Translations under genes and position numbers: made by a program
The notes under the pieces: generated by a model
Seen by the model: the letters and a program-made list of their open reading frames with translations, nothing else
The model's database searches: none
Told to the model about the DNA's origin: nothing
Assembly: GCA_000004985.1 (NCBI GenBank)
Contig: GG738848.1
Strand: one strand, 5' to 3'
Source: Naegleria gruberi
Taxonomy: Eukaryota
DNA: 64,000 bases
Part shown: positions 1 through 64,000 of the stretch, piece by piece
How positions within the stretch are numbered: position 1 is the stretch's first letter
How the letters are laid out: each line of letters starts with the position of its first letter

Positions 1-1523
1 GAAGGAAAACGATTGATTGATAATTCGACGTCTGTAAATCTTCCATTGGAGGAGCAGCAACCAACAAAGAAGAAGAAGAAAAAAGCAGAACAAATTTCAC
101 CTGAATTGCAAACCTATCTCTCGAATCCTTTCTCTATCCTAGAAAGGTATGTAATTTTTATTGGATGAATTGTTAGTTAACTAACAACAATGTTATTTAT
201 ATCGGAAAAGAACTGAGATTGGTAAAATGACAGAACAGTTTTTGGGAGTTATTGGAAAATCAATTTTCTATGTTGTTATTATTGTGTATTTATTTGGAGA
301 TTTGGCAATTTATGCTGTTTCAGTACCAACATCTTTACTGAAGGTTACAGGACCTATGTTTGGATTGGATCCAAAATCAACTTATTATATTTATTTGGGA
401 ATCTTCTCGTGTATTGTGGTTCCTTTCAGTTTCTTCAATTTCCAAAAGACTAAATATTTGCAGTACATGACACTTGCAACAAGAAATATTGCATTCTTCT
501 TGATGATTTTGCTCAGTTTAATTTTCATTATTGAAGGAAATGGATCAACTAAGAATCTTCAATTCTTTAATTTTTCTATGGAAAGTTTTTCAAAGCTCTT
601 TTCAATTTCAATTTATGCATTTATGTGTCACCACTCTCTTCCATCCATTATTTCTCCAATTCACGATAAGAGAAGATTAACAATCATGTTTGTGGTTGAC
701 TTTGTAATGATTTTCTTTGCTTATGGTATGTAGATTTCATGAGTTGCATTTGAGATAACATTTTGATTAGTTTGCATGTGTTATGTAGCAGTTTTTGCTT
801 TTGGAGAACAACCTTTTGAAACATGTTCAAACAGAATTCATGATGGACCACCATGTGAAATTCAAGCATTATTTACTTTGAATTTCACCACTTATCGTTA
901 CACCTTAATTGCTGCCTTCTTGGCTCTCTTCCCAGTTTTCACACTCACCAGTAACTATCCTCTTATTGCCATTACCTTGAGAAATAATACTCAAATTTTG
1001 TTCGAAAAAGTCAAAATCATTCACGAGTGGAAATATAACTCATATCTCTTCTCTGCTCTTGCCTCAATTCCTCCAATCATCCTTGCTTTTGCCTATCAAA
1101 ATATTTCAACACTAGTCAGTTTTACTGGTGGTTTTGCTGGATTATTCATTCAGGTAAGTTAATCTTGAGAATATCTTAATAATTTTATTTACACACAATT
1201 AATAGTGCATTTTCCCAACTCTCCTTGCAGTATTTGCAAGAGTAAAAGTTATGAAAATGGAAGAGGAATTAGAAAATGAATCATCCTACTCAATCAATGC
1301 TGAAGAACCACCAGTTCAAACCAAATCAGAGGCCCTGAAGAAACTTGGTAAGAAGATTTTTGTTTTCCTTTTCACAACACCAAGAAGAATCCTCAAAAAT
1401 CCTCACACCAGTCCATTCTCTCAAGGTTATTGGGTTATTGGCATTTTGTTATTCTCTCTCTTTGCTCTCGTTGTTAACAGTTACTCTTTAATTAAGTGTG
1501 ACATTTTACAAGAATGTAAATAA
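1..1523 (+). CDS. Multi-pass membrane protein, amino-acid-transporter-like (Aa_trans/TMEM104-like); 5' end lies outside the window
   Basis: Exons <1..146, 211..725, 771..1153 and 1206..1523 join in frame. Introns are 147..210 (GTATGT..AAG, contains ACTAAC), 726..770 (GTATGT..TAG) and 1154..1205 (GTAAGT..TAG). Frame 1 is open from base 1. The protein is strongly hydrophobic throughout. The motif YAFMCHHSLPSIISPI resembles this transporter family from memory. Confidence 0.7.
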
Positions 1524-1700
1524 AAATCAATTAAATATACCCAACTAACAGCAACAAGAACAGCCAATAAATTACATGGTAATTGCAGCTTAGACATTAT
1601 TACTGAGTAAATGAGGAAGGTTGTTGAATAATCTCTTTTCTATCAGCTTTCTAAATGAATTGAGGCGCGAATCACGTTCTTTTTTTAGCCTTCAAAAAAT

Positions 1701-3925
1701 ATGCAAGAACCTCCATCATCGTCATCAGAAGGAAGTGATAATTCATCTACATCAGCAAAACCGAAAGTCATTGAATTGGCTAATATTAAAATACAACATC
1801 AACGCCAACCTCATGTTGAAGTAGTGGAAAATTCACCTTTAAAAACACCAACAGTCAAATATAACGTCGACGATGAGGATAGTGATGATGAAGAAGTTGT
1901 ACAACAATCAAGAGGCAGAGTTGCCGAACATCAAAGTCTATTAAATGGGGAAACGGAACGTGAACATCTCGGAGTCACAAATCTAGATGCCTTCTTTCAA
2001 CAAGTTTATGTATACTTCTATGAAAAAGGCTTTTGGTGCATGTTGGTAGATAGATGTCTACGATTATGGTTTGTTTCGAATATTATTACATTGTTTATTT
2101 ACAATATTATTACAGTACTGTATTTTTCATGATGATATTCTCAACTTTCCTATTTGTATTTCTAAATTGGTATGATATGTGGCATTGTCAGGATGTTGCT
2201 TGTAAAACAGTTCCAGTTTTTCGTAAAAATGTTTGGACAATGAATGCCTTCCATATTGTTGTCCTCTTATTTGAATTCGTTGTTTGTTTTTATTGGATGT
2301 ATTTACTTGTAAAATATCTGAGGGATTTATTGGGAATGTTATCAATCAAACACTTTTTCAATACTGAACTTAATATAACTGAGAAGGATATTCAAACTAT
2401 TCAATGGGTTGAAGTTGTAGAAAAGATTATTGAATTCCAAAATAAGAAAAAGATTAATATTATCAAAAACGTAGACGAATTCGGTATGTATGATTGATTT
2501 TAAACAGTTTTACTGATTGTTATTTAATTAGATATTTTAAACCGTATTATGAGAAAAGAAAATTACTTGATATCATTCATCAATAAGGATGTTATGAATC
2601 TAACACTTCCATTCTCTCAGAAAACTTATCTCTCTGAAATTATTGTTTATAACTTGAGAATTGTTGTAGATAACATGTTCGATAGCGAATTCAAAATTAA
2701 TGAGGCCTTTGTAAAAAACCCAAATGCTCTCAGAGCTTTCTTTGTAAAATTGGGTCTCATTAATTTATTACTCGCACCATTTTTACTTATATATATTATT
2801 TTGTACACTTCATTTAAATACTTAGCCGTAAGTTTTCAGATTGTTTAGTTTAAATTATTTATCATTCAAAAGGAGCTCAAAAACGATCCAAAGAAAGCAC
2901 TTGGAAGAAGGTGGTCATTATATTCCACATTCAAATTCAGAGAGTATCATGAACTTGCTCATGAATATGAGAGAAGACTAAAGGAAGGCTATGGCCCATC
3001 TATTGATTATTTAAATCAATTCCCTAATGTCTTACTTTCTATTGTTGCTAATAGAGCAATGTTTTTTATATCAGCAATAGCCGGAGTAATAATTGTACTT
3101 TCATACTTGAATAACTCACTTACTCTTTATTTGACAGTATTTAATCAAAACTTATTGACTTGGTTGACAACTTTATTATTGGGTTGGGCATTTGCTAAGG
3201 GATTTGTAATTGACGAACATGCCGTTTTCAATCCAAAACAAAAGCTAGATGATGTTTGTGAAATTTTACACCACCACGATCTTAAATGGAAGGGTAAAGG
3301 TCACCATCACGATGTGAGAGATGACTTTGTTGCCCATTTCATTCCTAGCTATTCCTACTTCTTGAATGAAATTGTCAGTGTATTTGTAACACCTATTATC
3401 CTCATTATTTCATTACCAAGAAGTGCAGAGAGAATATCCTCCTTTGTTGATCAAATCACTGTTGATTATCATGGATTAGGACATATTTGTGGTCATGCTG
3501 CATTCAAATTTAATGAATTTGGTAATGATATGTACGGTAGTCAAACTCTTGGAGGTACCAAGCATGCTGCTTCTGAGCATGGTAAAATGGAGTTATCATA
3601 TCTCAGCTTTGTGAATAGATATCCAAACTACAAACCAAAGGATGACAATGGAGAAAAGGCATTTATCAATAACCTTAATCAATCTATTCTTGCAAAGAAG
3701 GAAACCATTAAGGAACAACAACAGCAAGTAGAGCAACCTCCTGTTCAACAACAAGCTGCCAAATTCTCTCCAGTTGTCATAGTGCAACCACCAAGAGAAA
3801 ATACTCTTCGTCCTCCTGTACAAAATGATCTCTCTGAGTCTAGACTTCTTTTCAATATGTTGGAAAGTCAATATCAAATTAGAATGGACCAATCTATGAA
3901 TCAGTCAACCTGGAGAAGAAAATAA
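1701..3925 (+). CDS. ATG9: Autophagy-related protein 9 (Atg9) homolog
   Basis: Exons 1701..2067, 2116..2483, 2532..2827 and 2873..3925. Introns are 48, 48 and 45 nt (GTTTGT/GTATGT/GTAAGT...AG) and all are frame-consistent. The motifs LDAFFQQVYVYFYEKGFWC, RIMRKENYLISFINK and RRWSLYSTFKFREYHELAHEYERRL match the conserved Atg9 core as I recall it. Confidence 0.88.
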
Positions 3926-3934
3926 ACAAATGAT

Positions 3935-4600
3935 TTATTCCATTAAGAAAATTCTGTTTGCAATATCATCAACAATCCAGTCAATACCCTCCGAAATACC
4001 TTCACCAGTTATGGCACTACACCTTTCAACATGAATGTGTCTTGTTGTCTTTGAAGACTTTTGTTCATAGAGGATAGATTCACCAGAGGTAACTACTGTT
4101 GTCTCTGTTGTTTGAGATAATTGTTCCAATCCAAGGAATTTAGCAATATCACTAACACTAAGGGCATTATCTAAATCGGATTTGTTAGCAAGGATCAATA
4201 AACTTGCACCTGCCAATTTTTCCTCTCCTAACAAGAGATTTAATTCTCTCTTACAATCTTCCAATCTGTCAGTATCGGCACTATCAATTACCCAAATCAA
4301 TCCATCTGTATTTTCAAAATAATTTCTCCAATAACTTCTGATTGATTTTTGACCTCCAATATCCCAGAAATTAACCTTAAATGTATTATTAGTTGGTGTT
4401 TGAGCTACATCTTTTGATGCATCCTTTTCATAATAAATTGTGTCAATATTAAATCCTAGTGTTGGAGAAATTTCATCAAGAGGTTGATTTTTCAGCTTTT
4501 TAACGATCGTTGTTTTTCCTGCGTTATCCAACCCGAGAATAAGTACTCTCATTTGTCTTTCCTGTTCACGGAGCTTTTTCAAAATACTCATAAGACCCAT
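3935..4600 (-). CDS. ARL2: Arf-like small GTPase, ARL2-type, with lineage-specific insertions
   Basis: Single exon. The N-terminus is MG. The P-loop is GLDNAGKTT. The switch II block [32 protein letters not shown] is near-identical to the ARL2 signature, and NKSD is present. Extra segments sit after the effector region and before the C-terminal helix. Confidence 0.88.
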
Positions 4601-4970
4601 TGTATTGTATTCGGAAGTGTATTAAAATGTGTACAAAATTGTGAGGAGCAAAGAAGGTGATATTCTTTCTTTTTTTTGATTTTGAAAATTGAAAAAGGCG
4701 CCAACACTACCTACAACAACTTTTCGAAGAAAATACAAAATACTGTGGAAGTGAGAACTACAATCGGTAGTAAGGAATATAATTTTGTAAACTTTAATAA
4801 GATATTAATATATTAATATTATAAATTTAATGGAACAATATCTAATATAATTTTTTTAAATTGTTATCCTTAAAATATCCACCTTCTCAATATTAAATAT
4901 TTTGTAATCCTTCCAATAATTATCATCATCACATTAAATATTTAATTCTAAATATCCGATAATCTATTTT

Positions 4971-6763
4971 ATGAAATTCAATCAAAAAAAAATGTCCAAA
5001 CAACTAGTCCGAAATGTTCTCCTCCAAACAAGCAAGAGAAGTTTTCATACCAGTGCTCAATTAAAGAAGGATTACATCTTGGGAGTTTATAAAGATGGAA
5101 GTTTTTCTCCATCAGCCTATAATTTATTATCGGAACAATTCTTGTCATCACCATTCTTTACAAAGAAGGATTGGAAGGAAGGAAAGATTTCTCTGATTGA
5201 TTGTGGAATGTTTTTTGATGGAAATAAGTGTAGTATTGCAAAGAATGAAATTACTACTGATGATAGAATAGTTTTTGTTGGTTTGGGAGAAAAGGATGTT
5301 TCTACAAAGAAAATTTCATACAAGAAGAAGTTGTTTAAGGAACAATTTGGTCAACATGAAATTGTTGATATTAATCAACCAAGTGTTAGAGATTTGGCCC
5401 AAAAAGCTGTTCAAGCCTTGTTGTCTGATGTTAAAAAACCAAAGGAAGAAAAATCTGAAAAGTCTGAAGAAGAGGAAAATGATTCTACTCTTGAAGTTTT
5501 CATTGATGATTTGACTAATGGTCAAGAAGCAGTTGAAGGATTAAAACTTGGAAGTTGGAAGTTTATTAAATTGTCAAAGAAAACTGCCAGTAAGACACTC
5601 AATCAATTATCTGAAGGAAAGGTTAATGTTTCTTCTAATATTGAAAAGGAAGTTATTGATAGAGCTATTATTTATTCTGATGCTCAAAACTTTTCAGCAT
5701 ACTTGTCTGAATTACCTGCCAACTATCTCACTCCAAAGTTGTTCTGTAAAACAGTAACTGAAAAATTCCAAACTGAATTGGGTGATTTACTCTCAAAGGA
5801 AAATTCACCATTAACCATCAAGGAACACGACAAGAAATGGTGTGAAGAAATGAAGATGGGATCTTTCTTGGGTGTTTCTCAAGGATCTGCTGAGGAGCCA
5901 AGAGTGTTAGAAATTACATTCATGAATAATCCAAAAGATAACACCAACTTTGATATTATCTATGTCGGTAAGGGTATCACTTTTGATTCTGGTGGTATTT
6001 CAATTAAACCAGCTGCAGGAATGAAAGATATGAAGGGAGACATGTCAGGTGCTGGATCTGTTATGGCAACCATGTTGGCTGTTTGTAAATTGAATCTTCC
6101 TGTCAATATCAAGTGTATTGCCATGTTGTGTGAAGTAAGTACATTACAATATTTCATTCATAATTAACATTTGAAAGAATATGCCATCCTCCACTGCCTA
6201 TAAACCAGGTGATGTCATTACAGCAAGAAATGGTAAAACCATTGAAGTTGATAACACTGACGCTGAAGGTAGATTGGCTCTTGCTGATGGTTTGTGTTAT
6301 GCTTCAGAATTCAAACCAAATCATTTGATTGATGTTGCCACTCTTACAGGTGCTTGTGTTGTTGCTTTGGGAACCAAATTGACTGGTTGTTATACCTCAA
6401 CTAATGACATGTGGAAGAGATTTGAAAAGTCAGGTATTAACACAAAGGATTATGTAAGTATTTCACAATCTCATCAAATTTCTGACAATTATTCCAATCT
6501 AATAGATGTGGAGAATGCCATTCATGCCAACTGAATATGAAAAGCAAAATGAAAGCAATGTTGCCCATGTCAAGAACTCTGGAGGTAGAAATGCTGGCAG
6601 TATCACTGCTTGTTGTTTCTTATCCGAATTTGTTGATTTTGAAAAGGTTCCAAATTATGCCCATCTCGATATTGCTGGAACCAATTCAGATGCTAAGGGA
6701 ATTCACAATGGTCGACCAACAAGAGCTCTTATTGAATATGTAAGACTCTTACAAGAAGAATAA
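4971..6763 (+). CDS. M17 leucine aminopeptidase (cytosol aminopeptidase family), possible mitochondrial presequence
   Basis: Exons 4971..6134, 6178..6453 and 6506..6763. Introns are 43 nt and 52 nt, both GTAAGT..AAG/TAG, and both are in frame. The M17 signature [12 protein letters not shown] is present, along with [16 protein letters not shown] and MWRMP. Confidence 0.93.
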
Positions 6764-7013
6764 ACCCTTATTATTATTAATACCTTGATGCAATAATATT
6801 TTCTCTAGAGATTGTCACAGTTTCGGCAACAATTTCGTTCCACTCTTATACAATGTTGCTTAAGAGCTTGATAGTAAACTAAATGAGCACGAAAATGAAT
6901 GAAATATAAAAATCTCTCTAACAGGATAACTAACTTTTGGGAAGATTTAGGATTACTTGCCATCTTTCGTCAGGTTTATTTAAAAAGAAAGCCCTCAAAG
7001 GCCATAAGCATCA

Positions 7014-8492
7014 ATGTTAACTGTGCCTTGTGCCACAACAGAATTCGAAACAATTACCGGTGCCACAGACATTTCGGGCAAAGTAAAAGAAACACAAAAA
7101 ACAATAGAAACAACGAGAAGATCTTCCATTGCAGATATTTCAGAGAGTTACCCAAGTGAATTTTCATTTCATTCAAATTCGTATCTACCACCTGCTAACT
7201 ATTCGAATCCTTCCGAAACCGTTGATGATCACCAACAAGAACCAACAACACTCATTGATCAACTCATACAAACTTTTGACGAATTAATAATTGATAAATT
7301 AGTGATGGGATTACTTACACCAAGAAAAAGAGAACGATTCTCTCTAAATCATCAACATTCGAATAATAATTTAACACCTCTCAGTCCAATAACAAACAGA
7401 AAATCAACACAATCCATGCCAACAACTCCTGTTGGTGAAGATGATTTTGTGAGGATCATGTTGGTGAGTGGAGAAAATTGGGGAGTTGGACAATCATCAA
7501 TTGCAAAGAGATTTGTTTTAAACCAATTTGTAGAGGAAAAGGATTCGGATTTTGTTTCGAAACATGTTTCTAAAAGTTATTCGAAAGAGATTATTCTTCG
7601 AACAGCAACACAAGAAAAGAATAATTTAACACTCCTTGAAGAAAATAACAATAGAATGAAGGAAAATGTTACTGGAAGTGTCGAATCAATTTATTACACA
7701 ACACCACAAATGGCAAATAATAATTTACTAACAATAGGACAGCAGCAGCAACATTCGAATAGTGTTGGGCTTAGTAGTGAAAGGATGAGTTATTTGTATG
7801 ATCAGCAGACAAATGCTTCACCTTCAACTCATTCTCTACTTTCTAATGCTTCATCATCAGTTTCTAATAGTTCAGAATCTTTACTTTTTCATCCAAGAAG
7901 CAATGTAATACTCCAAATTGAAGATTATGTTCCATCCTATATTACTGATTTGGAAACAACCGATGATAGATTATCAAATTGTGAAAATTATTATGATGAA
8001 CAGTTTTATTTGGAATTTAAGAGAAATCAACAAGATTATTATTATGAAAAAGATGTTTTCCTGATTTGTTTTGATGGAAAGAATGAGGATTTTTTGAATT
8101 ATGTGTACAATGAGATTGAAACTATTCGAAATGCATGTGATGAATTCACTGAATATAAAATAATTGCCTTAGTTTTGACTAAACAAGATCTCAACAAGGA
8201 ACAAAATCAAGCAAATGAGGAAATTCATGCCACCACCAGTACTACTATTCTATCTGAGGAGAAACGAGAACAAATGATTGAAAAATTATTGGAAGAAACT
8301 AAATTGGAATTGTTTAGAGTGAGTGCCAAGGATAATGTCAATATTCAGGAATTATTCCAACAAATGGCAGAGAAGGCAATTGCTGTAAAGGAAAAGAAAT
8401 CAAGACTCAAAGCAAAACTGAAAAAGAAAATGGACACTCATCAACATAATAGACAATATGAACAACAAAAACATAAATGTTTATTACAATAA
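7014..8492 (+). CDS. Ras/Rab-like GTPase-fold protein with degenerate P-loop and a large internal insertion
   Basis: 492-aa ORF. The G1-like motif is GENWGVGQSS, with Q where the P-loop Lys is expected. The G4-like motif is LTKQD and the G5-like motif is VSAKD followed by NIQELFQQMAEKAI. About 270 Ser/Asn/Gln-rich residues lie between the G1 and G4 regions. Confidence 0.6.
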   Translation: MLTVPCATTEFETITGATDISGKVKETQKTIETTRRSSIADISESYPSEFSFHSNSYLPPANYSNPSETVDDHQQEPTTLIDQLIQTFDELIIDKLVMGLLTPRKRERFSLNHQHSNNNLTPLSPITNRKSTQSMPTTPVGEDDFVRIMLVSGENWGVGQSSIAKRFVLNQFVEEKDSDFVSKHVSKSYSKEIILRTATQEKNNLTLLEENNNRMKENVTGSVESIYYTTPQMANNNLLTIGQQQQHSNSVGLSSERMSYLYDQQTNASPSTHSLLSNASSSVSNSSESLLFHPRSNVILQIEDYVPSYITDLETTDDRLSNCENYYDEQFYLEFKRNQQDYYYEKDVFLICFDGKNEDFLNYVYNEIETIRNACDEFTEYKIIALVLTKQDLNKEQNQANEEIHATTSTTILSEEKREQMIEKLLEETKLELFRVSAKDNVNIQELFQQMAEKAIAVKEKKSRLKAKLKKKMDTHQHNRQYEQQKHKCLLQ

Positions 8493-8679
8493 TTTGATAA
8501 TTAGATTTGGAGCATTTCATTGTAATCTACTCGTTCGAATACAAAAGCAAGCTGCAGTTGATGAAGACCTCCAAACAGCTACTACTTCCTCACAATTTCC
8601 AGAAACAATTCGTTAGCTCCTACTGAATATAAAATTTCAAAAATTAACAATTGTGATTGCAAAAGTTTTGGTTTTGCTA

Positions 8680-9618
8680 TCAGTGAAAGAATTGAATAGC
8701 ATTTCCATTAAGAATCATTTCCAGTAGTCCTAATTGTTGATCCACACAAATTGCTTTAACTATTCCATCAATTTCTTTGGTTTGTTTGTTAATCAAATTA
8801 AAATTCATGTCAATGTGAAATATTTTCAACCAAGTTTTAGGTTCCAAATTCAAAGAATAATAAATATAAATATTATTGGAATTTCTGTCATAATTCATTA
8901 AATATTCTGCTGAAAAATTAATTTCATATCTGCTTGATGAAACCCACTCATGATCACTCACTTTCCTATATATTTGAATATCCTTAACATTACAATAAAT
9001 AATCTCAGTATCTGAAATTGCATCAATCGCATAACAGCAATAAAAGGAAGGAAGATTATTCTTGATTGGCATTCCATCAGAACATTTATAACACTTGGTA
9101 TCTATGGATGAGTATTCAGCAGTGATTAGTATCCTTTCATTATCTAAATTTAGTGTTGTCATGCTAAAAGTTTCGTTTAATCCAAAGCTCCATAATTCGT
9201 CTCCAATTCCACTCAACCATTTGCTAAGTAAATATTTACAACACTTGTAATTGTTTGAGGAATCTTTGGTAATTATATAAATCTCATCGAATTCTTCATT
9301 AATTGTTGAACAAATGTAATCATTTCGGAAATTTATAATATTCGAAACTTTTCTATTATTTCTATTCAGTATAATAATTTCGTTTGGATAGAAAATAAGA
9401 ATACAATCAAATCGATAGGCAATTTTCAAATCACAATATGCTATCTCTTTGGAATTAATTTCTATTGGAATGTCATGAACTAGATCAAAATTCATGGAAA
9501 ATATTCGCTTGGCAGGTGACATTAATTTTGATTTCAACCAAACTTCAAGAATCTCATAATCATCTTCTAGTCTTGTTGAAGTTTTACGAAAATCAATCAA
9601 AGAAACAACAAAAAACAT
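8680..9618 (-). CDS. Hypothetical protein (no recognisable domain; beta-rich composition)
   Basis: Long uninterrupted ORF. The computed start at 9633 is TTG, and the first ATG is at 9618. Codon usage is similar to neighbouring genes. Confidence 0.5.
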   Translation of the reverse strand: MFFVVSLIDFRKTSTRLEDDYEILEVWLKSKLMSPAKRIFSMNFDLVHDIPIEINSKEIAYCDLKIAYRFDCILIFYPNEIIILNRNNRKVSNIINFRNDYICSTINEEFDEIYIITKDSSNNYKCCKYLLSKWLSGIGDELWSFGLNETFSMTTLNLDNERILITAEYSSIDTKCYKCSDGMPIKNNLPSFYCCYAIDAISDTEIIYCNVKDIQIYRKVSDHEWVSSSRYEINFSAEYLMNYDRNSNNIYIYYSLNLEPKTWLKIFHIDMNFNLINKQTKEIDGIVKAICVDQQLGLLEMILNGNAIQFFH

Positions 9619-9833
9619 TTTTTTACATGTCAAATATCATTTTACCAGTGTTATGATTGGAAGCAAAATGTTCATAATTTTACAATCAAAGAAATTTGGT
9701 CTTCCCTGAATCTAAAAACACCTGACTTCTCAACGTGCAAAATTAGCTTTGCCTGGCTTTAAATCTGAAATGAGAATTGCTGAATCCTGTCCGAACAACA
9801 AAAAAAAAACACCAAAATCCTACCCAGCTTTCA

Positions 9834-10937
9834 ATGTCAGCATCTCCCATAATTTTCGACCTTGGAATTTTCGAACAAGAGTTTCCATTGTTTATCGGAC
9901 CGAATCAAGAAGAAGCATATGATTTTAAAGCAGCTGCATCAAGTGATGAAAATGATGATTTTGAGGTTGATAAGGAGTGTCATGATAAAGTAACTTCAAT
10001 CTTTAGAGATGATGATCAACAACCAATCGTTGATAATCAACAACAAGAAGGTGCCACAGTCAGCCATGATAACCATACTGCTCAAATTTCTTCATCAAGT
10101 GTTGGTGATGATGATGATGATATCTTTCTGAAAGAAGATGACATATTCAGCCATGATAGCAGTACTGCTCAAATTTCCTCATCAAATACTAATAGTGGTA
10201 TTGGTAATGAGTGTAACACTGAAACTGGTTATGAAAGTTTGGCTTTCCAGGTTTCTAACCTTCCTGATTGTACAACAGGTTCCAGTCAGAACACATTGCA
10301 ATGTGCAACCATTTCAATGGAAGACAATAGAAAATCTTCCAGTCGATTTGACACCTCTGCACAAGTGAAGAAGGGCAGAAGAAAGCACTCCCCCAAAAAA
10401 TTAGCTGAACAGAAAGAAGAGGAAAAGCAGGTCAAGAAGGTTGTGGAAACACAAGAAAATCCAACACTTAAATGGGAACACACAAAGATATGTTCTAAGA
10501 ATACATATTTGGAGATTGATATTGGAGAGAGAGAATTCTCTTTAAGTATTGAAGTATTCCAAACTGGCACTGGAAGCCATGGACCACTCGAAGAACTTAA
10601 GGAACACATACAAAAAGTTAGTGATCTTTCGATAACAATTCAAAACTTGAACACCACAGAGAAAAATTATATTTCCCTACAAGATCATCTCCCGAAAGCC
10701 ACATGCAAAGAACGTAAAAAAACAACTTGGATCAAACTTGGTGGTGGAGACTATTTGTTTTTGTGTTGTGATGGACACAAATTCGAAAATGCGCATAATT
10801 TTATTTCAATCAATAACCAGGGCATTAGAACTCGAAACCAAAATCTCAATCAATACTCCAAAAAGTGCAAAAAAGATGCAACTCGTTTAATAATTAGTTC
10901 AGACCTATCTGAGTTAAACACTCTTAAGAAGCAATGA
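9834..10937 (+). CDS. Hypothetical acidic/Ser-rich protein with Cys/His-containing C-terminal part
   Basis: The ORF 9777..10937 starts at TTG, and the first ATG is at 9834. There is an internal duplicated segment: HDNHTAQISSSS / HDSSTAQISSSN. Confidence 0.5.
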   Translation: MSASPIIFDLGIFEQEFPLFIGPNQEEAYDFKAAASSDENDDFEVDKECHDKVTSIFRDDDQQPIVDNQQQEGATVSHDNHTAQISSSSVGDDDDDIFLKEDDIFSHDSSTAQISSSNTNSGIGNECNTETGYESLAFQVSNLPDCTTGSSQNTLQCATISMEDNRKSSSRFDTSAQVKKGRRKHSPKKLAEQKEEEKQVKKVVETQENPTLKWEHTKICSKNTYLEIDIGEREFSLSIEVFQTGTGSHGPLEELKEHIQKVSDLSITIQNLNTTEKNYISLQDHLPKATCKERKKTTWIKLGGGDYLFLCCDGHKFENAHNFISINNQGIRTRNQNLNQYSKKCKKDATRLIISSDLSELNTLKKQ

Positions 10938-11174
10938 ACAATGAACAATACGACACATTATTATTTCAAGATGTTACCAGAACTGCCACACCCAGTGTAT
11001 GACAGTTCTTGTACAGTATTTGAAATAATAATATGGAACATTGTTTAATAAAAATACCTTACTTGAATTTTAATGATTGTAAATACTAATTTCTGAAGAA
11101 TAGGTTCTAAGCGTCGATAATTTAGTGGTCCATAGAATACATGGATTTGTGAAATGTAAGTCAACTGATTAATT

Positions 11175-12887
11175 TTATTTCTTCTCTTCTTCAATCTTAA
11201 TTTCGTCTGATTTATCTTTGGCATTATCACTGGTTGTACTTTTATCATCATCTTCCTTCTCTTCCTCAAGCTTTTTCTTTTCAAATTCCTTTCTCAAATT
11301 ATCAACTTCAACCAAATACTCTTCAACATGATTAAGACAATCTTCCTTTTCATAGATATATCTCATCAAGTAGGTTTGAACTTCAGCAGTGGTCAACTTG
11401 TGTTCAGGAATCAATTCAGAAATCTTGGCTCCCAATTCTTCATCCTTAAAGAATCTGGCAGCCATTTGTCTGATTTGATCCTTAGTAGAGTTTTCAAACT
11501 TGATTTTGAAATCAATTCTTCCAGGTCTAACAAGAGCAGGATCCAATCTATCAATGTGATTTGTAGTCATAAAGATAATTCTAGGGAATTGAGAGAATGA
11601 AGCAACACCATCGAGAGCATTCAATAATCCTGAAAAACTAACTCCTTGAACATCTGCAGAGGCCTTTCTATTTTCATTGAATGCTGCATCAATATCTTCC
11701 AATAGAACGATACCTCTTTTTGGGAGCTTTGTTAACATCTTTTGCAATTTGGAATCGTCCAAGCTCTTATCATTCAAACTAACTGAAAATAAACAACACT
11801 TCAATTTGGCAGCCATAGCCAAAACTAAACTTGATTTACCAGAACCAGGAGGACCATAACAAAGATACCCTCTCTGATAATTGAGACTATTTTCCCTGTA
11901 GAAGATTTCATTACTCATAAATCTATCCATGTCCTTAATCAAATTTTGCTTAATGTCTTCTTCCAAATAGACAGTATCAAATGAACGATAAGGTCTATCA
12001 CACAACTTTTCCCAATCTCTATAATAATCAGTGGAGAGAGTATAGACTGAAGTGACACCCTTCTCACTTTGGAAATAACATTCAATGGCTTCTTGAAGAA
12101 TATTCTTCAAAATTTCCTTTCCATTCCATGCAGAAACAGTAAGAACAAGTTTTGTAGTATCTTCCTTGTCACCATTCTTATCCTTTTCAAAACTTGGGTC
12201 GATACGTTGAATGGTAATCTTGTGACCTTTGAAATAAAAGCCATGTGAACCAGGACCTGGAACAAGTTGTAAAACTAGATCATTTTCATTGTCTTCCTCA
12301 TTGTGACGATGATTATTTGAGAGATCATTCTTGGCATGAACTGTCAGATGCTTGGCATTTTGAAAATGTTCAACAGTACCCAACCAATGCATCAAACAAA
12401 CATAAATAGTATTGAACTTGTAATTTTCCTTTTCCTTCACTTCAACAGAATAATTGAAAATATCTCTAATGTAATAATAGATTTCTTCAAGTTTGTTCAC
12501 AACATAGGTCCAAACTTTACCAAACACAACCAATGCAATACCGGCAGTGAAAATATTATTACTCGTCATGAAAGAAAACATGAAGGAAATGAAAAATTGA
12601 AACAAGGCAGATTGGACCACAAAACTTGGAAAACAAACCAAAACCAAAGATTCCAATCCCTTGTGAATATATTGATCAGTCATGGTAGAATTCCATATCA
12701 TTGAACCATTATTTCCGGTGCCACCAAAAGGAGAGGAAGCATTAAAAGAAGAACCAAAAAACATTGATCCCGTAAAGAATTGACTCAAGAATGAATTTGA
12801 TTCAAAGAAACCACCACCCTGCGTTAAAGTAGTCAAGGGATTATGCTCAGAGGAGAGCAATGTACTGAGAGGAGAATCAGTGGCCAT
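11175..12887 (-). CDS. BCS1: BCS1-like mitochondrial AAA+ ATPase chaperone
   Basis: Single exon. The Walker A motif is GPPGSGKSS and the Walker B motif is VLLEDIDAAF. The motifs SFSGLLNALDGV and MTTNHIDRLDPALVRPGRID, plus the N-terminal membrane anchor, are typical of BCS1. Confidence 0.92.
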   Translation of the reverse strand: MATDSPLSTLLSSEHNPLTTLTQGGGFFESNSFLSQFFTGSMFFGSSFNASSPFGGTGNNGSMIWNSTMTDQYIHKGLESLVLVCFPSFVVQSALFQFFISFMFSFMTSNNIFTAGIALVVFGKVWTYVVNKLEEIYYYIRDIFNYSVEVKEKENYKFNTIYVCLMHWLGTVEHFQNAKHLTVHAKNDLSNNHRHNEEDNENDLVLQLVPGPGSHGFYFKGHKITIQRIDPSFEKDKNGDKEDTTKLVLTVSAWNGKEILKNILQEAIECYFQSEKGVTSVYTLSTDYYRDWEKLCDRPYRSFDTVYLEEDIKQNLIKDMDRFMSNEIFYRENSLNYQRGYLCYGPPGSGKSSLVLAMAAKLKCCLFSVSLNDKSLDDSKLQKMLTKLPKRGIVLLEDIDAAFNENRKASADVQGVSFSGLLNALDGVASFSQFPRIIFMTTNHIDRLDPALVRPGRIDFKIKFENSTKDQIRQMAARFFKDEELGAKISELIPEHKLTTAEVQTYLMRYIYEKEDCLNHVEEYLVEVDNLRKEFEKKKLEEEKEDDDKSTTSDNAKDKSDEIKIEEEKK

Positions 12888-13061
12888 TTTTTTTTGAAGA
12901 ATGTTGGTGAATTTTCTAATTTCGAGCTTTTTGAATCTTTTTACAGCGGCAGATTTGTGAAGTTGAGTTATTTTTAAACTTTATGAAGATGTTTCATTGA
13001 AGTGGAAGGTTCGCTTACTACAGTATTGAAATCCTTAGAGCGGATCAAATGAATTTTTTGT

Positions 13062-13096
13062 GGGTTACTTTGTTTTTGGGGTTACTTTGTTTTTTT
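13062..13096. repeat. Tandem duplication of GGGTTACTTTGTTTTT (2 copies) in an intergenic promoter region
   Basis: Read directly from the sequence: tgGGTTACTTTGTTTTTgGGGTTACTTTGTTTTTTT. It lies between the divergent BCS1-like and F-box genes. Confidence 0.8.
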
Positions 13097-13170
13097 GATG
13101 ACAATTAATTGATGATTAATTGTAAAAGTTGAATTCCTTCATTTTCGAGATTGAAAAAACATGAAAAAAA

Positions 13171-14082
13171 ATGTCTTTTTGCTACCTTGATGTGTTACCT
13201 CCAGAAATCATTACACTAATTCTCCAGCACTTGTCCTTCTCGGAATTGGCTGCACTTTTGAAACGTGAACCGCAATTTTACCAATTAATTTCTGCTAGTG
13301 ATTTGATGTATGCATTTACATGTACATTCACTCATATTTATTCGAATCAAAAAGAAATGGAAAATGCGCCAAGTTGGATTGCATCAAGAGTGTGGAAAAA
13401 AAGAATACCCCTACCAAAAGAACATATTCACCAATTGACCAAATTTCAAAAATTATTAGCAACAACTAGAAATGATTCCTCCAAATACGAAAAGCATTTG
13501 AAACAATTTCACTATCATCGAATTAAATTATTAATGAGTGCTTGGAAGTACAATCTGAAAACAGATATCAGGTTTTTTAGGCAGAGTGGAATTGAAAATT
13601 ATTTACAATATTTTGAAAATCATCTCACTTGGTTTATGGATTACGATATTCAAGCAAATACACGAGAGCTGAGTTATCTGTTGGTTGAATTACCGATTGA
13701 GCTTTGTGGGTCGATTTTTTGGACATTGAAACATCCTAATTATTATACTATTTTGGAACCTTCAAATTTGGAAAGATTTTGTAAAGTATTGCCCAAGTAT
13801 TTTTACATATTACTCAAATTGGGTCATCCAAGATTTTGTCATAGATTTCCCTCATGGAAACATTCATCACGGCTATCCATATTGATCGAACAAAATTCTG
13901 ATGTGATAGTGAGAGTTCCAAATGGAGTTTGTTTACTTTACTTTATTTCCATGTTTGAGAGAGTTAACCCAAGACAAATTCTATCAAAATTGAGTAGTTC
14001 ACCATCGGTTATTAAGAACGGTGCTCTTTTACAGGAAATGTTGGAAGAATTTGAATTTCCCCTCAAGTACTGGTGGGATTAG
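13171..14082 (+). CDS. F-box domain protein
   Basis: The N-terminal sequence LDVLPPEIITLILQHLSFSELAAL fits the F-box consensus. The ATG is preceded by an A-run. Confidence 0.75.
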   Translation: MSFCYLDVLPPEIITLILQHLSFSELAALLKREPQFYQLISASDLMYAFTCTFTHIYSNQKEMENAPSWIASRVWKKRIPLPKEHIHQLTKFQKLLATTRNDSSKYEKHLKQFHYHRIKLLMSAWKYNLKTDIRFFRQSGIENYLQYFENHLTWFMDYDIQANTRELSYLLVELPIELCGSIFWTLKHPNYYTILEPSNLERFCKVLPKYFYILLKLGHPRFCHRFPSWKHSSRLSILIEQNSDVIVRVPNGVCLLYFISMFERVNPRQILSKLSSSPSVIKNGALLQEMLEEFEFPLKYWWD

Positions 14083-14235
14083 TCTATTCATTAATAGAAC
14101 TATTCCATCAGAAAATGTCATATTAAGGAGTTCTCTTCGATAGTGCTTTATTTAGGTGGAAAGCTATCCGTGGCAACCCTAATAAAGATTCAAGCATGGA
14201 ACCATATGGTGTTTGCATTATTTACAAATTTATTA

Positions 14236-14748
14236 TTAACAACATTGTCCATCAGTTTCTTCTGGAAGTGCCTGTTGCTGAGCTGCACATGGAAGATTCT
14301 CAAAGAAATTAAGAACCGTAGTATTTGGTAGATTGAAGTCTGTTTCCTTATTGGTATAGTAATCCGATTCTCTTACAACGGAGAGTAACTCAGTAATGTA
14401 CTTGATTTTTGAAATTGATTCTTGTTCATCAACCTCTTCGTGTCCTTCATGGTTATCAGTGAAATAAACTACATAATCTCTTGTACAACTGCGTGGAGCA
14501 TCTATCCAATCTTGTTCTTCTTCATTGTAAGGTTGGACATGGAACTGTGGTTGTGTGGCAAAGTACTCTTCCAAATAAGTACTTGGTGAGTAGTAGTTAA
14601 GACTACTGCTGTATTCTTCCTTATTATTGGTATAGTTCAATTGCTCCAACTCATCTACATACAGAACGAGTTTGGTTCTTTTGGCAGATTCGTTGCATTC
14701 ATCTTCGAATGGTACTTGTCTGCTTCTCTTGTGCAAGTTATTCATCAT
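14236..14748 (-). CDS. Hypothetical acidic protein
   Basis: The ORF 14236..14766 starts at GTG, and the first ATG is at 14748 (MMNNLHKRSR...). No domain recognised. Confidence 0.45.
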   Translation of the reverse strand: MMNNLHKRSRQVPFEDECNESAKRTKLVLYVDELEQLNYTNNKEEYSSSLNYYSPSTYLEEYFATQPQFHVQPYNEEEQDWIDAPRSCTRDYVVYFTDNHEGHEEVDEQESISKIKYITELLSVVRESDYYTNKETDFNLPNTTVLNFFENLPCAAQQQALPEETDGQCC

Positions 14749-15155
14749 TTTCTTCTTTGTAATCACTTTGATTCTTCTTTTGAAATCACTTTTAGGCTTT
14801 TTTTTTGAGTAAGTTAATTGAGGGATGTCTGCTGAGCTCTGAGGATACCTTGTAAGAAATCTGACCTAATACCACCATTTGCCTTGCCCTGGATCGAATA
14901 GCCTCAGGCATCAGAAACCTCCTTACAATAGAGGTCTGTTTGAATATTTGGTTCTAAGGGTTTACAATGTGCTTTACCTTAATCGACAAGAATCGAACAC
15001 GCCACTGGTACCTCTTCCCCCATACCTTGACCTCCGCCGTGTAAGTGTTGAAAGCTGGTAAGATATTGCTCTTAATATGAGATTTAAACTAAGCACTTCT
15101 TCCAGTAGCATTCATTTGGCAGATGTTTGTAAAAGAAAATTATAATCAATAAAAA

Positions 15156-16049
15156 ATGTCATCATTGCAACTTCCGAGAGAAATATTTCATGAAATCTTA
15201 TTGTTTCTTCCTCCGATCAGTATGAAAGAGCTAATAATGGTTTCTAATAGAGATTTTCATAATTTGATAAATGATGTAACATTTCACAAATTATATTTAA
15301 TTAATTTATTCAAAATTCCTAACAACAAGCTTTCTTTATCAAATATATTAGAAAATTTAGATATTCCATTTGATTTAAACTATTCTAAAGTATTTAAATT
15401 ATTGTTAGAATGCACTTTCCAATACAAGGATCATATCTTTGATTCTTCCGAATTAATTTTTACAAATTTCAACAAAATCCCAAAAGAAAATATTGAATTT
15501 ACAAAAAGAGTTCAACTTCCATACATGAAAGAAAATCTAATTCTTTGTTATGGAATGAGAATTCCCTTCAAATGTTGTGGAATTAATAATTCGAAACTAA
15601 TCTTTATCAAATCATTGAAAGAATCCAAATTTGAGAAATTTGGATTAGAAACTTTCATATGCGAAATGGAGATGATTCTCTTTTTGGAAAATGGATTCCC
15701 ACTCGAATTATCAATCTATTGCCAAGATCATCGATATCATGGCAGGTGGATTGTTAAAATTTATGGCCAGGATTTTATTGACCTGAAACGGTCTGAAGGT
15801 TTTTGGGATTTTGAAATAGTTCAGGAAGAAATGATGAAGCTCATGGAGAGCATTTTGTTTAGAGATTTGAAATTCGAATTGCAAGAGTGCGAGAAAGAGT
15901 TGGTTGTTGGATGGAAACGGACAAATATGCAAAAATTGAAATTGACGATAATGGTTAATTGGTTTTATATTGCTACCTTTTCATTCTTGGACATGGATGA
16001 ACCATCAGACAAATTTTACATTATCCATGCACAGCCTGGCCAGGAATAG
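15156..16049 (+). CDS. F-box domain protein
   Basis: The N-terminal sequence LPREIFHEILLFLPPISMKELIMVS fits the F-box consensus. Confidence 0.7.
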   Translation: MSSLQLPREIFHEILLFLPPISMKELIMVSNRDFHNLINDVTFHKLYLINLFKIPNNKLSLSNILENLDIPFDLNYSKVFKLLLECTFQYKDHIFDSSELIFTNFNKIPKENIEFTKRVQLPYMKENLILCYGMRIPFKCCGINNSKLIFIKSLKESKFEKFGLETFICEMEMILFLENGFPLELSIYCQDHRYHGRWIVKIYGQDFIDLKRSEGFWDFEIVQEEMMKLMESILFRDLKFELQECEKELVVGWKRTNMQKLKLTIMVNWFYIATFSFLDMDEPSDKFYIIHAQPGQE

Positions 16050-16134
16050 GAAATCAGTGAGATAAACCTCATTAGGTTCACAGATTAAGAAAAGTATTTA
16101 AGGCCCAATATTAAGGAGTGATTATCAATGTGCA

Positions 16135-16207
16135 GCTGGCGTAGCTCAGTCGGTAGAGCGTTGGTCTAATAAGCCATTGGTCGCCGGTTCGATCCCGTCC
16201 GTCAGCA
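16135..16207 (+). tRNA. tRNA-Ile (anticodon AAT)
   Basis: Hand-folded cloverleaf. Acceptor stem gctggcg/cgtcagc, D arm gctc-agtcggta-gagc, anticodon loop ctAATaa, T loop ggttcgatcc. A T-run follows at 16212. Confidence 0.9.
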
Positions 16208-16736
16208 ACTGTTTTATAACAGACAACCGTTTCAATTTCTTTTTGTTTTCAAAGATAAGGTGATTTGGAGCGAAAGAAATATTGGATTTGAAAGTTGGGA
16301 CTCTTTTCTAATAAACCTTTCATCTTTCAACTCGAATGATCTTGGTACAAATATCAAACACCCCATATTGAACTAAGTTCAAAAAGAGCTCTATTCCTTG
16401 AATATTGTTTCAACTCATACACCATCAACAAATCTCTTCATTTTCATCTCTGGTATCTTTCCAAGTCAGGTGTCAAATTACTAATAATTGAAATCAATCA
16501 GCTTCACAACTTTTCAAACTTGTTAATTGTCTTTTTTCAGGTTTTTTAAAAACCAAATAGAGACGTTGAACAGTTTTATTGGTGGTGAAAAGTTGATGAA
16601 TCACAACACAAATGTCTTGTTTTTAATATTTTCCTTTTTTGTAACTGACACATTTTGAGAAGGAGTCTTGATGGCTAACCAATCGTTTCGTTGATGTTGT
16701 GGTTAATTGAACAAGATAAACAACATAAAAAAAAGG

Positions 16737-18410
16737 ATGAACCATCCTGACAGCTGTCAAAAGTTCTCGTTTGAGTGGGTAATGGAAAATAATGAATGTT
16801 TGCAAGTGTTTTTGCAATATTTACAAGCCCATCAAAATGCTGAACAATTAGAATGTTTAATCGAAATGAAAGAACTTAAACAGGATATGGATTTGATATT
16901 AAATAGTGTTTCGAATAACAATTCGGAAGAGTTGTGTGTTTCGAATAGTAATACAGTAAGACAAGAATTGCAACGAATGTTGGGCGACTTTCCCTTGACT
17001 GATAAGAAAAAGAAGAGAAGAAGTTTATTCTCTGACTCATCGTCGAATATCAACACAACAGAAAACAGTGTGAAAACAATTTTTAGAAAATTGCTGGAAT
17101 TTTCCACAAGTTTCTTACATGTAAATTCGAAACGAGAACTAAACTTGCCACAAACCTTGAGAAACAAACTGTCGTTACAAATCCAAACTTTTTGGAACCT
17201 ATATTCTAAAAAGTTTGGATTTGATGAACATTTACCTTGTGTAAACAATAATTCGAATAGAAATTCAAGTAATAGTTTCCAACCACCTGTTTCTGCTACT
17301 TCTAATCCTCCTTCTAACTCTTCTAATACCATCTCTAGCCCATCCAATAACAACAATAGACGTTCTGTCAATAGCAATACATTCAATGCTTCAAATGTCA
17401 TTGATATTGAAGTGACAGATTTTTATGATTTCATTACAGACAAGTCACTTTTAAATTCACCAAAACAATTTACTGAACCCCCAGGTGGTTTATCTCCTGT
17501 TAGTTCTCTTTCTGATACTTCATTTTCATTTGATGGAAACTCAATACTCGAAGATTTTCTCATGTGCATTTCAAGAGTTGAAGAAGTTTTGAAGGAATTG
17601 GACACTTTCATTCGATTACAAGTTAAAACAGAGAGTTTTAGAGATTTCTGTAAATCTGAGCAGTTATATACATTCATTCAAAAGTTGAATCCTTCGACAG
17701 AGTTTATGAGAGAATTGAAAAGAAATTACAGACAATCGATGAGGGTTAGGTCAATTGCTAATCTGAAAGATATTGGAGATTCGAATGAGCAAAATTTGTC
17801 AATCATGTTGCTGAATGATAAGCTTCTCAAATGGAGTATGAATGATGTGTTAAATTGGATAGGAGAACATGGATTGGAGGAAATGGAATATTTCATTACA
17901 CAGAACAAAATTGATGGTTCAAAACTTTCACATCTGGAACAATATATCAATGATAGCGTGTATCCCTCTTTTGAAGTTAGGAAAAAATTCGAATATGAAG
18001 TTGATGAGCTGTTGACCTCGTTTGGATTTGAACCTCTTCCAAATACTGATTTTCCAGATATTAATTCAAGAAAGGGTAAATCACCACCAATCTCTAAGAA
18101 TGTAGTTGATATTTCTAATGAGACATTTGTTTTAAATTGTCAAATTTCTCAATCGAGTGAAATCAAAAAGATTAAACTGAAATCCAAACAGCTAGTCAAT
18201 TACTATTCACTTAAGAAAATACTCAAAGATACATTTGGAATTACCAGTGATTTGGAAATTGTACTAGTCAACCAATCCAAAACTTGTCCAATTTCTCCAT
18301 CCAATATTCTAACATCATTCAAGAAAGATATCATGAATCAAATCAAACATCCAAATCATAATTCACACATTACTGAAATTTTCGAAAAAAAGCTGATAAT
18401 AAACATTTAA
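16737..18410 (+). CDS. RGS-domain and SAM-domain signalling protein
   Basis: The ORF starts at TTG 16707, and the first ATG is at 16737. There is an N-terminal RGS-like segment (FSFEWVMENNECLQVFLQYLQAHQNAEQLECLIEMKELK) and a second RGS-like stretch (ESFRDFCKSEQLYTF). A SAM-like segment follows (WSMNDVLNWIGEHGLEEMEYFITQNKIDGSKLSHL). Confidence 0.65.
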   Translation: MNHPDSCQKFSFEWVMENNECLQVFLQYLQAHQNAEQLECLIEMKELKQDMDLILNSVSNNNSEELCVSNSNTVRQELQRMLGDFPLTDKKKKRRSLFSDSSSNINTTENSVKTIFRKLLEFSTSFLHVNSKRELNLPQTLRNKLSLQIQTFWNLYSKKFGFDEHLPCVNNNSNRNSSNSFQPPVSATSNPPSNSSNTISSPSNNNNRRSVNSNTFNASNVIDIEVTDFYDFITDKSLLNSPKQFTEPPGGLSPVSSLSDTSFSFDGNSILEDFLMCISRVEEVLKELDTFIRLQVKTESFRDFCKSEQLYTFIQKLNPSTEFMRELKRNYRQSMRVRSIANLKDIGDSNEQNLSIMLLNDKLLKWSMNDVLNWIGEHGLEEMEYFITQNKIDGSKLSHLEQYINDSVYPSFEVRKKFEYEVDELLTSFGFEPLPNTDFPDINSRKGKSPPISKNVVDISNETFVLNCQISQSSEIKKIKLKSKQLVNYYSLKKILKDTFGITSDLEIVLVNQSKTCPISPSNILTSFKKDIMNQIKHPNHNSHITEIFEKKLIINI

Positions 18411-18554
18411 CTATCATCTTCATCATTTAAATTATTAAACTGTTATGTATCACTCCCACATTCGAATAAAAATTATTTTCTATTAATTTCTACTATTTTC
18501 AATTGAATCGGAACAACAATTATGCAAACTAATATACATTTTAAACTTACTAAT

Positions 18555-19043
18555 TTATTCCTTTAACAATTTTTGAATATCATCTTCCAAATCCTTTGGA
18601 TTAGTTGTTGGAGAATATCTCTTCAAAACTTTACCACTCTTTGAAACGAGGAATTTAGTAAAATTCCATTTAACAGCATCAACAAGGAAACCAGAACCTT
18701 CCTTCTTCAAATAAGCATAGAGTGGAATGGTACCTGATCCATTAACTTCAACCTTATCGAAAATCTTGAAAGTTGTCTTGAATTTAGATCTGGCAAATGT
18801 ACAAATTTCTTCATTGGTTCCTGGTTCTTGACTTCCGAATTGATTGCAAGGGAAAGCCAAAACTTCAAATCCTTGCTCCTTATACTTGTTGTACACTTCT
18901 TGTAAATCATCATATTGTTTAGTAAATCCACACTTGGAAGCAACATTAACAATTAGTAAAACCTTTCCTTTATATTCGGAGAGGGAAACTTCATTCAAAT
19001 CAGCATCTTTAACAGAGAATGAATAAATATCAGTGGTAGTCAT
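18555..19043 (-). CDS. Glutathione peroxidase (Cys-type)
   Basis: The motifs [22 protein letters not shown] and WNFTKFLV are the three GPx signature blocks. The catalytic residue is Cys, not a TGA-encoded selenocysteine. Confidence 0.93.
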
Positions 19044-19417
19044 TTCTTTATATTATATTGTTTTATTAAAATAAACAATGTATTGGTTGTGTTGGTTAGT
19101 TTTTTTTGTTGATTGAAAACAACTTGTGTGCTCGGACAGTTTTTATTTGATGAAAGAATCGCATTGTTAGGGCAAGCTTGAACACCGAAGAACGTCCATA
19201 GTCCTTCCACCCCAGAGATTTTCAAAGCACGAACGATGGCTTTGGAATGTTTCCAGTGGGTCCTCACACTCTATTGTCCATCAATGTTATTAATATCGAA
19301 GTGGAATATTAGAGGAGGAAATTTGGTAACGGAAGAAACAGATTTGTTTAATAAATAAATTAGTTTAATGGAAATGTTGTTGTTTTGATGTGTGTTTAGT
19401 TAAGAATGCTTAAATGC

Positions 19418-22400
19418 TTAACAAACAGTCATGTTTAGACAACTCTTAGATGGTGTTGTTAGAATGTTTTCGTCTTGTTGTTGTTGTTGTTGTTGCTCAA
19501 CAGCAGTCTTTCTCTTCTTTGACAATTGAGAAAGTGAACTAGTTCTTTGCATGGCTAATTTGGTTTCAGCCATTCTCTTTTGTTCAATGTCCTTCTTGGC
19601 CTTCTTGTATTGGGTGGTAAAATCCTTAATGTATGCAAAGAATTCATCTTCTTCCTCCTTAGATGATTTTGAACATGCAAAGTGGAAATATTCACAACAT
19701 TCCTTATAGGAATTCTTGAGAGATTCATAGGCTTCAACTACACTTGGAAGTGTTGGTGCACATCTAGAGTAGAAGGTATTCAATCTGGTTTCGTATAATT
19801 CTCTTTCATTCTTAGCTCCAACTTGGTGAAGATATTCAATACGATCTTGAATTTGTTTAAATTCCTTGAACAAGATATCAATACTATCAACGGTAATAGA
19901 AACACCGAATGTACAAACACCTGCACTTTCCAATTCCTTTTCAAAGCACAAAGTGTCAATACTATCCTTTTCCAATACTCCAACAAGGTAATGCATAAGA
20001 GTCATTTCCTTATTGGTTGATTTGGTATCACCAAGTTTTGGCAAGATTGAAATGTGGAAACCATTGGCTGCTTCAAGTTGCTTCTTACCTCTGTTCATAT
20101 AGTTACCAACAGTCAAGACATATTTGAGAACTTTGGCAAATGATTCAGAGGTACGAACAATACGAATAGCTTCTTGCTTTCTCTTAATCTTGAGAGTGAG
20201 ATTATCAAGAGTGCTTTCAAAGGTGTGCATGTAACCAATAACATTGACCTTTGCTTCAATGTTCTTAACGGAGAGGAGTGAAAGTAAGAATTCTTCAGTT
20301 CTCAACAACTTTTCCTTTGCCTCGAGCTCCTTCTTCTTACTTGCCAATTCATTAGCAATATTAACCAAACGCTTCAAATTGTCAACATGTTGAATAGAGA
20401 GGACACTGGTATCCAAAATGTTGATAAATTCAGTAATTTGATCATTGCTAAATGTCTTGAAGAGACTATTAAGAATAATCTCAACATTTCTATTGGTTCC
20501 CATATCGAGAATACCTTGATTGGTTGGAGTGGCAGGAACTGAAGACTTTGGTTTCATTGGAGTCTTGGCAGTAGCATCTTCTCTTGAGAACATCTTTTGG
20601 AATTCTCCCAAGTCAAGAATATTTTCATCAATGCTTGAATTATTCCAAACACTATTATTACTCACAACCTTAATTGGTTGCCAGTGAAGCTTTTTGATAT
20701 TGTTATCTTCAACCTTCTTGATAATGAGTGGTTTCTTGAGAGTTGGAATACCTCCCATCATCATTGGTGGAGGTGGTGGAACATTAAGATTGACTGGTTG
20801 CAATGGTGGTGGTGGAGGAACAACACTCAAAGTTGGAGGTGGAGGAACGCTTCCCATCATTGGTGGAGGTGGAATGGTAGAAGGCTTATATGGCTTAATT
20901 GGAGAGAGGCAAGAGGTAAGGACTGGATCATTCATATCAAGAAGAACACATTCGTTTTCCTTGTTTGGATTGTGTTTAGCAGAAGGAGGAGTAAAGTGAA
21001 GCAAGTTTTGTTCTCTCATTGGAGTGAGATTATTCTTCTTCGAACTGCTTCTACGAGCTGAACGTGGAGAGGACATGAGTCTCAACTTGGAACTACTGTC
21101 AGGAGTTAACAATCCTTGATATCTCTTATTGAGTTTAGCAGGTGTTCTACCAACATGCAATTCACTAAAGATGTTTGTTAATTGATCAATTTGTTCCATT
21201 TCAGAGAATATTCTCTTGTTTGGTGATTTTGATTCAATCTTCTTTAACATGGTATCCTTATTTTGAGTGAATACTTCCATTTCTGAAATCAAGTTCTTCA
21301 TATTTCTTCTGTGGGATTGATTTGTAATGTGAGCCAACCTAATGGCCACCTTATTACCCTTCAAGTAATATGGACAACTCTTAACAGTGGAATCCAATTC
21401 TGTTCTATATGTGTTAACCTTAAGTTCTGCAGAACTGTCAATTTCCTTCTTTACAAATGAAAATTTGAGTTGAATCTTGATATTGTCAACAATTTCATTA
21501 TTGGTGTGAGCCCAATCCAATCTATTCTTTTCAATACATAAAATATTGCCATTGTCTTGAGTTTGTAAAAAGACAGTATTGTATGTATATCTGAAAAGTT
21601 GTTGAATAGTACCCAATTCATCCATTTGATAACCAAAGAGAATAAAATCACCAATGAGTTTACATGCTTGCTTTGGAATTGGGAAATGATTATTACCAAC
21701 AGGTTCAACCTTCCTATCACCAACTCCAGCAAGTGAAGTGATTGATTCAGGTTGGGTACCATAAGTTGAATAGACAATTTGATTATTCTGTTTGACAACA
21801 AAGTAAATACCAGATGCTGTATCATTAAAATTCAAAAGATCTTCCTGTTGTGGACGTTGCTTTCTATTAGCATCCTTCTTGAAAACATCCAAAGTTGAAA
21901 GAACAATAGAATCGAGGGACATTAATTGAATTTCAGGAAGTGGCACTCTTGTCAAATAGTTAAAGTATTTGCAATAACGAACAACACTAGGTTCAAAAGT
22001 AGCAATCAAATCAATTTGTTGCTTGGTATAAAGTGATCCCAACACCTTTCCAATTGGTTTCTCTGTAATATACTTTTTCAATTCATAGTAAGCTTCAAGA
22101 GTGGTTCGATAATTTCTCTTGGATCTAAATTCGTTATCTTCAATATAGGAGAGGAAGGAAGCAATTAACAACAAGGCAAAACAAGTGTATTGTGCATTGG
22201 CAACAATTACAATAACACCCTGATTAGTAGTCTTGTTGGTAATGAAATTATACATGGTCTTACACATTTCAAAGAGGTGAGTAATTCTCTCAAAGTGAGA
22301 GATGGAGGCTAGTGTTGTAATTTCAGTGATGGAAGTGTTCAAATCGGATGATGATGAAGTATTCAAACTTGTATTGATTCCACTCTGATTGGAAACAAAT

Positions 22401-22728
22401 TGTCTGGTAAAGTTTATCACCATCACATCACCATACTTGTCTTTCAGCAATTGTTCCATATTATCTGAATTTTCATCGTCTTCCTTGTGGATGACTATTA
22501 AAACATCATCATCATGATAAAGATTAATTATTGTTGGTGTTATTAAAATTGTTGATGATGAATGTTAGGAATATTAGCATTAGAATTAAACATACACTTG
22601 AGGAAAGAACAAATGGAACACTCGTATAGATTAAACTTGTATTTGGTGGTAAAGCCTTCCACCATGTTCATAATCGAGCTTCCGCTGATTTTAACATTAG
22701 GCTTGAGCCACGTTTTAAAATTCATCAT
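19418..22728 (-). CDS. Formin (FH1-FH2) with N-terminal PTEN-like phosphatase/C2 region lacking the catalytic Cys motif
   Basis: Exons 22596..22728 and 19418..22494. The intron 22495..22595 is 101 nt (GTATGT...TAG), with phase 1 preserved. The FH1 region has poly-Pro runs (IPPPPMMGSVPPPPTLSVVPPPPPLQ). The FH2 region includes GNYMNRG and ANGFHISILPKLGDTKS. At the N-terminus, VIVIVANAQYTCFALLLIASFLSY occupies the place of the PTEN HCxxGxxR loop. Confidence 0.9.
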
Positions 22729-23002
22729 TTTTTTTAAATGATTTTGAAACGTTAGATTGTGGCGCCATTTGTATTGAACGTAACGGTTGTTATTAAACTA
22801 AATAACGATATTTCGGACTAAATATCAACTTCTAACTCTTAAAAATCTTGGAAACGTTGCGTCTACAGTAACTATTAATTCAAGGTAGTCTTGACATATC
22901 AAATCGTCAATCAACTTCTCAATTGATTTGAAAACTATCATAAACTAGTGCAGGCAAAAAAGTAACTGTTTGGGCTGCAAAAAAAATGTAGGATGCAAAA
23001 GA

Positions 23003-23075
23003 TGGGGTCTGTGAGGATCGAACTCACGACCTTAGGATTATGAGACCTACGCGCTACCGACTGCGCCAAGACCCC
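23003..23075 (-). tRNA. tRNA-Met, elongator type (anticodon CAT), copy 1 of 3
   Basis: The reverse complement folds as a cloverleaf: ggggtct..agacccc acceptor stem, anticodon loop ctCATaa, T loop gagttcgatcctc. It is identical to the copies at 48226 and 51541. Confidence 0.92.
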
Positions 23076-23252
23076 GACACATTAACTTCTTAAATCGGAA
23101 TATATTGAAACCCTCGTAGCTAGTTTAGATATATTTCTTTTGCTCACATGATAATTTCCTATCCAATTCTTTTTCTTTTTTTCAAATAATCATCTCTCAG
23201 CCATTTTACTTTGTTGCTGTTGTGCATTTTCAAAATTGCCTTATTAAAAAAA

Positions 23253-25412
23253 ATGAAACAAAAGCAAAATGCTGGATCTTCCACAACAACGAACGGAGGT
23301 GATTTTCCAAGCCTTCTCTCTCACACTGGACTAATGTTCAACAAGGGAAGTATTTGGATGGGATTTCGGGTGAATGGAAAAACATTCTATGTTGCACCAT
23401 TGATGGAGGATCACCATACGGAAGGTGTTAATTTTCAAAAGATGGATATTTCCGCACCATCATCACGATTTTTATTACTTGATGATATTTCATCATACGG
23501 AGTGGAAAATACAGAAGAACAGAGGACTATTCTCTACAAGAAATTGAACAACTTTCTCTTGAATAATGAACAAGAAATTAAACAAAAACTTGTTAAATTT
23601 TGGGATGAGAATGTTTCACCTGCAAGGTTATTTTCATTGGATGAATTGATTGCTTGTTTGGATTTGGAGCATGAGAAGATTTGTTCCGAGATTGGAAAAG
23701 TCATTTTGCAATTCTCTACATTCTACATTCTTACAGACATGCCACACTTTGAAAAATCCAAGCATGAAATGACATTTAAATCAATTTCTAGAGAACAACT
23801 AAGAGAAAGTACATTAAAGCTAAAATTCACTCACCAAATTGATAATATAACCAAGGGAGATGTAAATATAATTTTGGACCAAGAGGAGCTTATGATTTTG
23901 AAATACAGACTTTTGGAGTGTTTGATGGTTCAATCAGAAAGCAAATATTGGCATGAATTTTGTAAATATATTATTCCTAAAAACAAGACTATGGAAGGAA
24001 AGGTCAAATTTTGGTTGCACCACTTGGGAGTAGAGATTAGTTTACCTGAAGCATTAATTCTCAAATCAAATGTCTTCCCAGCAGAGTTGAATGACCTTGT
24101 AATTAAGTGTATTCTCAAAGTTGCTGACCCAAAGGAGTTGCATCACAAAATGAAGGATATTGTTCACTATACTGGCTACAAGGAAAAGATTCCAGAATTC
24201 ACAAAGGATTGGAGATATTACGATAATGTAATAACAATTGATTCGGAAGGAACTATGGACATTGACGATGCCATTAGTATTTTGGAGAGTAATTCAGATA
24301 GCCTTAAGGTAGCTGTGCACATAACCAATGTCGGTCACTTCCTCTATGAATATCTTGGAGAGAGTGATATTAACAAATTATTCCAGCATCATCTCTTTAG
24401 AGAAGCATCTAGAAAAGTTACCTCTCACTACATCTGCCTCCCAAAGGATTCTCCTCTCTTTAGAACTACTGATAATCACGAGAGACCACTGACAGTATTC
24501 CCGATGTTGCCACCTTCATTATCTGAGGATTTGCTCTCTTTGAAAACTGGAGAAAAAGTTGCAATTACTTATGAGTTTGATATGAAAGTTGGAGAACCTC
24601 CAATCCTTATCAATATTCATCCTTCCAGAGTGAACATTATTGAAAATACTACCTATGAAAAAGTTGAAACTCTATTCGACAGTGATGAGAATTGGGAAAA
24701 ACTCTATCAATACTGTGCCCAGCTCCAAACAAGTCGTCTCACAAATCAGCAAGTGGACAGACCTTACATTGTTCCTCATCCATCTAGTAATACTACAAGT
24801 GATTTGATTATTTCATCACGTAGAAGTCTAAAAGGAAGTATTGTTATTGGAGAATGTGCAATTTTAGTAGGATCACTTGTAGGAGAATATTTCTCAAAGA
24901 ATAACATTCCTGCTATTGCCAAAGTTTTTGAAGATGGCTTAACTAGAATTAAAATAAGCAACGGCTATTTATCCTCTCCTTACATTCAACAAACCAGTCC
25001 AGTCAGAAGATTTATTGATACAATCAATCAAATTCAATTATATTTACACTTGACAAGACAGGCAATTCTATCTGAAAATCAATTAGAACTATTCAAGGAG
25101 AAAATTGATTCAGAGACTCATAAATCACAAGATGTGGAAGATGATACAATCATGTATTGGGTACTTTGTAATTTGTGGGAAAATTACAAATATGATGAAA
25201 ATCAAGCATCTCAACCAAAACATCTAACAGGAATAGTTGGAAAACCAAAAGAAGGTAATCATGTTAAAATCAAATTAGATAAGGAAAGATTTTGTTCATT
25301 CAAAATACTCTGCTCTAACATTGATCCCAGTCTTTTAGATACAACCATACATTTCTTAATCGATTCAATAGATTGGGAAGAGTTAACTGTTAAAATAAAG
25401 CAGTTTGATTAG
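23253..25412 (+). CDS. RNB-domain 3'-5' exoribonuclease (RNase II/R family)
   Basis: The ORF starts at TTG 23211, and the first ATG is at 23253 after an A-run. The RNB motifs IDSEGTMDIDDAISI and TSPVRRFIDTINQIQL are present. Confidence 0.85.
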   Translation: MKQKQNAGSSTTTNGGDFPSLLSHTGLMFNKGSIWMGFRVNGKTFYVAPLMEDHHTEGVNFQKMDISAPSSRFLLLDDISSYGVENTEEQRTILYKKLNNFLLNNEQEIKQKLVKFWDENVSPARLFSLDELIACLDLEHEKICSEIGKVILQFSTFYILTDMPHFEKSKHEMTFKSISREQLRESTLKLKFTHQIDNITKGDVNIILDQEELMILKYRLLECLMVQSESKYWHEFCKYIIPKNKTMEGKVKFWLHHLGVEISLPEALILKSNVFPAELNDLVIKCILKVADPKELHHKMKDIVHYTGYKEKIPEFTKDWRYYDNVITIDSEGTMDIDDAISILESNSDSLKVAVHITNVGHFLYEYLGESDINKLFQHHLFREASRKVTSHYICLPKDSPLFRTTDNHERPLTVFPMLPPSLSEDLLSLKTGEKVAITYEFDMKVGEPPILINIHPSRVNIIENTTYEKVETLFDSDENWEKLYQYCAQLQTSRLTNQQVDRPYIVPHPSSNTTSDLIISSRRSLKGSIVIGECAILVGSLVGEYFSKNNIPAIAKVFEDGLTRIKISNGYLSSPYIQQTSPVRRFIDTINQIQLYLHLTRQAILSENQLELFKEKIDSETHKSQDVEDDTIMYWVLCNLWENYKYDENQASQPKHLTGIVGKPKEGNHVKIKLDKERFCSFKILCSNIDPSLLDTTIHFLIDSIDWEELTVKIKQFD

Positions 25413-25615
25413 TAATTGGACACAATTGGAGAATTTCAGTTTTTACAAGAGTTTACTTTTACATGAGTTTACAATAAACATTATAAGAGATCAACGGATC
25501 AACCGATTTGAGAATGGTAAAGTTATCAATTTACTTTTTCATTTCCAATGGCACCTTTCTTTATTTACACATTTCCCATTTATTACTCCAAACCTTTCTT
25601 CTACAAACCAAAAAA

Positions 25616-26782
25616 ATGATTGGAAATCCAAATCCCAATCACTCTGATTCTCCTCCAACAACAACTACCAATTACTATTCAACAATAAATTCAAACTCTG
25701 ACAAGGAATCTTCATCATGCTCCAATAACAATTCGAATAGAAACTATTTGGAATCTATTCAAGCATCCAATGATATGTATCTTGTCCTATTTAAACAAGG
25801 ACTCTACTCCAACTCAACCATTACAATCAATAATGTGCAATATAAGGTTCATCGAGAGATTTTAATGGCCACGAGTGGATTATTCAGTGGTTACTTTTCT
25901 GGAGAGTTTGATGTTGATACTCAGTGGAATATTGAGGTTAAAGATTTGTTTGATGAGATTGCTTCTGTGGAAATGATTGATTTGGTCTTCAAGATTATGT
26001 ATAATAGTTATTGTAACTTTTGTAATGTTGTGGGAAAGAATGATTTTAGTGTTTCGTCTGATATTACAAGAGAAAATCTATTGGAAAGATTGAATTTACA
26101 TTACATTCTCAAATTCTTTTGTTATAATTGTATTGATGAGTATGATCCACATTTGGACAGATTAAAAGATGATTTCCAAAAACTATTCGAAAGATTGCAC
26201 ATTACCTACTCTATCATTCATAACAAGACAAAAATGAATTGGAAAGAAACCTTCCCAACAAGAAACATTGAAGAATCGGTTTATCTACTCAATCGTTACT
26301 TGGAAATCTTTCGAGATAAATCAGTCGAAAGAATGATCAAGTTCGATTCCAAGATTATCATCTATAATGGATTGAGATATAGCCATGGAGATAACGACTT
26401 TTGGATTGCCTACTTGTATCTCAATGTAATGGCTCCAATATTTGGTCAATCAATGAGCAGTAATCCAATTCTTAGAAAAGTTAAGAGAATTCCACATTTA
26501 GATTTAATTTGCTTTAGAAATTTATTATCCATGGACGAAAGTTATTTATTCCTTGCTCCATTAATTGATTTTGATAGTGAAATATTGAGAAATATTGTAA
26601 ATAAGAATGAATTCAATCGTTACAATGAAGATGAAATGAAACAAGCAGAAATTCAAATGGTCACTGATTGTCACATCAACTTTCCACATTCAATTTCACA
26701 TTATTTACTTTCTCTCTTCTTTTCCTCAAGCTTGGTTTTGAAAAATATGCAAAAATCACCTTCTAAAACATCTCTTCCATAA
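25616..26782 (+). CDS. BTB/POZ domain protein
   Basis: BTB-like segment: YSNSTITINNVQYKVHREILMATSGLFSGYFSGEF. I chose the start at ATG 25616, which follows an A-run. An upstream ATG at 25514 encodes an implausible hydrophobic leader. Confidence 0.7.
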   Translation: MIGNPNPNHSDSPPTTTTNYYSTINSNSDKESSSCSNNNSNRNYLESIQASNDMYLVLFKQGLYSNSTITINNVQYKVHREILMATSGLFSGYFSGEFDVDTQWNIEVKDLFDEIASVEMIDLVFKIMYNSYCNFCNVVGKNDFSVSSDITRENLLERLNLHYILKFFCYNCIDEYDPHLDRLKDDFQKLFERLHITYSIIHNKTKMNWKETFPTRNIEESVYLLNRYLEIFRDKSVERMIKFDSKIIIYNGLRYSHGDNDFWIAYLYLNVMAPIFGQSMSSNPILRKVKRIPHLDLICFRNLLSMDESYLFLAPLIDFDSEILRNIVNKNEFNRYNEDEMKQAEIQMVTDCHINFPHSISHYLLSLFFSSSLVLKNMQKSPSKTSLP

Positions 26783-26799
26783 GAATCTAATATTTATTA

Positions 26800-29694
26800 T
26801 TACTTGAGATATTTGTTAATCTTGGTACAGAGTTTTGTGGCAACTGACATTATACTCAATTCGACGCTACCTCCATAACACTTGTTATATTGACAGCTAT
26901 TTCCATAATAAAAGGAGTTACATGAACAAGTATTCAGATTAATGCAAGATCCAACTCCATTACAAACATTACTAGCATTGGATGCAATTCCAAAACATTG
27001 ATAATTTTCACACATTGAACCACTATATCCAGTATTGCATTGGCAATTATTCATTGATTTACAAATACCCCTTCCTCCACAAACAGTTGTCTGATTGGAA
27101 AATGTTCCATTACATGTGAAAACTTCACAATTGTCACCATAATATCCAGTAATGCAGGTACATGTTCCAGATTGCTGGCATACGCCATTTCCTGAGCAAA
27201 CACTTGCATTGGTTGAGGCAATTCCTCCACAATACCAATCAGATTTGGCCAAAGCAGATGCAAATGATCTTCCAGGAGCAATCATGTAGGGCACGAGTCC
27301 TTCAAAGTGAGATTTCGTATAGAGTAATGATGGTGAGCTAACATAGGAAGTTCCTTCCAATAAAGAAGTTTGATAGTACTCATTTTCTCCCATAGCATAA
27401 ACATTACCTGACTTGGTAATGAAATAATAAGCAGTATGGCTTGCAAATATGTCAACTACAATTTCTGGAATATTAAGAATCAGTCCACCATTTTTAAACA
27501 TGGTCACTGAGCCATCAGTTCTCAAAGCAATCACATGTGAACCAACTGCAAGCTTCCTAACGGGATATGAATAATCCAAGTTGATCAATGTTAATGTTGA
27601 TAAGAAGTTAGCTGTTCCTGTTGTTATTTCATTCTTTTGATTGATTCCACATCCATATACAGTTCCATTTTGAGTTAAAATGAATGTCAACTTGTGTCCA
27701 GCATAAATTTCTTGAATAGTATGTCCATCATTAGTGAGTGAGGTCAAATCAACGCTTGTGATTGAGGTGGCTGAAGTGGAATATCCTGGAATTTGCCCTT
27801 CATAACTTGCACCAACTAAGTTACAAAATTATGTGAAATTTAAAATTTCAAATTCTTAACACAACTTACCAGCAAAAAGCATACCATTACGAAGAAGGAA
27901 CAATGAATGATCATAACCTGCAGCTACAGACTTGATTGGATATGGAAGATCTCCATAAAGATTCAAATTAATAAGACTTGTCGAAGTAGAAGTACCACCA
28001 TCTCCCAATTGATAATTATATCCAGCTCCATAAGAGTACCCTTGTCCACTAATTCTGTCCATAATCAATACATGAGAATCTGTAAGGGCAAAATCAGTGA
28101 AATTTTGATTCAAGAAAACAGATGAATCTATTGATGTCACATCAAATACAGGAATAAACAATGCTTTTTGTGACAGATCCATACCATTGGTACAATTACC
28201 CCATAATTTGTTGTTAAATGTTGGATATTGAGTGTCCAATAGAAGTGTACATCCATAACCTGCCTTAATTTGAGGATTATTTCCTAAAATTGCTGCAGCT
28301 GTTATCTTTGTTGGTTTTTGAACTATCTTAGGATCTCCAATACATGATTGGCCAAGATTGTTAGCTCCAAAATAGTACCATCCATCACTTGCAATAATGT
28401 ATCCATTATTGGTTAACAAAGAAGCTTTCAAAACAGTAAACCCTCCTGAAATAGTTTGAAATCCACTATTTTCTGTTCCCTTTTCCTCTGAATATCCCCA
28501 TGAATAGACATTATTCTGATCATCTATACACATAGAGGCATATCTAGAACATGAACAATCCACTATTGGATTAGTAAATAAATAGGTCAAATTAAGTGGA
28601 GCAGTAACTGTATAAACTGAAGTTGGATCCACTTGCCCATAACCATTTCCTCCAAATCCATAAACTCTATGTTGATCTGTCAGTACCAAAACATGCTGAT
28701 TTCCATAACATGTCTTGATCACTTTTCCATCAATGGCTGGTATTGGAACTTGAACTGGAGTTGAATATGGAGCATCATCAATTCCTGATCCAAATCCATT
28801 AGAATTCATGCCCATCATGTACATTTTACCATCAGTATCTACAAATGTCACTGATGTTTTACTGGCAAGATAGGTCAACATGACATAATCTGCCAAACCA
28901 TTAATATATGTAACATTCTTAATGGATGCAATAATTTGAGGAGTCCATGTGATGAGTGAATCATCTCCATAACCTCTAGTTCCATAATTGTAATATCCCC
29001 ACGAATGAACAAATCCACCTGTGGTGAGAACAAACATTGTCTCTCCTTTTTTGAGATCTCCAGCCACTGCAACCATCTTACATTTGTAATCACTTGGATC
29101 GAGCTCATTTGATGGAAGAGTTACCAAACTCCACTCCTTACTAGTTCCATTCTTCCAATAAACACTACCATCACTCAAACAAGCCAAACAAGAGATGGCA
29201 CACTGAATGTGTGAAATGTTTTTTGAGGTCATTGGATTGTAAACTCTCTGATCAGTTCTGTAAACATAAATTGATTGTAATTCCGAGCTCATAAAAGGTG
29301 GAGCTTGCTCATGAATTCCAGAAACTCCATTCTGATTATTTCCACATGTGAAAATGTGTTGTCCAAGAAAAGAATTCGTTACGTTATTGTAAAAATTAAC
29401 AACATAATAATTGTAAAAGTATCCATTGATAATGTGAGGAAGATCAAGAGTTACTCCACTCGTTGATCCGAAGGCTTTCTGATAGGATTCCTCTGGATTC
29501 GTTTGAAACATCCTGGTTAAATAGGAATTATAAAGAGGATACAATGTTGATTCTTTCAGTGCAGTTGCTCTTTGACCAGCTTCTCCAAAGTTATTCTTTC
29601 CCCATGAAAATACTTGTGATGATGCAACAAGTTTCGTTAGCAATAACAAACACAGACAGATGGCAACGTATTTCAATAGTTGTTTGAGTGACAT
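26800..29694 (-). CDS. Signal-peptide protein with RCC1-like beta-propeller repeats followed by tenascin-type EGF-like Cys repeats
   Basis: Exons 27870..29694 and 26800..27815. The intron 27816..27869 is 54 nt (GTAAGT..TAG), with phase 1 preserved. The N-terminal signal sequence is MSLKQLLKYVAICLCLLLLTKLVASS. GxxxxGQLG-like repeats are present (FSWGKNNFGEAGQ, YGFGGNGYGQV, YYFGANNLGQS, YSYGAGYNYQLGDG). The C-terminus carries 3-4 repeats of the CxGxGxC...CxCxxGYxGxxC type. Confidence 0.85.
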
Positions 29695-29803
29695 TTTTTT
29701 AACCGTGTCTGTTGGTTAGATTATACTCCTAAAACGGAATGGTTTACTTTGTTCCCAAGTTCTTCTTAAATTGAGCTACTTGTTTATATTTTACAATTGA
29801 TAT

Positions 29804-30727
29804 TTAGAATTTAGGTTTAACTCCATGTTGTTGTTTTAAATCCAATAAATCTTCTCTCAATTCTTTGATCACTTGTGGATTTGAGTTGGCTATCATATAT
29901 ACATATTGTTTCATTACTCCAGTTTCTGGATCGATTGTGGTAACGGCATCTCTTTTCATTCTTTCACTTGCAGTTCTCAAAAGTCCAAAATCTTGATATT
30001 TAACTCTTGCCTTAACTTCATTTGAATTATAATTCAAAAACTTTAAAGTGAAACGATCAGCCATGTCAGTTCTATTCAATAAGAAACTCTTCCAGAAAAA
30101 TCCAGCCAAAGGCATGTGAACCTTGAATCCCAATTCATTATCGAGAATTAAATTTCTAAAATCTGTAATTGTATCAACAACATTTCCAGAATCATCAAAT
30201 AAATAAAGAACCTTATTCTTACTATCATATTCCAATTTGGTAAGGACACAAATTTTGTGATTAATATTATTAACATGTGATGAATAACTCAGGTAGGAAC
30301 TTCCCATTAACCACAAACAACAAATGAACCAATTTACATTAATATCCAATTCATAGATTGTATAAAGCATTCCTGTGGTTGCCAAGGCATTCAAAATGTG
30401 AGTCTTATTAATTTGATAGGGTTGGATTATGAATCTGTGTACCAGATTATTATATTTTGAATTGTAGAGAATGATTGATTGATTTTCTGTAGTGCTACTA
30501 TTGGCTTCATCTGTACTGTTCTCTGATGAGGTTGCTTCTGATGTTGTTGTTCTTTTAAAAAGGCTTGAAACGAAATTTCCTCTCTGATTAGTATTTAACA
30601 TCATGCTTCCTCCAGAGATTAGCATTGATTTATAATTACTTCCCAAGAGATTTATCTTCCGAAGTGTTGTTGATGCCGATGACGATGATCGCAACGATGA
30701 ATAAACCAAAGATGAAATTCTTCTCAT
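29804..30727 (-). CDS. Hypothetical protein with probable mitochondrial presequence and a hydrophobic hairpin
   Basis: The ORF starts at GTG 30736, and the first ATG is at 30727 (MRRISSLVYSSLRSSSSASTTLRK). The hydrophobic pair is ALATTGMLYTIY..WFICCLWLMGSSYL. The domain is not identified; any similarity to the TMEM70/TMEM186 family is only a guess. Confidence 0.5.
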   Translation of the reverse strand: MRRISSLVYSSLRSSSSASTTLRKINLLGSNYKSMLISGGSMMLNTNQRGNFVSSLFKRTTTSEATSSENSTDEANSSTTENQSIILYNSKYNNLVHRFIIQPYQINKTHILNALATTGMLYTIYELDINVNWFICCLWLMGSSYLSYSSHVNNINHKICVLTKLEYDSKNKVLYLFDDSGNVVDTITDFRNLILDNELGFKVHMPLAGFFWKSFLLNRTDMADRFTLKFLNYNSNEVKARVKYQDFGLLRTASERMKRDAVTTIDPETGVMKQYVYMIANSNPQVIKELREDLLDLKQQHGVKPKF

Positions 30728-31468
30728 TTTGTTCACTTGATTTTTTTTAAGCTTGGAAAATTAATTTTGATTGTTTTTTCTTTTTTAAAATGATTTTGAC
30801 CATCTTTTTGATAGGTTTGATAGGTAGGACAAGGAATGGTTGATTAGTGGAAGAGTTACAAGTGTGAAAAGGTTAGTTTTAGTATTATCTAATACCTCGG
30901 ATGGTGTGCAAGAAATTCACATGATTTTTTCCAGTTGGTTGTATTGAAAATTATTAGCTAGTGTCATTATCTTTGCTGACATTCCCTAAAAGGAAATATG
31001 GCTCGTGTTATTGAATATTCTTTTCTTTGATAACGGACGAAGTGTAACACAAGAATTTTGAACGCCCTGAAGTCCAGATGAACCATCCATAATGTTCTCT
31101 GTTCTTCCTCTTCCTTGCCTCACCCATCTGCCAACCATCAAATTGACATTAAAACAAAAACCAACCCACTCACTCCATCATACGAGATAAGATCTAATAC
31201 TCCATACCAATTAGACTTTCCAGTGAGACAATTCTGTCAAAACAACTCTTCTTCACAGTCATCGATTGTCATCAAATCACAAAGAAAAAAAAAATTTCAA
31301 GTGTCGTTGCTGTCATCGACAACGAAAAACTTTCACTCTCTCTCTTTTTATTGAAATAATATAACTTTTCTCACTCCCTCTCGATCGACAAATTCTAACG
31401 ACGAACAACATCACCCACAGTATAATACTTAAATACCAAGTTGACTTTTTTAATACTCCTTTTACAAT

Positions 31469-34344
31469 ATGAGTAAAACCTACGATAAGGAAAAGAGAAA
31501 AAAAATCTTTGATGAAATTATTGATACTGAAGAGAAGTATTTACTTTCATTGGAGACGCTGAATAAGGTTTGTTTTTTCCGCATCAAATTCTTTTAATGA
31601 TGTTGATGGTGATGATAATTTTTATTATTGTTGTTGTATTTAATATTTAATTATTGTTGTATTAATGATGATGATGATGTTTTTTATTGTTGTTGTTGTT
31701 GTTGCTATATTATAATGATGATAATGATGGAAACTAACTCTCCGTAAAATTGTTGAAACTTTACAATATTAAATACTATTATATATAATATAATAACAAT
31801 TATTACAACGACGTGATATAGAATTATATTGTACCATTAAAAAAGAACAAGTACTTGAAATTTGGTAGAGAACTCAACTCTATTGTATCCAATCTGACAG
31901 TTATTGTCAATTTTAATAATCACTTGCTTTCTAAACTAAAACAAACGAATGAAGACGATATTGGTAAAACTTTCCAAATGATAATTCCCTTCCTAAAGAC
32001 CTACACCCAGTACTTTAGTAATTATGAAGCAGCATTGAATAGTATTAGGGAGGCAGATAAAAATCCAAAAAACAAACGATTTTCTGAATGGTTGAAAAAG
32101 ACTGATGATCGTGCTAAGGAACAGGGTCAACAAACTTTTAAACAATTATTGATTCAACCTGTTCAACGTATTCCAGTATGTTTTTTATTATATTCATTTC
32201 AGTTTTTAATAACTAACTCATACTCATTTAAATATATATTTAATTGTAAATCATATTCATTTAAATATTTGCATACATGTAAATGATTTGATTTGCCACA
32301 TTGTAACTTGTTAATAATTCTATCAAATGCAACTCTGTGAAATGTTGATATATCTATTCGAATGTATTAAATACAGCGTTACAATTTACTTTTATCGGAA
32401 GTTTTGAAGAATACACCAAAAACTCATGTCGATTATGAAAATTTGAGAAGTGCATCAGATAAGATGAAAGAAGTTGCAGATCACTTGAATAGACAAATTA
32501 CAGAAATTGAAAATAGAAACAAACTAATCAAATTGAAAGAAATTTTCGTTTTGAATAACACAGGCAAAGGTGTCATGACTAATATCGTTGAACCTCATCG
32601 TAAATATGTATTTGAAGGAGAGTTACATGTTTTGAGTGAAACTTCATCTATTAACAAGCAGAAGCATTACTTTTTCTTATTTAGTGATATTATGGTTTGT
32701 TGTAAGGAAGTTCCAGAAGAATTAAAGAGGAAATTAATTGAAGAAAAAAAGGCAGCTCAACAAAGTCAAGCTAATTCGAAAAAACTTGGAGGTCTCAAAA
32801 TATTTTCACGTAAATCGGATGCTGGTAACTCAGATACTGACCATAATCAATTTGGTGCATTTGATGATGATGAAAACGAAATTCCAGATCATTTCTATAC
32901 TATAACATTTACAATCAAATTTACTGATAAAATTGGAACGGGTAATACACCTGTCAGTTCACCAATGATGGCTGCCTCCACTCCAACAAGTCCTTCAATG
33001 GAAAGCTCAACCAACGTTGAAGAAATATGGGTCCGTGACTTTTCATTCATGGAAGGACGAAATTTCCAATTCCCAAATATTTTCCAATTGATAACAGGAA
33101 CTGAAACTTATACATTTGAATCAACTGATGCCAAGTCACGTGAGAAATGGGTTAACCATTTGAATAATACTTTGGATGAATTGAAAAAGAAGAAGAAAGA
33201 CACAACCAAAGATCGTGCAAAGGCAAAAGGTTTTCCAGTTGTTATGGTCAACTCGGCAGCTCTTGTTATTCAAGCTCTTGCTCGTGGTAAATTAACAAGA
33301 GGCAAGAAGGGAGACGTTGAAAATAGATTCAAACCTAGAAAGAAGACCACTAAGTTGAACACTAATCCATTAGGTGCTACTTCTCCATCTTCACCTACAG
33401 CTGATTCTATACCTACTGGACCTGTCACAATTGACCATACTGATGTTAATGTGACTGCTCCACCAGAAAAATCACCTAGACCAGTTGAAGAACCAATTGC
33501 AAAAGTTGAAGAACCAGTCACCAAACCAATTACACCACGTGTCATTGATGAAAATCCATCTCAAGAACCAACTAGTGTTATTGATGCTGCCACTATTCCA
33601 CCACAAACAAATGTCGTAGAAGAACCACAAGAAACATCAAAACCAGTAGAAGAACCAAAGCAAGTTGAAGTTGAAAAGCCAGTGGAAGAACCAATTGTGG
33701 AGAAACCAACAGAACCAGTTACAGAGCCATACGAGGACAATACTTCTACCACAACAACAGAAGAGGAACCAAAACCTGTTGAACCTGAAGTTGTGGATTC
33801 AGCAACAGTCGAAGAACCAAAGGTCAAGCAACCTGAAATTGAGGAACCAAAGCAACAAGTTGATCCAGGTATTACAACAACAATTGAAGAACCTGAAGAT
33901 GAAGAACCTGCCACACAGACAACTCCTGAATCAACCAATAATGATGCCATTAAGAAATCTCCTCGTGAATCCATCTCTGACGGTCTGAGATCACCTCTCT
34001 CCAGTCCAAGACTTTACAGAAAGGACAGTAATGAGGAATTCAAATCACCAACCAAAGAAGAAGATGAAGAAGTATACTTTGATGAGGAAGGAAATGTCTT
34101 ACCACCTTGGAAGGTTGAACTCATGAAGAAATTCAAAAAGTCAGGCAAATTCAATGCCATTCTTGCTCAACAAAATGATAACAAGAAGGTTGAAAAGAAG
34201 ATTGACATGCCAAATAAGAAGTTGCAATTAAATGCAATTCGTTCCATGTTTGAGGAGAAGGATAAACTTGCCAAAGAAGAAATGCACACTTTACGAAAGG
34301 CAAAGGAAAGTCCACAAAATACTTCATCTTCCTCTTTGAAATAA
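31469..34344 (+). CDS. RhoGEF (DH-PH) protein with IQ-like motif and PEVK-like acidic Pro/Glu repeat tail
   Basis: Exons 31469..31567, 31822..32175 and 32377..34344. The introns are 254 nt and 201 nt (GTTTGT..TAG and GTATGT..CAG), both phase 0. DH motifs span the junctions: IFDEIIDTEEKYLLSLETLNK | NYIVPL ... LIQPVQRIP | RYNLLLSEVLKNTPKTHVDYENL. A PH-like region follows (HYFFLFSDIMVCCK). The IQ-like motif is AALVIQALARGKLTRGKK. (V/I)EEP(K/I) repeats run through 33480..33930. Confidence 0.88.
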
Positions 34345-34449
34345 ATGTTTATTACAATTTTAAAATAATTCAATGTAATATATTCTAATATTAGTCTTTG
34401 ATGATTCAAGAACCAATACTATTTGTAATAGTGTTCATTGAATTTACAA

Positions 34450-37400
34450 TTATTGTCTCTTGTATTTGATGATATATTCAGGATAGCACTGATATCTATC
34501 ATAGACAATCAATTCTCTATATGAATTACTTGTAGTATTTGATTGGCCAATCACACTATCAAAGACTCTTCTATTCTTTCCAACAATTTCTGGAGGTCTT
34601 CTTTGATTGGTCATTCCTTGGGGTGTGAAATAGACTTGTCTTCCCAAAACAACTCTACACAGGAATATAGTATATTCCTTATTAAGGTCTGGAGTGCAAT
34701 ATTGGTCACTCTTTGAACAATACTCAGCAAAATAAACTCCAGCTCCAAATAAACCACCCAAACTTGCAACTCTTTCATCAAATCCATGTTCTGAAATGGT
34801 TGAAACAAATTCAGGTTTTGTTCCGTGCCATAAGTACTTTTCATTCATTCCACTATTCAATCCAACTGTTTTCATCCATTCGTAGGATTTGCTTGTTTTT
34901 GGCAATAGTTCTGTTTGAACTTGGATTGTCTTGATAGGATCTTGATAAGATGTCAAATGATTCATTCTTGATTTGTATGAAGTGAAAAGTGTTGCATTTT
35001 CAATTCTTGAAACACTTGAAACAATTAATTTGGAATAATTCATTTTCACTTGTTGATCTCTACCAGTTCCAAGTGTTGCAGAATTACATGAAACATTGAC
35101 AATATCTTGAATGGTATTTTTCAAATATTTTGTAACATCCACAATGTAAAATCTTTTAGAATAGGATGTGAATGTATTTCTCTTCCAATAACTTGGCAAG
35201 ACAATATTCAATTGTCTAGATTTGGATTCTTCCAATTCCTTTTCCATGTCTTGTAATTTCTTTTCCTTACTTTTCAATCTGCTAATTTGATTTGTAATTT
35301 CTTCTCTTTCCTTAACACTTTGATTGGTGAATTCCTTTGTTTTCTGTTCAAGTTTCTTGATTTCTTGTGTGAGATTGGATTTATCTTGTTTGAGATTGAA
35401 TTTAACTTGATTCAATTGTTTTTCATATTCCTTCAATTGTTTTGATTGATTTGAAATGGATTTGACTTGTTCTTGAACTTTGATTTCATCCAAGAGAGTA
35501 TCCTTCAAAAAGAATTCACAAACAAGAGCATCTGATGCAAATGGTCTGTCATTTGGATCATTAGTCATACATTGTTGAACTAGAGTATTCAATGATGAGT
35601 AAGTATTCAATTCTTGAGCAGTCATACAATTCTTGATGGTTTTTCCAAATGCAAACATATCTGATTTGAATGTTGCTGATTGACCATTCATTAATTCAGG
35701 TGATAGATAGTCATATGTTCCAGAAACAGAAGTTCTAGTGTACAAATTCATTGTTCTACTTTGAACATCCAAACTAACATCAAAATCTCCCAAAATAATT
35801 GGATATAGACCATTGTTACATTCTCCAACAAATATATTCTCAGGTTTGATATCACAATGAATGACACCTCTGGAATGAATATGTTGAATGGCAATTAATA
35901 CTTGTCTCCATGTTCTTTCCCAAAAAAGTACTTCTAATTTGGTGGATTTTCTTTGTTTTTCAAGAAATTCCTTCAAATTACCATTCGAATAATATGGCAT
36001 TACAATATAAACATTGTTGGTGGAATGGCTATTATCATTAGACATGTAAAATCCTTCAATTTCAATAATATTGTTATGTTTCAACTTTTTTGTAATCTTG
36101 AGTTCTTTTTGTAAACTTTCCAATTTTTTGTTATCCTTGATTGAATATTGTTTAATGATATGTTTCTTATCGTTAATATCAGTTCCAATAAACAAGTGAT
36201 GATTTCCATTCCAATCTTGAATTGGCTTAATTTCTTTGAATAAATCGGCTGACATTTCTTCAATATTCATTGTGGATGCAATACTTGATGACAGGATTGA
36301 CTCAACATTGAATCCAATAGTTTTCAATTGGAGGAACTTCAACTTGATTTCATTTGTCTGTTCAATACATTCCTTGAGTACTTTCTTTTTTTCTTGTAAG
36401 GTTGTTTCCTTTTCTTTAATTTCATCCTCAATTTGCATGGATTCAGTCTTGTTTGTAACATGTACTAATTCATCTCTCAATCCATCAATGTCAAGTTTAA
36501 TAATGGTCAATTCTCTTGTTACTCTTGCTTTCTTTCTTTGTAAAGCAGAATATTGTTCTGTCAATTGCTTGTAATCATTCATAATGTTTACAATATTTTG
36601 CAATTGTTCATGTTGTTCAATAATGAATGGAATGGTTTCTTGAATGAGCTTGTTTCCATTATTAAATTGATTTTGATAATCACAATAAATTTGATAAATT
36701 CCAATTTGAACTAGTTCAGGAAGCAAATTTTTAGTATTAGAAATTGCTTTTTGTAATTCCAATTCCTCCTTTGAAAGCATTTCCATTGCAATCTCTAAAT
36801 TATTTGCAATTCCATTCAAATTAACACTTGTGGCATTATTAATGGATGATGCAATATTTTGTAATTGAGTTGAAATATTTTGTAAAACATTTTTGGATTT
36901 TCCTTCATAATTTGAATCTGTAGTTGAACCATTTAAACTTTTAAGTGTTTTTTGAATTTTTTCAATTGTTAATTCCTTATTTAGGTTATCATTAGCATTG
37001 TAATATTGTAATTGATCTTGATTCAAGTAATTTTGAACAAATTCATCAAATATTTGTAATTTTTCATCTAATGCTTGAATATAGCTATTCAATTGAATTA
37101 AATAATTTTCTGAATTAATTCTTTCTACTATATTTGTAATATTTAACATGTCATTATTAATTAAAGCCACATGTTCAACATTTTCAATATCACACTTATT
37201 ATTCATCAATCTATCATTAATAGTTGAACAACATTCGGATAAAACTCCATTAATTTTCGAATAAACTTGTTGTAGCTCAGTATCAAATGATAATTGATCT
37301 GAAAGTGGAATTACCGAATTCAATTGAGAAGTTACTTGTTTTCTATATTGAGAAACTTTCTCATTCAATGAACACAACTCTGTGAAAACTTGAAATACTG

Positions 37401-38571
37401 AAAGGAAAGTTTGTTTCTTTTCCTTTTCAATTCTTTCCTGTTCAAGTCTTTCGTTTTCAATTCTTTCTTGTTCGAATCTTATTTGATCAGCACGTTCCTT
37501 TTCAAGTCTCTTCTTTTCCAACATTTCTTTTGTAATTCTTTCCTTTTCAATTCTTTCCTTTTCGAGTTTGTCGACTTCTTGTTTAATTATGGAAATTGAT
37601 TTTCCATTAATTTTTAAATTGTTATCAACAACGATATTTGGGGAAGCAAGTAGCAATTTGACAATTTCTAAATTTCCTTTTTGGCAAGCAATAAACAAAG
37701 GAGTGAACTATATATGGTAATATAACTAAATTAATAAATTAAATTTACTTACATTCTAATAAAAATTAGTAAAAAATTTAAATAATAATTGATTGCTTAC
37801 ATTCTATAATGATACATTGAGTATTGAAATATTTCAAATAAATTTTTACTTACATACTAAAATTAATTAATTAAAAAAAATTAATAAAAAATTTTTACTT
37901 ACTCGCTATTTAAATTTTAAATAAAATTAAAAAATAATTAAATACTCACATCCTAATAAACAATATTAAAAAATCAATTAAATTTTACTTACAAACTAAA
38001 TAATATTAACATGTAAATAATAAAATATTATTACTTACAAACTATTATTTTAAAAATTATAAATTTTAAAAATTAAAGCACTTACTCTCTAATAATTATT
38101 TAATACATTTAAAATTAAGTATATTAAGTAATACCTACTTCCTATATAAATATTAAATAAAAAATCGACCATGTAAAATACTTACATACTAAAAATGGAA
38201 TTAAATAAAAAAATAAAATTTTTAACTTACAGTCTATTAAAAATTAAATAAACATTTAAATATAAAACACTCACACCCTACCATCATTAATATATCCAAT
38301 ACATTCACTTCATAACTACTTACACACTAAAAATGTCAACTGTCAACACAATAAATCAAATACTCACACCCTTGTTCACATTAATTTCTGCATAATTCAA
38401 CAATAATTTAACAATTTCCACGCGTCCATTTTCACAAGCATTATACAACATTGTCTTTCCTATTTTTCCATTAGAATATTCATTGATATCTGCTTTTTTA
38501 AACCATTGTTTAAATTCCTTGACATTTCCTGTGGAGGCAGCATCAAGTGCGTTCTCAAAGTTTTTGGACAT
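34450..38571 (-). CDS. Ankyrin repeat / coiled-coil / protein kinase / coiled-coil / PARP catalytic domain fusion protein
   Basis: The first exon is 38368..38571, with ATG at 38571 after an A-run; it encodes ANK repeat 1 (GKTMLYNACENGRVEIVKLLLNYAEINVNKG). The last exon is 34450..37707 and begins FTPLFIACQKGNLEIVKLLL (ANK repeat 2). Kinase motifs are HSRGVIHCDIKPENIF, LGDFDVS and YDYLSPE. PARP motifs are YLWHGTKPEFVSTISEHGFD, GAGVYFAEYCSKSDQY and YRELIVYD, so the H-Y-E positions are all present. The region between the two exons is the mini-intron array listed separately. Confidence 0.88.
37708..38367 (-). repeat. Tandem array of 14 intron-like units (40-50 nt) separated by 13 spacers of exactly 3 nt
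   Basis: Read on the minus strand, every unit is GT[AG]AGT (9 GTAAGT, 3 GTGAGT, 1 GTAGGT, 1 GTAAGC) ... AT-rich ... TAG. Unit lengths are 41, 46, 41, 42, 44, 50, 44, 43, 40, 44, 46, 50, 45 and 45 nt. The 3-nt spacers (plus-strand coordinates) are 38324-26 TGT, 38275-77 GGT, 38231-33 ACT, 38186-88 TAT, 38139-41 GAA, 38086-88 AGA, 38039-41 TTT, 37993-95 TTT, 37950-52 GAT, 37903-05 CGA, 37854-56 TAT, 37801-03 AAT and 37753-55 AAT. The sum 621 + 39 = 660 nt equals the gap between the flanking phase-0 exons. Confidence 0.85.
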
Positions 38572-38807
38572 TTTTTTGATCTTGTTGAGCACTCATTCGA
38601 GTAGTAAAGATTATACACAAGATAACACTTCGTTTACTACTGTCAGATCACGTTTCGAGTTGATGGTTGATGGAATGGTTTCTAGAAAAGGAAGATCATG
38701 CCATAATACTTGGAAAAATCTAAATTGTTTTTTACAATGTAAATATTCTTCAAAATAATGTTCGAGTGGAATAGCTGATAAAGAGAATTCAATAAATAAT
38801 TATTTAT

Positions 38808-40349
38808 TCAATGTCCAAAATATTCAATATCCAGCAAGAAGAGAGAAGACATTATAAGTGTTCTCTCAAAGGGAGTGGTTTCCATTAGGAAATTCACCTT
38901 AATATAATCAGGAGTGTAACCTTTCAATTCATAATCTGAATTGAATTTATGAGTGATTGTTGCTACATTCTCTCCCTCAATATTTCTCACTTGAAATTGA
39001 TCTAAAACATGCTTTTCACTTGGTTCTTCCTTTTTTCCATTTGATTTATGTTTTGTAATGATAAATAAGGTTGCATATTTGTACTTGTCATGACTGGATA
39101 AATTACCATTCGCTTGCTTTTTCACACCTTCAACAGTTTGAATCAAATATTGAGTTCTGAGAGAGTAGCTCTTTTTCATAACTCTTCCCAAATCTCTTCC
39201 ACTCTTTGGTTCAATAATTTCCAATTCTGTGGAGAATAAATGATAGGGATGAATCAAATCAATGACACGATAGCTTTGTACTGAGGGTTTGTGAAGTCCA
39301 TGCAATTGATCGAGGAAGGAAAGTTTATCCTCTCTCAAAAGTGGACTTGGATCCATCATGGATTGATTCTCTAGTCTGTCCATTTCATTTTGAGTATAAT
39401 ACATGGACGCTTTAAATTGACGCTTGTGTCCATAGGTTTCAAATTCTTGAGCTGTAGAAGTTTCGAACGCTTCACATTTGAGCCCATTATTCAATTTAAC
39501 AATATACTCATTTCCAAACTCTTCTTTTGGACTTGTCATTGTTTGAGTATGCATCATGGTTGTGTTGGCTGTTGTCATTGAACGATTGTTATGTGTTGGA
39601 TTTCTTCTCTTCTTTCTGTATAATCTAATTTTTGTAACATTATTGAGAATGGCATAGAAAATATCCCTTCTCTCCCTCAAGATTGAATCCAATAGAATGA
39701 TATTCTCTCTTGTAGTGCCTCTCTTCTTCTTACTTGTCATATTTTCAATGAGTCCTGATTCTATGGTATGTGATTGTTGATTCAATTTGTTTATAGCTGA
39801 TGATCCAATTGAAAGATTGGTGCTGCTTGTACTAATTGTTGATGGAGAGGAGCTGACTGAAGAACAAGCTGAAGTTGCATTTGATGCTGCAGCAGAATGG
39901 GAGGAAACTTTCATGATTGAGAAGTGGTTATTCTCTACCGGTGGTATCTGAACATTAAGATTCTTCTTTTTGTTTTCAATGTTTGTTATTGAAGCGCTCT
40001 TTGGAGGTATTTGAAGAGGTGGTCTATTGTTTTGAGGATCTTGTACATTAGTTGAGTTTCCAATATTTGGAATTGTTGTATTTGGAGCAATTAAGAGTTG
40101 TTGAGAATCTTCAGTTGGTGGAGTCTTAACAAAACTCAAATGTTTGGAAAGTTTTCTTGTATGGAGGAGTGGATTGGGATTTCCTTCTCTTGTTGCATTG
40201 TTTATAATTGTTACGTCTCCTCTATTGTCCAACAATGAATTCCCAAATATAGTGCTCGGTTGAGTTGTAGTCAATTGACCACATCCAAGCATAAGTGAAT
40301 GTGGTGTTTGATTTAAATTAGGTTGTCTGTAGATTTGGAGTGGTTCCAT
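38808..40349 (-). CDS. Hypothetical protein: low-complexity Ser/Thr/Asn-rich N-terminal half and a globular C-terminal domain (possibly tubby/LOR/scramblase-like fold)
   Basis: 513-aa ORF with an ATG start. The C-terminal end DYIKVNFLMETTPFERTLIMSSLFLLDIEYF resembles the terminal helix region of the LURP-one/tubby-like family. This is a weak assignment made from memory. Confidence 0.55.
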   Translation of the reverse strand: MEPLQIYRQPNLNQTPHSLMLGCGQLTTTQPSTIFGNSLLDNRGDVTIINNATREGNPNPLLHTRKLSKHLSFVKTPPTEDSQQLLIAPNTTIPNIGNSTNVQDPQNNRPPLQIPPKSASITNIENKKKNLNVQIPPVENNHFSIMKVSSHSAAASNATSACSSVSSSPSTISTSSTNLSIGSSAINKLNQQSHTIESGLIENMTSKKKRGTTRENIILLDSILRERRDIFYAILNNVTKIRLYRKKRRNPTHNNRSMTTANTTMMHTQTMTSPKEEFGNEYIVKLNNGLKCEAFETSTAQEFETYGHKRQFKASMYYTQNEMDRLENQSMMDPSPLLREDKLSFLDQLHGLHKPSVQSYRVIDLIHPYHLFSTELEIIEPKSGRDLGRVMKKSYSLRTQYLIQTVEGVKKQANGNLSSHDKYKYATLFIITKHKSNGKKEEPSEKHVLDQFQVRNIEGENVATITHKFNSDYELKGYTPDYIKVNFLMETTPFERTLIMSSLFLLDIEYFGH

Positions 40350-40525
40350 TTTGTTTAACTGGTAAATAGTCGTTTAAATGAATTGTTCATTCTTGTATTA
40401 ATCAAAATGATTCTCTGTGATCTAGACTTTATTCAAGCTAAACCGTGTTCTACAATAATTTTCCTCTAAATTGAAGTAGTATAAATAAGTACAAAATCCA
40501 AAAATGTTTTAAAATTTTAACAATG

Positions 40526-41755
40526 TTAAAAGAGACCAAATCTTGTCAATTTTTTGGCCTTCTTTACACTATCAATACCTTTGTCAATATGGTTGTTGGC
40601 TGTTTCTACATTTTCTAGCATTGAATCCAATGTTTCTTGGTTCTCAATAATTATACTGTGCATGTCTTGATACATTCCGTGGAGTTCTGTGTAATCTGTT
40701 TCGAGTCTCTTTAAATCTTCGTGGGTTTCTTTGGCTATGGCTGTTTCTACATCTATAGTGTTCTTGTCCCATTGACTGAGGACAAACTTTTCCTTTTGTT
40801 GTTGTACTTGAACTTGTTGTTGTTGACCTCCATCAACTTCAAAGTTGTCATTCAAATCTGAGCTTGTTGATGGTTTCTTCTTTTCATAAATATCTTTAGT
40901 ATTCTCGCTAATAATCTTCTTATATGAGGCATTATTCAAAATTTTGGTAAATTTAGGTTTCTCTTCATTGTATTGTCTCAAAATTTTATCTGTTATAGAA
41001 TTCTTGGTAACTGTCTTGAAATAGGAATCCAACATTTTTTGGAGATCTTTCAGACGCTTGGTATGTTTGAGAATATCGTTTGTCATACGTTGTTGTGAAC
41101 TTGCTTTCTTTCCAAAATTATCCAATAATTTTTGTGTATTCATTGTGACTTTGATAAATTCCTCAATGGCAACTACAGCATCCTCATAAGAGTTGACAGA
41201 GTCTAATTCTTTGTTATCGTCATCATCCTCTTCATCAACATTTGGTGATTCATTGGAAACATATTCCAAATCATTATCTAATGAAGATTCATTAACAGCC
41301 AATCCATTAATTGTCAACTTCTTTTTTGTTTTAGCAGTCTTTGAACCAATCGATTTCAATCCTTGTTTAAATGTTTTCTTTTGAGTAATAGAGTTGAGAA
41401 TATCCTCAAGTTCTACTTGAGACATTCCTGTTTCCTTCTTTGCAATCACCATAACCATTGGTAATAAATAACTTTCTAATTTAGTCCAATCGGAGAGAAT
41501 TTCTGACCAATCATCAGACTCTGCAACTATAATTTTCTTCCCACTAAATGTTGACCTTTGGTCTAGGAAGGCTTCAGTCTTTATCAATATAACTCTATAA
41601 TTCAATCCACTTGGTTTTGAAAACAATCCTCTCTTAGCCTGTTGCAGAATCATAAAATCATTTTCATAACGAACCGTTTTTCCAAGAGCTGAAACAGCCT
41701 CTACCGTTGAAAAACTACTATTTGTTGAAATTTGTGGTGGGCAATATATGACCAT
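40526..41755 (-). CDS. Syntaxin-like Qa-SNARE motif protein without a C-terminal transmembrane anchor
   Basis: C-terminal heptad SNARE-like region: DLKRLETDYTELHGMYQDMHSIIIENQETLDSMLENVETANNHIDKGIDSVKKAKK. The Q in ENQETLD sits at the expected zero-layer position. The ORF ends 8 residues later (LTRFGLF) with no hydrophobic tail. No convincing downstream exon was found. Confidence 0.65.
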   Translation of the reverse strand: MVIYCPPQISTNSSFSTVEAVSALGKTVRYENDFMILQQAKRGLFSKPSGLNYRVILIKTEAFLDQRSTFSGKKIIVAESDDWSEILSDWTKLESYLLPMVMVIAKKETGMSQVELEDILNSITQKKTFKQGLKSIGSKTAKTKKKLTINGLAVNESSLDNDLEYVSNESPNVDEEDDDDNKELDSVNSYEDAVVAIEEFIKVTMNTQKLLDNFGKKASSQQRMTNDILKHTKRLKDLQKMLDSYFKTVTKNSITDKILRQYNEEKPKFTKILNNASYKKIISENTKDIYEKKKPSTSSDLNDNFEVDGGQQQQVQVQQQKEKFVLSQWDKNTIDVETAIAKETHEDLKRLETDYTELHGMYQDMHSIIIENQETLDSMLENVETANNHIDKGIDSVKKAKKLTRFGLF

Positions 41756-42507
41756 TTTCTTTTCTGTACAAAATTGTTATATTATAATACTATATTAAAT
41801 ATTATTATTATTAATTATTAGTTATATTTGATGATGAACGTTTGTTCTAACAACTCTCCGGGTTCAAAGTCTTGGAAAAAAATCTAGGAAAAAATTTGTG
41901 ATGACGGAGTTGAGAGTTTTTTTTATGTGATGTGTAATCTTTCGATCCAGATGAGAATTCGTTAGTAACAAACGACTAGTCTTGATTTATTTGGAATTAT
42001 GATTTAAGGAGTTCTATTTGGGTTGAATTTTGTTGAATTATGTGAATTTTTTTGTAAGCTATTTAGTTTTAATAACAAATAAGATCTGAAAATGATTTAA
42101 CCCAACTCAAATATGAAAGAGTTTTGATTTTTTGAATCATTAAGATTTTACGAGAGACGTTTGATTTTCAAGTTGTTATCACAAAGACGATTTAAATCGT
42201 CCAGTATCGTTTCTTTTTTTATAAGGAAGTTTAACATTAGTTTTTGTGTTAGGCTTAAAACGTTAAAATATCTTAAGCTTGTCAACCTCAAGAAGTATTC
42301 AAGTATCAATCATTAGTTACATAATCTTCAACTATTTAATCTTCTGCCATATAATCAAAGTAGATACATTTTCGTATTCCCAGGTACCACTTCATTGCTC
42401 AAGCATATTCCACTCTTTTAGAAATGAAACCAAGAATCCAGATCTTTCAATCCAAATCTTCAGTAATTGAAACTATTAGTATTTAAACCTCTACAGTAAA
42501 TTTAGCA

Positions 42508-44382
42508 TTATTTCAAACCATCTAAACACAATTTTAAATCATTTTTAGAACAGGGCTTTAAGAGAATTTTGTCGAAAATTTCTCTACTTTGTTCTTCCTC
42601 TGCCGTCAGAACATTTCCTGTGATTAAAATTAGTTTGAAACTATTTCCGTATAATCTCCTTAATTCTTTTCCTGCTTCCAATCCGTTCATATTGGGCATA
42701 TTCTATTTACGCATAGTATTATATATTAATATCAATTAAATATTGGTAATGAAACAAACCATATCTGTAAATACAATTTTGTGATTTTTGTAATTGTCTA
42801 AAAGCTCGCGTCCATCTGAAACTGAATCTGCAGCATATCCCAAGGTACTGAGCATTTTTAAAAGGATTTTTCTATTAACTGGATTATCTTCTGCGAGTAT
42901 GATTTCATTTTCTGATTGTTTGGAACTGGAAGCAGCTGATGAAAGTCTTAAATGTTCCTCATGAATTGTCAATTGTGACTCTACAATCCGTTCCACTGTT
43001 ACTGATTCATTATCAACAAAGTCAGCAAGTTCAAATGGTATTGTAACAGCAAAGTCACTTCCAACTCCAACTGTTGAGTCAACATTAATGGTTCCTTTCA
43101 TATGATTTAATAATATGGAAACAGTTGTTAATCCTAATCCCGAACTTGGTACCTTTGATTCATTATTATTATCCAGTTGGACAAATGGCTCAAATATTTT
43201 GGAAATCAATTCTTTAGGAATTCCCTTTCCCTTGTCTGATATTTTAAATTCAATTTTGGCTGATTTTTCATTCTTTTCCAAGATAGTAGCAGTTAGAGTT
43301 ACATTTGATTTAGGCTTGGATGCCTTGATAGAGTTAGTTAATAAATTAGAGAGTATTTGATAAATGTAAGATCTGTTGCTTTTCACTATCGTATGTGAGA
43401 GTGAATCACAAATAAAATTTAGGTTGATTTCGAATTGCTTTGCATATCCTGAAATAATATTTTGAAGATCAAAGAGACATTTTTCCAGTTCAAAACTTTC
43501 CTTCTTAATTTCATGATCAATTTTTTCTTGGTTAGTTTCATTCTCAATTCTAATTATTTGCAAAATATCCTCAATTAATAGAAGTAAAACATTGTTCGAG
43601 GAAAGGGCCATATCCACTAATTCTGTTTGTGATGAATTTAATTTAGTTTCCTTCAGTAATTCTAAGCATCCTCTGCTTGACATTATAGGACATCTAAATT
43701 CATGTGAGACATGACTCAGAAATGTATTCCTGACCGTTAAAGCTTCCTCCAATTTGGCCCTAGTTTGCTCCAACTTTTCAACCTTCATTGATAGGTATCC
43801 AGTTACGTTGACCAAACTATAAGTTAAAATCCAAAACGAGGCAGCCAATCCAAATGATTCACACAATGAAGTAATCATGTCTACCGTTAATCCGTTAGCA
43901 ATATAGTCCACTATCCCAGTATAAATTCCACATGAAACAAACAGTGTAGTAAAATATAGAGTTGGTATCAGTCCCAGAACTGTTGATTGTAAATACCACT
44001 TATTCTCAAATAGTAACCATATTATCACAGCAGGAATGAACAAAATCTTATTCGATTTGAACAAGAAATACCGTATAGTTGCCGAAACAACCCTTCCCAG
44101 CAGAATATGCCAATCCATTGTCTTGGTTGTATCCTCATTATTTAAAATATTGGCAAGACTCGATCTATTAGAAACAAACAAAAACAAGGCTATTGAAATA
44201 TTCAACAAATTCCCTATCCAATCCAAAGAAACCAATCCATATACTATTGCCAATACATTACAAATCATTAAACTCAAAACAACTCCTTTAGGTGATGAAA
44301 TCATCCTTAACAATTTCAATTCCCATTCACTTCCTTTCCTAGCTGCCACAAAATCATATACTTTAAATTCTTTCCTATTCAT
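42508..44382 (-). CDS. Hybrid sensor histidine kinase (multi-TM N-terminus, HisKA, HATPase_c, receiver domain)
   Basis: Exons 42760..44382 and 42508..42702. The intron 42703..42759 is 57 nt (GTTTGT..TAG), phase 0, and splits the receiver at FTDM|NMPNMNG. The H-box is FLSHVSHEFRCPI. The G-boxes are SDKGKGIP and SSGLGLTTV. Receiver residues are ILAEDNPVNRKI, FTDMNMP and LLKP. Confidence 0.88.
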
Positions 44383-44862
44383 CCACGATGGTTTTTCCCT
44401 CCGTCTTGTATTATTAATATGTATGCAATGATTATCATCAATAATATTTCTTTACATATTTCCGATCTAAATAATTAAAAAACATACTCCAAATTTACAA
44501 CAGGTCGATAATTATCTTGCTGCAGCTGCTCTGATGATGTACCGTTTGCGTTTGTTGAAGAATTTTCACCACTGCTAACATGATTAGTAGAAGTTGGACT
44601 TTGGTGCGTGGGCATTTTTTTGTTATTATTATTCAATTTAAACAAGTTTGGAATTTTTACAGCGCACAATGCAAAAATGAACTACAAACAAGAATGGTAC
44701 AAAAATCTCCATAGATGAATAGATTCCACAAATGCGGAGATGCTCCTAAGTAGGAGAACTAGCATAGTTACGCAGACTTCCTTAGTTTTCCTAAAGTTAA
44801 AAACTTGGCGGAGACATGCTGTGATGGATACAAATATTACACAATTTTTATTATTGACAATT

Positions 44863-45949
44863 TTAATCAAGGAAACCTTGAACTTTCTTTGAAGTGTAGG
44901 CACTTTGTAAGTATTCAACTTCTTCCTTGGTCAACTCAATTTCACAAGCAGCAACACTCAATTCTACATTTGCTTCCTTAGTTGCTCCAATGATTGGACT
45001 TGCAACTCCTGGCTTTGCTAATAACCAAGCGATGGCAATTTGAGCGGGAGTGTAGTTTCTCTTTTTAGCAATTTCTGAAACTCTTCTCATTGTTTCTTTG
45101 TCGCCTTCTGTCAATTGCTCAATCATTTGTTTTTGGAAGAAATCAGAGGTTGATCTTTTGGATTCTCCTTCAATTCGTTCAGTTTCGACAAAGTCATGAG
45201 CTCTAGCTAACATTCCATTAGAGAGAGGACCCCAAGGAGTGAGAGAAACCTTTTGATCGACACAGAGTGGTACCATTTCTCTTTCCTCTTCTCTGTAGAG
45301 TAAATTATACAGATTTTGCATGGAAATAAACTTGGTTAAACCTTTAGTTTCAGCATAATGTTGAGCTTTAGCAAATTGCCAAGCAAACATTGTAGAAGCG
45401 CCAATGTATCTGACCTTTCCTGACTTAACAAGTTCATGAAGAGTTTGCATGGTTTCTTCAATTGGAGTATCCTTATCCCAACGATGAATAATATACAAAT
45501 CAATATCTGAAACCATTAGTTTAGAATAAAACAAAGCAGAATAACTTACAATCAGTTCCCAATCTTTCCAAAGAGTCCTCAACAGCTTGCAAAATATGCT
45601 TTCTTGAAAGACCATGAGAATTAGGTTTCTTTTCCTTGCTAAGCAAAAGTATTTTTTGTTCACCTGATTTGTCAACTGGACCAAAAACTTTGGTAGCAAT
45701 CACAACTTGTTCTCTTGGAATGTTGTTTTCCTTAATAAATTTACCCAAGATTCTTTCACTATCTCCATTGCTATAGATATTGGCAGTATCAAAGAAGTTG
45801 ATTCCCAAGTCCCAAGCTTTCTTAAGAATTGGCATTGAGGCACTTTCGTCCAATACCCAATCTGCAAATTTTGGAGAACCGAAACTCATACAACCCAAGC
45901 TGAGTTGAGAAACCTTCAAACCAGAATTACCCAAGTTAACGTATTTCAT
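44863..45949 (-). CDS. Aldo-keto reductase family protein
   Basis: Exons 45550..45949 and 44863..45506. The intron 45507..45549 is 43 nt (GTAAGT..CAG), phase 1, and restores LERLGTD-Y-IDLYIIHRWD. Other AKR motifs are GINFFDTANIYSNGDSE and VRYIGAS. Confidence 0.92.
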
Positions 45950-46350
45950 ATTGATTATTTTATCAGATTGATCGCTTGATATTTTTACAAGTTTAGATAA
46001 ACAAAACGAATGTATTAATTATTTTGTTTTTTTGTGTTTTGAAATTGATTTTTGGTTTTGAATCGTTTGGAATTAAAGGTGAAAATTTGTGCTATGAATT
46101 TGTACGCGCATGATTAAGGATTTGCAACTTGTTGTTTCATATGGTTGCGAACAATGTTAGTGCGTACAAATTTAATGGACCTCGTAATAAATATATCGAA
46201 ATGTTTTACATTCTCCACATGCTCTGTATTCATAATGTTCCTGATCTGAATTTAAAATTAACAAAGAAATGCCAGTTAATATTGTAAAGTATTTAAGTTT
46301 GAAATTTACACACAAAACCTTGTCAATGTTCAATTGGCAATCAGAATAAA

Positions 46351-46920
46351 ATGTCTCTATCATACTCTCCTTCTGCCGCTGGTCTAAACCACAAACGCTT
46401 CACTCCCGATAATCCACTCATCATTGTTAGGAGGGTCAGAGCACCAACTGATGATCGGCCCAATATCAATGCTCAATTGGCTCCAATATTTGGACCTCTA
46501 GGAGTTTCTCCAAGAAGGGTAGGAGATCAATTGGCAAAATTTGTAAAATCTTTGAATTGGACAGCCAAGCACATCCGTGTTCGATTCATAATTAAAACAT
46601 TTTCACAATTAGATTTGGAATTGGCAGAACATTCACCACTGACGATTATTTCGAATTTAGCAGAGCCTCAACAAGTAGCTTTGGGAACTTATGCAATTCA
46701 TGATGGAAATTTAACGTTTGATCAAGTGATTCAAATTGCACAGAGTAAAAAACCAAGTAAGACTGCAAGAAATTTGACAGCAAAAGTGAAGGAAGTTTTG
46801 GGAACTTGTGTGAGTATTGGATGTACAGTGAATGGAGAGGAGCCACGAATGGTCTTGATGCAAATCAATAATGGAAGTACTGCCTATCAAATTCCAGAAA
46901 GTAATAGCTCAGATAAATGA
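46351..46920 (+). CDS. Divergent ribosomal protein uL11 (eukaryotic RPL12)-like paralog
   Basis: The 189-aa ORF aligns along its whole length with my recollection of RPL12. [22 protein letters not shown] compares with [35 protein letters not shown] compares with [33 protein letters not shown] compares with [20 protein letters not shown]. Elsewhere the sequence is much more divergent than a housekeeping RPL12 would be. Confidence 0.7.
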   Translation: [189 protein letters not shown]

Positions 46921-47123
46921 GAAAATCAAAATACTACAACTTTAATTGAGCTTTCGAATTTTTAAACATAAGAATTGATAATTCCTAAATTATTTACTAA
47001 CTAACGCCAGTACCCAGAAATATCTCAGTAGTTACTATTAGAATTCTTAGTGTTCTTTATTTTTGAAAAATTTTTATCAAGATGAACTTGGGAAAACAAG
47101 TTCAAAAATACTAAGAGAAAAAA

Positions 47124-48113
47124 ATGGCGCAACATCATTTGGTGGTTCTTATTCATGGATTGCAAGGTAATACAGGCCATATGAAGTTTATGGAGGATCG
47201 GTTCAAAAAATTGAATCAAGAGGAAGAGTATCGGGAGGAAAATTATATAGTTTTTAATATGAAAGCAAATGACGATAAGGATACTTGGTCAAATAATTGG
47301 AGTAAAACAGGTGATGGTATTCAGAATGGAGGGGATCGATTGATTTCCGAATTAAAGGAAAGAATTGAGGGAAAGGTGGATGAGTTTGATGAAAAAGTTG
47401 AACACAAGATTTCATTTGTTGGTTCTTCTTTGGGAGGATTGTACTGTAGATATGTAATGGGTTCATTGTTTGATAATGAAAAAGAAAAGATTGTTGTTCA
47501 GCTAAAGGAGAAGTGTTTTATTTTCCAATTGGAAAATTATGTAGCCATGGCATCTCCTCTCATTTCTGTCAGATGCCTTGTGAGCACATTCTTTCACTAT
47601 GGAATGAAAGCATTTTTTTATAAGGGAACGGGAAATGAAATGCTGTTGGATGATTCTAATCAATCAGAGGAAGCAATGATTTGTAAATTAGCCTCCCCAA
47701 AACTCAATTATTATCAGGCATTGAAATCATGTAAGAGGAGAATTGCTCTCTGCAGTTGTAAAAAGGATGAAACGAAAGTGGCCTATCAGTCTTCTGCCAT
47801 AGCCCCATACAGAGATATTTCAGATAATCAGACAGATAAGAGTAAGCCTCTACCTCATTTAAAATCCAAACTAGTTAAAAGTGTATGTTATGATGAAGAA
47901 GGAGCTTTCATTGAGGATTTAAAAAACGTAGACAAGTCACGATTCTATTTCAATGGCGATTCAAAGGCAACATGGATTGCGAAACTGATTTCAAACTTAA
48001 GACAAATGAGCTGGATGAGAGCAGATGTAGATTTGTATCATGCACAAGCAGCTATCGTGAATGAAAACAGATCAGAAATAGCAGATCTTGTCCTTAAATT
48101 ATGGACTTTATAG
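47124..48113 (+). CDS. Putative serine esterase/lipase (DUF676-like alpha/beta hydrolase)
   Basis: HLVVLIHGLQGNTGHM is followed by the nucleophile elbow FVGSSLGGLY (GxSxG). Confidence 0.75.
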   Translation: MAQHHLVVLIHGLQGNTGHMKFMEDRFKKLNQEEEYREENYIVFNMKANDDKDTWSNNWSKTGDGIQNGGDRLISELKERIEGKVDEFDEKVEHKISFVGSSLGGLYCRYVMGSLFDNEKEKIVVQLKEKCFIFQLENYVAMASPLISVRCLVSTFFHYGMKAFFYKGTGNEMLLDDSNQSEEAMICKLASPKLNYYQALKSCKRRIALCSCKKDETKVAYQSSAIAPYRDISDNQTDKSKPLPHLKSKLVKSVCYDEEGAFIEDLKNVDKSRFYFNGDSKATWIAKLISNLRQMSWMRADVDLYHAQAAIVNENRSEIADLVLKLWTL

Positions 48114-48225
48114 CATCACTGAATACAGCCTGAGAACATATTCCAAAATCTCAATTTCATTGCTTTTAAATTTGACATGATTGTCCTCTTATTCCTTCTA
48201 TTTTCGTGCAGAAAAGGGCAAAAGT

Positions 48226-48298
48226 TGGGGTCTGTGAGGATCGAACTCACGACCTTAGGATTATGAGACCTACGCGCTACCGACTGCGCCAAGACCCC
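48226..48298 (-). tRNA. tRNA-Met, elongator type (anticodon CAT), copy 2 of 3
   Basis: The 73 nt are identical to the copies at 23003..23075 and 51541..51613. Confidence 0.92.
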
Positions 48299-48447
48299 GA
48301 CACATTATATACCTATTACAGTTTCTTCATTAACCTTAACTGAGTTCCTAGGTTTACCTAATAGGAACAGTTTTATGAATATTGACAATTAATGTATGAA
48401 TTGGGTTGATATTTCAATAATGTGATATGATTTATAATAAACTTTTG

Positions 48448-49272
48448 TTAAACAATTAATCCACACATGGCAACAATTGCAATTACAATCAAAGACAATG
48501 AAAATGAACCAGTTGTTGAATTTTGTCTTCCAGTGGATGTAGAACCAGCTCCAATACTAACACTTCCACCACCAATGACTTCAGTATCCAAGTATTTACC
48601 TTTTACAAAAATATATACTGAACTCTTGCTTGTTTGAGAGTTGAGTGATAATCCAGAGAATGTAACCTTTCCATCAGTCAATTGTCTAGTACTAACTCCA
48701 TTCAATGTAACACTAGAATCATCTAAACTCAAAGTGACTGGCATTGAATAATTCACATTCGAAAAGGTAACATCAAGTGAGAACACTTCTCCAGAATTAA
48801 ACGAAACCTTTGGCAATTTGGCAGTCAAATAGTGATCTGGTGAGCAACTCTGAGTAATTGCATATCTTGCCATACAACCTCCATCAGTTCCACAAGAGAT
48901 CACCAAAAACAACTTATTATATGGAGAAATACTTGCAGACTTGGCATCTAATCCTGAACAAGCCACTGGAAACATGGTTGAGTAAACAGAAGAAGCACTC
49001 TTACCAGAGACATACTTGTTATATTCAACTTCAGAGTAGGTATCATAGTAGAATGAGCTGTTTTGTTGTGGAGAATCGATGTATAAATTTAATCTTTCAA
49101 AGTGACTTCCTGCACTACATGTCAAATTTCTGACATGAGCTTGATATTGTTTTAATGGAACTGGACATTGAGAGTTGCCAGAGCAAAGACATTTATCACA
49201 GCTGCAGGCGTTAGAGTTGTGGATAGTAAAAAGGAGAGCAATGAGAGCAAGTAAAAGAATGACAGCTTTCAT
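48448..49272 (-). CDS. Secreted or GPI-anchored/TM-anchored hypothetical protein
   Basis: The ORF starts at TTG 49299, and the first ATG is at 49272. The signal peptide is MKAVILLLALIALLFTIHNSNA. A Cys-rich N-terminus follows. The C-terminus is a Ser/Thr/Gly-rich stalk followed by a hydrophobic tail (FSLSLIVIAIVAMCGLIV). Confidence 0.6.
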   Translation of the reverse strand: MKAVILLLALIALLFTIHNSNACSCDKCLCSGNSQCPVPLKQYQAHVRNLTCSAGSHFERLNLYIDSPQQNSSFYYDTYSEVEYNKYVSGKSASSVYSTMFPVACSGLDAKSASISPYNKLFLVISCGTDGGCMARYAITQSCSPDHYLTAKLPKVSFNSGEVFSLDVTFSNVNYSMPVTLSLDDSSVTLNGVSTRQLTDGKVTFSGLSLNSQTSKSSVYIFVKGKYLDTEVIGGGSVSIGAGSTSTGRQNSTTGSFSLSLIVIAIVAMCGLIV

Positions 49273-49761
49273 ATTTTTTTTGAATGAATTAAATGTCAAA
49301 ATGCCTGAGAGTCACATTTCAATATGATGCAATTATTCTTGAAAAGGTAAACGCTCTTTTTTGAGTATTTGCAAAGAATTTTGTGAATGAATCTCATTTG
49401 TAAACTTTGTATCTACAGTTTCGAATAAAAATAATATGACCTGGTTCCTATTAGAACATTAACTTGCTTTCGTTTTGAACTTTCTTCATCAATTCAAAGC
49501 TTCTTGATGTTTACATCTTCTATCGAATAAAAATAAAAACTCTTCTGAAATTCAACACAATATTTTTCTTTACAATTAGAAATAATTGATAAGAATCGGG
49601 AAGGAATGTTATTATTTTGAAATTGATTGCATTGGAAACAATTAAATCACCGCACTGAATAATGAAATATTTAAACGGACTATTTTTAAAATAAATTTTT
49701 AAAATTAAAAAAAATAGATAACACCCAACACTTTTGATAACTGACACATTTTTACATCATC

Positions 49762-51381
49762 ATGATGAAATTACACCGAAGACATAATTCTTCCACCATC
49801 AACCTAGAACAACTAAGTCAAACTTACGAATTTCCATTTGAAGCTATTTTTGATGTTCCGGAAGCTAAAGAGGAATTTAGATTATATCTCAAAAAAGAAC
49901 ACAATGAAGAACCATTTATGTTTTTTGAAGATGTTGAAGAATTTAAAAGATTGAAATTTGAAGAAAACAAAACTAAAAAGGCAATCACAATTTTAAAAAC
50001 CTACATTTTACCAAATAGTCAACACGAAATTAATATTTCAAGTCAACAAAGACAATCAATTATTGAAGAATTTGAGAAGGTTTCACAATTGTTGAATGAT
50101 AAGCATTTATTGGTTAATGAAGGTATTTATGATGAGGTTCAAACAAGTGTATTCTATAGTTTGAAGAATGACAATTATCCAAGATTTACCTCATCGACAC
50201 ATTTCAAGAATTTCATCAAGCACAAGGATGCTGCATTTATTTCATCAATTGCAGTTAAAAAATCAACCAAATATATGGAATATATTCCTAAATTTGATGG
50301 ATTAGTTACAGATAGAGATATTACATTCTTTTCATTTATGAGTTTCAATTTTGATATGGATGTTTGGGATGAAGTTAATATTGGTATGTTTTATGAACGA
50401 ATTATTATGATTGAAATTATTAAAATGTGATAATTAGCAAAGGGTGGTAAGAGAGCTTGTTACATGTCTAAAAAGGAATTCCATTTCAATGATAAATCAA
50501 TTGAATCATTGACTGAACATAATCATTTCCAAAAAGAGAATGGAAAGTTGTTAAAGCAAGTATTTATTTTGCCATGTACTAAGGAAGAAGCCTTTACAGT
50601 GTTTTCACATACCCATCTAAGAAAGGAAATTATGGGACTTGAAGGCATTAATCAAATAGATTTTATACCAATTTCACCTCAAAACAAGTATGCCCATTCG
50701 ATTACTCATTTACAAATTAATATGAAAGGATTTTCATGGATTTTAAAACCTAGAGATGCTGTCGTTGCCTTGACATCTGTTGTTGATACAAAGAGAGGTT
50801 GCTATTCCCTCATGTTGAAATCAACGGAATCAACCCAAATGCCTGAAAAGAAAACTCATGTAAGAGCTCAAATGTTGACCAGTGGATTTTTTACAGATTG
50901 TTCTCCAACGGATGAAATCATCTCATACAAGGAACAAAAGAAGAGATTAAGGTCTCCTCAAGCTGAATCATCCCAGAAAAATAATGCTAGCTCTTCATCA
51001 CTTTCTAGACATAGCTCTTCATCACTCTCTAGACATAGCTCAACATCAGAAGAAGACGAAACCGAAAGTGAAGAATCATTTGGAAATGTTGAACATGCAT
51101 GCAAATTGATTTTGGTTTCTTATATTGATCTCAAAACTTTACAATCAGATTTTATTAGAAAGAAAGTTATTAGTGCTAAAAACAAACATTGCTATACCAA
51201 TTTCCTCTCAGCAATTCAAGAACAACGCCAATATGGGTTTAAGAGACCTAAATTCTCTGAGGGTCTACTAGAAACTCTTGATGCATTTAAATCGACTTAC
51301 TTGATAGATACACATGCTGAAATAACTTGGAATATGGAAGAAGAAGATGCTGAATCTTCTATGCACGAATTGATACACTGA
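49762..51381 (+). CDS. RGS domain - START-like lipid-binding domain fusion protein
   Basis: Exons 49762..50383 and 50438..51381. The intron 50384..50437 is 54 nt (GTATGT..TAG), with phase 1 preserved. The RGS segment is FEAIFDVPEAKEEFRLYLKKEHNEEPFMFFEDVEEFKRL ... YPRFTSS. START-like blocks are LKPRDAVVALTSVVD, THVRAQMLTSGFF and LILVSYIDLK. Confidence 0.7.
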
Positions 51382-51540
51382 GATGGCTCTTGTTAAAAAT
51401 AAATAGTAAAAGAATACATTCCTTTATTAAGTTTACAGTAGAGGTTCATGATTGAAATATCACAAGTACACCGTTGTTGTTTCAAGGTTAATTTCGATAT
51501 TAAGGTTAATGGAGAAACTGGAAAAGGTATATAATGTGTC

Positions 51541-51613
51541 GGGGTCTTGGCGCAGTCGGTAGCGCGTAGGTCTCATAATCCTAAGGTCGTGAGTTCGATC
51601 CTCACAGACCCCA
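51541..51613 (+). tRNA. tRNA-Met, elongator type (anticodon CAT), copy 3 of 3
   Basis: The sequence is ggggtcttggcgcagtcggtagcgcgtaggtctCATaatcctaaggtcgtgagttcgatcctcacagacccca. A T-run terminator follows immediately (tctttttt). Confidence 0.93.
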
Positions 51614-51937
51614 TCTTTTTTGCATCCTTTAATTTCCAACAATGAGTGGACAATAAGTCCATAATTACACAACTTTCAGGATAATCCTTAAAACATCAAC
51701 TTCAATCAGTGAAATATGTTAATAACCCTTAGGTCAACCTTGATGTATTTCTAAAACTGTCACTTCACTTTAGCATAGTACTTTTTAATGTATTTTGCGT
51801 TAAAATGAGGCGCAAGTGCAGATAGGAACACTATCTCAATCCCTCTTTCAACTCTTCTGCAAAATGAAATCTTGGGTTTAGTGATTTTCCAAAAACAAAT
51901 AGACGGATATGTCAGAAATTTGTTATTAATAATGTTA

Positions 51938-52009
51938 GGGACCATGGTCTAGTGGTATGATTTTTGCTTTGGGTGCGAGAGGCCGTGGGTTCGATTCCCA
52001 CTGGTCCCC
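51938..52009 (+). tRNA. tRNA-Pro (anticodon TGG)
   Basis: Acceptor stem gggacca/tggtccc, anticodon loop ttTGGgt, T loop gggttcgattccc. The sequence is close to canonical eukaryotic tRNA-Pro. Confidence 0.9.
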
Positions 52010-52102
52010 TTATCTTTTGTTTTAAAAGAAATCATTAAGGTACAGTTTTGCAAACCTCAGTAATATTTTTAGAACATTTCAATTCCAAAATTGTAAAATG
52101 TC

Positions 52103-52174
52103 TAGCAAATCTAGGTTTCGATCCTAGGACCTATGGGTTATGAGCCCATCGCGCTTCCGCTGCGCCAATTTGCT
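52103..52174 (-). tRNA. Initiator tRNA-Met (anticodon CAT)
   Basis: The reverse complement is agcaaattggcgcagcggaagcgcgatgggctCATaacccataggtcctaggatcgaaacctagatttgcta. It has an A1:U72 pair, three G:C pairs closing the anticodon stem, and an A-rich T loop (GATCGAAAC). These are all eukaryotic initiator hallmarks. Confidence 0.9.
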
Positions 52175-52332
52175 TTGCATTTCTTTTCTTAAAGTTTTTA
52201 TTCTAATTGATATTGGCCAAGTGATGAAAGTGAATTGAGGCAACATTAGCTTTTCACTTTGCAAAGATAAAATTTATTCAAGATTGGAAGAGAAATTTGT
52301 GGAATTATTCTATGAAGGAATTACAGTATTAT

Positions 52333-52971
52333 TTATTGTTGTCCTGAAACAGCTTTCCATGAAGGTCTTGATGAAATCTTTTCCCACCAAGCTTTAACAA
52401 GTGGACGATCCAACAATAAATTACCCAATCCAATAGCGAACAACAAGTTTCCATATGGTAAGTGATACAAATCGGCTAAGGTGAATTGATTTCCACCAAT
52501 GAATTCTTGTTTAGCCAACACTTTTTCATAGGCATCCAAATTGAGTGCTAACTTTTCACTCAATTGTTTGACACGAGCTTCATCAGCAGCTCCATATCCC
52601 ATCATTCCCTTAAATAACTTTTCGAAAACTAAACCAGAAGCATTTGAATCAAAGTAAGCAGTTTCAATGGAAGCACCTTGTTCGAATAGACCCAAAGCTT
52701 TGAGCTCAGTTGGAATGAGTTCAGTTCCTTGGCTCTTATGTTTGGCTTCCAAGTAACGACAGATAGCACGAGATTCATAAATCAAGAACCCATCATCTTC
52801 CAAGACTGGAATGACACCAAATGGATGCTTTTCCAAGTAGGATGGTGACTTGTGTTCTCCCTTCATTAAATCAACAGGAACAAGTTCATATTCTAAACCT
52901 TTCTCCTTGATTGTGGTCAAAACACGTTGAACGCAAGTTGATTGAGCAGCACCATAAATTTTGTAGACCAT
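52333..52971 (-). CDS. Glutathione S-transferase
   Basis: The computed ORF extends to 53052, but a plausible ATG at 52971 gives MVYKIYGAAQSTCVQRVLTT. The GST N-terminal domain includes HPFGVIPVLEDDGFLIYESRAICRYL, and the C-terminal domain includes LADLYHLPY. Confidence 0.88.
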   Translation of the reverse strand: MVYKIYGAAQSTCVQRVLTTIKEKGLEYELVPVDLMKGEHKSPSYLEKHPFGVIPVLEDDGFLIYESRAICRYLEAKHKSQGTELIPTELKALGLFEQGASIETAYFDSNASGLVFEKLFKGMMGYGAADEARVKQLSEKLALNLDAYEKVLAKQEFIGGNQFTLADLYHLPYGNLLFAIGLGNLLLDRPLVKAWWEKISSRPSWKAVSGQQ

Positions 52972-53307
52972 TTTGTTATTTGTTATTTGTAATAATACAG
53001 TAAAGTTGTTTTTTTGTGATTGAAAATGCATAATCATTAGTGTGAATGCCATTTATGGTGGATTCTGTATCCGAAACCAAAGCGCTGTCGTGAGCACTAA
53101 TTATTGATCTGTGGAATTTGCGCAAGAAATGAGTGCCATTTCATCCTCTTGGATACTTCAAAATCATGTGAGAGAATGATATTTGTACAATTTTAAATAT
53201 TAAGAATACGAATCAACGGATTGAGTAATAGCATACACCCATTTCCTTAAATTCTAAAACATGTACTGGAATAAATGATTTATCTTACTTATTTCAAAGC
53301 AGTTGAT

Positions 53308-53425
53308 GGCTACGGCCATATCACGATGAATGCACCTCATCCCGTCCGATTTGAGAAGTTAAGCATCGTCGAGCCACATCAGTACTGAGGTTGGAGACAA
53401 CTTGGGAACCTGTGGTGCTGTAGTC
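53308..53425 (+). rRNA. 5S ribosomal RNA
   Basis: ggctacggccatatcac...gaagttaagc...agtactgagg...gggaacc..gtgctgtagtc matches the 5S consensus. Helix I pairs GGCUACGGC with GCUGUAGUC. A TTTT terminator follows at 53426. The ends are accurate to about 2 nt. Confidence 0.9.
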
Positions 53426-53707
53426 TTTTGTCACTTATTTGTTTTATTCATTAGTTTAAAGTTGCCACCTTAATTGAAAGTCTAGTTTGCTTCTCACATT
53501 CTTTCCAATATTCCAAACACCTTCTTTGGATTCAATCATTGACTGAACTGCTCCATCATAAAAATGATTTATTAAGATTCGCTACATGTTCAATATCAAT
53601 AGTTGAACAAGGCATTAAAATTTATTAAAATACCACAAACATTTTGTCATTCTTCACTCCACAACCAACAGAATAAATACTGTGTGCCTTATGCAATTCT
53701 CAAAACC

Positions 53708-53895
53708 ATCTTTCTCGGCCAATTGGCTTTGATCGAGTGTAGTATCTGTTCTTTTCAGTTTAATAGCTGAAAGCAGCTCACGGGTTGCATCTACTATTAA
53801 CTCAATTTTTTGTAGGGATCAGGGTTTGAGCTTAATTGCTCACTTTGATTTGGTTTCAATCAGACATTGCACAAACCGTCAGATTAGGAGCCACC
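53708..53895 (+). ncRNA. U2 spliceosomal snRNA
   Basis: The 5' part atctttctcggccaattggctttgatcgagtgtagtatctgttcttttcagtttaatagctgaaag matches conserved U2, including the branch-point recognition GUGUAGUA. The Sm site is AAUUUUUUG at about 53803. The 3' end is approximate. Confidence 0.85.
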
Positions 53896-54290
53896 TAACT
53901 CTTTTAATTAATTGAAAATCATTGTTCAAATACAATCTCAATGAGTTTTTCCGAGCATGTATGATGATAAATTAAACATGATGAGAGAGACTCACAACAG
54001 TCCATCAACCACTTAAGCAAGATGAAGTTTAGGAAGTCCAACACAAGAAATTGATGTTTTGGGTTTGTGTGAAAATAAACTACTATATATTATAGTTGTA
54101 AATTGCCAAGCCGTTTCAGCAATTTTTTAAAAAGGTAACACGTGGTTCTCATCATCATTTTTAATATTCTTGATGAATACTCAATATTATTGGACAATCT
54201 TTTCAGAATAGATAATAGACATGTTGGAGAGGATAATGATATAAAATAAGTAACATGGCATAAAAAGTTGAGTGATAAAGAAGCAAAAGT

Positions 54291-54371
54291 TGCAGAAGGT
54301 GGGATTTGAACCCACGAAGCTTGCGCAGTAGAACTTGAGTCTACCCCCTTTGACCACTCGGGAACCCCTGC
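54291..54371 (-). tRNA. tRNA-Leu (anticodon CAA), class II with long variable arm, no intron
   Basis: The reverse complement is gcaggggttcccgagtggtcaaagggggtagactCAAgttctactgcgcaagcttcgtgggttcaaatcccaccttctgca. Confidence 0.88.
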
Positions 54372-54955
54372 TTCATGTCATTGAACTAAATGTTGGTAAT
54401 ATATAATACTACCATCATTACTGAGCTCGTTCGTATTGTTTTGGAGTTAGATTTCTCTAGACCTTGTTATGACTTTTTCAGCCCTCTAATGACCTAATAA
54501 TACACTAAATCCAGAACGGAATCTATTCGGATAATGAATCTTTCTTTTGATTCAATCGCAAATACAGACAATTTCACATCTAATGCAATAATTTTGCTCC
54601 TTTATCATGAATGAATAGTGCAAGAATTCTTCATCTGTTCTAACAATAACTCCACTCAAAATAAAATTCTCAAAATTTAAACACATTACGACGGATCATT
54701 TACATTAAATTCTTGTTGATTAATACTACTTGAATTGTGGTTACTACTACTTGGAAGTACAAACAATTTCATTGACTTTCAAATTGGATTTGTTTTGCAT
54801 TTTTTTGAACCAGAAAATTATCAACAAAATATTAACAACGATATCTCCTTGTTAATGAAAGATTTTTAACATCTTTCCAAATAATAAGAATAATAATTTA
54901 ATAATTTTTTTGAATTTATTGTGGTGCACCCATACCGTATGGTAGAGTGAAACAT

Positions 54956-55384
54956 TTATCTGTATGACTTTTGGAAACGAGCTCTAGCCTTACGACCACC
55001 GAACTTCTTTGGTTCTCTTCTTCTTGGATCAGCAACGAGGAGGGATCTATCGAATTCCAACAAAGCTTGCTTGATTTCTCTCTTTTGAGCTTCATCAACA
55101 TACTTTTGATAGTAAGAGACGAGACCCTTGCAGATAGCTTGTCTGATAGCATAGACTTGAGAAACCTTACCACCACCTCTGGTTCTGATTCTGATGTCAA
55201 CACCCTTGAATTTATCCTTACCCAACAAGAGAACAGGTTCGAAAAGCTTGAATCTCAAGATTTCTGGTTGGATGTGTTCGAGTGGAGTACCGTTAACTTT
55301 GATGAGACCTTGACCCTTTCTACATTGGGCAACGGCAATAGCAGTCTTCTTCTTACCGAAGGTTTGAACGAGTTCAGCAGACAT
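54956..55384 (-). CDS. RPS16: 40S ribosomal protein S16 (uS9)
   Basis: 142-aa [30 protein letters not shown]...[15 protein letters not shown]...[25 protein letters not shown] is the canonical uS9 sequence. Confidence 0.96.
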
Positions 55385-55677
55385 GGCGTTTAGTTATTTT
55401 TTTTCAACAAAATTTCCAAATTTTTGCGGTTTACCACTCACTGGTTGGTATTACAATAAAAATTTTGTACCTGCAAAAGCACCTTGTCCAGCTGCGACGA
55501 ACAATAATAAAAAGGCAACACGCTTGCCCTTTACCATCATAATTATTTAAAATTTAATGAATATGTTATCTTACTAACAACATTGTTATGCTCTGAAGGC
55601 TTATTCTTAATAGCTTCCAATATCCTTCTCATCAGTCGATATAGTGTCATCTAAATGTTTTTAATTAATTTAATTCT

Positions 55678-57405
55678 TTAATAATTAAAATCAAAGGGAG
55701 GAACATCATCAAGATGATGACGAGGATTATCAGTCGAACAACAAATAATAGGAAGGAGAGCTTCAAATAGGCTTTCATCTTCATGCATCCAAGCTGGTAA
55801 TAACATTGAATCATCAACCTTCCTATCTTCCTCTTCTTCATCAAATAGGGAAATATTATGGTGTTTCAAGTAATCTTCAAACACCTGACAATCATCCAAA
55901 TGTTCATAAGGTTCCCAAGTCTCATCTGGATAACCCAACCATTGAATATGATACAAGTAGGATTTTCTAGATTGATCACTTCCCTTGAATACTTTTTCAT
56001 GGTCAACAATAACCTTGATGGTATATTCCTCTGTGGTTGGTTTGGGTTCATACTGTTGATATTCCTCTTCATCACTTTCCTCTTGTTTATCATCACCACA
56101 TTCATTGAAGAGGGCATAATTTCTCTTGATAGGTTTTCTCTTCTCTGTGAGGATTAAACTCTGGTCAAGGCAATCATCACCAAGCTTCTTCTTCATTCTC
56201 TGGCTTTGATAGTAGGGATGGTCAGCTTTGAAAGCATTGAGTGCTTGCCTTTGTCCCATTCCACAATAGACCTTGCTGTGTTTGAAATGTGAACGATGAG
56301 CAAAAAAGATGAAGGAAAATCTCTTCTGTTCATAATCATTGGAAGGCTCTTTGGATGATTGAACTGGGTTGTCTCCATCAGTGGGTTCTTGCTTTGGACA
56401 AGTATTGATAAGAGTTGGAGTATTATCATCAGCTTGAGGATTATTCAATGTTGGAGAAGAATTTTCACAAATTTTCACATCATCAACTTCAGTTTGGGAA
56501 GAATTGGCAAGTGGAAAACTTTGAGGACGAGTTGGAGAAACAGCATGACGATACTTGTTAGCTCTCAGCAAGACAACATCACCTGCTTGAATGTGGACAA
56601 GTGTTTTTGGAGTATGTTCATTCACTCGAATCAATTGAAGGGATCCACCTCCAAATTTTCCCATATAGAACATGGCAGAGATTCCCATATCATTTCTGTC
56701 ACGATGATTTGTCTTTGGACGATTGACTTTATCTGTAGACTTATATGAGCCTTGGAATTTCTCCTTGACTGATTCATTTCTTGTTGGAATCATGTTGAAA
56801 CATACAACTGGAGTTTGACCTCTTTCTGTCAATTTGGATAATTTAGCAAATAGTTTGGGATTTGCCAATTCCAAAATATGTTGAAAGGTATCATGTAAGA
56901 GAGCTTGTATCTGTTTCACTTTGGTATCAACTAGCTCAAATCGAAAGCTATCAGCACATTTGTATCCCATTGGCATATTCATTGTCCACCATCCAGAAAA
57001 GAAACTTCCCTTATCAATATCCTTTTCAGTAGCTAACCATTCACTCATCTCCCTACAAAGTTGAGTGCATTCTTCCAATAGACTTGGAGGCAATACTGAT
57101 TTCAACAAGGCCATTTCAACCATTCCTTCTTTTGTGACGATAATAGTATTTGAGGAGATTTCTTTTGGAATGGTATCATTTACACCATATACTGATAGAA
57201 TGGGTTCATTGGATTGAATATTATTTCCTTTAAGGAATTCCCATTCTTTTATCATTTTGTAAACTCTAGTTTTACCAGATTCATCTATGCTTTTCTCATT
57301 TTCCCAACACACTCTTGTTAAGGCTTGAGCTTTCAAAAATTGTTTCTTTCGTCTTCTGTGTTTGGGTTTCTTCTTGTCGTGCTGAGATACATGCAGTGGA
57401 CCCAT
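55678..57405 (-). CDS. TET/JBP-family 2OG-Fe(II) dioxygenase (Naegleria Tet-like) fused to a C-terminal chromodomain
   Basis: HxD motif in KTNHRDRNDMGISAMFYMGKFGGGSLQL; distal His in GDVVLLRANKYRHAV; 2OG-binding Arg strand RFSFIFFAHRSH. All three parallel my recollection of NgTet1 (KPHKDNLD..FYFGNF / GDVLFFKGNEYKHVV / RIGLVYFAH). The chromodomain is EEYTIKVIVDHEKVFKGSDQSRKSYLYHIQWLGYPDETWEPYEHL. Confidence 0.85.
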   Translation of the reverse strand: MGPLHVSQHDKKKPKHRRRKKQFLKAQALTRVCWENEKSIDESGKTRVYKMIKEWEFLKGNNIQSNEPILSVYGVNDTIPKEISSNTIIVTKEGMVEMALLKSVLPPSLLEECTQLCREMSEWLATEKDIDKGSFFSGWWTMNMPMGYKCADSFRFELVDTKVKQIQALLHDTFQHILELANPKLFAKLSKLTERGQTPVVCFNMIPTRNESVKEKFQGSYKSTDKVNRPKTNHRDRNDMGISAMFYMGKFGGGSLQLIRVNEHTPKTLVHIQAGDVVLLRANKYRHAVSPTRPQSFPLANSSQTEVDDVKICENSSPTLNNPQADDNTPTLINTCPKQEPTDGDNPVQSSKEPSNDYEQKRFSFIFFAHRSHFKHSKVYCGMGQRQALNAFKADHPYYQSQRMKKKLGDDCLDQSLILTEKRKPIKRNYALFNECGDDKQEESDEEEYQQYEPKPTTEEYTIKVIVDHEKVFKGSDQSRKSYLYHIQWLGYPDETWEPYEHLDDCQVFEDYLKHHNISLFDEEEEDRKVDDSMLLPAWMHEDESLFEALLPIICCSTDNPRHHLDDVPPFDFNY

Positions 57406-57619
57406 TTTTTGTGAGAAATTATTAAAACAACCATAAATCGTTTGAATTTATTACAATCTAATGTGAAAATCTGAGGATTCTCTTTGATTCTGAAATGAAA
57501 GAGTTGATGACGGTGAGCCGCGACTTGCAGTTGTCCTCAAATTTTTTGAATTGTTTATTTAAATAAATTAATTTTATGGAATAGTTAAGAAATTAAATAT
57601 TTAATTGTTTATAATAAAA

Positions 57620-58693
57620 TTATTGAACAGGAGTGGCAATATTTGTTGGATCCAATAAAGGAGCAGCACCAGGTATGGAGAAGAGTGGCTTGGCATAACT
57701 AAATGTAAGGAAGAAGAATAATGGGATTTGGAGAATTGCCACAATGAAAATGAAATAATTTCTTTTGGCTGTATTAGTATCCAACCTTAATCTCATACTA
57801 TTGTCTGAGGAGTGAACACTAGATCTTCTCAAAGATTTAATCATGAAAGTAACCATCATAATTCCAAGGATTAATAAAGAAGGATAATAGGCATAATTTC
57901 CAAATAATAATGACAATACTAGAGTGATGATAATGCCAATATACTTGTAGCCAGAGAATGCAGCAACATCAAGTACACCCAAGCTGCTTTGAACACCCAA
58001 GGCATAAAATCCAAATTTCACAATGGCAATTTCCAAAAGTGATGTTATAAATCCTTTCATTCCGATACTGTACAACAATTCAGGTTTAAATTCCTTGTGT
58101 GCTCCCATAATAAAACAAACCAATAATACATAGGTAATATATCCCATCAATGGAATATACAAATCAGGGTCACTTAAATGACGTTCTTGAGTTTGATTTT
58201 GGTTATTATTATTGTATTCATAGCTTGTATCAAACTTTTTAAATGGGAATAAAACAAGGAGTAATTTTCTGCTCACATAACTATTAGTAACATTAAAATA
58301 ACATTTAAGTCCATCAAACCATTGCCAATATCTACTAGTCACTTCATTAGTCTTTTCTCCTACACTTCCATATAATTGATTCACTCCCATGTTGATCATA
58401 AAATCAGCTGTTGGATTTTGAAAAAGATTAGCACCAGCTGATGTATTATTACCGAAAAATCCTCCAAATAAACCACCAAAACCTGGAGCATTCATTCCTT
58501 GATTATTCATCGAACCATCCATTGCTCCCGAAGAATTATCCATCATTTGTGGGGATGAAGCTCCTCCTATACTTCTCGAACTAAATCCAGAGTCAAAGAA
58601 ATCAAGAGATTGTTGTGGTGTTGGTGAGGTTGGATCGAAAGAGCTTGGAAAGCTTCCAACATCATCGAAAAGGGCACTTCTACGATCGTTCAT
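57620..58693 (-). CDS. YIF1: YIF1 (Yip1-interacting factor) family membrane protein
   Basis: Gly/Ser/Asn-rich N-terminus. The block WQWFDGLKCYFNVTNSYVSRKLLLVLFPF is followed by five hydrophobic segments, as in YIF1. Confidence 0.8.
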   Translation of the reverse strand: MNDRRSALFDDVGSFPSSFDPTSPTPQQSLDFFDSGFSSRSIGGASSPQMMDNSSGAMDGSMNNQGMNAPGFGGLFGGFFGNNTSAGANLFQNPTADFMINMGVNQLYGSVGEKTNEVTSRYWQWFDGLKCYFNVTNSYVSRKLLLVLFPFKKFDTSYEYNNNNQNQTQERHLSDPDLYIPLMGYITYVLLVCFIMGAHKEFKPELLYSIGMKGFITSLLEIAIVKFGFYALGVQSSLGVLDVAAFSGYKYIGIIITLVLSLLFGNYAYYPSLLILGIMMVTFMIKSLRRSSVHSSDNSMRLRLDTNTAKRNYFIFIVAILQIPLFFFLTFSYAKPLFSIPGAAPLLDPTNIATPVQ

Positions 58694-58875
58694 TTTTTTT
58701 AATTATTTAATTCTTATTGACACGTATTTGCTGTATCATCTCATTAACAAATAGAAAAAGAGTAAATAATGACAACGCTTTTGGTGCATTCTAACGAAAG
58801 CGATTTTGGAAAACGATGATTATAGATAATATAAAATGATTGAATATTGTTTATTCATTAATAAAATAAACACAA

Positions 58876-58949
58876 GCAGCGATAGATCAGTTGGTTAGAT
58901 CGTAAGCCTAACACGCTTAAGGTCGCGGGTTCAAGCCCCGCTCGCTGTA
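58876..58949 (+). tRNA. tRNA-Val (anticodon AAC)
   Basis: Acceptor stem gcagcga/tcgctgt with a G1:U72 wobble, D arm gatc-agttggtta-gatc, anticodon loop ctAACac, T arm gcggg-ttcaagc-cccgc. Confidence 0.85.
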
Positions 58950-59075
58950 TCCTTTTACTATTAAATGACATCATTGATCTTTTTAGAGTGAGAAAAAGAC
59001 TTAGATGCTATAGATGTGAAATAAGATCCATGCCATCTTTTAAGAATTGAACCTTTTGAGGTACAAGGATATAAT

Positions 59076-60215
59076 TTATTGGTATGAAAGTAAACCAAAT
59101 CTTTCGTTGTTGGTACTTGCATTTGAGCTTGCAAACATTTTGATAACCAAAGGAGGGATCAATAAAACTAGTGGAATAGACAGAGTACGGAAAAGATAAC
59201 CATTCAAGAATCCATTATTTACAGTCATATCCTTCAAACTATCACTACATTCTTCATGGAGAGTGGTTGCAACACAATCCTTAACACTTGAATATTTCTT
59301 TACAAATCCTGGTTGACCATTAACTTGTAATTTTCTAGAGACTGTATCAAATGGATACAGTAAGAAATAGATTAAACTCTTAAAGAGATAACTTCTGGCA
59401 ATAAACATGAGTTTACCCTTCAAGAATTCCTTTGGTTTACCAAGAGTTTCTGTCAATTGAGAGTAGAAATTCTTCATGCCTTGTTTTGTGACATCCTTCC
59501 AAGAACCAAAGAGTTTGCCCTTTTCTTGGACAACATTTTCCACATAGGCATTCAATAAATGAGTTGGTGTTGATACAAATACAGTTCTAAATAAGAAACC
59601 TCTATAGAAAGCATGTGAAATAATTGAAAAGAAACTTGCTTGTTCACCAGAGTTTTCCAATTCTTCCTTACTATCACTATACATTTGACGAATACAATCC
59701 AATAACCCTTTGAATTGGAATGTTTGTCCACCAATAAATTTACCATCCTCTGATCTATCAGCCATATAAACAATTTCAATTAAATCCAAAGGATACATGA
59801 CAATATCTGTCAAGATTGAACTGATAGCAATCTTTAAATTATCATTTGAAACTCTTGTCAAGACATGTTTTTGCAAAATGTGTTGAACGGCAAGAGATGG
59901 AATATTCTTCACCAATGTATAAACCAAAGTCTTCCACAATGAAAACAATCCATCATCGGCAGCAATCAATGTTGGTGCACTAAACTTTTCATGGAAATAA
60001 TTCAATTTATCGTGTTCGGGAATTTTAGAACATGATTGAGTTTGCAGAATAATTTGTGTTCGATAAAGTGGATGGATCATGAGTTGTGTTGCTGCTTTAG
60101 CACTCCATGATGGAAGCAGAGCATTCCTGGCAAAGAATAAAACTCGATCACCGTATGATGATGATGGCGGAGATGGAATGATTGAATTTCCGCTTAGAAT
60201 ATCAGCCAGTGCCAT
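59076..60215 (-). CDS. Divergent mitochondrial carrier family (SLC25-like) protein
   Basis: The ORF starts at TTG 60272, and the first ATG is at 60215 after an A-run. Three degenerate carrier signatures are spaced at roughly 100-aa intervals: HPLYRTQIILQ, YPLDLIEIVYM and YPFDTVSRKLQ. Confidence 0.65.
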   Translation of the reverse strand: MALADILSGNSIIPSPPSSSYGDRVLFFARNALLPSWSAKAATQLMIHPLYRTQIILQTQSCSKIPEHDKLNYFHEKFSAPTLIAADDGLFSLWKTLVYTLVKNIPSLAVQHILQKHVLTRVSNDNLKIAISSILTDIVMYPLDLIEIVYMADRSEDGKFIGGQTFQFKGLLDCIRQMYSDSKEELENSGEQASFFSIISHAFYRGFLFRTVFVSTPTHLLNAYVENVVQEKGKLFGSWKDVTKQGMKNFYSQLTETLGKPKEFLKGKLMFIARSYLFKSLIYFLLYPFDTVSRKLQVNGQPGFVKKYSSVKDCVATTLHEECSDSLKDMTVNNGFLNGYLFRTLSIPLVLLIPPLVIKMFASSNASTNNERFGLLSYQ

Positions 60216-60353
60216 TTTTTTTGATTGTTTTTTAATTTTAGAAAGCAATTTGAAATTGGTTTTTAAATGCAATGATTCAATTTTGATTGGGTTTTAGTGA
60301 GCTGTTGAGAGGAGTGATTGATACATTTTCAAATTAATCAATTTATGGATGGA

Positions 60354-61412
60354 TTATTGAAGATAGGGTTTGATTATTTCATTGGTGATGGAAATGAATT
60401 CGTTTTGGAGTTGTTTGTTGAATGTGAGTGAGCTTGGTTGTGCAATATGACAATCGTGGAAGTATTGGCCAGATATTCCATTCACACTCGAGGAGCAGGC
60501 AAGGTGGAGAGTGTTTTGAGATCCTTGTTCTACATTTTTGAAGAATAACAATTCAATGAGAGAAAATACAATCTTGAAGACAAGTGGCATTTGATTTGAT
60601 GACATCAAGCCAGTTCTTATCGCACCTGGATGGCAACAATTGATTGTAATATTGGCATGTTTTGATTTGCTAATTCTTTCTTCATGAAAATGGAAAGTTT
60701 GATAAATATTGCACAGCTTAGAGAGACCGTACTGCTTGTTAACCTCAAATGAAGAAAGAAGTTTTGGAAGGAAGTTAATTCTTGGTTTTCCGTTTACATA
60801 TTGCTTCATTGAATGGGTTTTTGTGGAGGATTGATAAAAATCATTCTCACTCACAAATTGATGAGCGTTGGAGGCAACAACGACAATTCTAGATCCATTT
60901 GGATTGTTTTCCATATTGCTCCACAACAGTTCAATTAACAAATGGTGAGCAATAGCATTCGAGAATACCATCTCCTCACATTCATATTTTGAATTGTATT
61001 TAATGTCACCAGAGAGGGATCCAGCATTATTAATTAAAACATCAACATGATCAACTTTTTTCAAAATTTCCACAGAGCAATCCTTAACACTTTCCAAATC
61101 ATCCAAATTCAACTTGACAAACTCAAGAGTTCCACAATTTTTAACATTTTTGCATTCGTTGAGAATGTCTCTAATCATTTGTTTGGTCTTTTCCTCGTTT
61201 CTACAGGCCAAAATTACGCGAGCTTGTTTTTTAAATAATTCTATTGCTGTAAATCGTCCAATACCATTAGAGGCACCTGTTATTACAATATTCTTGTTTT
61301 TCAAATTTTGAGGAAGAAATTCCGAAGGTGTTCTTGGTCCATTCACTACATAAATTCGGAGTAAAATATAACCAACAATAATGATGGCACCAACAAGGAG
61401 CAGTGTAAGCAT
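60354..61412 (-). CDS. Short-chain dehydrogenase/reductase (retinol dehydrogenase-like) with N-terminal membrane anchor
   Basis: Cofactor-binding motif VITGASNGIGRFTA; NNAG; catalytic YGLSK (YxxxK). The N-terminal hydrophobic helix is MLTLLLVGAIIIVGYILL. Confidence 0.88.
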   Translation of the reverse strand: MLTLLLVGAIIIVGYILLRIYVVNGPRTPSEFLPQNLKNKNIVITGASNGIGRFTAIELFKKQARVILACRNEEKTKQMIRDILNECKNVKNCGTLEFVKLNLDDLESVKDCSVEILKKVDHVDVLINNAGSLSGDIKYNSKYECEEMVFSNAIAHHLLIELLWSNMENNPNGSRIVVVASNAHQFVSENDFYQSSTKTHSMKQYVNGKPRINFLPKLLSSFEVNKQYGLSKLCNIYQTFHFHEERISKSKHANITINCCHPGAIRTGLMSSNQMPLVFKIVFSLIELLFFKNVEQGSQNTLHLACSSSVNGISGQYFHDCHIAQPSSLTFNKQLQNEFISITNEIIKPYLQ

Positions 61413-61460
61413 TTTTTTAGATTAATTGTAAAGTTGTCAACCAAGATGTTAATGTGAAAA

Positions 61461-62341
61461 TTATTGTTGATGACTTCCGAAGAGAGATTGTGCTCTGGTG
61501 AGTGTCTTGCTCCAAAATAAATTTCTTAATAAACTTCCTTGATTGTCTGATGAAGTGGAAGATGAATCACTTGTCTTGACTGTTGAATTTTTGTCTACAT
61601 TATGATTAGATGCAGTATCAGAAGGAGTTGCAGTAGATTCAGAAGGAGTGACATATTCTTGGCTACTTTCATATTTTGAAAGAATTTTCAATAATTGTTG
61701 AGTTGATTTTGGAGAAATCTTATTTGGAAATTGAATATTGAAATAAATGACCAAATCCCCAAATGTTTCATCCTCTGTTGGCATTCCTTCTCCTTTAACA
61801 CTTTTCAAATGAATTAGAATATTCCTTCATATGAAATCTCTTAAACTTACACATGAAAATAATCTGGAGTAATTAAATTTTGACTATTATCAATTCTAAC
61901 ATCCAACTTTTTCACACCAAATAAATCAATTTGAAAAGAAACCAATTCACTTGTCAATGCTTCTTTCAGAGTAAGAGTATGAACATATTTCAAATGCTCC
62001 TGATCAGGTCCAACTCTCTCCAATTTTAAATCCTTTTCCTTCACTGGTTCCACAATTACAACCAAATCACCAGTTGATGAATTTCTATCCTTTACCTGAT
62101 CATCAAATTCACCTTCTCCTTCAAAAACAATTCTTTTCCGATATTTAAATCCTCTGGGAATTTGTATTTCCCTCTCCACCAACATGGACATGGATTGTCC
62201 TTGAATTCTAACCTTCCGAATGAAGGTAATTAATTTGTTACAACCAAAATATAATTCCCTGAGAGTACATGGGAGAGAAACATAGATATCCAACACAGAA
62301 TTGGTTCGGAATATTGGTGATTCTTCTATTTTAAAATTCAT
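61461..62341 (-). CDS. DnaJ/Hsp40 C-terminal substrate-binding domain protein without a detectable J domain
   Basis: Exons 61851..62341 and 61461..61800. The intron 61801..61850 is 50 nt (GTAAGT..AAG), with phase 2 preserved. CTD motifs are LDIYVSLPCTLRELYFGCNKLITFIRK, GDLVVIVEPVKEKDLKLER, KGEGMP and FGDLVIYFNIQFP. The ATG at 62341 lies only about 155-210 bp downstream of the neighbouring gene's stop codon, leaving no room for a J-domain exon. Confidence 0.7.
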
Positions 62342-62497
62342 AATATTGAATCTTTCTAAAAACAAGTATTTAATGTTTTGGCAATTTTTTTCAATTTTAA
62401 TAATTAATTTTAATAATTTAATCAATTATAATATCAATTAAGAAGTTCTTGAAGGGTTTATCGCGGATATCTAAAAACTCTATTACTGAATCTAATC

Positions 62498-63177
62498 TCA
62501 ATCATTTTCCATCAACCACTTTAACAAGGTTTCCAAAACCTGAACGTATATCAGAAACTTACCTTAAATGGGTCAATCCAGCTTTCCTTTCTAGAAATAG
62601 TACAATAAAACAATTTCATTGACCTTTCCAATTCTGGGTTGTTAAAACGATCTCCCAAGTTCTCCTCAATTTCCAATACTTTCTCTAAATTTCCAACTTG
62701 TCCATCCTTTAATTTATCGCAATGAGTTCCTAAGATAACTATTGGAACATTTTTCACTTGCTCAATTTCCATAATTTCTTTTAAGGTTTCCTTTGCTTCC
62801 TCAAACCTATTTGTGTCTGCACAATCAACACAATAAACAATTCCACTCAAAACATTTGAATGCAAATCAGTAAGGTTATTTTTCCATTCTTTTTTTCCAC
62901 AGGTATATCCACCATAATCATAAAGATGCTTAATTCGGACATGTTCAGTTTCGATCTGTGCTTGTTCTGCATTAATCATTTTCAATAAATTTGTTTTATC
63001 ATATTCGGAATCAATTAACAATTAATTATAGAAAATTTAAGAAACTCTACCATAAACAATAGTTGGAGGATGGACAGAAATTCTGTTATTGAGCAGATAG
63101 CCAAAGATTGTTGATTTTCCTGAATTCGTTGGTCCGAGGAGGATAACATGATCGAGAAAGGAATGAGAGAGACCCAT
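62498..63177 (-). CDS. Arf-like small GTPase with atypical G4 motif; unusual introns
   Basis: ATG at 63177 gives MGLSHSF (Gly2). The P-loop is LLGPTNSGKST. Exon 1 is 63051..63177. An 84-nt intron, 62967..63050, has a non-consensus GTAGAG donor and a CAG acceptor. Using it restores Arf-like spacing (PPTIVY|EQAQIETEHVRIKHLYDYGG). Exon 2 is 62563..62966 and carries THCD in place of NKxD. A GTAAGT donor sits exactly at 62562, and a candidate 23-nt intron 62540..62562 would add VLETLLKWLMEND* (ending at 62498). Without that splice the CDS ends at 62551. Confidence 0.65.
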
Positions 63178-63398
63178 TTTTTTTAATGTTGTAAATAAGG
63201 TCCAACTGTTTACAATATATGATGTATTGAGATAGAGCTTATTCTCTAAAAGTATTCTTAGTGGTTTTTTGAATCGCCTGTTTGAACCAGATTTGTTTCT
63301 TCGTACAGGTAAGTATGAAGGACAAGTTGAAGGAGTGGCTATGAGGAAGGGCCTCAACCAGTTGTATTGTCCTAACAGTTAGAGATATTCATTTCAAA

Positions 63399-64000
63399 TT
63401 AATGAATAAAATCAAGAATAATGTCATCTAATCGTCTCATTTGTAAAGCTCCATGTAAATTATGTTTAAAATCATTATTTGGAATTACAAAAAGAGGTAA
63501 ATCAAACCTGTGAGTAATAAAACACTTTCTAGGTGAATTAGCTCCTATGGCTAAACAATTCAGTAATTCCTTCATATCAGAATCATGGGATGTATTCACA
63601 ATATGATATTCATATGTTCTATTTGGATAGCTGTTGTCTTGGTTATTTATCATTACTTTCAATGTCTCTGTAATGAGAGAATTGATGATTAGTGCACAGT
63701 CTTTCTTTAATCTATTCAATTCTTTACGAATATTTGGATCTGTATTTCCTTGATATTTAACACCCAATTTTATCCTTTCCTGGAAAACATCCGGGTGAGT
63801 AAATATCAAAATTATTCTATAGCAAGTAAATTTAGAAAGTCTTTTACATTCATTGAAATAGGTATTCAAATATTGAAGATTATCATAATCAGATAACGAA
63901 AATGAGACTGCAACCACATCAGCCCAAGTGTCACAAGAAAAACAATTTGCAAAAAGCTCAAAACTCAATTGATTGGTTTTGTAAGGATAATTGCTAGTTT
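63399..64000 (-). CDS. G-alpha-like protein, degenerate nucleotide-binding motifs; 5' part lies outside the window
   Basis: The frame stays open to the window edge. WADVVAVSFSLSDYD, RIILIFTHPDVFQERIK and YEYHIVNTSHDSD parallel the G-alpha blocks (KW..CF..V.AIIF...LSEYD, ILFLNKKDLFEEKI, H.TCATDT). However, DVGGQ and NKxD are not conserved. Confidence 0.55.
   Translation of the reverse strand, partial: TSNYPYKTNQLSFELFANCFSCDTWADVVAVSFSLSDYDNLQYLNTYFNECKRLSKFTCYRIILIFTHPDVFQERIKLGVKYQGNTDPNIRKELNRLKKDCALIINSLITETLKVMINNQDNSYPNRTYEYHIVNTSHDSDMKELLNCLAIGANSPRKCFITHRFDLPLFVIPNNDFKHNLHGALQMRRLDDIILDFIH

Follow-up and report, generated by a model that had tools for sequence, protein, structure and literature searches.

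A two-exon gene of Naegleria gruberi predicted to join ankyrin repeats, a protein kinase and a PARP catalytic domain, and its relatives among eukaryotes

Gene structure and an intron-like array

The window analysed here is a stretch of 64,000 nt from contig GG738848.1 of Naegleria gruberi. The gene described here lies on its minus strand; it begins with an ATG at 38571 and ends with a stop codon at 34452–34450, limits that had been placed correctly in an earlier note on this DNA. Besides an intron-like array, the gene consists of two exons, i.e., a first exon of 68 codons (38571–38368) and a large, uninterrupted exon of 1085 codons (37707–34450), and its features are listed in Table 1. The upstream gene has its stop at 38808, and a homology search with the C-terminal half of its protein found no detectable homologue. 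A neighbouring convergent gene ends at 34344. The predicted product (the window protein) is about 1153–1166 aa long, and residue numbers of the 1153-aa model refer to a protein without micro-exons.

Table 1. Features of the kinase-PARP gene in the window.
Feature	Position	Strand	Evidence
Exon 1, start codon and first ankyrin repeat (MSKNFENALD...EINVNKG)	38368..38571	-	Pfam; first ATG after the stop of the upstream gene (38808)
14 intron-like units and 13 candidate three-nt exons	37708..38367	-	Donor and acceptor motifs
Second ankyrin repeat, FTPLFIACQKGNLEIVKLLLASPNI, start of large exon	37633..37707	-	Pfam Ank
All-helical region, large-exon residues 38-463	36319..37596	-	AlphaFold; composition per 50-aa window
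Protein kinase domain, large-exon residues about 485-735	35503..36255	-	Pfam Pkinase
Second helical segment (coiled-coil hairpin), large-exon residues 738-831	35215..35496	-	AlphaFold
PARP (ARTD) catalytic domain, large-exon residues about 836-1085	34453..35202	-	Pfam PARP
Stop codon	34450..34452	-	End of ORF

The kinase and PARP domains are both encoded within the 1085-codon exon, which contains zero stops and remains open despite a G+C content of about 30%. A motif scan found no GTRAGY donor motif inside this exon, ruling out hidden introns.

The two ankyrin-coding exons are about 660 nt apart, and the space between them is filled by 14 consecutive intron-like units of 40–50 nt each, separated by 13 candidate exons of three nucleotides. 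In order, these candidate micro-exons are TGT, GGT, ACT, TAT, GAA, AGA, TTT, TTT, GAT, CGA, TAT, AAT and AAT, reading CGTYERFFDRYNN. All 14 units have a donor of the form GT[AG][AG]G[TC] and all 14 have a TAG acceptor; sequence information is confined to positions +1 to +7 of the donor and -3 to -1 of the acceptor. Across the window, TAGNNNGTRRGY is found at 17 places (1.0 expected), of which 13 are in the array and four in tRNA genes. In size, the units match the shorter of the candidate introns in other parts of the window (43–54 nt). The array is a candidate for an extreme, and very unusual, gene structure, and a literature search found no paper on tandem arrays of 3-nt exons. The pattern used in a metagenome scan for similar arrays also picks up (AGTA)n microsatellites and ordinary minisatellites, which made up nearly all of the at least 120 loci recovered; L026 was the only comparable intron array among the matches listed. 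Because the array lies between the ankyrin exons, the sequence linking the two repeats is uncertain by 0 to 13 extra residues.

Domains of the predicted protein

Every motif quoted in the earlier note (HCDIKPEN, DFD, SPE, LWHGT, GVYFAE, RELIVYD) is present in the translation, and the three domain types it had named (Pkinase, PARP and Ank) all score over the Pfam gathering threshold. For the ankyrin repeats this holds for the Ank, Ank_2 and Ank_3 models, with matches on each exon: exon 1 is matched by Ank_2 (E 8.4e-8), Ank_3 (E 3.4e-6) and Ank (E 1.3e-5), and residues 1–25 of the large exon by Ank (E 4.7e-5). The second repeat aligns with the third ANK repeat of the N. gruberi protein model P0001.

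The stalk that follows, with about 430 helical residues, was predicted by AlphaFold as helices at large-exon residues 38–139, 143–294, 300–377, 379–416 and 420–463, with pLDDT values of about 45–55 in the first part and about 85–93 at 370–463. This region had been described as some 450 aa of coiled coil; its all-helical nature is borne out, but only residues 38–139, which are charged (EKRQ fraction 0.44–0.58) and predicted with low confidence, are coiled-coil-like, the rest being long helices. The last three of these (residues 300–463, pLDDT about 90) lead directly into the kinase. The helical region is conserved in the Naegleria paralogues P0001, P0037 and P0181.

The kinase domain (PF00069) scores 114.3 bits, well over the threshold of 31.7 (E 8.3e-33), and its main motifs, in the numbering of the 1153-aa model, are HCDIKPEN (D687), DFD (D709) and SPE (737–739). 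It retains the beta3 lysine (IIK), the alphaC glutamate (KELK), the catalytic-loop aspartate and asparagine, the metal-binding aspartate and the APE position (SPE), with HRD changed to HCD and DFG to DFD. In a family alignment, the beta3 lysine, alphaC glutamate, catalytic Asp/Asn, DFD and APE are kept among proteins at about 20–50% identity, and pieces of the kinase are missing in some annotated relatives: P0181 is without the HCD segment and P0039 without part of the activation segment. The GxGxxG ATP loop is absent from the window protein (WNGNHHLFIG) and from every family member examined. Given this family-wide absence and the DFD motif, the kinase may bind nucleotide and yet not transfer phosphate. 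Its best PDB sequence matches are NEK1, ULK1, NEK7 and PKR (around 1e-18 to 1e-16), and its best structural matches are PKR (27% identity), NEK1 and PERK.

Kinase and PARP are connected by a hairpin of about 95 aa, with AlphaFold helices at large-exon residues 738–792 and 798–831 and an EKRQ fraction of 0.44–0.58. The PARP domain (PF00644; 78.2 bits with a threshold of 26.7, E 7.5e-22) opens with a conserved LPSYWK motif. In the 1153-aa model its triad is H1029 (LWHGT), Y1060 (GVYFAE) and E1133 (RELIVYD), corresponding to H961, Y992 and E1065 of the large exon. The earlier note's statement that these positions are intact agrees with the HMMER alignment to tankyrase-1 (E 2.8e-16), where LWHGT, GVYFAE and YRELIVY stand opposite LFHGS, GIYFAE and YAEYVIY, so that H, Y and E are each matched; in the family alignment the three residues are kept down to about 20–30% identity. 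The AlphaFold model of the PARP domain is confident (pLDDT 89.9, pTM 0.89), and its best Foldseek matches are tankyrase-1/2 and PARP15 (E about 3e-16, target-normalised TM 0.75–0.84). The model of the full protein has a pTM of 0.48, so the packing of the domains against each other is not predicted.

A PARP1-like enzyme was ruled out, as Pfam gave no WGR, HD, zinc-finger or BRCT match. As far as can be judged from the sequence, the H-Y-E triad of the PARP domain is complete, a regulatory helical domain like that of PARP1 is lacking, and both catalytic sites look intact. The triad had been read in the earlier note as the configuration of poly-ADP-ribosylating enzymes. It is necessary for that activity but is not a predictor of polymer-making: PARP3 carries H-Y-E and is nevertheless a mono-transferase.

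A kinase-linker-PARP family

Relatives were collected by a HMMER scan of 1.84 billion representatives. An initial full-length homology search had been swamped by low-complexity coiled-coil words and missed the fusion proteins of N. fowleri, which were found by the exhaustive HMMER scan. Both domains occur in 71 of the 184 retrieved proteins, always with the kinase before the PARP domain, which in most cases lies at or near the C-terminus. All 16 proteins tested with Pfam had Pkinase followed by PARP. This recurrence of one domain order confirms the fusion as real rather than an artefact and, together with the one 1085-codon exon that encodes both domains here, upholds the proposal that kinase and PARP belong to one polypeptide. 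In the HMMER scan many proteins match the query without a break from the kinase to the PARP domain, among them P0037 (residues 3–605 of the query, 51% identity), P0039, P0040, P0056, P0059 and P0107.

Annotated fusion proteins are found in N. fowleri and N. lovaniensis, and single transcripts, including TSA and MMETSP entries, carry the fusion in cryptophytes, one amoebozoan, choanoflagellates, one kinetoplastid and Ancyromonas; the taxa include Hanusia phi, Hemiselmis rufescens, Nolandella, Bicosta minor, Hartaetosiga gracilis, Apiculatamorpha spiralis and Ancyromonas sigmoides. The members share signature motifs that are also present in the window protein (HCDIKP-N, DFD-S-D---R, P-YW, GFDER and RRPP), a helical linker of roughly 18 to 548 residues, commonly 50–270 aa, and N-terminal domains that differ from member to member (ANK, WD40, SNase, DUF4116). 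The comparison points to a constant C-terminal module (kinase, helical linker, PARP) that is preceded by exchangeable repeat or targeting domains at the N-terminus, and, by these sequence matches, to a broad family that spans several eukaryotic supergroups, is uncharacterised so far and has members already in NCBI and UniProt. The earlier note had called the architecture unfamiliar. Structure and literature searches indeed yielded neither a characterised protein with it nor a solved structure or a publication, but it is not peculiar to this gene, being that of a large family.

The closest named relatives are the fusion proteins of N. fowleri (XP_044563143.1 / FDP41_002250 and XP_044563812.1 / FDP41_002169) and N. 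lovaniensis (XP_044552390.1). They have the same order of stalk, kinase, linker and PARP, align with the window protein in a single alignment that runs from the kinase through the PARP domain (44–51% identity) and share with it HCDIKPEN, DFDVS, PSYWK, LWHGT, YFAE and E-x-IVYD. The N-termini differ, with ankyrin repeats in the window gene and N. gruberi P0001 and staphylococcal-nuclease-like domains in XP_044563143.1. In the databases these fusions are named 'hypothetical protein' or 'Poly [ADP-ribose] polymerase', and no study of them was found.

The best matches to the window protein come from N. gruberi (62–85% identity), followed by N. fowleri (about 51%). In the N. gruberi annotation, kinase and PARP belong to separate models, P0001 (788 aa) and P0009 (220 aa), both given with the same scaffold length (371401). 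P0001 ends 15 residues past the end of homology, while P0009 and P0008 begin within the linker or PARP region; P0008, P0009 and P0011 show 66–85% identity with the window protein in its PARP part. MEMDLEESKSKQLNIVLPSYW of P0008 aligns with DMEKELEESKSRQLNIVLPSYW of the window protein, i.e., the N. gruberi PARP models take as their start Met codons that correspond to internal positions of the longer protein, and hence look truncated. Citarelli et al. (2010, PMC2964712) described the N. gruberi orphan PARPs 72525 and 80603 as short proteins without N-terminal domains that keep H-Y-E and belong to no PARP clade. Their description as short orphans probably arose because the annotation splits the gene. 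The structure of the window gene, the N. fowleri proteins and the common scaffold length of P0001 and P0009 indicate that at least some of these orphans are probably the C-terminal ends of larger kinase fusions divided by gene prediction.

Known systems and a possible mode of action

The tankyrases (PARP5a/5b, ARTD clade 4) are the best match of the PARP part in both sequence and structure, albeit with only about 23% identity in the structural alignment. Shared features are N-terminal ankyrin repeats, a PARP domain at the extreme C-terminus, the H-Y-E, GFDER and SKS-QY motifs and the lack of a PARP1-type helical domain. However, tankyrases have five ankyrin repeat clusters (about 24 repeats), whereas Pfam finds only two repeats in the window protein, one per exon; their SAM domain before the catalytic domain has no counterpart by Pfam, its place being taken by the helical hairpin; and HMMER places gaps opposite the Cys/His-ligand segment of their zinc-binding insertion. 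Lacking these three defining features, the window protein was ruled out as a tankyrase, and it differs further by its kinase domain and its roughly 500 helical residues. A different N. fowleri protein, NfTNKSL, is reported to consist of an ART domain alone, which carries a zinc motif like that of tankyrase (Sowa et al. 2022, PMC9688111). It shares with the window PARP a catalytic domain closer to that of tankyrase than to other PARPs; the window PARP differs in being without the zinc motif and placed behind a kinase. As NfTNKSL is described, the two probably represent different Naegleria PARP lineages.

The clade-3 enzymes PARP12, PARP14 and PARP15 give comparable fold scores and share the compact ART domain, extended at its N-terminus by a strand and a helix. 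Their catalytic glutamate is replaced, whereas the kinase-PARP family retains it, and their accessory domains are others (macro, WWE, zinc fingers). In design, the window protein resembles IRE1, RNase L, receptor guanylyl cyclases, PKR and PERK, in which a sensor is followed by a kinase fold, a linker and an output. RNase L also begins with ankyrin repeats; in IRE1 and RNase L a kinase or pseudokinase controls a KEN RNase, and in receptor guanylyl cyclases a kinase-homology domain controls the cyclase through a coiled coil. The sequence relationship seen between the window kinase and these systems is that of the generic kinase fold, and in none of them is the output enzyme an ADP-ribosyl transferase.

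The reading we favour, with a probability of roughly 80%, is that one gene encodes two ankyrin repeats, a helical stalk, a Ser/Thr-type kinase with an unusual ATP loop and DFD, a hairpin and a tankyrase/PARP15-like PARP domain, and that the protein belongs to the broad family described above. The product may further be a dual enzyme driven by assembly. In such an oligomerisation-driven mechanism, which we infer by analogy, the N-terminal module would pick a partner or ligand and the long helices would gather copies of the protein. Proximity might then turn on the kinase by trans-autophosphorylation, in the manner of its closest structural relatives, PKR and PERK, stress kinases that are activated by dimerisation. 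It might turn on the PARP domain as well, by analogy with tankyrase, which has to polymerise through its SAM domain; a comparable self-association through a non-catalytic region is possibly needed for the activity of the window protein. If both enzymes are switched on by proximity, then a single assembly event would place phosphate and ADP-ribose on the protein itself and on its neighbours.

If the PARP domain makes no polymer, the earlier note's inference of poly-ADP-ribosylation would be wrong, and the other parts of the reading would stand. That it is a mono-ADP-ribosyl transferase, H-Y-E notwithstanding, falls somewhat short of an even chance: its fold matches PARP15, PARP12 and PARP14 about equally well as tankyrase, it has neither a helical or WGR domain of the PARP1 type nor the zinc motif of tankyrases, and the example of PARP3 shows that the triad does not guarantee a polymer, but its best sequence and structure matches are the polymer-making tankyrases, and the glutamate replaced in the clade-3 mono-transferases is present in every full-length member aligned.

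A second alternative, that the kinase is a regulatory pseudokinase or nucleotide sensor controlling the C-terminal PARP through the helical linker, is unlikely. The non-canonical glycine loop of all members examined and the change of DFG to DFD are consistent with it, as are the incomplete kinases of P0181 and P0039 beside intact PARP domains and the likeness in layout to guanylyl cyclase, IRE1 and RNase L; against this, the residues usually lost in pseudokinases (beta3 Lys, alphaC Glu, Asp, Asn, the DFD Asp and APE) are kept family-wide, and a linker varying so much in length (roughly 18 to 548 residues) is a poor fit to a rigid signalling helix. It is very improbable that two neighbouring genes for kinase and PARP, or a fusion in decay, are in frame by chance, with a promoter or polyA site inside the exon around 35200, the refuting case named in the earlier note. 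The separate N. gruberi models (P0001 versus P0009 and P0008) might suggest this, but those PARP models carry the signature of truncation, 1085 codons are open at about 30% G+C, and position 35200, the junction between the hairpin and the PxYW start of the PARP domain, is conserved together with the linker and read through without a break in N. fowleri, N. lovaniensis, many transcript-derived ORFs and the independent metagenomic fragment P0010, which runs from the kinase end through the linker into the PARP domain.

Beyond the assembly-driven dual enzyme, it is a tentative and rather unlikely proposal that the module is an unrecognised ancient eukaryotic signalling device, with both enzymes active and coupled on the same targets and the N-terminal domains acting as ligand or target sensors. 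Phosphorylation could, for example, gate or compete with serine ADP-ribosylation, or one mark could switch on the other enzyme. Such a device would extend over heteroloboseans, kinetoplastids, cryptophytes, amoebozoans, ancyromonads and choanoflagellates, with ANK, WD40, DUF4116 and SNase domains swapped in the manner of innate-immunity sensor domains. The role of a signalling or stress module, as put forward in the earlier note, is a reasonable guess.

Studies of the crosstalk of phosphorylation with ADP-ribosylation normally deal with separate enzymes, and a conserved natural fusion of both writers would offer a compact system for the coordination of the two marks. The family reaches across several eukaryotic supergroups and is also present in choanoflagellates, which among unicellular organisms are the nearest relatives of animals. 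For Naegleria, the record is corrected, as the N. gruberi enzymes described as short orphan PARPs probably form the ends of kinase fusions that are far larger, and the pathogen N. fowleri has a protein family with two druggable catalytic domains and no human counterpart of the same architecture.

Gene structure and catalytic domains

The window is gene-dense and eukaryotic, with a G+C content of about 33%, and the kinase-PARP gene occupies its minus strand as two exons separated by an unusual intron-like array (coordinates are collected in the table below). The large exon contains neither a stop codon nor a GTRAGY donor motif, so the kinase and PARP domains are joined with no candidate intron between them. 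Pfam profiles detected Ank_2, Ank_3 and Ank in exon 1, and Pkinase (E 8.3e-33), PARP (E 7.5e-22) and Ank in the large exon, all over curated thresholds. The three domain types proposed in the earlier note are thus upheld by profile searches, and every motif it quoted was found in the window translation. One chain carries two catalytic domains, and the active-site residues of both are conserved.

Features of the kinase-PARP gene, neighbouring ORFs, tRNA genes and a comparable metagenomic array (window coordinates unless a contig is named)
Feature	Position	Strand	Description
Exon 1	38571 (ATG)-38368	minus	68 residues, ankyrin repeat included
Intron-like array	38367-37708	minus	660 nt inside kinase-PARP gene; 14 consecutive units
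Large exon	37707 to stop at 34452-34450	minus	1085 codons, single exon
Upstream neighbour ORF	38808-40349	minus	513 aa
Second ORF upstream	42736-44382	minus	HisKA, HATPase_c, partial receiver domain
tRNA genes	16135-16207; 23003-23075; 48226-48298; 51541-51613
tRNA genes	51938-52009; 52103-52174; 54291-54371; 58876-58949
L026 array (metagenome locus)	contig Ga0075163_10428290, about 470-260	minus	nine candidate introns of 19-22 nt

The best alignment of the PARP domain was to the catalytic domain of tankyrase-1 (E 2.8e-16). H, Y and E coincide there with the catalytic triad, and the domain has no counterpart of the tankyrase zinc-motif insertion. An AlphaFold model of the PARP part is confident (pLDDT 89.9, pTM 0.89), and its structural matches are tankyrase-1/2 and PARP15. 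Pfam found no WGR, PARP1-type helical, SAM, macro or WWE domain in the window protein (the predicted product of the gene). Three features that define tankyrases, the ankyrin repeat clusters, the SAM domain and the zinc motif, are absent, so the resemblance of the protein to tankyrases is limited to its catalytic domain. The H-Y-E triad had been read earlier as a sign of poly-ADP-ribosylation, which is too strong an inference, as the triad does not discriminate between a mono- and a poly-ADP-ribose product.

The nearest solved kinases are NEK1, ULK1, NEK7 and PKR by sequence, and PKR (27% identity), NEK1 and PERK by structure. Family members as distant as about 20-30% identity retain, when aligned, the beta3 Lys, alphaC Glu, HCD Asp, catalytic-loop Asn, first Asp of DFD and APE motif. 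The GxGxxG loop is missing from all members, and DFD in place of DFG is a family signature. On this pattern of conservation the domain is more likely an active kinase, though an atypical one; a pseudokinase that binds nucleotide is a live rival explanation.

In the AlphaFold model of the full large exon (pLDDT 73.6, pTM 0.48), helix makes up the whole of residues 38-463, where the final three long helices are confident and run into the kinase, and residues 738-831 form a two-helix hairpin linking kinase and PARP. Given this helix pattern, the term coiled coil, used earlier for the N-terminal region, is only partly accurate. No solved structure spans both catalytic domains.

The C-terminus of the ORF immediately upstream of the gene gave a weak scramblase-like match in Pfam (E 6.9e-5) that falls short of the gathering score, and a word-indexed search with the C-terminal 235 aa of this ORF returned no homologue; it may be a lineage-specific gene. 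Second from the kinase-PARP gene on the upstream side lies an ORF whose HisKA, HATPase_c and partial receiver domains make it a hybrid histidine kinase.

Continuity of the kinase and PARP parts

The closest homologue of the N-terminal two thirds of the protein is the N. gruberi model P0001 (788 aa; Ank, helical region and kinase), which shows 62% identity across the kinase and 38% in the part that precedes it. The PARP part is closest to two further N. gruberi models, P0008 (265 aa, 85% identity) and P0009 (220 aa, 76%), and identity to the N. fowleri relatives is about 51%. No identical protein was found in the collections searched, and on these identities the source of the window is a Naegleria-like heterolobosean. 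The N. gruberi annotation carries the kinase and PARP parts as separate models, with P0001 and P0009 both giving a scaffold length of 371401. Homology between P0001 and the window protein ends just 15 residues ahead of the P0001 stop, and P0008 and P0009 start at an internal Met that aligns within the linker or PARP domain of the window protein. Judged from these alignments, the public N. gruberi models appear to split or truncate kinase-PARP genes.

A gene boundary near position 35200 had been named in the earlier note as an observation that would refute a single gene. At this position the helical hairpin meets the conserved PxYW motif with which the PARP domain begins, and homologues continue across it. 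In an exhaustive HMMER scan with a 606-residue kinase-to-PARP query, many proteins covered the full query in one alignment, and a metagenomic fragment (P0010) runs uninterrupted from the kinase end through the linker into PARP. Pfam placed Pkinase before PARP in all 16 homologues tested. Of the 184 proteins retrieved, 71 had both domains in a local scan, always with the kinase first and, in most of the 71, with PARP at or near the C-terminus. Annotated proteins of N. fowleri (XP_044563143.1, XP_044563812.1) and N. lovaniensis (XP_044552390.1) are among the members. Others derive from transcriptomes, namely those of the cryptophytes Hanusia phi and Hemiselmis rufescens, the amoebozoan Nolandella, the choanoflagellates Bicosta minor and Hartaetosiga gracilis, the kinetoplastid Apiculatamorpha spiralis, Ancyromonas sigmoides, and unnamed TSA and MMETSP transcripts. 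The independent evidence from homologues argues strongly for a real kinase-PARP fusion.

Citarelli et al. 2010 (PMC2964712) described two short N. gruberi PARPs that fall in no clade, retain H-Y-E and are listed without N-terminal domains; the present comparison suggests that these 'short orphan PARPs' are the truncated ends of kinase fusions. Combinations of ANK and PARP in N. gruberi were reported by Perina et al. 2014 (PMC4245714), with no mention of a kinase. The N. fowleri ART described by Sowa et al. 2022 (PMC9688111), which stands alone, is tankyrase-like and has a zinc motif, appears to be a different protein from that of the window. Full-text literature searches returned no description of a kinase-PARP fusion.

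The intron-like array between the exons

The stretch between the two exons is not an ordinary intron. Its units are 40-50 nt long, start with GT[AG][AG]G[TC], end in TAG (14/14) and are spaced by exactly 3 nt; most of the other candidate introns in the window, the shorter ones, are of the same size (43-54 nt). The 64-kb window contains 17 copies of the joint motif TAGNNNGTRRGY, compared with 1.0 +/- 0.94 expected, and 13 of these lie in the array and four inside tRNA genes. Only donor positions +1 to +7 and acceptor positions -3 to -1 carry sequence information across the 14 units; the unit interiors are at background, which rules out a young minisatellite. The splice signals of the array appear, from this distribution, to be maintained.

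The 13 candidate 3-nt exons are free of stop codons and would insert CGTYERFFDRYNN into the loop that joins the ankyrin repeats. Read together with the start of the following exon, the final five of these residues (DRYNN-FTPLF) are similar to the corresponding N. gruberi sequence, DYRDY-SPLY. Every donor-acceptor pairing is in frame, so that between 0 and 13 extra residues are possible in the ANK-ANK loop.

Four of the eight tRNA genes in the window are tRNA-Met(CAT), and three of these four share the 12-mer TAGCGCGTAGGT. Outside the array, the splice-junction pattern matches these three genes and one tRNA-Val, and nothing else in the window.

No literature was found on tandem arrays of this kind. 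In a metagenome scan for similar arrays, matches were swamped by microsatellites, and among the matches listed there was one comparable array, at locus L026. Its candidate introns are spaced by 3- or 6-nt exons within a region that by eye is apparently SPRY-like, and its source is ciliate-like, with in-frame TAA/TAG and TGA, and unrelated to the window. Removal of all nine introns gives one open frame over the region under a ciliate genetic code, ...FYGYKGRVSCGGGDIYWLKISQKQGTGKNKKYG...

Family architecture and proposed mechanism

The C-terminal kinase-linker-PARP module is constant across the family, while the N-terminal repeat or targeting domains vary, and the repeat domains joined to the module differ greatly from one lineage to another. 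The window protein, P0001 and the homologue P0040 have an ANK N-terminus, while P0037 carries SNase and P0041 a WD40 propeller. Two Apiculatamorpha spiralis transcripts (P0044, P0047) encode up to 22 N-terminal DUF4116 repeats, with the full 22 in P0044.

The variable N-terminus may choose the ligand or partner, and the helices could then drive self-association. The resulting proximity would switch on the kinase, in the manner of PKR and PERK, and also the PARP domain, comparable to SAM-driven polymerisation in tankyrase. A single assembly event would in this way give a dual output of phosphate and ADP-ribose.

The kinase-PARP observation of the earlier note is confirmed and its interpretation is partly supported: the architecture it did not recognise is uncharacterised, but members were already in databases. 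It is a real architecture, that of a PARP family with a second writer enzyme, and is widespread rather than a one-off.

Follow-up and report, generated by a model that had tools for sequence, protein, structure and literature searches.

A putative chain of fourteen minimal introns separated by single codons in an ankyrin-kinase-PARP gene of Naegleria gruberi

How a gene is read across 660 nt made up entirely of intron-like units, each set one codon from the next, is the question raised by a locus in the 64-kb stretch of Naegleria gruberi DNA analysed here (the window). The gene lies on the minus strand, as do all features of the locus described below, and encodes two ankyrin repeats, a protein kinase domain (Pkinase) and a PARP domain, as identified with Pfam. 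Its first exon (38571..38368) comprises 68 codons, from the ATG to ...INVNKG, which cover an N-terminal cap and ankyrin repeat 1, and it ends in phase 0. The second exon (37707..34450) has 1085 codons and a stop; it opens in the same phase with ankyrin repeat 2 (FTPLFIAC...), followed by a coiled coil, the protein kinase and the PARP catalytic domain. Exon 1 is an unbroken 68-codon ORF within AT-rich DNA and matches the N-terminus of the N. gruberi paralogue NAEGRDRAFT_70343 (P0211) in alignment. Exon 2 aligns to the same paralogue, which indicates that both exons are real and need to be joined. Exon 2 itself offers no ATG ahead of ankyrin repeat 2, with which it opens. Two word-indexed searches of protein databases returned no model of the ANK-kinase-PARP gene, the first of them being dominated by ankyrin and low-complexity matches. 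Homologues from N. fowleri and N. lovaniensis (L121-L123) have neither the ankyrin exon nor the intervening array.

Between the two exons, positions 38367..37708 parse without remainder as a series of 14 GTRRGY...TAG units, 40-50 nt in length, with a spacer of exactly 3 nt at each of the 13 boundaries. This arrangement of GT...TAG units and non-stop triplets between phase-0 exons had been proposed in an earlier note on the same DNA, and the minus-strand parse is identical to it. The units begin with GTAAGT (nine), GTGAGT (three), GTAGGT (one) or GTAAGC (one), with a fit to the 5' splice site GTRNGT scored in 14/14, and all 14 end in TAG, in agreement with a YAG acceptor. No spacer is a stop codon, and each of the 13 junctions reads TAG NNN GTRRGY. 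The array opens with mini-intron 1 (38327..38367, 41 nt, GTGAGTAT..TTTAG), which carries TTGAC branch-like motifs 9 and 16 nt from its 3' end and is followed by the putative one-codon exon 1, TGT (Cys, 38324..38326). Mini-intron 2 (38278..38323, 46 nt, GTAAGTAG..GGTAG) precedes GGT (Gly, 38275..38277), and mini-intron 3 (38234..38274, 41 nt, GTGAGTGT..AATAG) precedes ACT (Thr, 38231..38233). Mini-intron 4 (38189..38230, 42 nt) has a length divisible by 3, and its third codon is an in-frame TAA; TAT (Tyr, 38186..38188) follows. Mini-intron 5 (38142..38185, 44 nt) leads to GAA (Glu, 38139..38141), and mini-intron 6 (38089..38138, 50 nt), whose GTAGGT is the weakest 5' site of the series, to AGA (Arg, 38086..38088). 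Two TTT triplets (Phe, 38039..38041 and 37993..37995) stand after mini-introns 7 (38042..38085, 44 nt) and 8 (37996..38038, 43 nt), respectively. The shortest unit, mini-intron 9 (37953..37992, 40 nt), is followed by GAT (Asp, 37950..37952), mini-intron 10 (37906..37949, 44 nt) by CGA (Arg, 37903..37905), mini-intron 11 (37857..37902, 46 nt) by TAT (Tyr, 37854..37856) and mini-intron 12 (37804..37853, 50 nt) by AAT (Asn, 37801..37803). Mini-intron 13 (37756..37800, 45 nt) combines the GTAAGC start with a perfect TACTAAT branch motif and precedes a second AAT (Asn, one-codon exon 13, 37753..37755), after which mini-intron 14 (37708..37752, 45 nt) reaches exon 2. Both of these last units are multiples of 3 and contain an in-frame stop. 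Retention of any one of the 14 units produces either a frameshift or an in-frame stop.

The suggestion that the units have the size of ordinary introns was borne out, as seven introns outside the array, inferred by joining ORFs in the same window, measure 43-54 nt. These are of the form GTAAGT/GTATGT...YAG, ending in TAG in 6/7 cases and CAG in 1/7. Branch motifs had also been noted in many units, and this stood in part. A YTRAY sequence (TTAAT, CTAAT or TTGAC) whose A lies 9-16 nt before the 3' end is present in 9/14 units, a motif that is also frequent by chance in AT-rich DNA, but the perfect TACTAAT occurs in unit 13 only; the other five units have branch motifs that are distant or degenerate. 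Across both strands of the window, TAGNNNGTRRGY is found 17 times, 13 of them within the array; of the remaining four, three fall in tRNA-Met genes. The pattern of three consecutive units has four matches in the window and none in 100 dinucleotide shuffles. A chance origin of the array pattern is thus excluded.

Conservation within the array is confined to particular positions. The unit interiors have a mean pairwise score of 4.5 as against 3.1 +/- 0.5 in shuffles (about 2.9 sd, a weak excess of similarity), and neighbouring units are no more alike in their interiors than distant ones. Tandem Repeats Finder detected a weak periodicity of 39-46 nt across units 7-10, and Rfam gave no matches. 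Interior G+C is only 9.5%, yet GTRRGY and TAG are both retained in 14/14 units, and the 3-nt spacing holds in 13/13 cases despite unit lengths varying between 40 and 50 nt. Intron position +7 is A in 11/14 units (P = 0.0017). G at exon position -1 is found in 0/13 cases in the array as compared to 5/7 in the other inferred introns, and the A at +7 lengthens the pairing with U1 and makes up for the missing G. The spacer triplets do not resemble the interiors (P = 0.0005 under an interior model), with G or C at 9 of the 26 first and second positions as against the interior 9.5% (P = 0.0004). As codons they are somewhat atypical (P = 0.02 under a coding model), their third positions being exclusively A or T. 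Taken together, near-random interiors, retained signals, spacing and +7 A, and spacers unlike the interiors indicate selection on the splice signals and not a minisatellite, as the earlier note had suggested from conserved splice-signal positions beside differing triplets and interiors.

A scan of metagenomes for similar arrays led to three analogues being retained (L126, L001 and L078); the 120 matches consisted mostly of plain satellites and repeats of the (GTAA)n type, and of the two matches on viral contigs one was a coding repeat and the other fortuitous. L126, from ERZ27315067, is an ANK-kinase homologue 33% identical to the N. gruberi protein. Its contig starts inside an array of at least five units that stands ahead of a long intact ORF; four of these share a length of 42 nt and differ from one another by 1-3 nt, and the spacers are TGG, CAA, CGA and GTT. 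The array stops directly before TPLYAAC, which is the same site as that of the N. gruberi array, and the codons at this shared site differ between the two genes. L126 may be either an orthologue or a paralogue of the N. gruberi gene. A resemblance between the units of the two arrays was considered and set aside, the best values (P = 0.003-0.006 over 28 comparisons) not being significant after correction. Motifs varying freely between species had been named beforehand as a sign of an unconstrained sequence, and the same design at the same site in a protein only 33% identical points the opposite way, in a manner that is suggestive and not decisive. In L001, an unrelated ANK gene, the order is NAKN/K/W/N/S/TPLH, where the four one-codon exons restore a canonical 33-residue repeat and raise the Ank_5 score from 80.2 to 95.6 bits (Pfam); a direct junction leaves a 29-residue ankyrin repeat. 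L078 has five near-identical introns separated by differing codons. The introns of L126 and L078 are 93-98% identical while the intervening codons are unrelated. The units of the N. gruberi array are diverged, those of L126 and L078 nearly identical and those of L001 intermediate.

These observations are best accounted for, with a probability of about 0.6, by a chain of 14 short U2-type introns that are each spliced separately, with all 13 codons kept, and that arose by local multiplication at the loop. With a strong 5' site, a branch region and a TAG acceptor to itself, and with a normal intron length, each unit should be recognised and excised alone, through intron definition and nearest-site pairing. 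Where strong sites compete, the spliceosome takes the 5' site closest to the acceptor, and the first AG downstream of the branch serves as acceptor. Every 3' site lies only 3 nt from the next 5' site, so adjacent units could not be occupied simultaneously and splicing would have to proceed one unit at a time. The gap between acceptor and next donor is sterically awkward and counts against separate excision; we know of no precedent for 13 consecutive gaps of this kind. Once the flanking units have been removed, a 3-nt spacer can no longer be taken out, and we infer that 13 one-codon exons, in frame and 39 nt in all, stay in the mature mRNA, which would read ...GTGAACAAGGGT TGTGGTACTTATGAAAGATTTTTTGATCGATATAATAAT TTCACTCCTTTG... 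The protein would thereby gain CGTYERFFDRYNN at the tip of the hairpin loop that links ankyrin repeats 1 and 2. Two proposals of the earlier note, one-codon exons and stepwise removal, lead to this same product because the spacers stay, and the premise that they share, of units that are real introns, agrees with the retained signals. Strict recursive splicing with regenerated 5' sites does not hold, as no spacer starts with GT and AG/GT with a 0-nt spacer occurs 0 times in the window. Retention of any unit being harmful, the array would be self-maintaining, with purifying selection on every signal and on the 3-nt spacing whether or not the loop residues are important.

The same introns could also be joined less regularly, with a 5' site often pairing with a later acceptor and skipping codons, so that up to 2^13 in-frame loop variants would result. 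With all spacers 3 nt long and both flanks in phase 0, every subset stays in frame; a fused pair of units, at about 90 nt, is inside the range of the longer candidate introns in the window; and the array sits at the tip of an ankyrin hairpin. Such tips contribute to target binding. In addition, the canonical loop length and the loops of the paralogue favour a few extra residues over either 0 or 13. Harmless and frequent skipping should nonetheless have led to the loss of junctions by small deletions, while 13/13 are intact despite decayed interiors, and nearest-site pairing would in general favour full inclusion, so that variable inclusion appears unlikely.

Readings that dispense with the internal signals fit the constraint described above less well. 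In one of them, which we regard as distinctly improbable, the whole array is a single long intron, with the 5' site at 38367 joined to the acceptor at 37708 (...NVNKG/FTPLF...) and the internal signals acting as decoys or being used in dead-end or intermediate reactions. The mRNA would then carry AACAAGGGT directly followed by TTCACTCC, i.e., ...AACAAGGGT TTCACTCCTTTG..., and TGTGGTACTTATGAAAGATTTTTTGATCGATATAATAAT would be absent from it. The direct junction creates a good G-x-TPL ankyrin motif, and the insert is not favoured by ankyrin models, the Ank_2 score being 64.4 bits for the direct junction as against 58.9 bits with the 13-residue insert (Pfam). It also leaves the loop 4 residues shorter than in the paralogue, precisely at the array site. 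BLASTP against this paralogue gave 127 bits without and 140 bits with the micro-exon peptide; random 13-mers gain almost as much (permutation P = 0.06-0.11), so the gain was discarded as evidence for homology of the peptide. Unused signals should have decayed like the interiors, but 28/28 are kept, with +7 constrained and the spacing fixed, and this reading requires 13 strong internal donor/acceptor pairs to go unused. Moreover, 660 nt exceeds the usual intron size in the window more than 12-fold, folding of the array RNA showed nothing unusual that would bring its ends together (z = -0.37), and the same mode of splicing would leave L001 with its 29-residue repeat. The array might instead be a functionless relic: an AT-rich minisatellite free of constraint, or what is left of a 5' exon that has died, in which case the real protein would begin within exon 2. 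Such a relic would agree with the lack of a gene model in the protein databases searched and with the weak periodicity of units 7-10. It is very improbable all the same: minisatellite units are homogeneous, whereas these have near-random interiors and invariant signals; exon 1 is intact in AT-rich DNA and homologous to the paralogue N-terminus; ankyrin repeat 2 would have no ATG upstream of it within exon 2; and L126 has the same design before a long intact ORF.

As regards the origin of the preferred chain of separate introns, one intron would have multiplied locally at a loop that tolerates changes in length, either by duplication of an [intron + codon] unit or by the insertion of intron copies, without a codon, at adjacent codon boundaries. 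The earlier note had put forward duplication or the insertion of introners with a 3-bp target-site duplication, pointing to adjacent identical triplets. The pairs TTT/TTT and AAT/AAT lend this weak support (permutation P = 0.07), and no such pairs occur in L126 or L078. Against it, near-identical introns with unrelated codons in L126 and L078 are not explained by simple [intron + codon] duplication, and argue that there the intron alone was copied. Full-length copies of any unit were not found elsewhere in the 64-kb window, where only AT-rich matches of 11-21 nt occur, and an introner family thus receives no support from the window. A broader view, in which one-codon-exon arrays are a recurrent undescribed structure of AT-rich protists, with introns copied one codon away and skipping at ankyrin hairpin tips as a potential source of loop variants, is tentative and rather doubtful.

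A full-text literature search found no published arrays of one-codon exons, in line with the earlier note, whose author knew of none. Among known systems, recursive splicing proceeds through ratchet points, zero-length exons of the form AG/GTAAGT in long Drosophila and vertebrate introns. A long stretch is removed stepwise there too, via adjoining internal 3' and 5' sites, in hosts of tens of kilobases as compared to 660 nt. At a ratchet point, however, the acceptor abuts the regenerated donor and nothing is left behind, whereas in the array the two are parted by 3 nt, with no GT start and no 0-nt junctions, so that the spacers would stay in the mRNA. Zhuo et al. reportedly described, in 2007, introns created by the expansion of intron-containing tandem repeats. 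Such an origin has been presented for introns in Cryptococcus (PMC2395259). As in the array, the introns of one gene are then related by local duplication, and copy number shifts by slippage or unequal crossing-over. These repeats duplicate a sizeable exon segment along with the intron, while the "exon" of the array is a single codon; in addition, the N. gruberi introns have diverged beyond recognition with their signals kept, and the codons of L126 and L078 are unrelated, which sets the array apart from this class.

Microexons of 3 nt are known from Drosophila homothorax (PMC7392893) and from human MAP4K5 (PMC8632122), as well as from cytohesin-1 (PMC6314551) and RPS24 (PMC12686416), and plants have microexons and microexon clusters (PMC8831610). 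The 3-nt microexons of animals and plants share with the array a single in-frame codon between functional splice sites, the strength of which offsets the tiny exon, and the one residue gained usually lies in a surface loop. Known microexons are nonetheless single, or a few adjacent ones of mixed sizes, placed between ordinary and usually long introns, and many need special factors, in contrast to 13 in succession, all of 3 nt, between minimal introns of 40-50 nt in an intron-poor protist. Introners or introner-like elements (PMC3609843), also reported in dinoflagellates (PMC7789003), multiply as near-identical intron copies, as in L126 and L078, but are dispersed over many genes and often longer and structured, while the array copies lie one codon apart in one loop. 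The stwintrons, or spliceosomal twin introns, of fungi (PMC8469720) are likewise complex intervening sequences that require a set succession of several U2-type splicing reactions. Their introns lie one inside the other, a splice signal of the outer being split by the inner one, and nothing is left after removal; the array units stand side by side, are complete and would leave codons behind.

If confirmed by RNA data, the array would far exceed in length every run of one-codon exons known so far, and would provide a natural test of how close a 3' and a 5' splice site may be, of the order of intron removal and of intron definition at a 3-nt exon. The four arrays, being of differing age, offer a handle on intron gain. 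In the younger ones, copies of an intron appear to multiply one codon apart with the codon not duplicated, a behaviour not foreseen by current models of intron gain. The N. gruberi array may also illustrate how selection can hold a gene structure in place although it has no use in itself, because the loss of any signal is harmful. Genes of this kind will escape gene finders and standard RNA-seq aligners, and the ANK-kinase-PARP gene is apparently without a model in the public protein sets searched. RNA-seq data for N. gruberi exist under ENA PRJEB23822.

The array lies on the minus strand (38367..37708), in a window that has approximately 33% G+C and is gene-dense and intron-poor, between two phase-0 exons of a gene with two ankyrin repeats across the exon junction, followed by a Pkinase and a PARP catalytic domain (Pfam). 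Exon 1 (38571..38368, minus strand) has 68 codons and ends in INVNKG, while exon 2 (37707..34450, minus strand) has 1085 codons and begins with FTPLFIAC. Directly after ankyrin repeat 2, exon 2 contains a 15-nt tandem repeat (37419-37563; 9.7 copies, 66% matches) that encodes a charged coiled-coil stretch of the ERIEKERLEK type, and a similar stretch is found in the paralogue. In the protein collections searched, no model was found to match the 1153-1166-residue product of 34450-38571 (minus strand), and automatic annotation of this gene may have failed because of the array. Its nearest relatives are named N. gruberi paralogues, those retrieved being NAEGRDRAFT_70343 (55-64% identity) and a PARP-only model (84%). 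The window is N. gruberi nuclear DNA: elsewhere in it, the BCS1 open reading frame at 11175-12887 matches a partial N. gruberi protein at 100% identity, with Willaertia at 68% and N. fowleri at 58%.

The 660-nt gap between the exons parses without remainder into 14 units of 40-50 nt, starting with GTAAGT (nine), GTGAGT (three), GTAGGT (one) or GTAAGC (one) and all ending in TAG. All 13 spacers measure exactly 3 nt and none is a stop codon (TGT GGT ACT TAT GAA AGA TTT TTT GAT CGA TAT AAT AAT), so that the parse proposed in the earlier note is fully confirmed on the minus strand. Chance is very far from accounting for the array: of the 17 matches to the junction motif TAGNNNGTRRGY on both strands of the window, 13 lie inside the array, and the pattern for three consecutive units has four matches, as against none in 100 shuffles. 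Spacer lengths of 0-12 nt other than 3 are at background level in the window. Three of the four outside matches fall in tRNA-Met genes, because three such genes contain TAGCGCGTAGGT. The eight tRNA genes of the window (16135-58949) are interspersed with protein genes and include four for tRNA-Met (CAT), at 23003, 48226, 51541 and 52103.

As a comparison set, seven introns elsewhere in the window were inferred by joining long open reading frames; these are 43-54 nt long, start with GTAAGT or GTATGT and end in TAG or CAG. The array units are thus of normal intron size for the genome, as had been claimed. Their interiors, the parts outside the splice signals, have 9.5% G+C and a mean pair score of 4.5, barely above that of shuffled interiors (3.1 +/- 0.5), with neighbouring units no more alike than distant ones, while the G-containing signal positions are intact in all 14. 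The earlier proposal that selection acts on the splice signals rather than on the repeat sequence is therefore well supported. A minisatellite was considered and rejected, since it predicts homogeneous interiors and no position-specific constraint, the opposite of what is seen. At intron position +7, 11 of 14 units have A (P = 0.0017), a base that lengthens pairing with U1. No array unit has G at exon position -1, as opposed to 5/7 of the other inferred introns, which indicates that the donors compensate inside the intron for what a one-codon exon cannot supply. Branch motifs had been reported for many units; a YTRAY motif is present 9-16 nt from the acceptor in nine of 14 and absent at that distance in the other five.

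Several features count in favour of the spacers as exons, and their codons are probably included in the mRNA. Once the flanking units have been removed, no splice site is left to remove a spacer, none of which starts with GT, and separate excision thus implies that 39 nt stay in the mRNA. The spacing is constant at 3 nt (13/13) despite the drift in unit length, the triplets are unlike the interiors (interior model, P = 0.0005), G+C at spacer positions 1-2 is 9/26 against 9.5% in interiors (P = 0.0004), and retention of any single unit leads to a frameshift or an in-frame stop. Inclusion of CGTYERFFDRYNN raises the BLASTP score against NAEGRDRAFT_70343 from 127 to 140 bits, a gain that has been discounted because inserts of 13 random residues come close to it (P = 0.06-0.11). 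With exon 1 joined directly to exon 2, the loop is four residues shorter than that of the paralogue, exactly at the array site. In the paralogue, residues 36-125 form three ankyrin repeats, the extra one placed where the gene has the array, and LEIVKLLLSCKTIDVNL is present in an exact repeat, which points to recent duplication of an ankyrin repeat within the protein.

The reading best supported as a whole, with a probability of about 0.6, is the separate removal of 14 introns, leaving 13 codons, in an array kept by selection. Fourteen independent short introns would be removed singly by nearest-site pairing, an established splicing behaviour, and the 13 remaining codons would give a longer hairpin between ankyrin repeats 1 and 2. 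Persistence of the array would not require usefulness; all signals and spacings would be frozen by selection because the loss of any one signal breaks the mRNA and unit fusion needs a junction-spanning deletion. Variable skipping of spacer codons, which would give a variable ankyrin loop with the reading frame always kept, is a less likely alternative. Unlikelier still is a single 660-nt intron. The Ank_2 score is higher for the direct junction (64.4 bits) than with the spacer codons (58.9 bits), and the triplets are somewhat atypical as codons too (P = 0.02), with A or T at all third positions, observations that are against or neutral for exons; however, such an intron fits the data poorly, as 26 internal signals would be unused, and it would exceed the seven inferred introns more than 12-fold. 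Recursive splicing with regenerated 5' sites, also suggested earlier, was not borne out: its ratchet points are defined by a 0-nt junction that regenerates the donor, whereas the array has no such junction and 0-nt spacers are at background level.

Of the structures already described, microexons of 3 nt are well documented as single exons (PMC7392893, PMC8632122, PMC6314551, PMC12686416), and small microexon clusters occur in plants (PMC8831610). Introns can be added through repeat expansion (PMC2395259) or multiplied by introner-like elements (PMC3609843), and stwintrons are spliced in several ordered steps (PMC8469720). In the full-text literature searched, no report was found of consecutive one-codon exons with minimal introns between them; the array would be a variant of spliceosomal introns and microexons.

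In N. fowleri and N. lovaniensis, the homologues have neither the ankyrin exon nor an array. At least 120 loci were obtained when metagenome contigs were scanned for three junction elements in a row; among the matches listed, ordinary satellites or (GTAA)n-like repeats form the majority, and two are genic (L001 and L078). Long (GTAA/GTAG)n-derived microsatellites, as in L005, L014, L029, L097 and many Ga0209628/Ga0123357-type contigs, imitate TAG-NNN-GTAAGT at spacings that are multiples of 4, and are false positives to be filtered in any genome-wide scan. The match in the last 400 nt of a giant-virus contig (L124, IMG/VR GVMAG-M-3300024502-1) is due solely to an in-frame 42-nt coding repeat, (GTAAGTCCGCTCGTGTATCACGTAAAAGACGTTCAGTAGCAC)n, with no introns involved. 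L001 (Ga0207864_1037532, 1020-1425, 17% G+C) is a consensus ankyrin-repeat gene of a very AT-rich eukaryote, where five introns of 35-44 nt separate four one-codon exons in an inter-repeat loop (...GADVNAKN / K / W / N / S / TPLHFAS...). Their inclusion gives the repeat its canonical 33 residues, as opposed to 29 without them, and lifts the Pfam Ank_5 score from 80.2 to 95.6 bits, good indirect evidence that the one-codon exons of such arrays are translated. An 82-nt 'intron' upstream of the previous TPLH (~944-1025) resembles a pair of mini-introns on either side of a TTT codon, the donor being a weak GTAAAC. L078 (JACKZZ010005374.1, offsets 277-560, minus strand, 25% G+C) has five nearly identical 53-54-nt GTAAGT..AATAG units with spacers GAA, TTG, TCA, TAT and CGT. 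These units lie 3' of an open reading frame (...RRLRNEIKQDAKMLEN), and in phase 0 a TGA comes immediately after the array, which makes its coding status doubtful. A full HMMER search retrieved a metagenomic protein (P0217) that is 33% identical to the ANK-kinase-PARP protein, over a match that extends from ankyrin repeat 2 across the kinase. The contig encoding this ANK-coiled coil-kinase homologue (L126; ENA ERZ27315067, k141_1457473, 1-260, 36% G+C) starts inside an array in which four 42-nt units, differing from one another by 1-3 nt and with spacers TGG, CAA, CGA and GTT, are followed by a fifth, 45-nt unit that ends directly before ACT CCA TTG TAT (TPLY, in TPLYAAC). This distant homologue thus carries the same kind of array at the homologous site, shifted by one codon relative to N. 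gruberi. Recurrence there and in unrelated genes shows that such arrays are a real class of gene structure.

Evidence on the origin of the array is mixed. The adjacent identical spacers TTT/TTT and AAT/AAT (P = 0.07), cited in the earlier note for a fossil of duplication or introner insertion, are present and hint at duplication of an intron-plus-codon unit in N. gruberi, while the codons in L126 and L078 are unrelated, between introns that are 93-98% identical. Simple tandem duplication would not be expected to give the pattern seen in L126, and both loci point to either intron-only copying into neighbouring codon boundaries or intron-confined gene conversion. No full-length copy of any array unit occurs elsewhere in the 64-kb window, and the resemblance of the L126 units to N. 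gruberi unit 1 is weak and non-significant after correction. For L001, invasion of existing codon boundaries by introns is favoured, since its codons fit a canonical repeat that was already present.

Follow-up and report, generated by a model that had tools for sequence, protein, structure and literature searches.

Does the open reading frame at 55678..57405 of a 64,000-nucleotide stretch of Naegleria gruberi DNA (the window) encode a TET/JBP-type dioxygenase fused to a histone reader, as a preliminary description had proposed, and is the low-complexity insert within its catalytic fold translated? N. gruberi has eight Tet-like genes. The reading that we favor, with a probability of roughly 0.6, is an NgTet-type 5mC oxidase that would be tethered by its chromodomain to transposon heterochromatin and would carry a translated, disordered loop.

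The gene is real and already catalogued in public databases, where it is uncharacterized. It consists of a single open frame on the minus strand, without interruption, encoding 575 amino acids plus a stop, and its product is identical to N. gruberi XP_002682154.1 (EFC49410.1; NAEGRDRAFT_46005; UniProt D2V161), annotated in the database as "predicted protein" and nothing more. A literature search, with the original Tet-family papers outside its scope, found no paper describing this protein, and a contig look-up returned no contig on record that encodes it. The termini of the protein and the whole frame are as follows.

55678..57405, minus strand: complete single-exon coding sequence (open-reading-frame list and database identity)
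57343..57375, minus strand: basic cluster KKKPKHRRRKK, residues 11–21, NLS-like by inspection only
55681..55860, minus strand: acidic C-terminal tail of 60 residues (516–575) following the chromodomain, with low pLDDT

Pfam recognized no domain in the acidic tail. The neighboring genes encode uS9, YIF1, a mitochondrial carrier, an SDR and a GST, all of them ordinary housekeeping functions with no transposon among them, and an association with transposons, of the kind seen for fungal TET/JBP genes, was therefore rejected. Also rejected was a second Tet paralogue near 25.2–25.5 kb, where weak tblastn matches arose by chance and the open frames encode an RNB exonuclease and a BTB protein.

We examined the catalytic core by sequence search, fold search and alignment with NgTet1. 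The three motifs on which the preliminary description had built its comparison with NgTet1, namely HRD, KYRHAV and RFSFIFFAH, lie where it had put them, at residues 234–236 (56698–56706 in the window), 284–289 and 362–370, respectively, and the kinship held. NgTet1 (5cg8/4lt5) was the best match by sequence when the full protein was compared with the PDB by phmmer (E = 4.8e-8), and removal of the insert in silico improved this value to 9.6e-12, with the alignment now extending through RIGLVYFAH/RFSFIFFAH. Foldseek likewise ranked NgTet1 first (4lt5, E = 7.7e-12, TM 0.68), ahead of CcTet, with TET2 next. The AF2 full-length model behind this comparison, made from a six-sequence alignment, is of low confidence overall (mean pLDDT 48.9), and its core strands reach a pLDDT of 70–83. 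A match of profile A1 to the PDB at E = 4e-87 was discounted as independent evidence, since A1 includes an NgTet1-like sequence. By alignment and by predicted fold, the core is an NgTet-type Fe(II)/2OG dioxygenase.

56221..57153, minus strand: predicted NgTet1-type Fe(II)/2-oxoglutarate (2OG) dioxygenase domain (DSBH), residues ~85–395 including the insert (sequence and fold matches)
56728..56775, minus strand: smaller insertion of ~16 residues specific to this protein, residues ~211–226, immediately preceding the HxD strand (low pLDDT, alignment)
56689..56706, minus strand: putative Fe(II) ligands H234-R-D236, and D239 (= NgTet1 D234) (alignment; roles per PMC7854593)
56545..56547, minus strand: putative distal Fe(II) ligand H287 (= NgTet1 H279) (motif position and alignment)
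56296..56322, minus strand: strand RFSFIFFAH, residues 362–370, with R362, I366, F368 and H370 (alignment; roles per PMC7854593)

In the alignment, the NgTet1 Fe(II) triad H229/D231/H279 corresponds to H234/D236/H287. The NgTet1 arginines R224 and R289, which bind the C1 and C5 carboxylates of 2OG, with R289 at C5 (PMC7854593), correspond to R229 and R362. In the 5mC pocket, D234, which hydrogen-bonds to N4 of 5mC (PMC7854593), H297, which contacts N3, and F295, which stacks on the base (PMC7854593, PMC4224472), are represented by D239, H370 and F368, and V293 is replaced by I366. The contact to O2 is not conserved, as Asn147 of NgTet1 is replaced by Met142, with Asn143 next door. All the Fe/2OG ligands of NgTet1 and three of its four 5mC-contact residues are thus kept. 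The Asn147 position also varies in the paralogues, being Lys in P0031 and His in P0004, and so does not define the whole clade. Near the methyl-binding site, C202 replaces A212.

The assignment had also been made to depend on a match to the Pfam profile Tet_JBP (PF12851). Taken literally, this profile speaks against it: there was no match in the full protein with its insert, and the score of the insert-free protein, 14.2 bits (E = 0.026), fell short of the required 34.9. However, the crystallized and enzymatically proven NgTet1 reached only 11.9 bits, and the N. gruberi paralogues gave no score. Because NgTet1 itself falls below the cutoff, the profile is powerless for the NgTet clade, and the lack of a match in our protein is uninformative.

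The segment between the distal His and the 2OG Arg had been described as about 75 Pro/Asn/Ser/Thr-rich residues where NgTet1 has only a few, and both halves of this statement were accurate.

56323..56544, minus strand: 74 residues between H287 and R362, residues 288–361 (motif positions, alignment, codon usage, AF2)

The spacing is exactly 74 residues, compared with 9 in NgTet1 and 11–12 in two paralogues, which leaves about 62–65 extra residues. P, N, S, T and Q make up 54% of the insert (28% of the whole protein), which is also acidic (12 D/E versus 5 K/R). In the low-confidence full-length AF2 model, residues 293–359 stay under a pLDDT of 50 and lack secondary structure, and the insert is predicted to be an intrinsically disordered loop. 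TRF and direct-repeat searches of the insert found only a 10-nt repeat present twice and weak 12–14-nt repeats with a spacing of ~54–57 nt; these are too weak to support an origin by tandem duplication. The extra residues would form a lineage-specific, translated, acidic loop between DSBH strands VII and VIII. Judging from general DSBH topology only, this loop should leave the barrel on the side opposite the base-binding mouth, so that it would be tolerable without breaking the active site, and it may have a regulatory role.

A chromodomain is indeed fused to this core, but not within the C-terminal 60 residues, where it had been placed; the domain occupies residues ~459–515 and the acidic tail comes after it.

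55861..56031, minus strand: predicted chromodomain, residues 459–515, with putative cage residues Y461, W489 and Y492 and conserved TWEP at 496–499 (Pfam, alignment, AF2/Foldseek)

The Pfam Chromo profile (PF00385), which had been suggested as a check, matched above its cutoff (28.8 versus 25.1 bits, E = 1.2e-6) over profile positions 1–52 of 53. The segment YLYHIQWLGYPDETWEPYEHL, residues 483–503, lies inside this domain. Its best solved relatives by sequence are the H3K9me readers CDYL, Clr4, MPP8, CDY and HP1, and Y461, W489 and Y492 align with the conserved Y/W/Y columns of CDYL, Clr4, MPP8 and 11 other chromodomains, positions that we take to be those of HP1 Y24/W45/Y48. The AF2 model of the domain (pLDDT 77.6) has the order beta-beta-beta-alpha (strands E15–23, E35–41 and E47–51, helix H59–67), and its Foldseek matches are CDY1, Rhino, CDYL2, CBX1, Chp1 and ZMET2, with TM 0.65–0.72 and rmsd 2.1–2.9 Å. 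In sequence and predicted structure, the domain resembles readers of H3K9me3/H3K27me3, with an intact aromatic cage. It has the Pfam Chromo match, the fold, the three-residue cage and the TWEP motif in common with the chromodomains of HP1, CDY, MPP8 and Clr4 but, unlike those, is joined to a DNA dioxygenase.

Among 1.84 billion representatives, the nearest relatives of the protein were NgTet paralogues, and the closest anywhere was N. gruberi XP_002676528.1 (NAEGRDRAFT_68183, 583 amino acids; P0031/P0003), with E = 2e-26 and ~34% identity in the core. This paralogue shares the extension behind the DSBH and has, as its C-terminal domain, a homologue of our chromodomain (E = 8e-6), which suggests that the fusion probably predates the duplication of the two genes. 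By contrast, its His-to-Arg loop is short (12 residues versus 74), its chromo-like domain, missed by Pfam, has lost the cage (gap/F/I at Y461/W489/Y492), and it has a long N-terminal low-complexity extension that our protein lacks. When homologues were sought by word index, the full protein and the catalytic region each retrieved only the protein itself, and the family alignment added one NgTet1-like sequence. Two scans of metagenomes, run with the protein and with the alignment, respectively, brought up no relatives, and neither in these scans nor among the 1.84 billion representatives was there an orthologue with the insert. XP_002682154.1 is an uncharacterized member of the known NgTet family, not a new kind of system.

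What might such an enzyme do in the cell? N. gruberi has one heterochromatin state, marked by H3K9me3 and H3K27me3 and present only on TEs (bioRxiv 10.1101/2025.03.17.643675), and its 5mC is sparse and overrepresented in repeats, where its intermediate levels hint at turnover (PMC12344493). Because these histone marks are confined to TEs and 5mC is concentrated in repeats, the chromatin-mark-targeted DNA oxidation put forward in the preliminary description gains in plausibility. In the reading that we favor, the protein would enter the nucleus and most likely act there as an Fe(II)/2OG 5-methylpyrimidine dioxygenase that oxidizes 5mC in duplex DNA by base flipping, like NgTet1. A chromodomain of the HP1/CDY class would bind methylated H3, at K9me3 and/or K27me3, and so anchor the enzyme in transposon heterochromatin, the N. 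gruberi compartment with both of these marks and the bulk of the sparse 5mC. Counting against this model are the replacement of Asn147 by Met142, the atypical 74-residue spacing, which could perturb 2OG binding, and nanopore sequencing of N. gruberi DNA, in which no 5hmC was detected (PMC12344493).

The alternatives concern the loop, the chemistry and the reader. That the insert is an unrecognized in-frame intron or exitron, whose removal would give a mature protein with a normal short loop, is hardly credible, even though the loop is short in all relatives and the preliminary description, which had found no in-frame GT..AG pair able to excise the insert cleanly, proved to be wrong on this point. 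There are 40 in-frame combinations in the region (for example, cds 865–1080, 216 nt), and some of them spare both H287 and R362, including cds 919–1080 (162 nt) and 928–1080 (153 nt). However, none of the candidate donors (GTTTCT, GTCCTC, GTTTTC, GTTGAT and GTGAAA) looks like the canonical GTAAGT type; the 64-kb window yielded no species-specific splice consensus, and an apparently split DnaJ gene at 61.8–63.0 kb, considered as a positive control for introns, was dropped because its two open frames are separate genes. Frame-0 codon usage across the insert is strongly coding, with a log-likelihood of +0.574 per codon, at the 97th percentile of coding windows, whereas the other frames score −0.37 and −1.40 and the flanking intergenic DNA −0.5 to −0.9. 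The GC content (38.7%) is at least that of the rest of the coding sequence (37.1%) and well over the 24–31% of the non-coding flanks, the 74 codons contain no stop (P = 0.004–0.013), and the annotated model XP_002682154.1 retains the insert. On these grounds, we conclude that the insert is coding and that an intron is disfavored. It is distinctly improbable, too, that the long insertion together with the substitutions has crippled catalysis and left a non-catalytic chromatin reader or scaffold. This would accommodate the unusual spacing, the second insertion beside the HxD strand, the low pLDDT of both insertions and the lack of orthologues, among the 1.84 billion representatives and in the metagenome scans, that could show purifying selection. 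Yet the retention of all Fe(II)/2OG ligands and most base-contact residues would be unexpected after loss of function, and the strands on either side of the loop give a clean alignment with NgTet1 when the loop is left out.

If the enzyme is active, its physiological substrate could be thymine in DNA, giving 5hmU, or RNA, rather than 5mC. The authors who detected no 5hmC propose thymine or RNA as alternative NgTet targets (PMC12344493), and both Met142 at the O2-contacting position and C202 point the same way. We regard this as unlikely, since D239, the acceptor for the cytosine N4 amino group, H370 and F368 are kept as in NgTet1, the O4 of T cannot make a favorable hydrogen bond with the equivalent Asp in CMD1 (PMC7854593), and N. 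gruberi 5mC shares its compartment with the histone marks that a chromodomain would read. The chromodomain, in turn, might read no histone methyl-lysine and instead contact another protein or nucleic acid, as cpSRP43 and some CHD and MSL3 chromodomains do. Its stretch from GY to TWEP is two residues shorter than in the HP1 type, its Foldseek E-values are modest (about 7e-3) owing to its small size, and the cage loss in the homologous domain of P0031 indicates that divergence occurs in this family. Even so, such a function seems quite unlikely, as all three cage aromatics and TWEP are conserved and the nearest solved chromodomains by sequence and fold, at 26–37% identity, are those bound to H3K9me3/H3K27me3, with chromo-shadow and cpSRP43 domains ranking lower. 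Highly improbable, in our estimate, is a variant in which the acidic, Ser/Thr-Pro-containing loop autoinhibits the enzyme in a regulated manner, by mimicking DNA or by gating 2OG binding, with activity released only upon docking of the chromodomain on H3K9me3/H3K27me3 nucleosomes or upon phosphorylation of the loop. If true, this would make the protein a DNA demethylase gated by histone marks and would help to explain undetectable bulk 5hmC despite eight Tet-like genes in N. gruberi.

The favored reading, a chromodomain-tethered 5mC oxidase, can be set beside known systems. NgTet1 (PDB 4LT5, 5CG8/5CG9) is of the same organism and family and has the Fe triad, both 2OG arginines and the D/H/F pocket in common with our protein, at only ~24% identity; apart from the differences in loop length, in the ~16 residues before HxD and at Asn147, it has neither a chromodomain nor an acidic tail. 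Mammalian TET1–3 belong to the same catalytic superfamily and carry out the reaction predicted here. They pair the DSBH with a chromatin/DNA-targeting module, CXXC, where our protein pairs it with a putative histone reader, and they have a Cys-rich domain that it lacks, as it lacks CXXC; TET2 is also a weaker fold match. The insert of TET2 is said, in work by Hu et al. in 2013, to span about residues 1481–1843, between HxD and the distal His H1881. On that position, the TET insert precedes the distal His whereas ours follows it, and the two would be analogous, not homologous. The TET insert lies inside the DSBH and is low-complexity, surface-exposed and probably regulatory (PMC6130217). The plant chromomethylases CMT3 and ZMET2 likewise couple histone and DNA marks by combining a DNA-methylation enzyme with an H3K9me-reading chromodomain, and that of ZMET2 ranks among the closest to ours in sequence and in fold. 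They write 5mC with a DNMT fold in whose catalytic domain the chromodomain is embedded, whereas our protein is predicted to oxidize or erase 5mC with a DSBH fold and has its chromodomain appended C-terminally. The likeness would be one of functional analogy only, with no homology of the enzymes.

The gene is already public, and XP_002682154.1 leaves knowledge of the NgTet family unchanged. It is a naturally occurring DSBH enzyme in which a long, predicted-disordered loop lies between the distal His and the 2OG Arg. NgTet1, which serves as the model TET enzyme in structural work and in biotechnology, comes from N. gruberi. A paralogue with an apparently intact reader of the H3K9me3/H3K27me3 type provides a testable route by which oxidation may be confined to transposon heterochromatin and, if such targeting is true, the protein would be an erasing counterpart of the plant chromomethylases.

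We characterized an uninterrupted ORF, running from ATG to stop, whose product combines a TET-like dioxygenase with a chromodomain. From end to end the protein matches N. gruberi XP_002682154.1 (EFC49410.1; NAEGRDRAFT_46005; UniProt D2V161) at 100% identity, an entry that the database annotates only as "predicted protein". The motifs quoted in a preliminary description, made from the sequence by eye, were all located in it:

55678..57405, minus strand: TET-like/chromodomain ORF, 575 aa
aa 234-236: HRD motif
aa 284-289: KYRHAV motif, containing the distal histidine, H287
aa 362-370: RFSFIFFAH strand
aa 483-503: chromodomain core, YLYHIQWLGYPDETWEPYEHL

A basic cluster at aa 11-21, KKKPKHRRRKK, looks by inspection like a nuclear localisation signal. 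The window is eukaryotic DNA, rich in AT (~33% GC), and the gene is flanked by genes with ordinary housekeeping roles, encoding ribosomal protein uS9/S16, YIF1, a mitochondrial carrier, a short-chain dehydrogenase and a GST. Transposon association is known for fungal TET/JBP genes; the neighbours of this gene gave no sign of it, and the window contained no second TET gene.

The window has other features of its own. A 1082-aa ORF (34450-37698, minus strand) encodes an unusual fusion, in which a protein kinase domain occupies aa ~511-696 and a PARP catalytic domain the C-terminal aa ~933-1080; the 5′ part of the ORF falls where the GC content of the window is lowest (36-38 kb, 25% GC). ARAGORN identified eight tRNA genes between 16135 and 58949, half of them tRNA-Met(CAT) (at 23003, 48226, 51541 and 52103), with a tight Met/Pro/Met cluster at 51.5-52.2 kb. 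A small-GTPase-like ORF (62551-63021, minus strand), a gene separate from the DnaJ_C ORF at 61847-62425, ends in ...PFK and is immediately followed by GTAAGT, a possible intron donor.

The preliminary description had proposed that a missing Tet_JBP match would refute the TET assignment. Pfam Tet_JBP (PF12851) indeed did not match the full protein, and after removal of the insert described below the score was 14.2 bits (E=0.026), against a cutoff of 34.9 bits. However, NgTet1 itself, whose sequence was rebuilt from a printed alignment as a control, scored just 11.9 bits (E=0.14), and the paralogues P0031 (N. gruberi XP_002676528.1), P0004 and P0032 did not score at all. The profile simply fails to recognise this Naegleria clade, so that the proposed test is invalid and its outcome refutes nothing. 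When 1.84 billion representative proteins were searched exhaustively with HMMER, only three TET-like relatives besides the query were returned:

P0003, representing N. gruberi XP_002676528.1 (NAEGRDRAFT_68183): E=2e-26
P0004, 319 aa, from an ENA metagenome contig: E=3e-17
P0023, an NgTet1-like sequence: E=5e-4

The 7.5-kb contig encoding P0004 (L001; ENA ERZ25068833) also carries a gene for a DYW-deaminase-domain protein, a combination consistent with an uncultured heterolobosean source. In the same search (phmmer), no protein outside N. gruberi matched both halves of the query.

We mapped functional residues by MAFFT alignment with NgTet1, whose residue roles are published (PMC7854593, PMC4224472). 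The Fe(II) ligands H229/D231/H279 correspond to H234/D236/H287, and the 2OG-binding arginines R224 and R289 to R229 and R362. Of the residues contacting 5mC, D234 (N4), H297 (N3) and F295 (stacking) correspond to D239, H370 and F368; Asn147, which contacts O2, is not conserved, the query having Met142 there and Asn143 at the position of Ser148. V293 and A212 are replaced by I366 and C202. An AlphaFold2 model of the whole protein from a six-sequence alignment had a low mean pLDDT (48.9), with the DSBH strands at 70-83. Its best Foldseek match in the PDB was NgTet1 (E=7.7e-12, TM 0.68 on target), followed by fungal CcTet (~5e-8); human TET2 (5e-4) was among the other 2OG oxygenases further down.

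Between H287 and R362 lie exactly 74 residues, compared with 9 in NgTet1 and P0032, 11 in P0004 and 12 in P0031 (MAFFT), in agreement with the preliminary estimate of about 75 against a few. The segment is rich in P/N/S/T/Q (54%, versus 28% in the whole protein), net acidic (12 D/E versus 5 K/R), and modelled at pLDDT 31-36 without secondary structure. A smaller query-specific insertion of ~16 aa lies just N-terminal to the HxD strand. When residues 294-360 were deleted in silico, the NgTet1 match improved from 35.5 bits to 48.1 bits (E=9.6e-12) and extended through the Arg strand (RFSFIFFAH versus RIGLVYFAH). The deletion test gives direct evidence for homology of the flanks and for insertion of the residues between them. 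Weak 12-14-nt direct repeats spaced by ~54-57 nt (56393-56505), and the similar peptides SSPTLNN and NTPTLIN, occur within the insert; they may be what is left of a duplication in place, although they are too weak to call.

Could the insert be an unrecognised intron or exitron? The preliminary description had found no in-frame GT..AG pair that removes it cleanly, which proved wrong: there are 40 in-frame combinations, several of which spare H287 as well as R362. Among the candidate donors (GTTTCT, GTCCTC, GTTTTC, GTTGAT and GTGAAA), however, none looks like a strong GTAAGT-type site, the window itself allowing no species-specific splice consensus to be derived. The GC content of the segment (38.7%) is at or above that of the remaining CDS (37.1%) and clearly exceeds that of the intergenic flanks (24-31%). 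Frame 0 is free of stops over 74 codons (chance 0.004-0.013), while the other frames contain 2 and 11. In a codon-usage log-likelihood model trained on 26 long window ORFs, frame 0 scored +0.574 per codon, above 97% of genuine coding windows, as against -0.37 and -1.40 for the other frames and -0.5 to -0.9 for the intergenic flanks. The deposited gene model also retains the segment. These five lines favour translation of the insert and make an intron or exitron very unlikely.

In DSBH enzymes, strand VII begins with the distal His near the metal, and the Arg starting strand VIII reaches the 2OG C5 carboxylate deep in the barrel. Strand VIII would then return to the barrel mouth, where F368 and H370 would contact the flipped base. 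From this topology we infer that strands VII and VIII are joined at the barrel's closed end, away from the face that binds DNA, a placement that would account for the tolerance of a long disordered loop. We know of no prior discussion of a loop at this position. Mammalian TETs likewise carry a low-complexity DSBH insert; that of TET2 reportedly precedes the distal His in the 2013 structure of Hu et al., whereas ours follows it, and on that placement the two would be analogous rather than homologous. The mammalian insert is surface-exposed and thought to be regulatory, and its deletion raises TET2 activity (PMC6130217).

The chromodomain noted in the preliminary description stood: Pfam Chromo (PF00385) scored 28.8 bits, above the cutoff of 25.1, over aa 461-514 (profile positions 1-52 of 53). 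It does not form the C-terminal 60 aa as stated there, since an acidic 60-aa tail follows it. In sequence it is closest, among solved structures, to CDYL, Clr4, MPP8, CDY1, CDYL2 and HP1, all H3K9 methylation readers, and to the chromodomain of the maize chromomethylase ZMET2. Alignments with these, and with 11 of the chromodomains that the exhaustive search returned, show aromatic residues at all three cage positions (Y461, W489 and Y492) and an intact TWEP motif. A separate AlphaFold2 model of aa 449-525 (pLDDT 77.6) showed the beta-beta-beta-alpha pattern and superposed on CDY1, Rhino, CDYL2, CBX1 and Chp1 bound to H3K9me3 or H3K27me3 peptides (TM 0.65-0.72, rmsd 2.1-2.9 Å); chromo-shadow domains ranked lower (8-12% identity). 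The best chromodomain-only match in the exhaustive search, P0002 (a 544-aa JGI metagenome protein), has an odd, effector-like architecture in which an ADP-ribosyltransferase exoenzyme-like domain (PF03496) is fused to six tandem chromodomains.

The C-terminus of the paralogue P0031 (aa ~510-583) aligns to the query chromodomain (BLASTP E=8e-6) and is a degenerate, homologous chromo-like domain undetected by Pfam, with a gap, Phe and Ile at the cage positions. The fusion is therefore probably older than the duplication, the query alone retaining a canonical reader.

N. gruberi 5mC is sparse (0.28%) and repeat-enriched, with intermediate methylation levels that the authors of that study suggest could reflect turnover tied to TET-like enzymes; 5hmC was undetected by nanopore sequencing (PMC12344493). 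With its intact chromodomain of the H3K9me3/H3K27me3 type, this Tet-like oxidase is the obvious candidate to restrict the oxidation of 5mC to a marked, 5mC-bearing compartment. Plant chromomethylases use a chromodomain to write 5mC at H3K9me2 sites; the query would be their counterpart on the erasing side. What we propose for its substrate, its binding to histones, its localisation and the role of its loop goes beyond sequence and fold and is inferred. We consider it unlikely that the true substrate is thymine or RNA, the N4, N3 and stacking contacts to 5mC being conserved. That the domain fails to bind methyl-lysine despite its aromatic cage is improbable, and a catalytically impaired reader or scaffold, with the Fe(II) ligands and both arginines in place, is quite improbable.

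The sequence is already public, and NgTet1, the founding family member, is characterised structurally and biochemically. Hashimoto et al. reportedly listed eight N. gruberi Tet-like paralogues in 2014, this accession among them, and comparative genomics by the Aravind group reportedly pointed out that some TET/JBP proteins of Naegleria are fused to chromodomains. Our literature search found no mention of the accession, or of Naegleria TET and chromodomain together. We rate the protein as an uncharacterised one of a known kind, with a biologically suggestive domain combination. It would not surprise a specialist, but it renders the in vivo role of Naegleria TETs more testable.

Follow-up and report, generated by a model that had tools for sequence, protein, structure and literature searches.

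The Sar1-family GTPase gene NgrSar1d of Naegleria gruberi: a corrected model with a probable GTAGAG donor in the first intron and, most likely, a 44-nt rather than a 23-nt second intron

The canonical Sar1 proteins (COPII GTPases: human SAR1A/B, yeast Sar1p and Naegleria gruberi NgrSar1a) have a G-domain fold signature in common with NgrSar1d, the subject of this report. The shared elements are a GxxNxGK[ST]T P-loop, the PT of switch I, DxGG, a C[ST][IV] G5 motif and a C-terminal F-x-W-L followed by a short tail. NgrSar1d (XP_002682158.1) is one of four N. gruberi Sar1 paralogues and was placed in Sar1 by phylogeny, and N. gruberi was rated as having no SarB (Vargová et al. 2021, PMC8358228). 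The curated NgrSar1d sequence reads …PPTIVYEQAQIETEH… and terminates …DPFKVSF (PMC8358228). In that published form the N-terminus is open via an upstream ORF (LLGQYNW…) and the end is …KVSF, whereas the model presented here starts MGLSHS and ends …FKWLMEND.

The window analysed here is a stretch of 64,000 nt of N. gruberi DNA, from contig GG738848.1 of assembly GCA_000004985.1. On its minus strand, a gene model of three exons and 183 residues was obtained (Table 1), which quite likely describes a divergent Sar1-family small GTPase of N. gruberi. The locus is NgrSar1d, already catalogued, and the outcome is a correction of annotation, not new biology; only the improved gene model, in which start and C-terminus are now defined, is new here. 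Exon 1 starts MGLSHSFLDH, with its ATG in an A-rich context, and reads MGLSHSFLDHVILLGPTNSGKST…PPTIVY before ATG/GTAGAG at 63050. Exon 2 translates from 62966 as EQAQIETEHVRIKHLYDYGG… up to …WIDPFK, with GTAAGT immediately after at 62562, and it aligns to SAR1 without gaps except for small indels.

Table 1 Coordinates of the NgrSar1d model, of the competing splice junctions and of other features in the window. Scores are in bits (own Sar1 profile; Pfam Arf).
Feature	Position	Strand	Details
Exon 1	63177..63051	-	ATG at 63177, first in-frame ATG; ends in phase 1
P-loop GPTNSGKST (exon 1)	63109..63135	-	
Switch I PPT (exon 1)	63061..63069	-	
Intron 1 (probable)	63050..62967	-	84 nt; donor GTAGAG(T), acceptor ATGCAG (GCAG); 141.1; 89.5
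Alternative intron 1 junction	63050/62961	-	90 nt; 134.5; 84.2
Alternative intron 1 junction	63045/62956	-	90 nt; 133.1; 83.0
Alternative intron 1 junction	63057/62956	-	102 nt; 130.9; 81.3
Exon 2	62966..62563	-	interswitch region; ends …WIDPFK, phase 0
DYGG (exon 2)	62908..62919	-	
THCD, for NKxD (exon 2)	62716..62727	-	
CTIS, G5 (exon 2)	62593..62604	-	
Intron 2 (as modelled)	62562..62519	-	44 nt; donor GTAAGT, acceptor TTAAAG
Proximal TTCAG	62544..62540	-	acceptor of the proposed 23-nt intron; in this model an unused AG within intron 2
Exon 3 (as modelled)	62518..62498	-	WLMEND plus TGA (62500..62498)
Open frame upstream of the ATG	63178..63378	-	66 codons
ATG9 homologue intron	2828..2872	+	45 nt; donor GTAAGTT, acceptor AAG
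DnaJ_C gene intron	61850..61801	-	50 nt; donor GTAAGTT, acceptor AAG
Candidate 38-nt intron	44487..44450	-	GTATGT…GTAAAG
DnaJ_C gene	61464..62341	-	directly downstream of NgrSar1d
G-alpha-like gene	63399..64000	-	just upstream of NgrSar1d; cut by the window end
Second Arf-family gene	3938..4621	-	single exon
Small RNA gene cluster	51541..54371		includes four tRNAs
5S rRNA (in cluster)	53308..53426		
U2 snRNA (in cluster)	53706..53899		
tRNA genes with identical scores	23003, 48226, 51541		three genes

A Sar1 protein is expected to fall within the Arf superfamily. The spliced product matches Pfam Arf (PF00025) with E = 1.4e-23; its score of 89.5 bits clears the 22.3-bit cut-off, and the alignment spans positions 16-173 of the 174 in the profile. 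In the PDB, SAR1 takes all of the first 17 places (best SAR1A/B, E = 6e-18, residues 10-179) and Arl3 follows (E = 3e-10), so that among Arf-family members in these matches the Sar1 subfamily is the nearest. The first-pass annotation had described an Arf-like GTPase gene here; its sequence features and coordinates are all correct on the minus strand, and its assignment to the Arf superfamily is borne out and narrowed to Sar1-like. Elsewhere in the window, the product of a ribosomal protein S16 gene matches the N. gruberi protein at 100% identity.

Close relatives of NgrSar1d are few. A word-indexed search returned one cluster only, whose two members are a metagenome ORF and XP_002682158.1. The ORF lies on a metagenome contig (ENA ERZ929261, PRJEB11402) with 98% DNA identity to the locus. 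Beyond this cluster, no protein above 37% identity turned up among 1.84 billion cluster representatives scanned in full with HMMER, and so the scan supplied no intron-less orthologue by which the junctions could be settled. No spliced or related copies were detected in a scan of JGI metagenomes and metatranscriptomes; the protein collection contained no transcript-derived protein for NgrSar1d, and no exact match to the 183-, 190-, 180- or 142-residue variants. The metagenome contig is identical to the locus across both introns and therefore cannot discriminate between models of the 3′ end.

The deposited model, XP_002682158.1 (NAEGRDRAFT_62774, 372 aa), begins MINAEQ within intron 1, and hence has no P-loop. 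It joins the donor at 62562 to 62212, 350 nt on, in the neighbouring DnaJ_C gene, and is a chimera wrongly fused to that gene. A genuine GTPase-DnaJ_C fusion starting at MINAEQ is extremely unlikely. It is the model on deposit, it uses the same 62562 donor as our model, and its AAG acceptor is in frame. Against this, besides starting within intron 1, it removes as intron a DnaJ_C segment, LPCTLRELYFGCNKLITFIRK, with an ATG of its own in front and an alignment to DNAJB13 residues 144-165. It also has no Sar1 C-terminal WL, and it has already been replaced by curators (PMC8358228). What the DnaJ_C gene itself encodes is limited to the C-terminal domains of an Hsp40 resembling DNAJB13 / radial spoke protein 16; its alignment begins at DNAJB13 residue 144, and the stretch between the gene and NgrSar1d encodes no J domain. 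On the other side of NgrSar1d, the G-alpha-like gene ends …RRLDDIILDFIH, a few residues short of the typical G-alpha C-terminus.

Within the shared fold, NgrSar1d departs from Sar1 at several conserved positions. In its DYGGY motif, Tyr stands in the place of the catalytic His of Sar1 (DLGGH). At residues 123-126, THCD replaces NKxD, keeping the Asp alone of the G4 consensus (N123 K124). The Walker B aromatic residue is Tyr, as opposed to Phe in Sar1; SarB, an ancient Sar1-like paralogue, has Trp at this place (hhhW-DxGG), and NgrSar1d (LYDYGG) does not share it. With Tyr for the catalytic His and THCD for NKxD, NgrSar1d is probably an atypical or slow GTPase. In the related metagenome contig, a 12-nt in-frame deletion near contig position 1590 (window 62875..62886) removes WKNN from switch II, including the conserved Trp of the RxxWxxY motif. 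The sequence of NgrSar1d is possibly under relaxed constraint.

Splicing of intron 1 is expected to bring the P-loop and DYGG exons together in frame. All GT/GC…AG pairs that do so without a stop codon were enumerated, which gave 10 junctions, and each was scored with our own Sar1 profile (84 relatives) and with Pfam Arf. The 84-nt intron proposed in the first-pass annotation (63050/62967) ranks highest in both, leading by 6.6 bits in the Sar1 profile and by 5.3 bits in Pfam Arf. The curated sequence has the same exon 1/2 junction (…PPTIVY/EQAQIETEH…), as well as the same exon 2 (PMC8358228). We conclude that the first intron probably does use the GTAGAG donor. Placement of intron 1 elsewhere, from GTTTCT (63045) or GTTTAT (63057) to the CAG at 62956 or from GTAGAG to the AAG at 62961, is unlikely, although every one of these junctions is in frame and stop-free. 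The GTTTNT donors resemble the local GTTTGT class, and the P-loop-to-DxxG spacing becomes Sar1 minus 1, compared with Sar1 plus 1. For the two 90-nt alternatives this spacing is only one indel away, and they fall behind by 6.6-8 bits (Sar1 profile) and 5.3-6.5 bits (Pfam Arf). However, across the alternatives the deficit reaches 10 and 8.2 bits, respectively, and they must pass over the first CAG after the TGATTAAT motif. In addition, no U1 pairing centred on the donor at 63057 was found with RNAduplex (the test string for 63045 reproduced the 63050 duplex), and the curated NgrSar1d agrees with 63050/62967 and not with these junctions (PMC8358228).

The GTAGAG donor is unlike the others of the window, as had been remarked: the mappable ORF-bridging introns use GTAAGT, GTATGT or GTTTGT, and a scan of the window gave no further clear case of a non-consensus donor bridging two long ORFs. 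For intron 1 a non-consensus donor is unavoidable, because none of the available donors has G at +5. A U12-type intron was considered and rejected, GTAGAG being unlike /RTATCCTT. Recognition of such a donor may nevertheless be possible through a bulge. Using the conserved 5′ end of U1, which was assumed for N. gruberi, RNAduplex predicts that GUAGAGU forms 7 bp with a 1-nt bulge at +3/+4, at -5.4 kcal/mol; the homology-verified or consensus donors of the window give -4.5 to -7.0 kcal/mol. The weak ATG/GTAGAGT donor would thus pair with U1 as GTAAGT does, with one bulged base at +3/+4, and would still be recognised; since the Naegleria U1 sequence is assumed, we infer this mechanism.

Bulge-register 5′ splice sites were reportedly described by Roca et al. 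in 2012. These sites have no +5G in the canonical register, and the same is true of the GTAGAG donor. In human donors, registers with one bulged base at +3 to +5 have been established experimentally (Tan et al. 2016, PMC4856993). Those experiments were in human cells only, whereas the pairing of the NgrSar1d donor is a prediction. Relaxed constraint on the gene, if real, would fit the toleration of a weak intron 1 donor.

At the 3′ end, exon 2 runs directly into GTAAGT at 62562, and a TTCAG ending at 62540, 23 nt on, opens an in-frame tail, VLETLLKWLMEND, closed by TGA at 62500..62498. Both features were noted in the first-pass annotation, which proposed a 23-nt intron between them. A second in-frame acceptor, which it missed, is the TTAAAG ending at 62519, 21 nt beyond 62540. 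Use of this acceptor with the same donor gives a 44-nt intron and a protein ending …SWIDPFKWLMEND (…DPFKWLMEND), while the 23-nt version is predicted to end …DPFKVLETLLKWLMEND. The two versions and retention of the intron were compared with three profiles. A profile trained on a set of relatives chosen with the Trp gives 136.9 (44-nt), 128.5 (23-nt) and 126.7 (retained); one trained on a set chosen by length only, regardless of the Trp, gives 141.1, 135.8 and 132.3; and Pfam Arf gives 89.5, 83.7 and 82.6. The 44-nt version therefore leads the 23-nt version by 5.3 to 8.4 bits in our own profiles and by 5.8 bits in Pfam Arf, and it is the only model whose alignment extends to Pfam Arf position 173 of 174. 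This suggests that the proposed 23-nt intron is most likely a normal 44-nt one.

Sar1 C-termini have the form …G-[FIL]-x-W-L plus 3-6 residues, as in the human protein (GEGFRWLSQYID) and in the match P0012 (CIDPFIWLGSQI). The N. gruberi paralogues end GEGFQWLSSKF and TESIEWLVSKIK (…IEWLVSKIK), that is, xWL plus 4-5 residues. Among the three versions, only the 44-nt model ends in F-x-W-L plus 3-6 residues (FKWLMEND); with 53 relatives aligned, its Trp178 occupies a column where at least 90% of the residues are Trp. The C-terminal LxxWL helix that had been cited for the 23-nt intron is common to the 23-nt and 44-nt versions; all that the former adds is a 7-residue insert. Splicing from the 62562 donor is needed to regain the Trp-Leu of the family. 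When the downstream 117 nt were shuffled 200,000 times, an AG with Trp-Leu and a short tail in phase behind it arose in 0.2% of cases, which indicates that splicing into the Trp-Leu frame is not a coincidence. As an independent assembly has the identical sequence, a frameshift from sequencing error at the 3′ end was likewise rejected.

Intron lengths in the window provide a local reference. The ORF-bridging introns measure 43, 45, 45, 47, 48, 50, 52, 52, 54, 54, 57, 84, 101 and 201 nt, and the shortest that could be checked by homology is 43 nt. The 84-nt and 44-nt introns lie within this local range (at least 43 nt, with GT…AG ends), and the 23-nt candidate lies outside it. A candidate 38-nt intron, for which an 83-nt alternative exists, would be the shortest of the window if real. 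Intron 2 agrees in length and in its AAG acceptor with three introns of the window verified by homology (43, 45 and 50 nt). The 43-nt intron, in a leucyl aminopeptidase gene, has an AAG acceptor, and its LCE/NMPS junction is gapless against the bovine enzyme. The other two skip an earlier AG. In the ATG9 homologue, use of an in-frame TAG at 21 nt would insert FKLFIIQK, exactly an 8-residue gap relative to the ATG9 chain 7d0i_B of the PDB and human ATG9A, and the comparison shows that this TAG is passed over for the AAG at 45 nt. In the DnaJ_C gene, an in-frame AAG at 26 nt would insert 8 residues, a gap relative to DNAJB13, and the alignment likewise shows that it is skipped for the AAG at 50 nt. 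Intron 2 would then be one of the ordinary short introns of Naegleria, running from a consensus GTAAGT donor to an AAG acceptor, and the CAG at 23 nt would be too near the donor for use and would be skipped, as are the similar AGs in the neighbouring genes.

Splicing of a 23-nt spliceosomal intron (62562..62540, GTAAGT…TTCAG), whether as the sole form or together with the 44-nt one through alternative 3′ splice sites, is very unlikely. Tiny spliceosomal introns do exist (~25 nt in Paramecium, 18-21 nt in the Bigelowiella nucleomorph and from 23 nt in Encephalitozoon), and in those genomes they are the norm. The proposed intron resembles them in its 23-nt length; it differs in its setting, a window in which the minimum is 43 nt, or roughly twice as long, and in which AGs at 21-26 nt are skipped. 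A search for a paper giving the genome-wide intron length distribution of N. gruberi found none. The 23-nt version is in frame without stops, it scores slightly higher than intron retention, and its extra heptad, VLETLLK, preserves the hydrophobic spacing of the helix. However, we estimate from base composition that chance alone would leave 21 nt in frame and free of stops in about one case in five. The 7-residue insert is found in no homologue, the version places Val on the conserved Trp column and extends the C-terminus 7 residues past that of the homologues, and it scores 5-8 bits below the 44-nt model in three profiles.

Intron 2 has a single good branch-point-like motif, CTGAT, placed 11 nt before the proximal CAG. 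Length limits aside, this spacing of branch point and acceptor is a good one and suits the 23-nt intron, and there is no YTRAY motif between the acceptors at 62540 and 62519. AAG is also usually a weaker acceptor than CAG, which counts against the 44-nt intron. On the other hand, where local introns have a YTRAY motif 9-20 nt from the acceptor, its A lies 32-37 nt from the donor, whereas that of the intron 2 CTGAT lies at 12 nt. Several local introns, including the homology-verified one of ATG9, have no YTRAY at all, and in the N. gruberi genome branch-point motifs are too degenerate to decide between acceptors. If real, the 23-nt intron would be much shorter than any spliceosomal intron so far known from a heterolobosean, and the Naegleria spliceosome would be workable at a donor-to-branch-point distance of ~12 nt.

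It is also conceivable that no 3′ intron is removed and that the protein ends …WIDPFKVSF. This is the simplest reading, used both in the curation (PMC8358228) and by the metagenome gene caller, and the changes that hint at relaxed constraint (Tyr for His, THCD for NKxD, and WKNN deleted in the relative) lend it some plausibility. We nevertheless regard it as highly improbable. Retention loses the nearly invariant Trp and shortens the last helix, it has the lowest score in all three profiles, and it leaves a perfect GTAAGT exactly where homology stops, with the in-phase Trp-Leu and short tail downstream as mere coincidence.

Sar1 proteins are expected to begin with an N-terminal amphipathic helix of ~20 residues. 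In NgrSar1d, only MGLSHSFLD precedes strand 1 (9 residues, compared with ~22 in Sar1), and such a helix is lacking. Upstream of the ATG at 63177, the frame of the gene stays open for 66 codons that include no ATG, an event with a chance of ~0.6%, and this is presumably why the published N-terminus was left open. In the metagenome contig, however, there is a 7-nt deletion, and an in-frame TAA stands three codons upstream of the equivalent of this ATG. The upstream open frame is therefore taken as non-coding and the protein as starting at MGLSHS. The last 17 upstream codons (YIVNSWTLFTTLKKMGL) weakly resemble the Sar1 N-terminal helix (MFLFDWFWSILSALGL), and the stretch may be what remains of an N-terminus that was lost. 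The MG…S start is an Arf-like myristoylation pattern, unlike Sar1. MGLSHSF fits the N-myristoylation pattern of PROSITE PS00008, G-{EDRKHPFYW}-x(2)-[STAGCN]-{P} (a pattern match only), and on this basis the NgrSar1d protein may be myristoylated. NgrSar1d had been rated as 'no Gly2' (PMC8358228), a consequence of a published model without a defined start.

For genome scanning, these results mean that in N. gruberi an in-frame AG 20-26 nt past GTAAGT is a decoy and that an AAG at 43-50 nt is the normal acceptor; apparent ultra-short introns should be compared with the next AAG. The published curated NgrSar1d is still without a defined start and without the conserved C-terminal Trp-Leu, and the corrected model matters to studies of Naegleria's four Sar1 paralogues.
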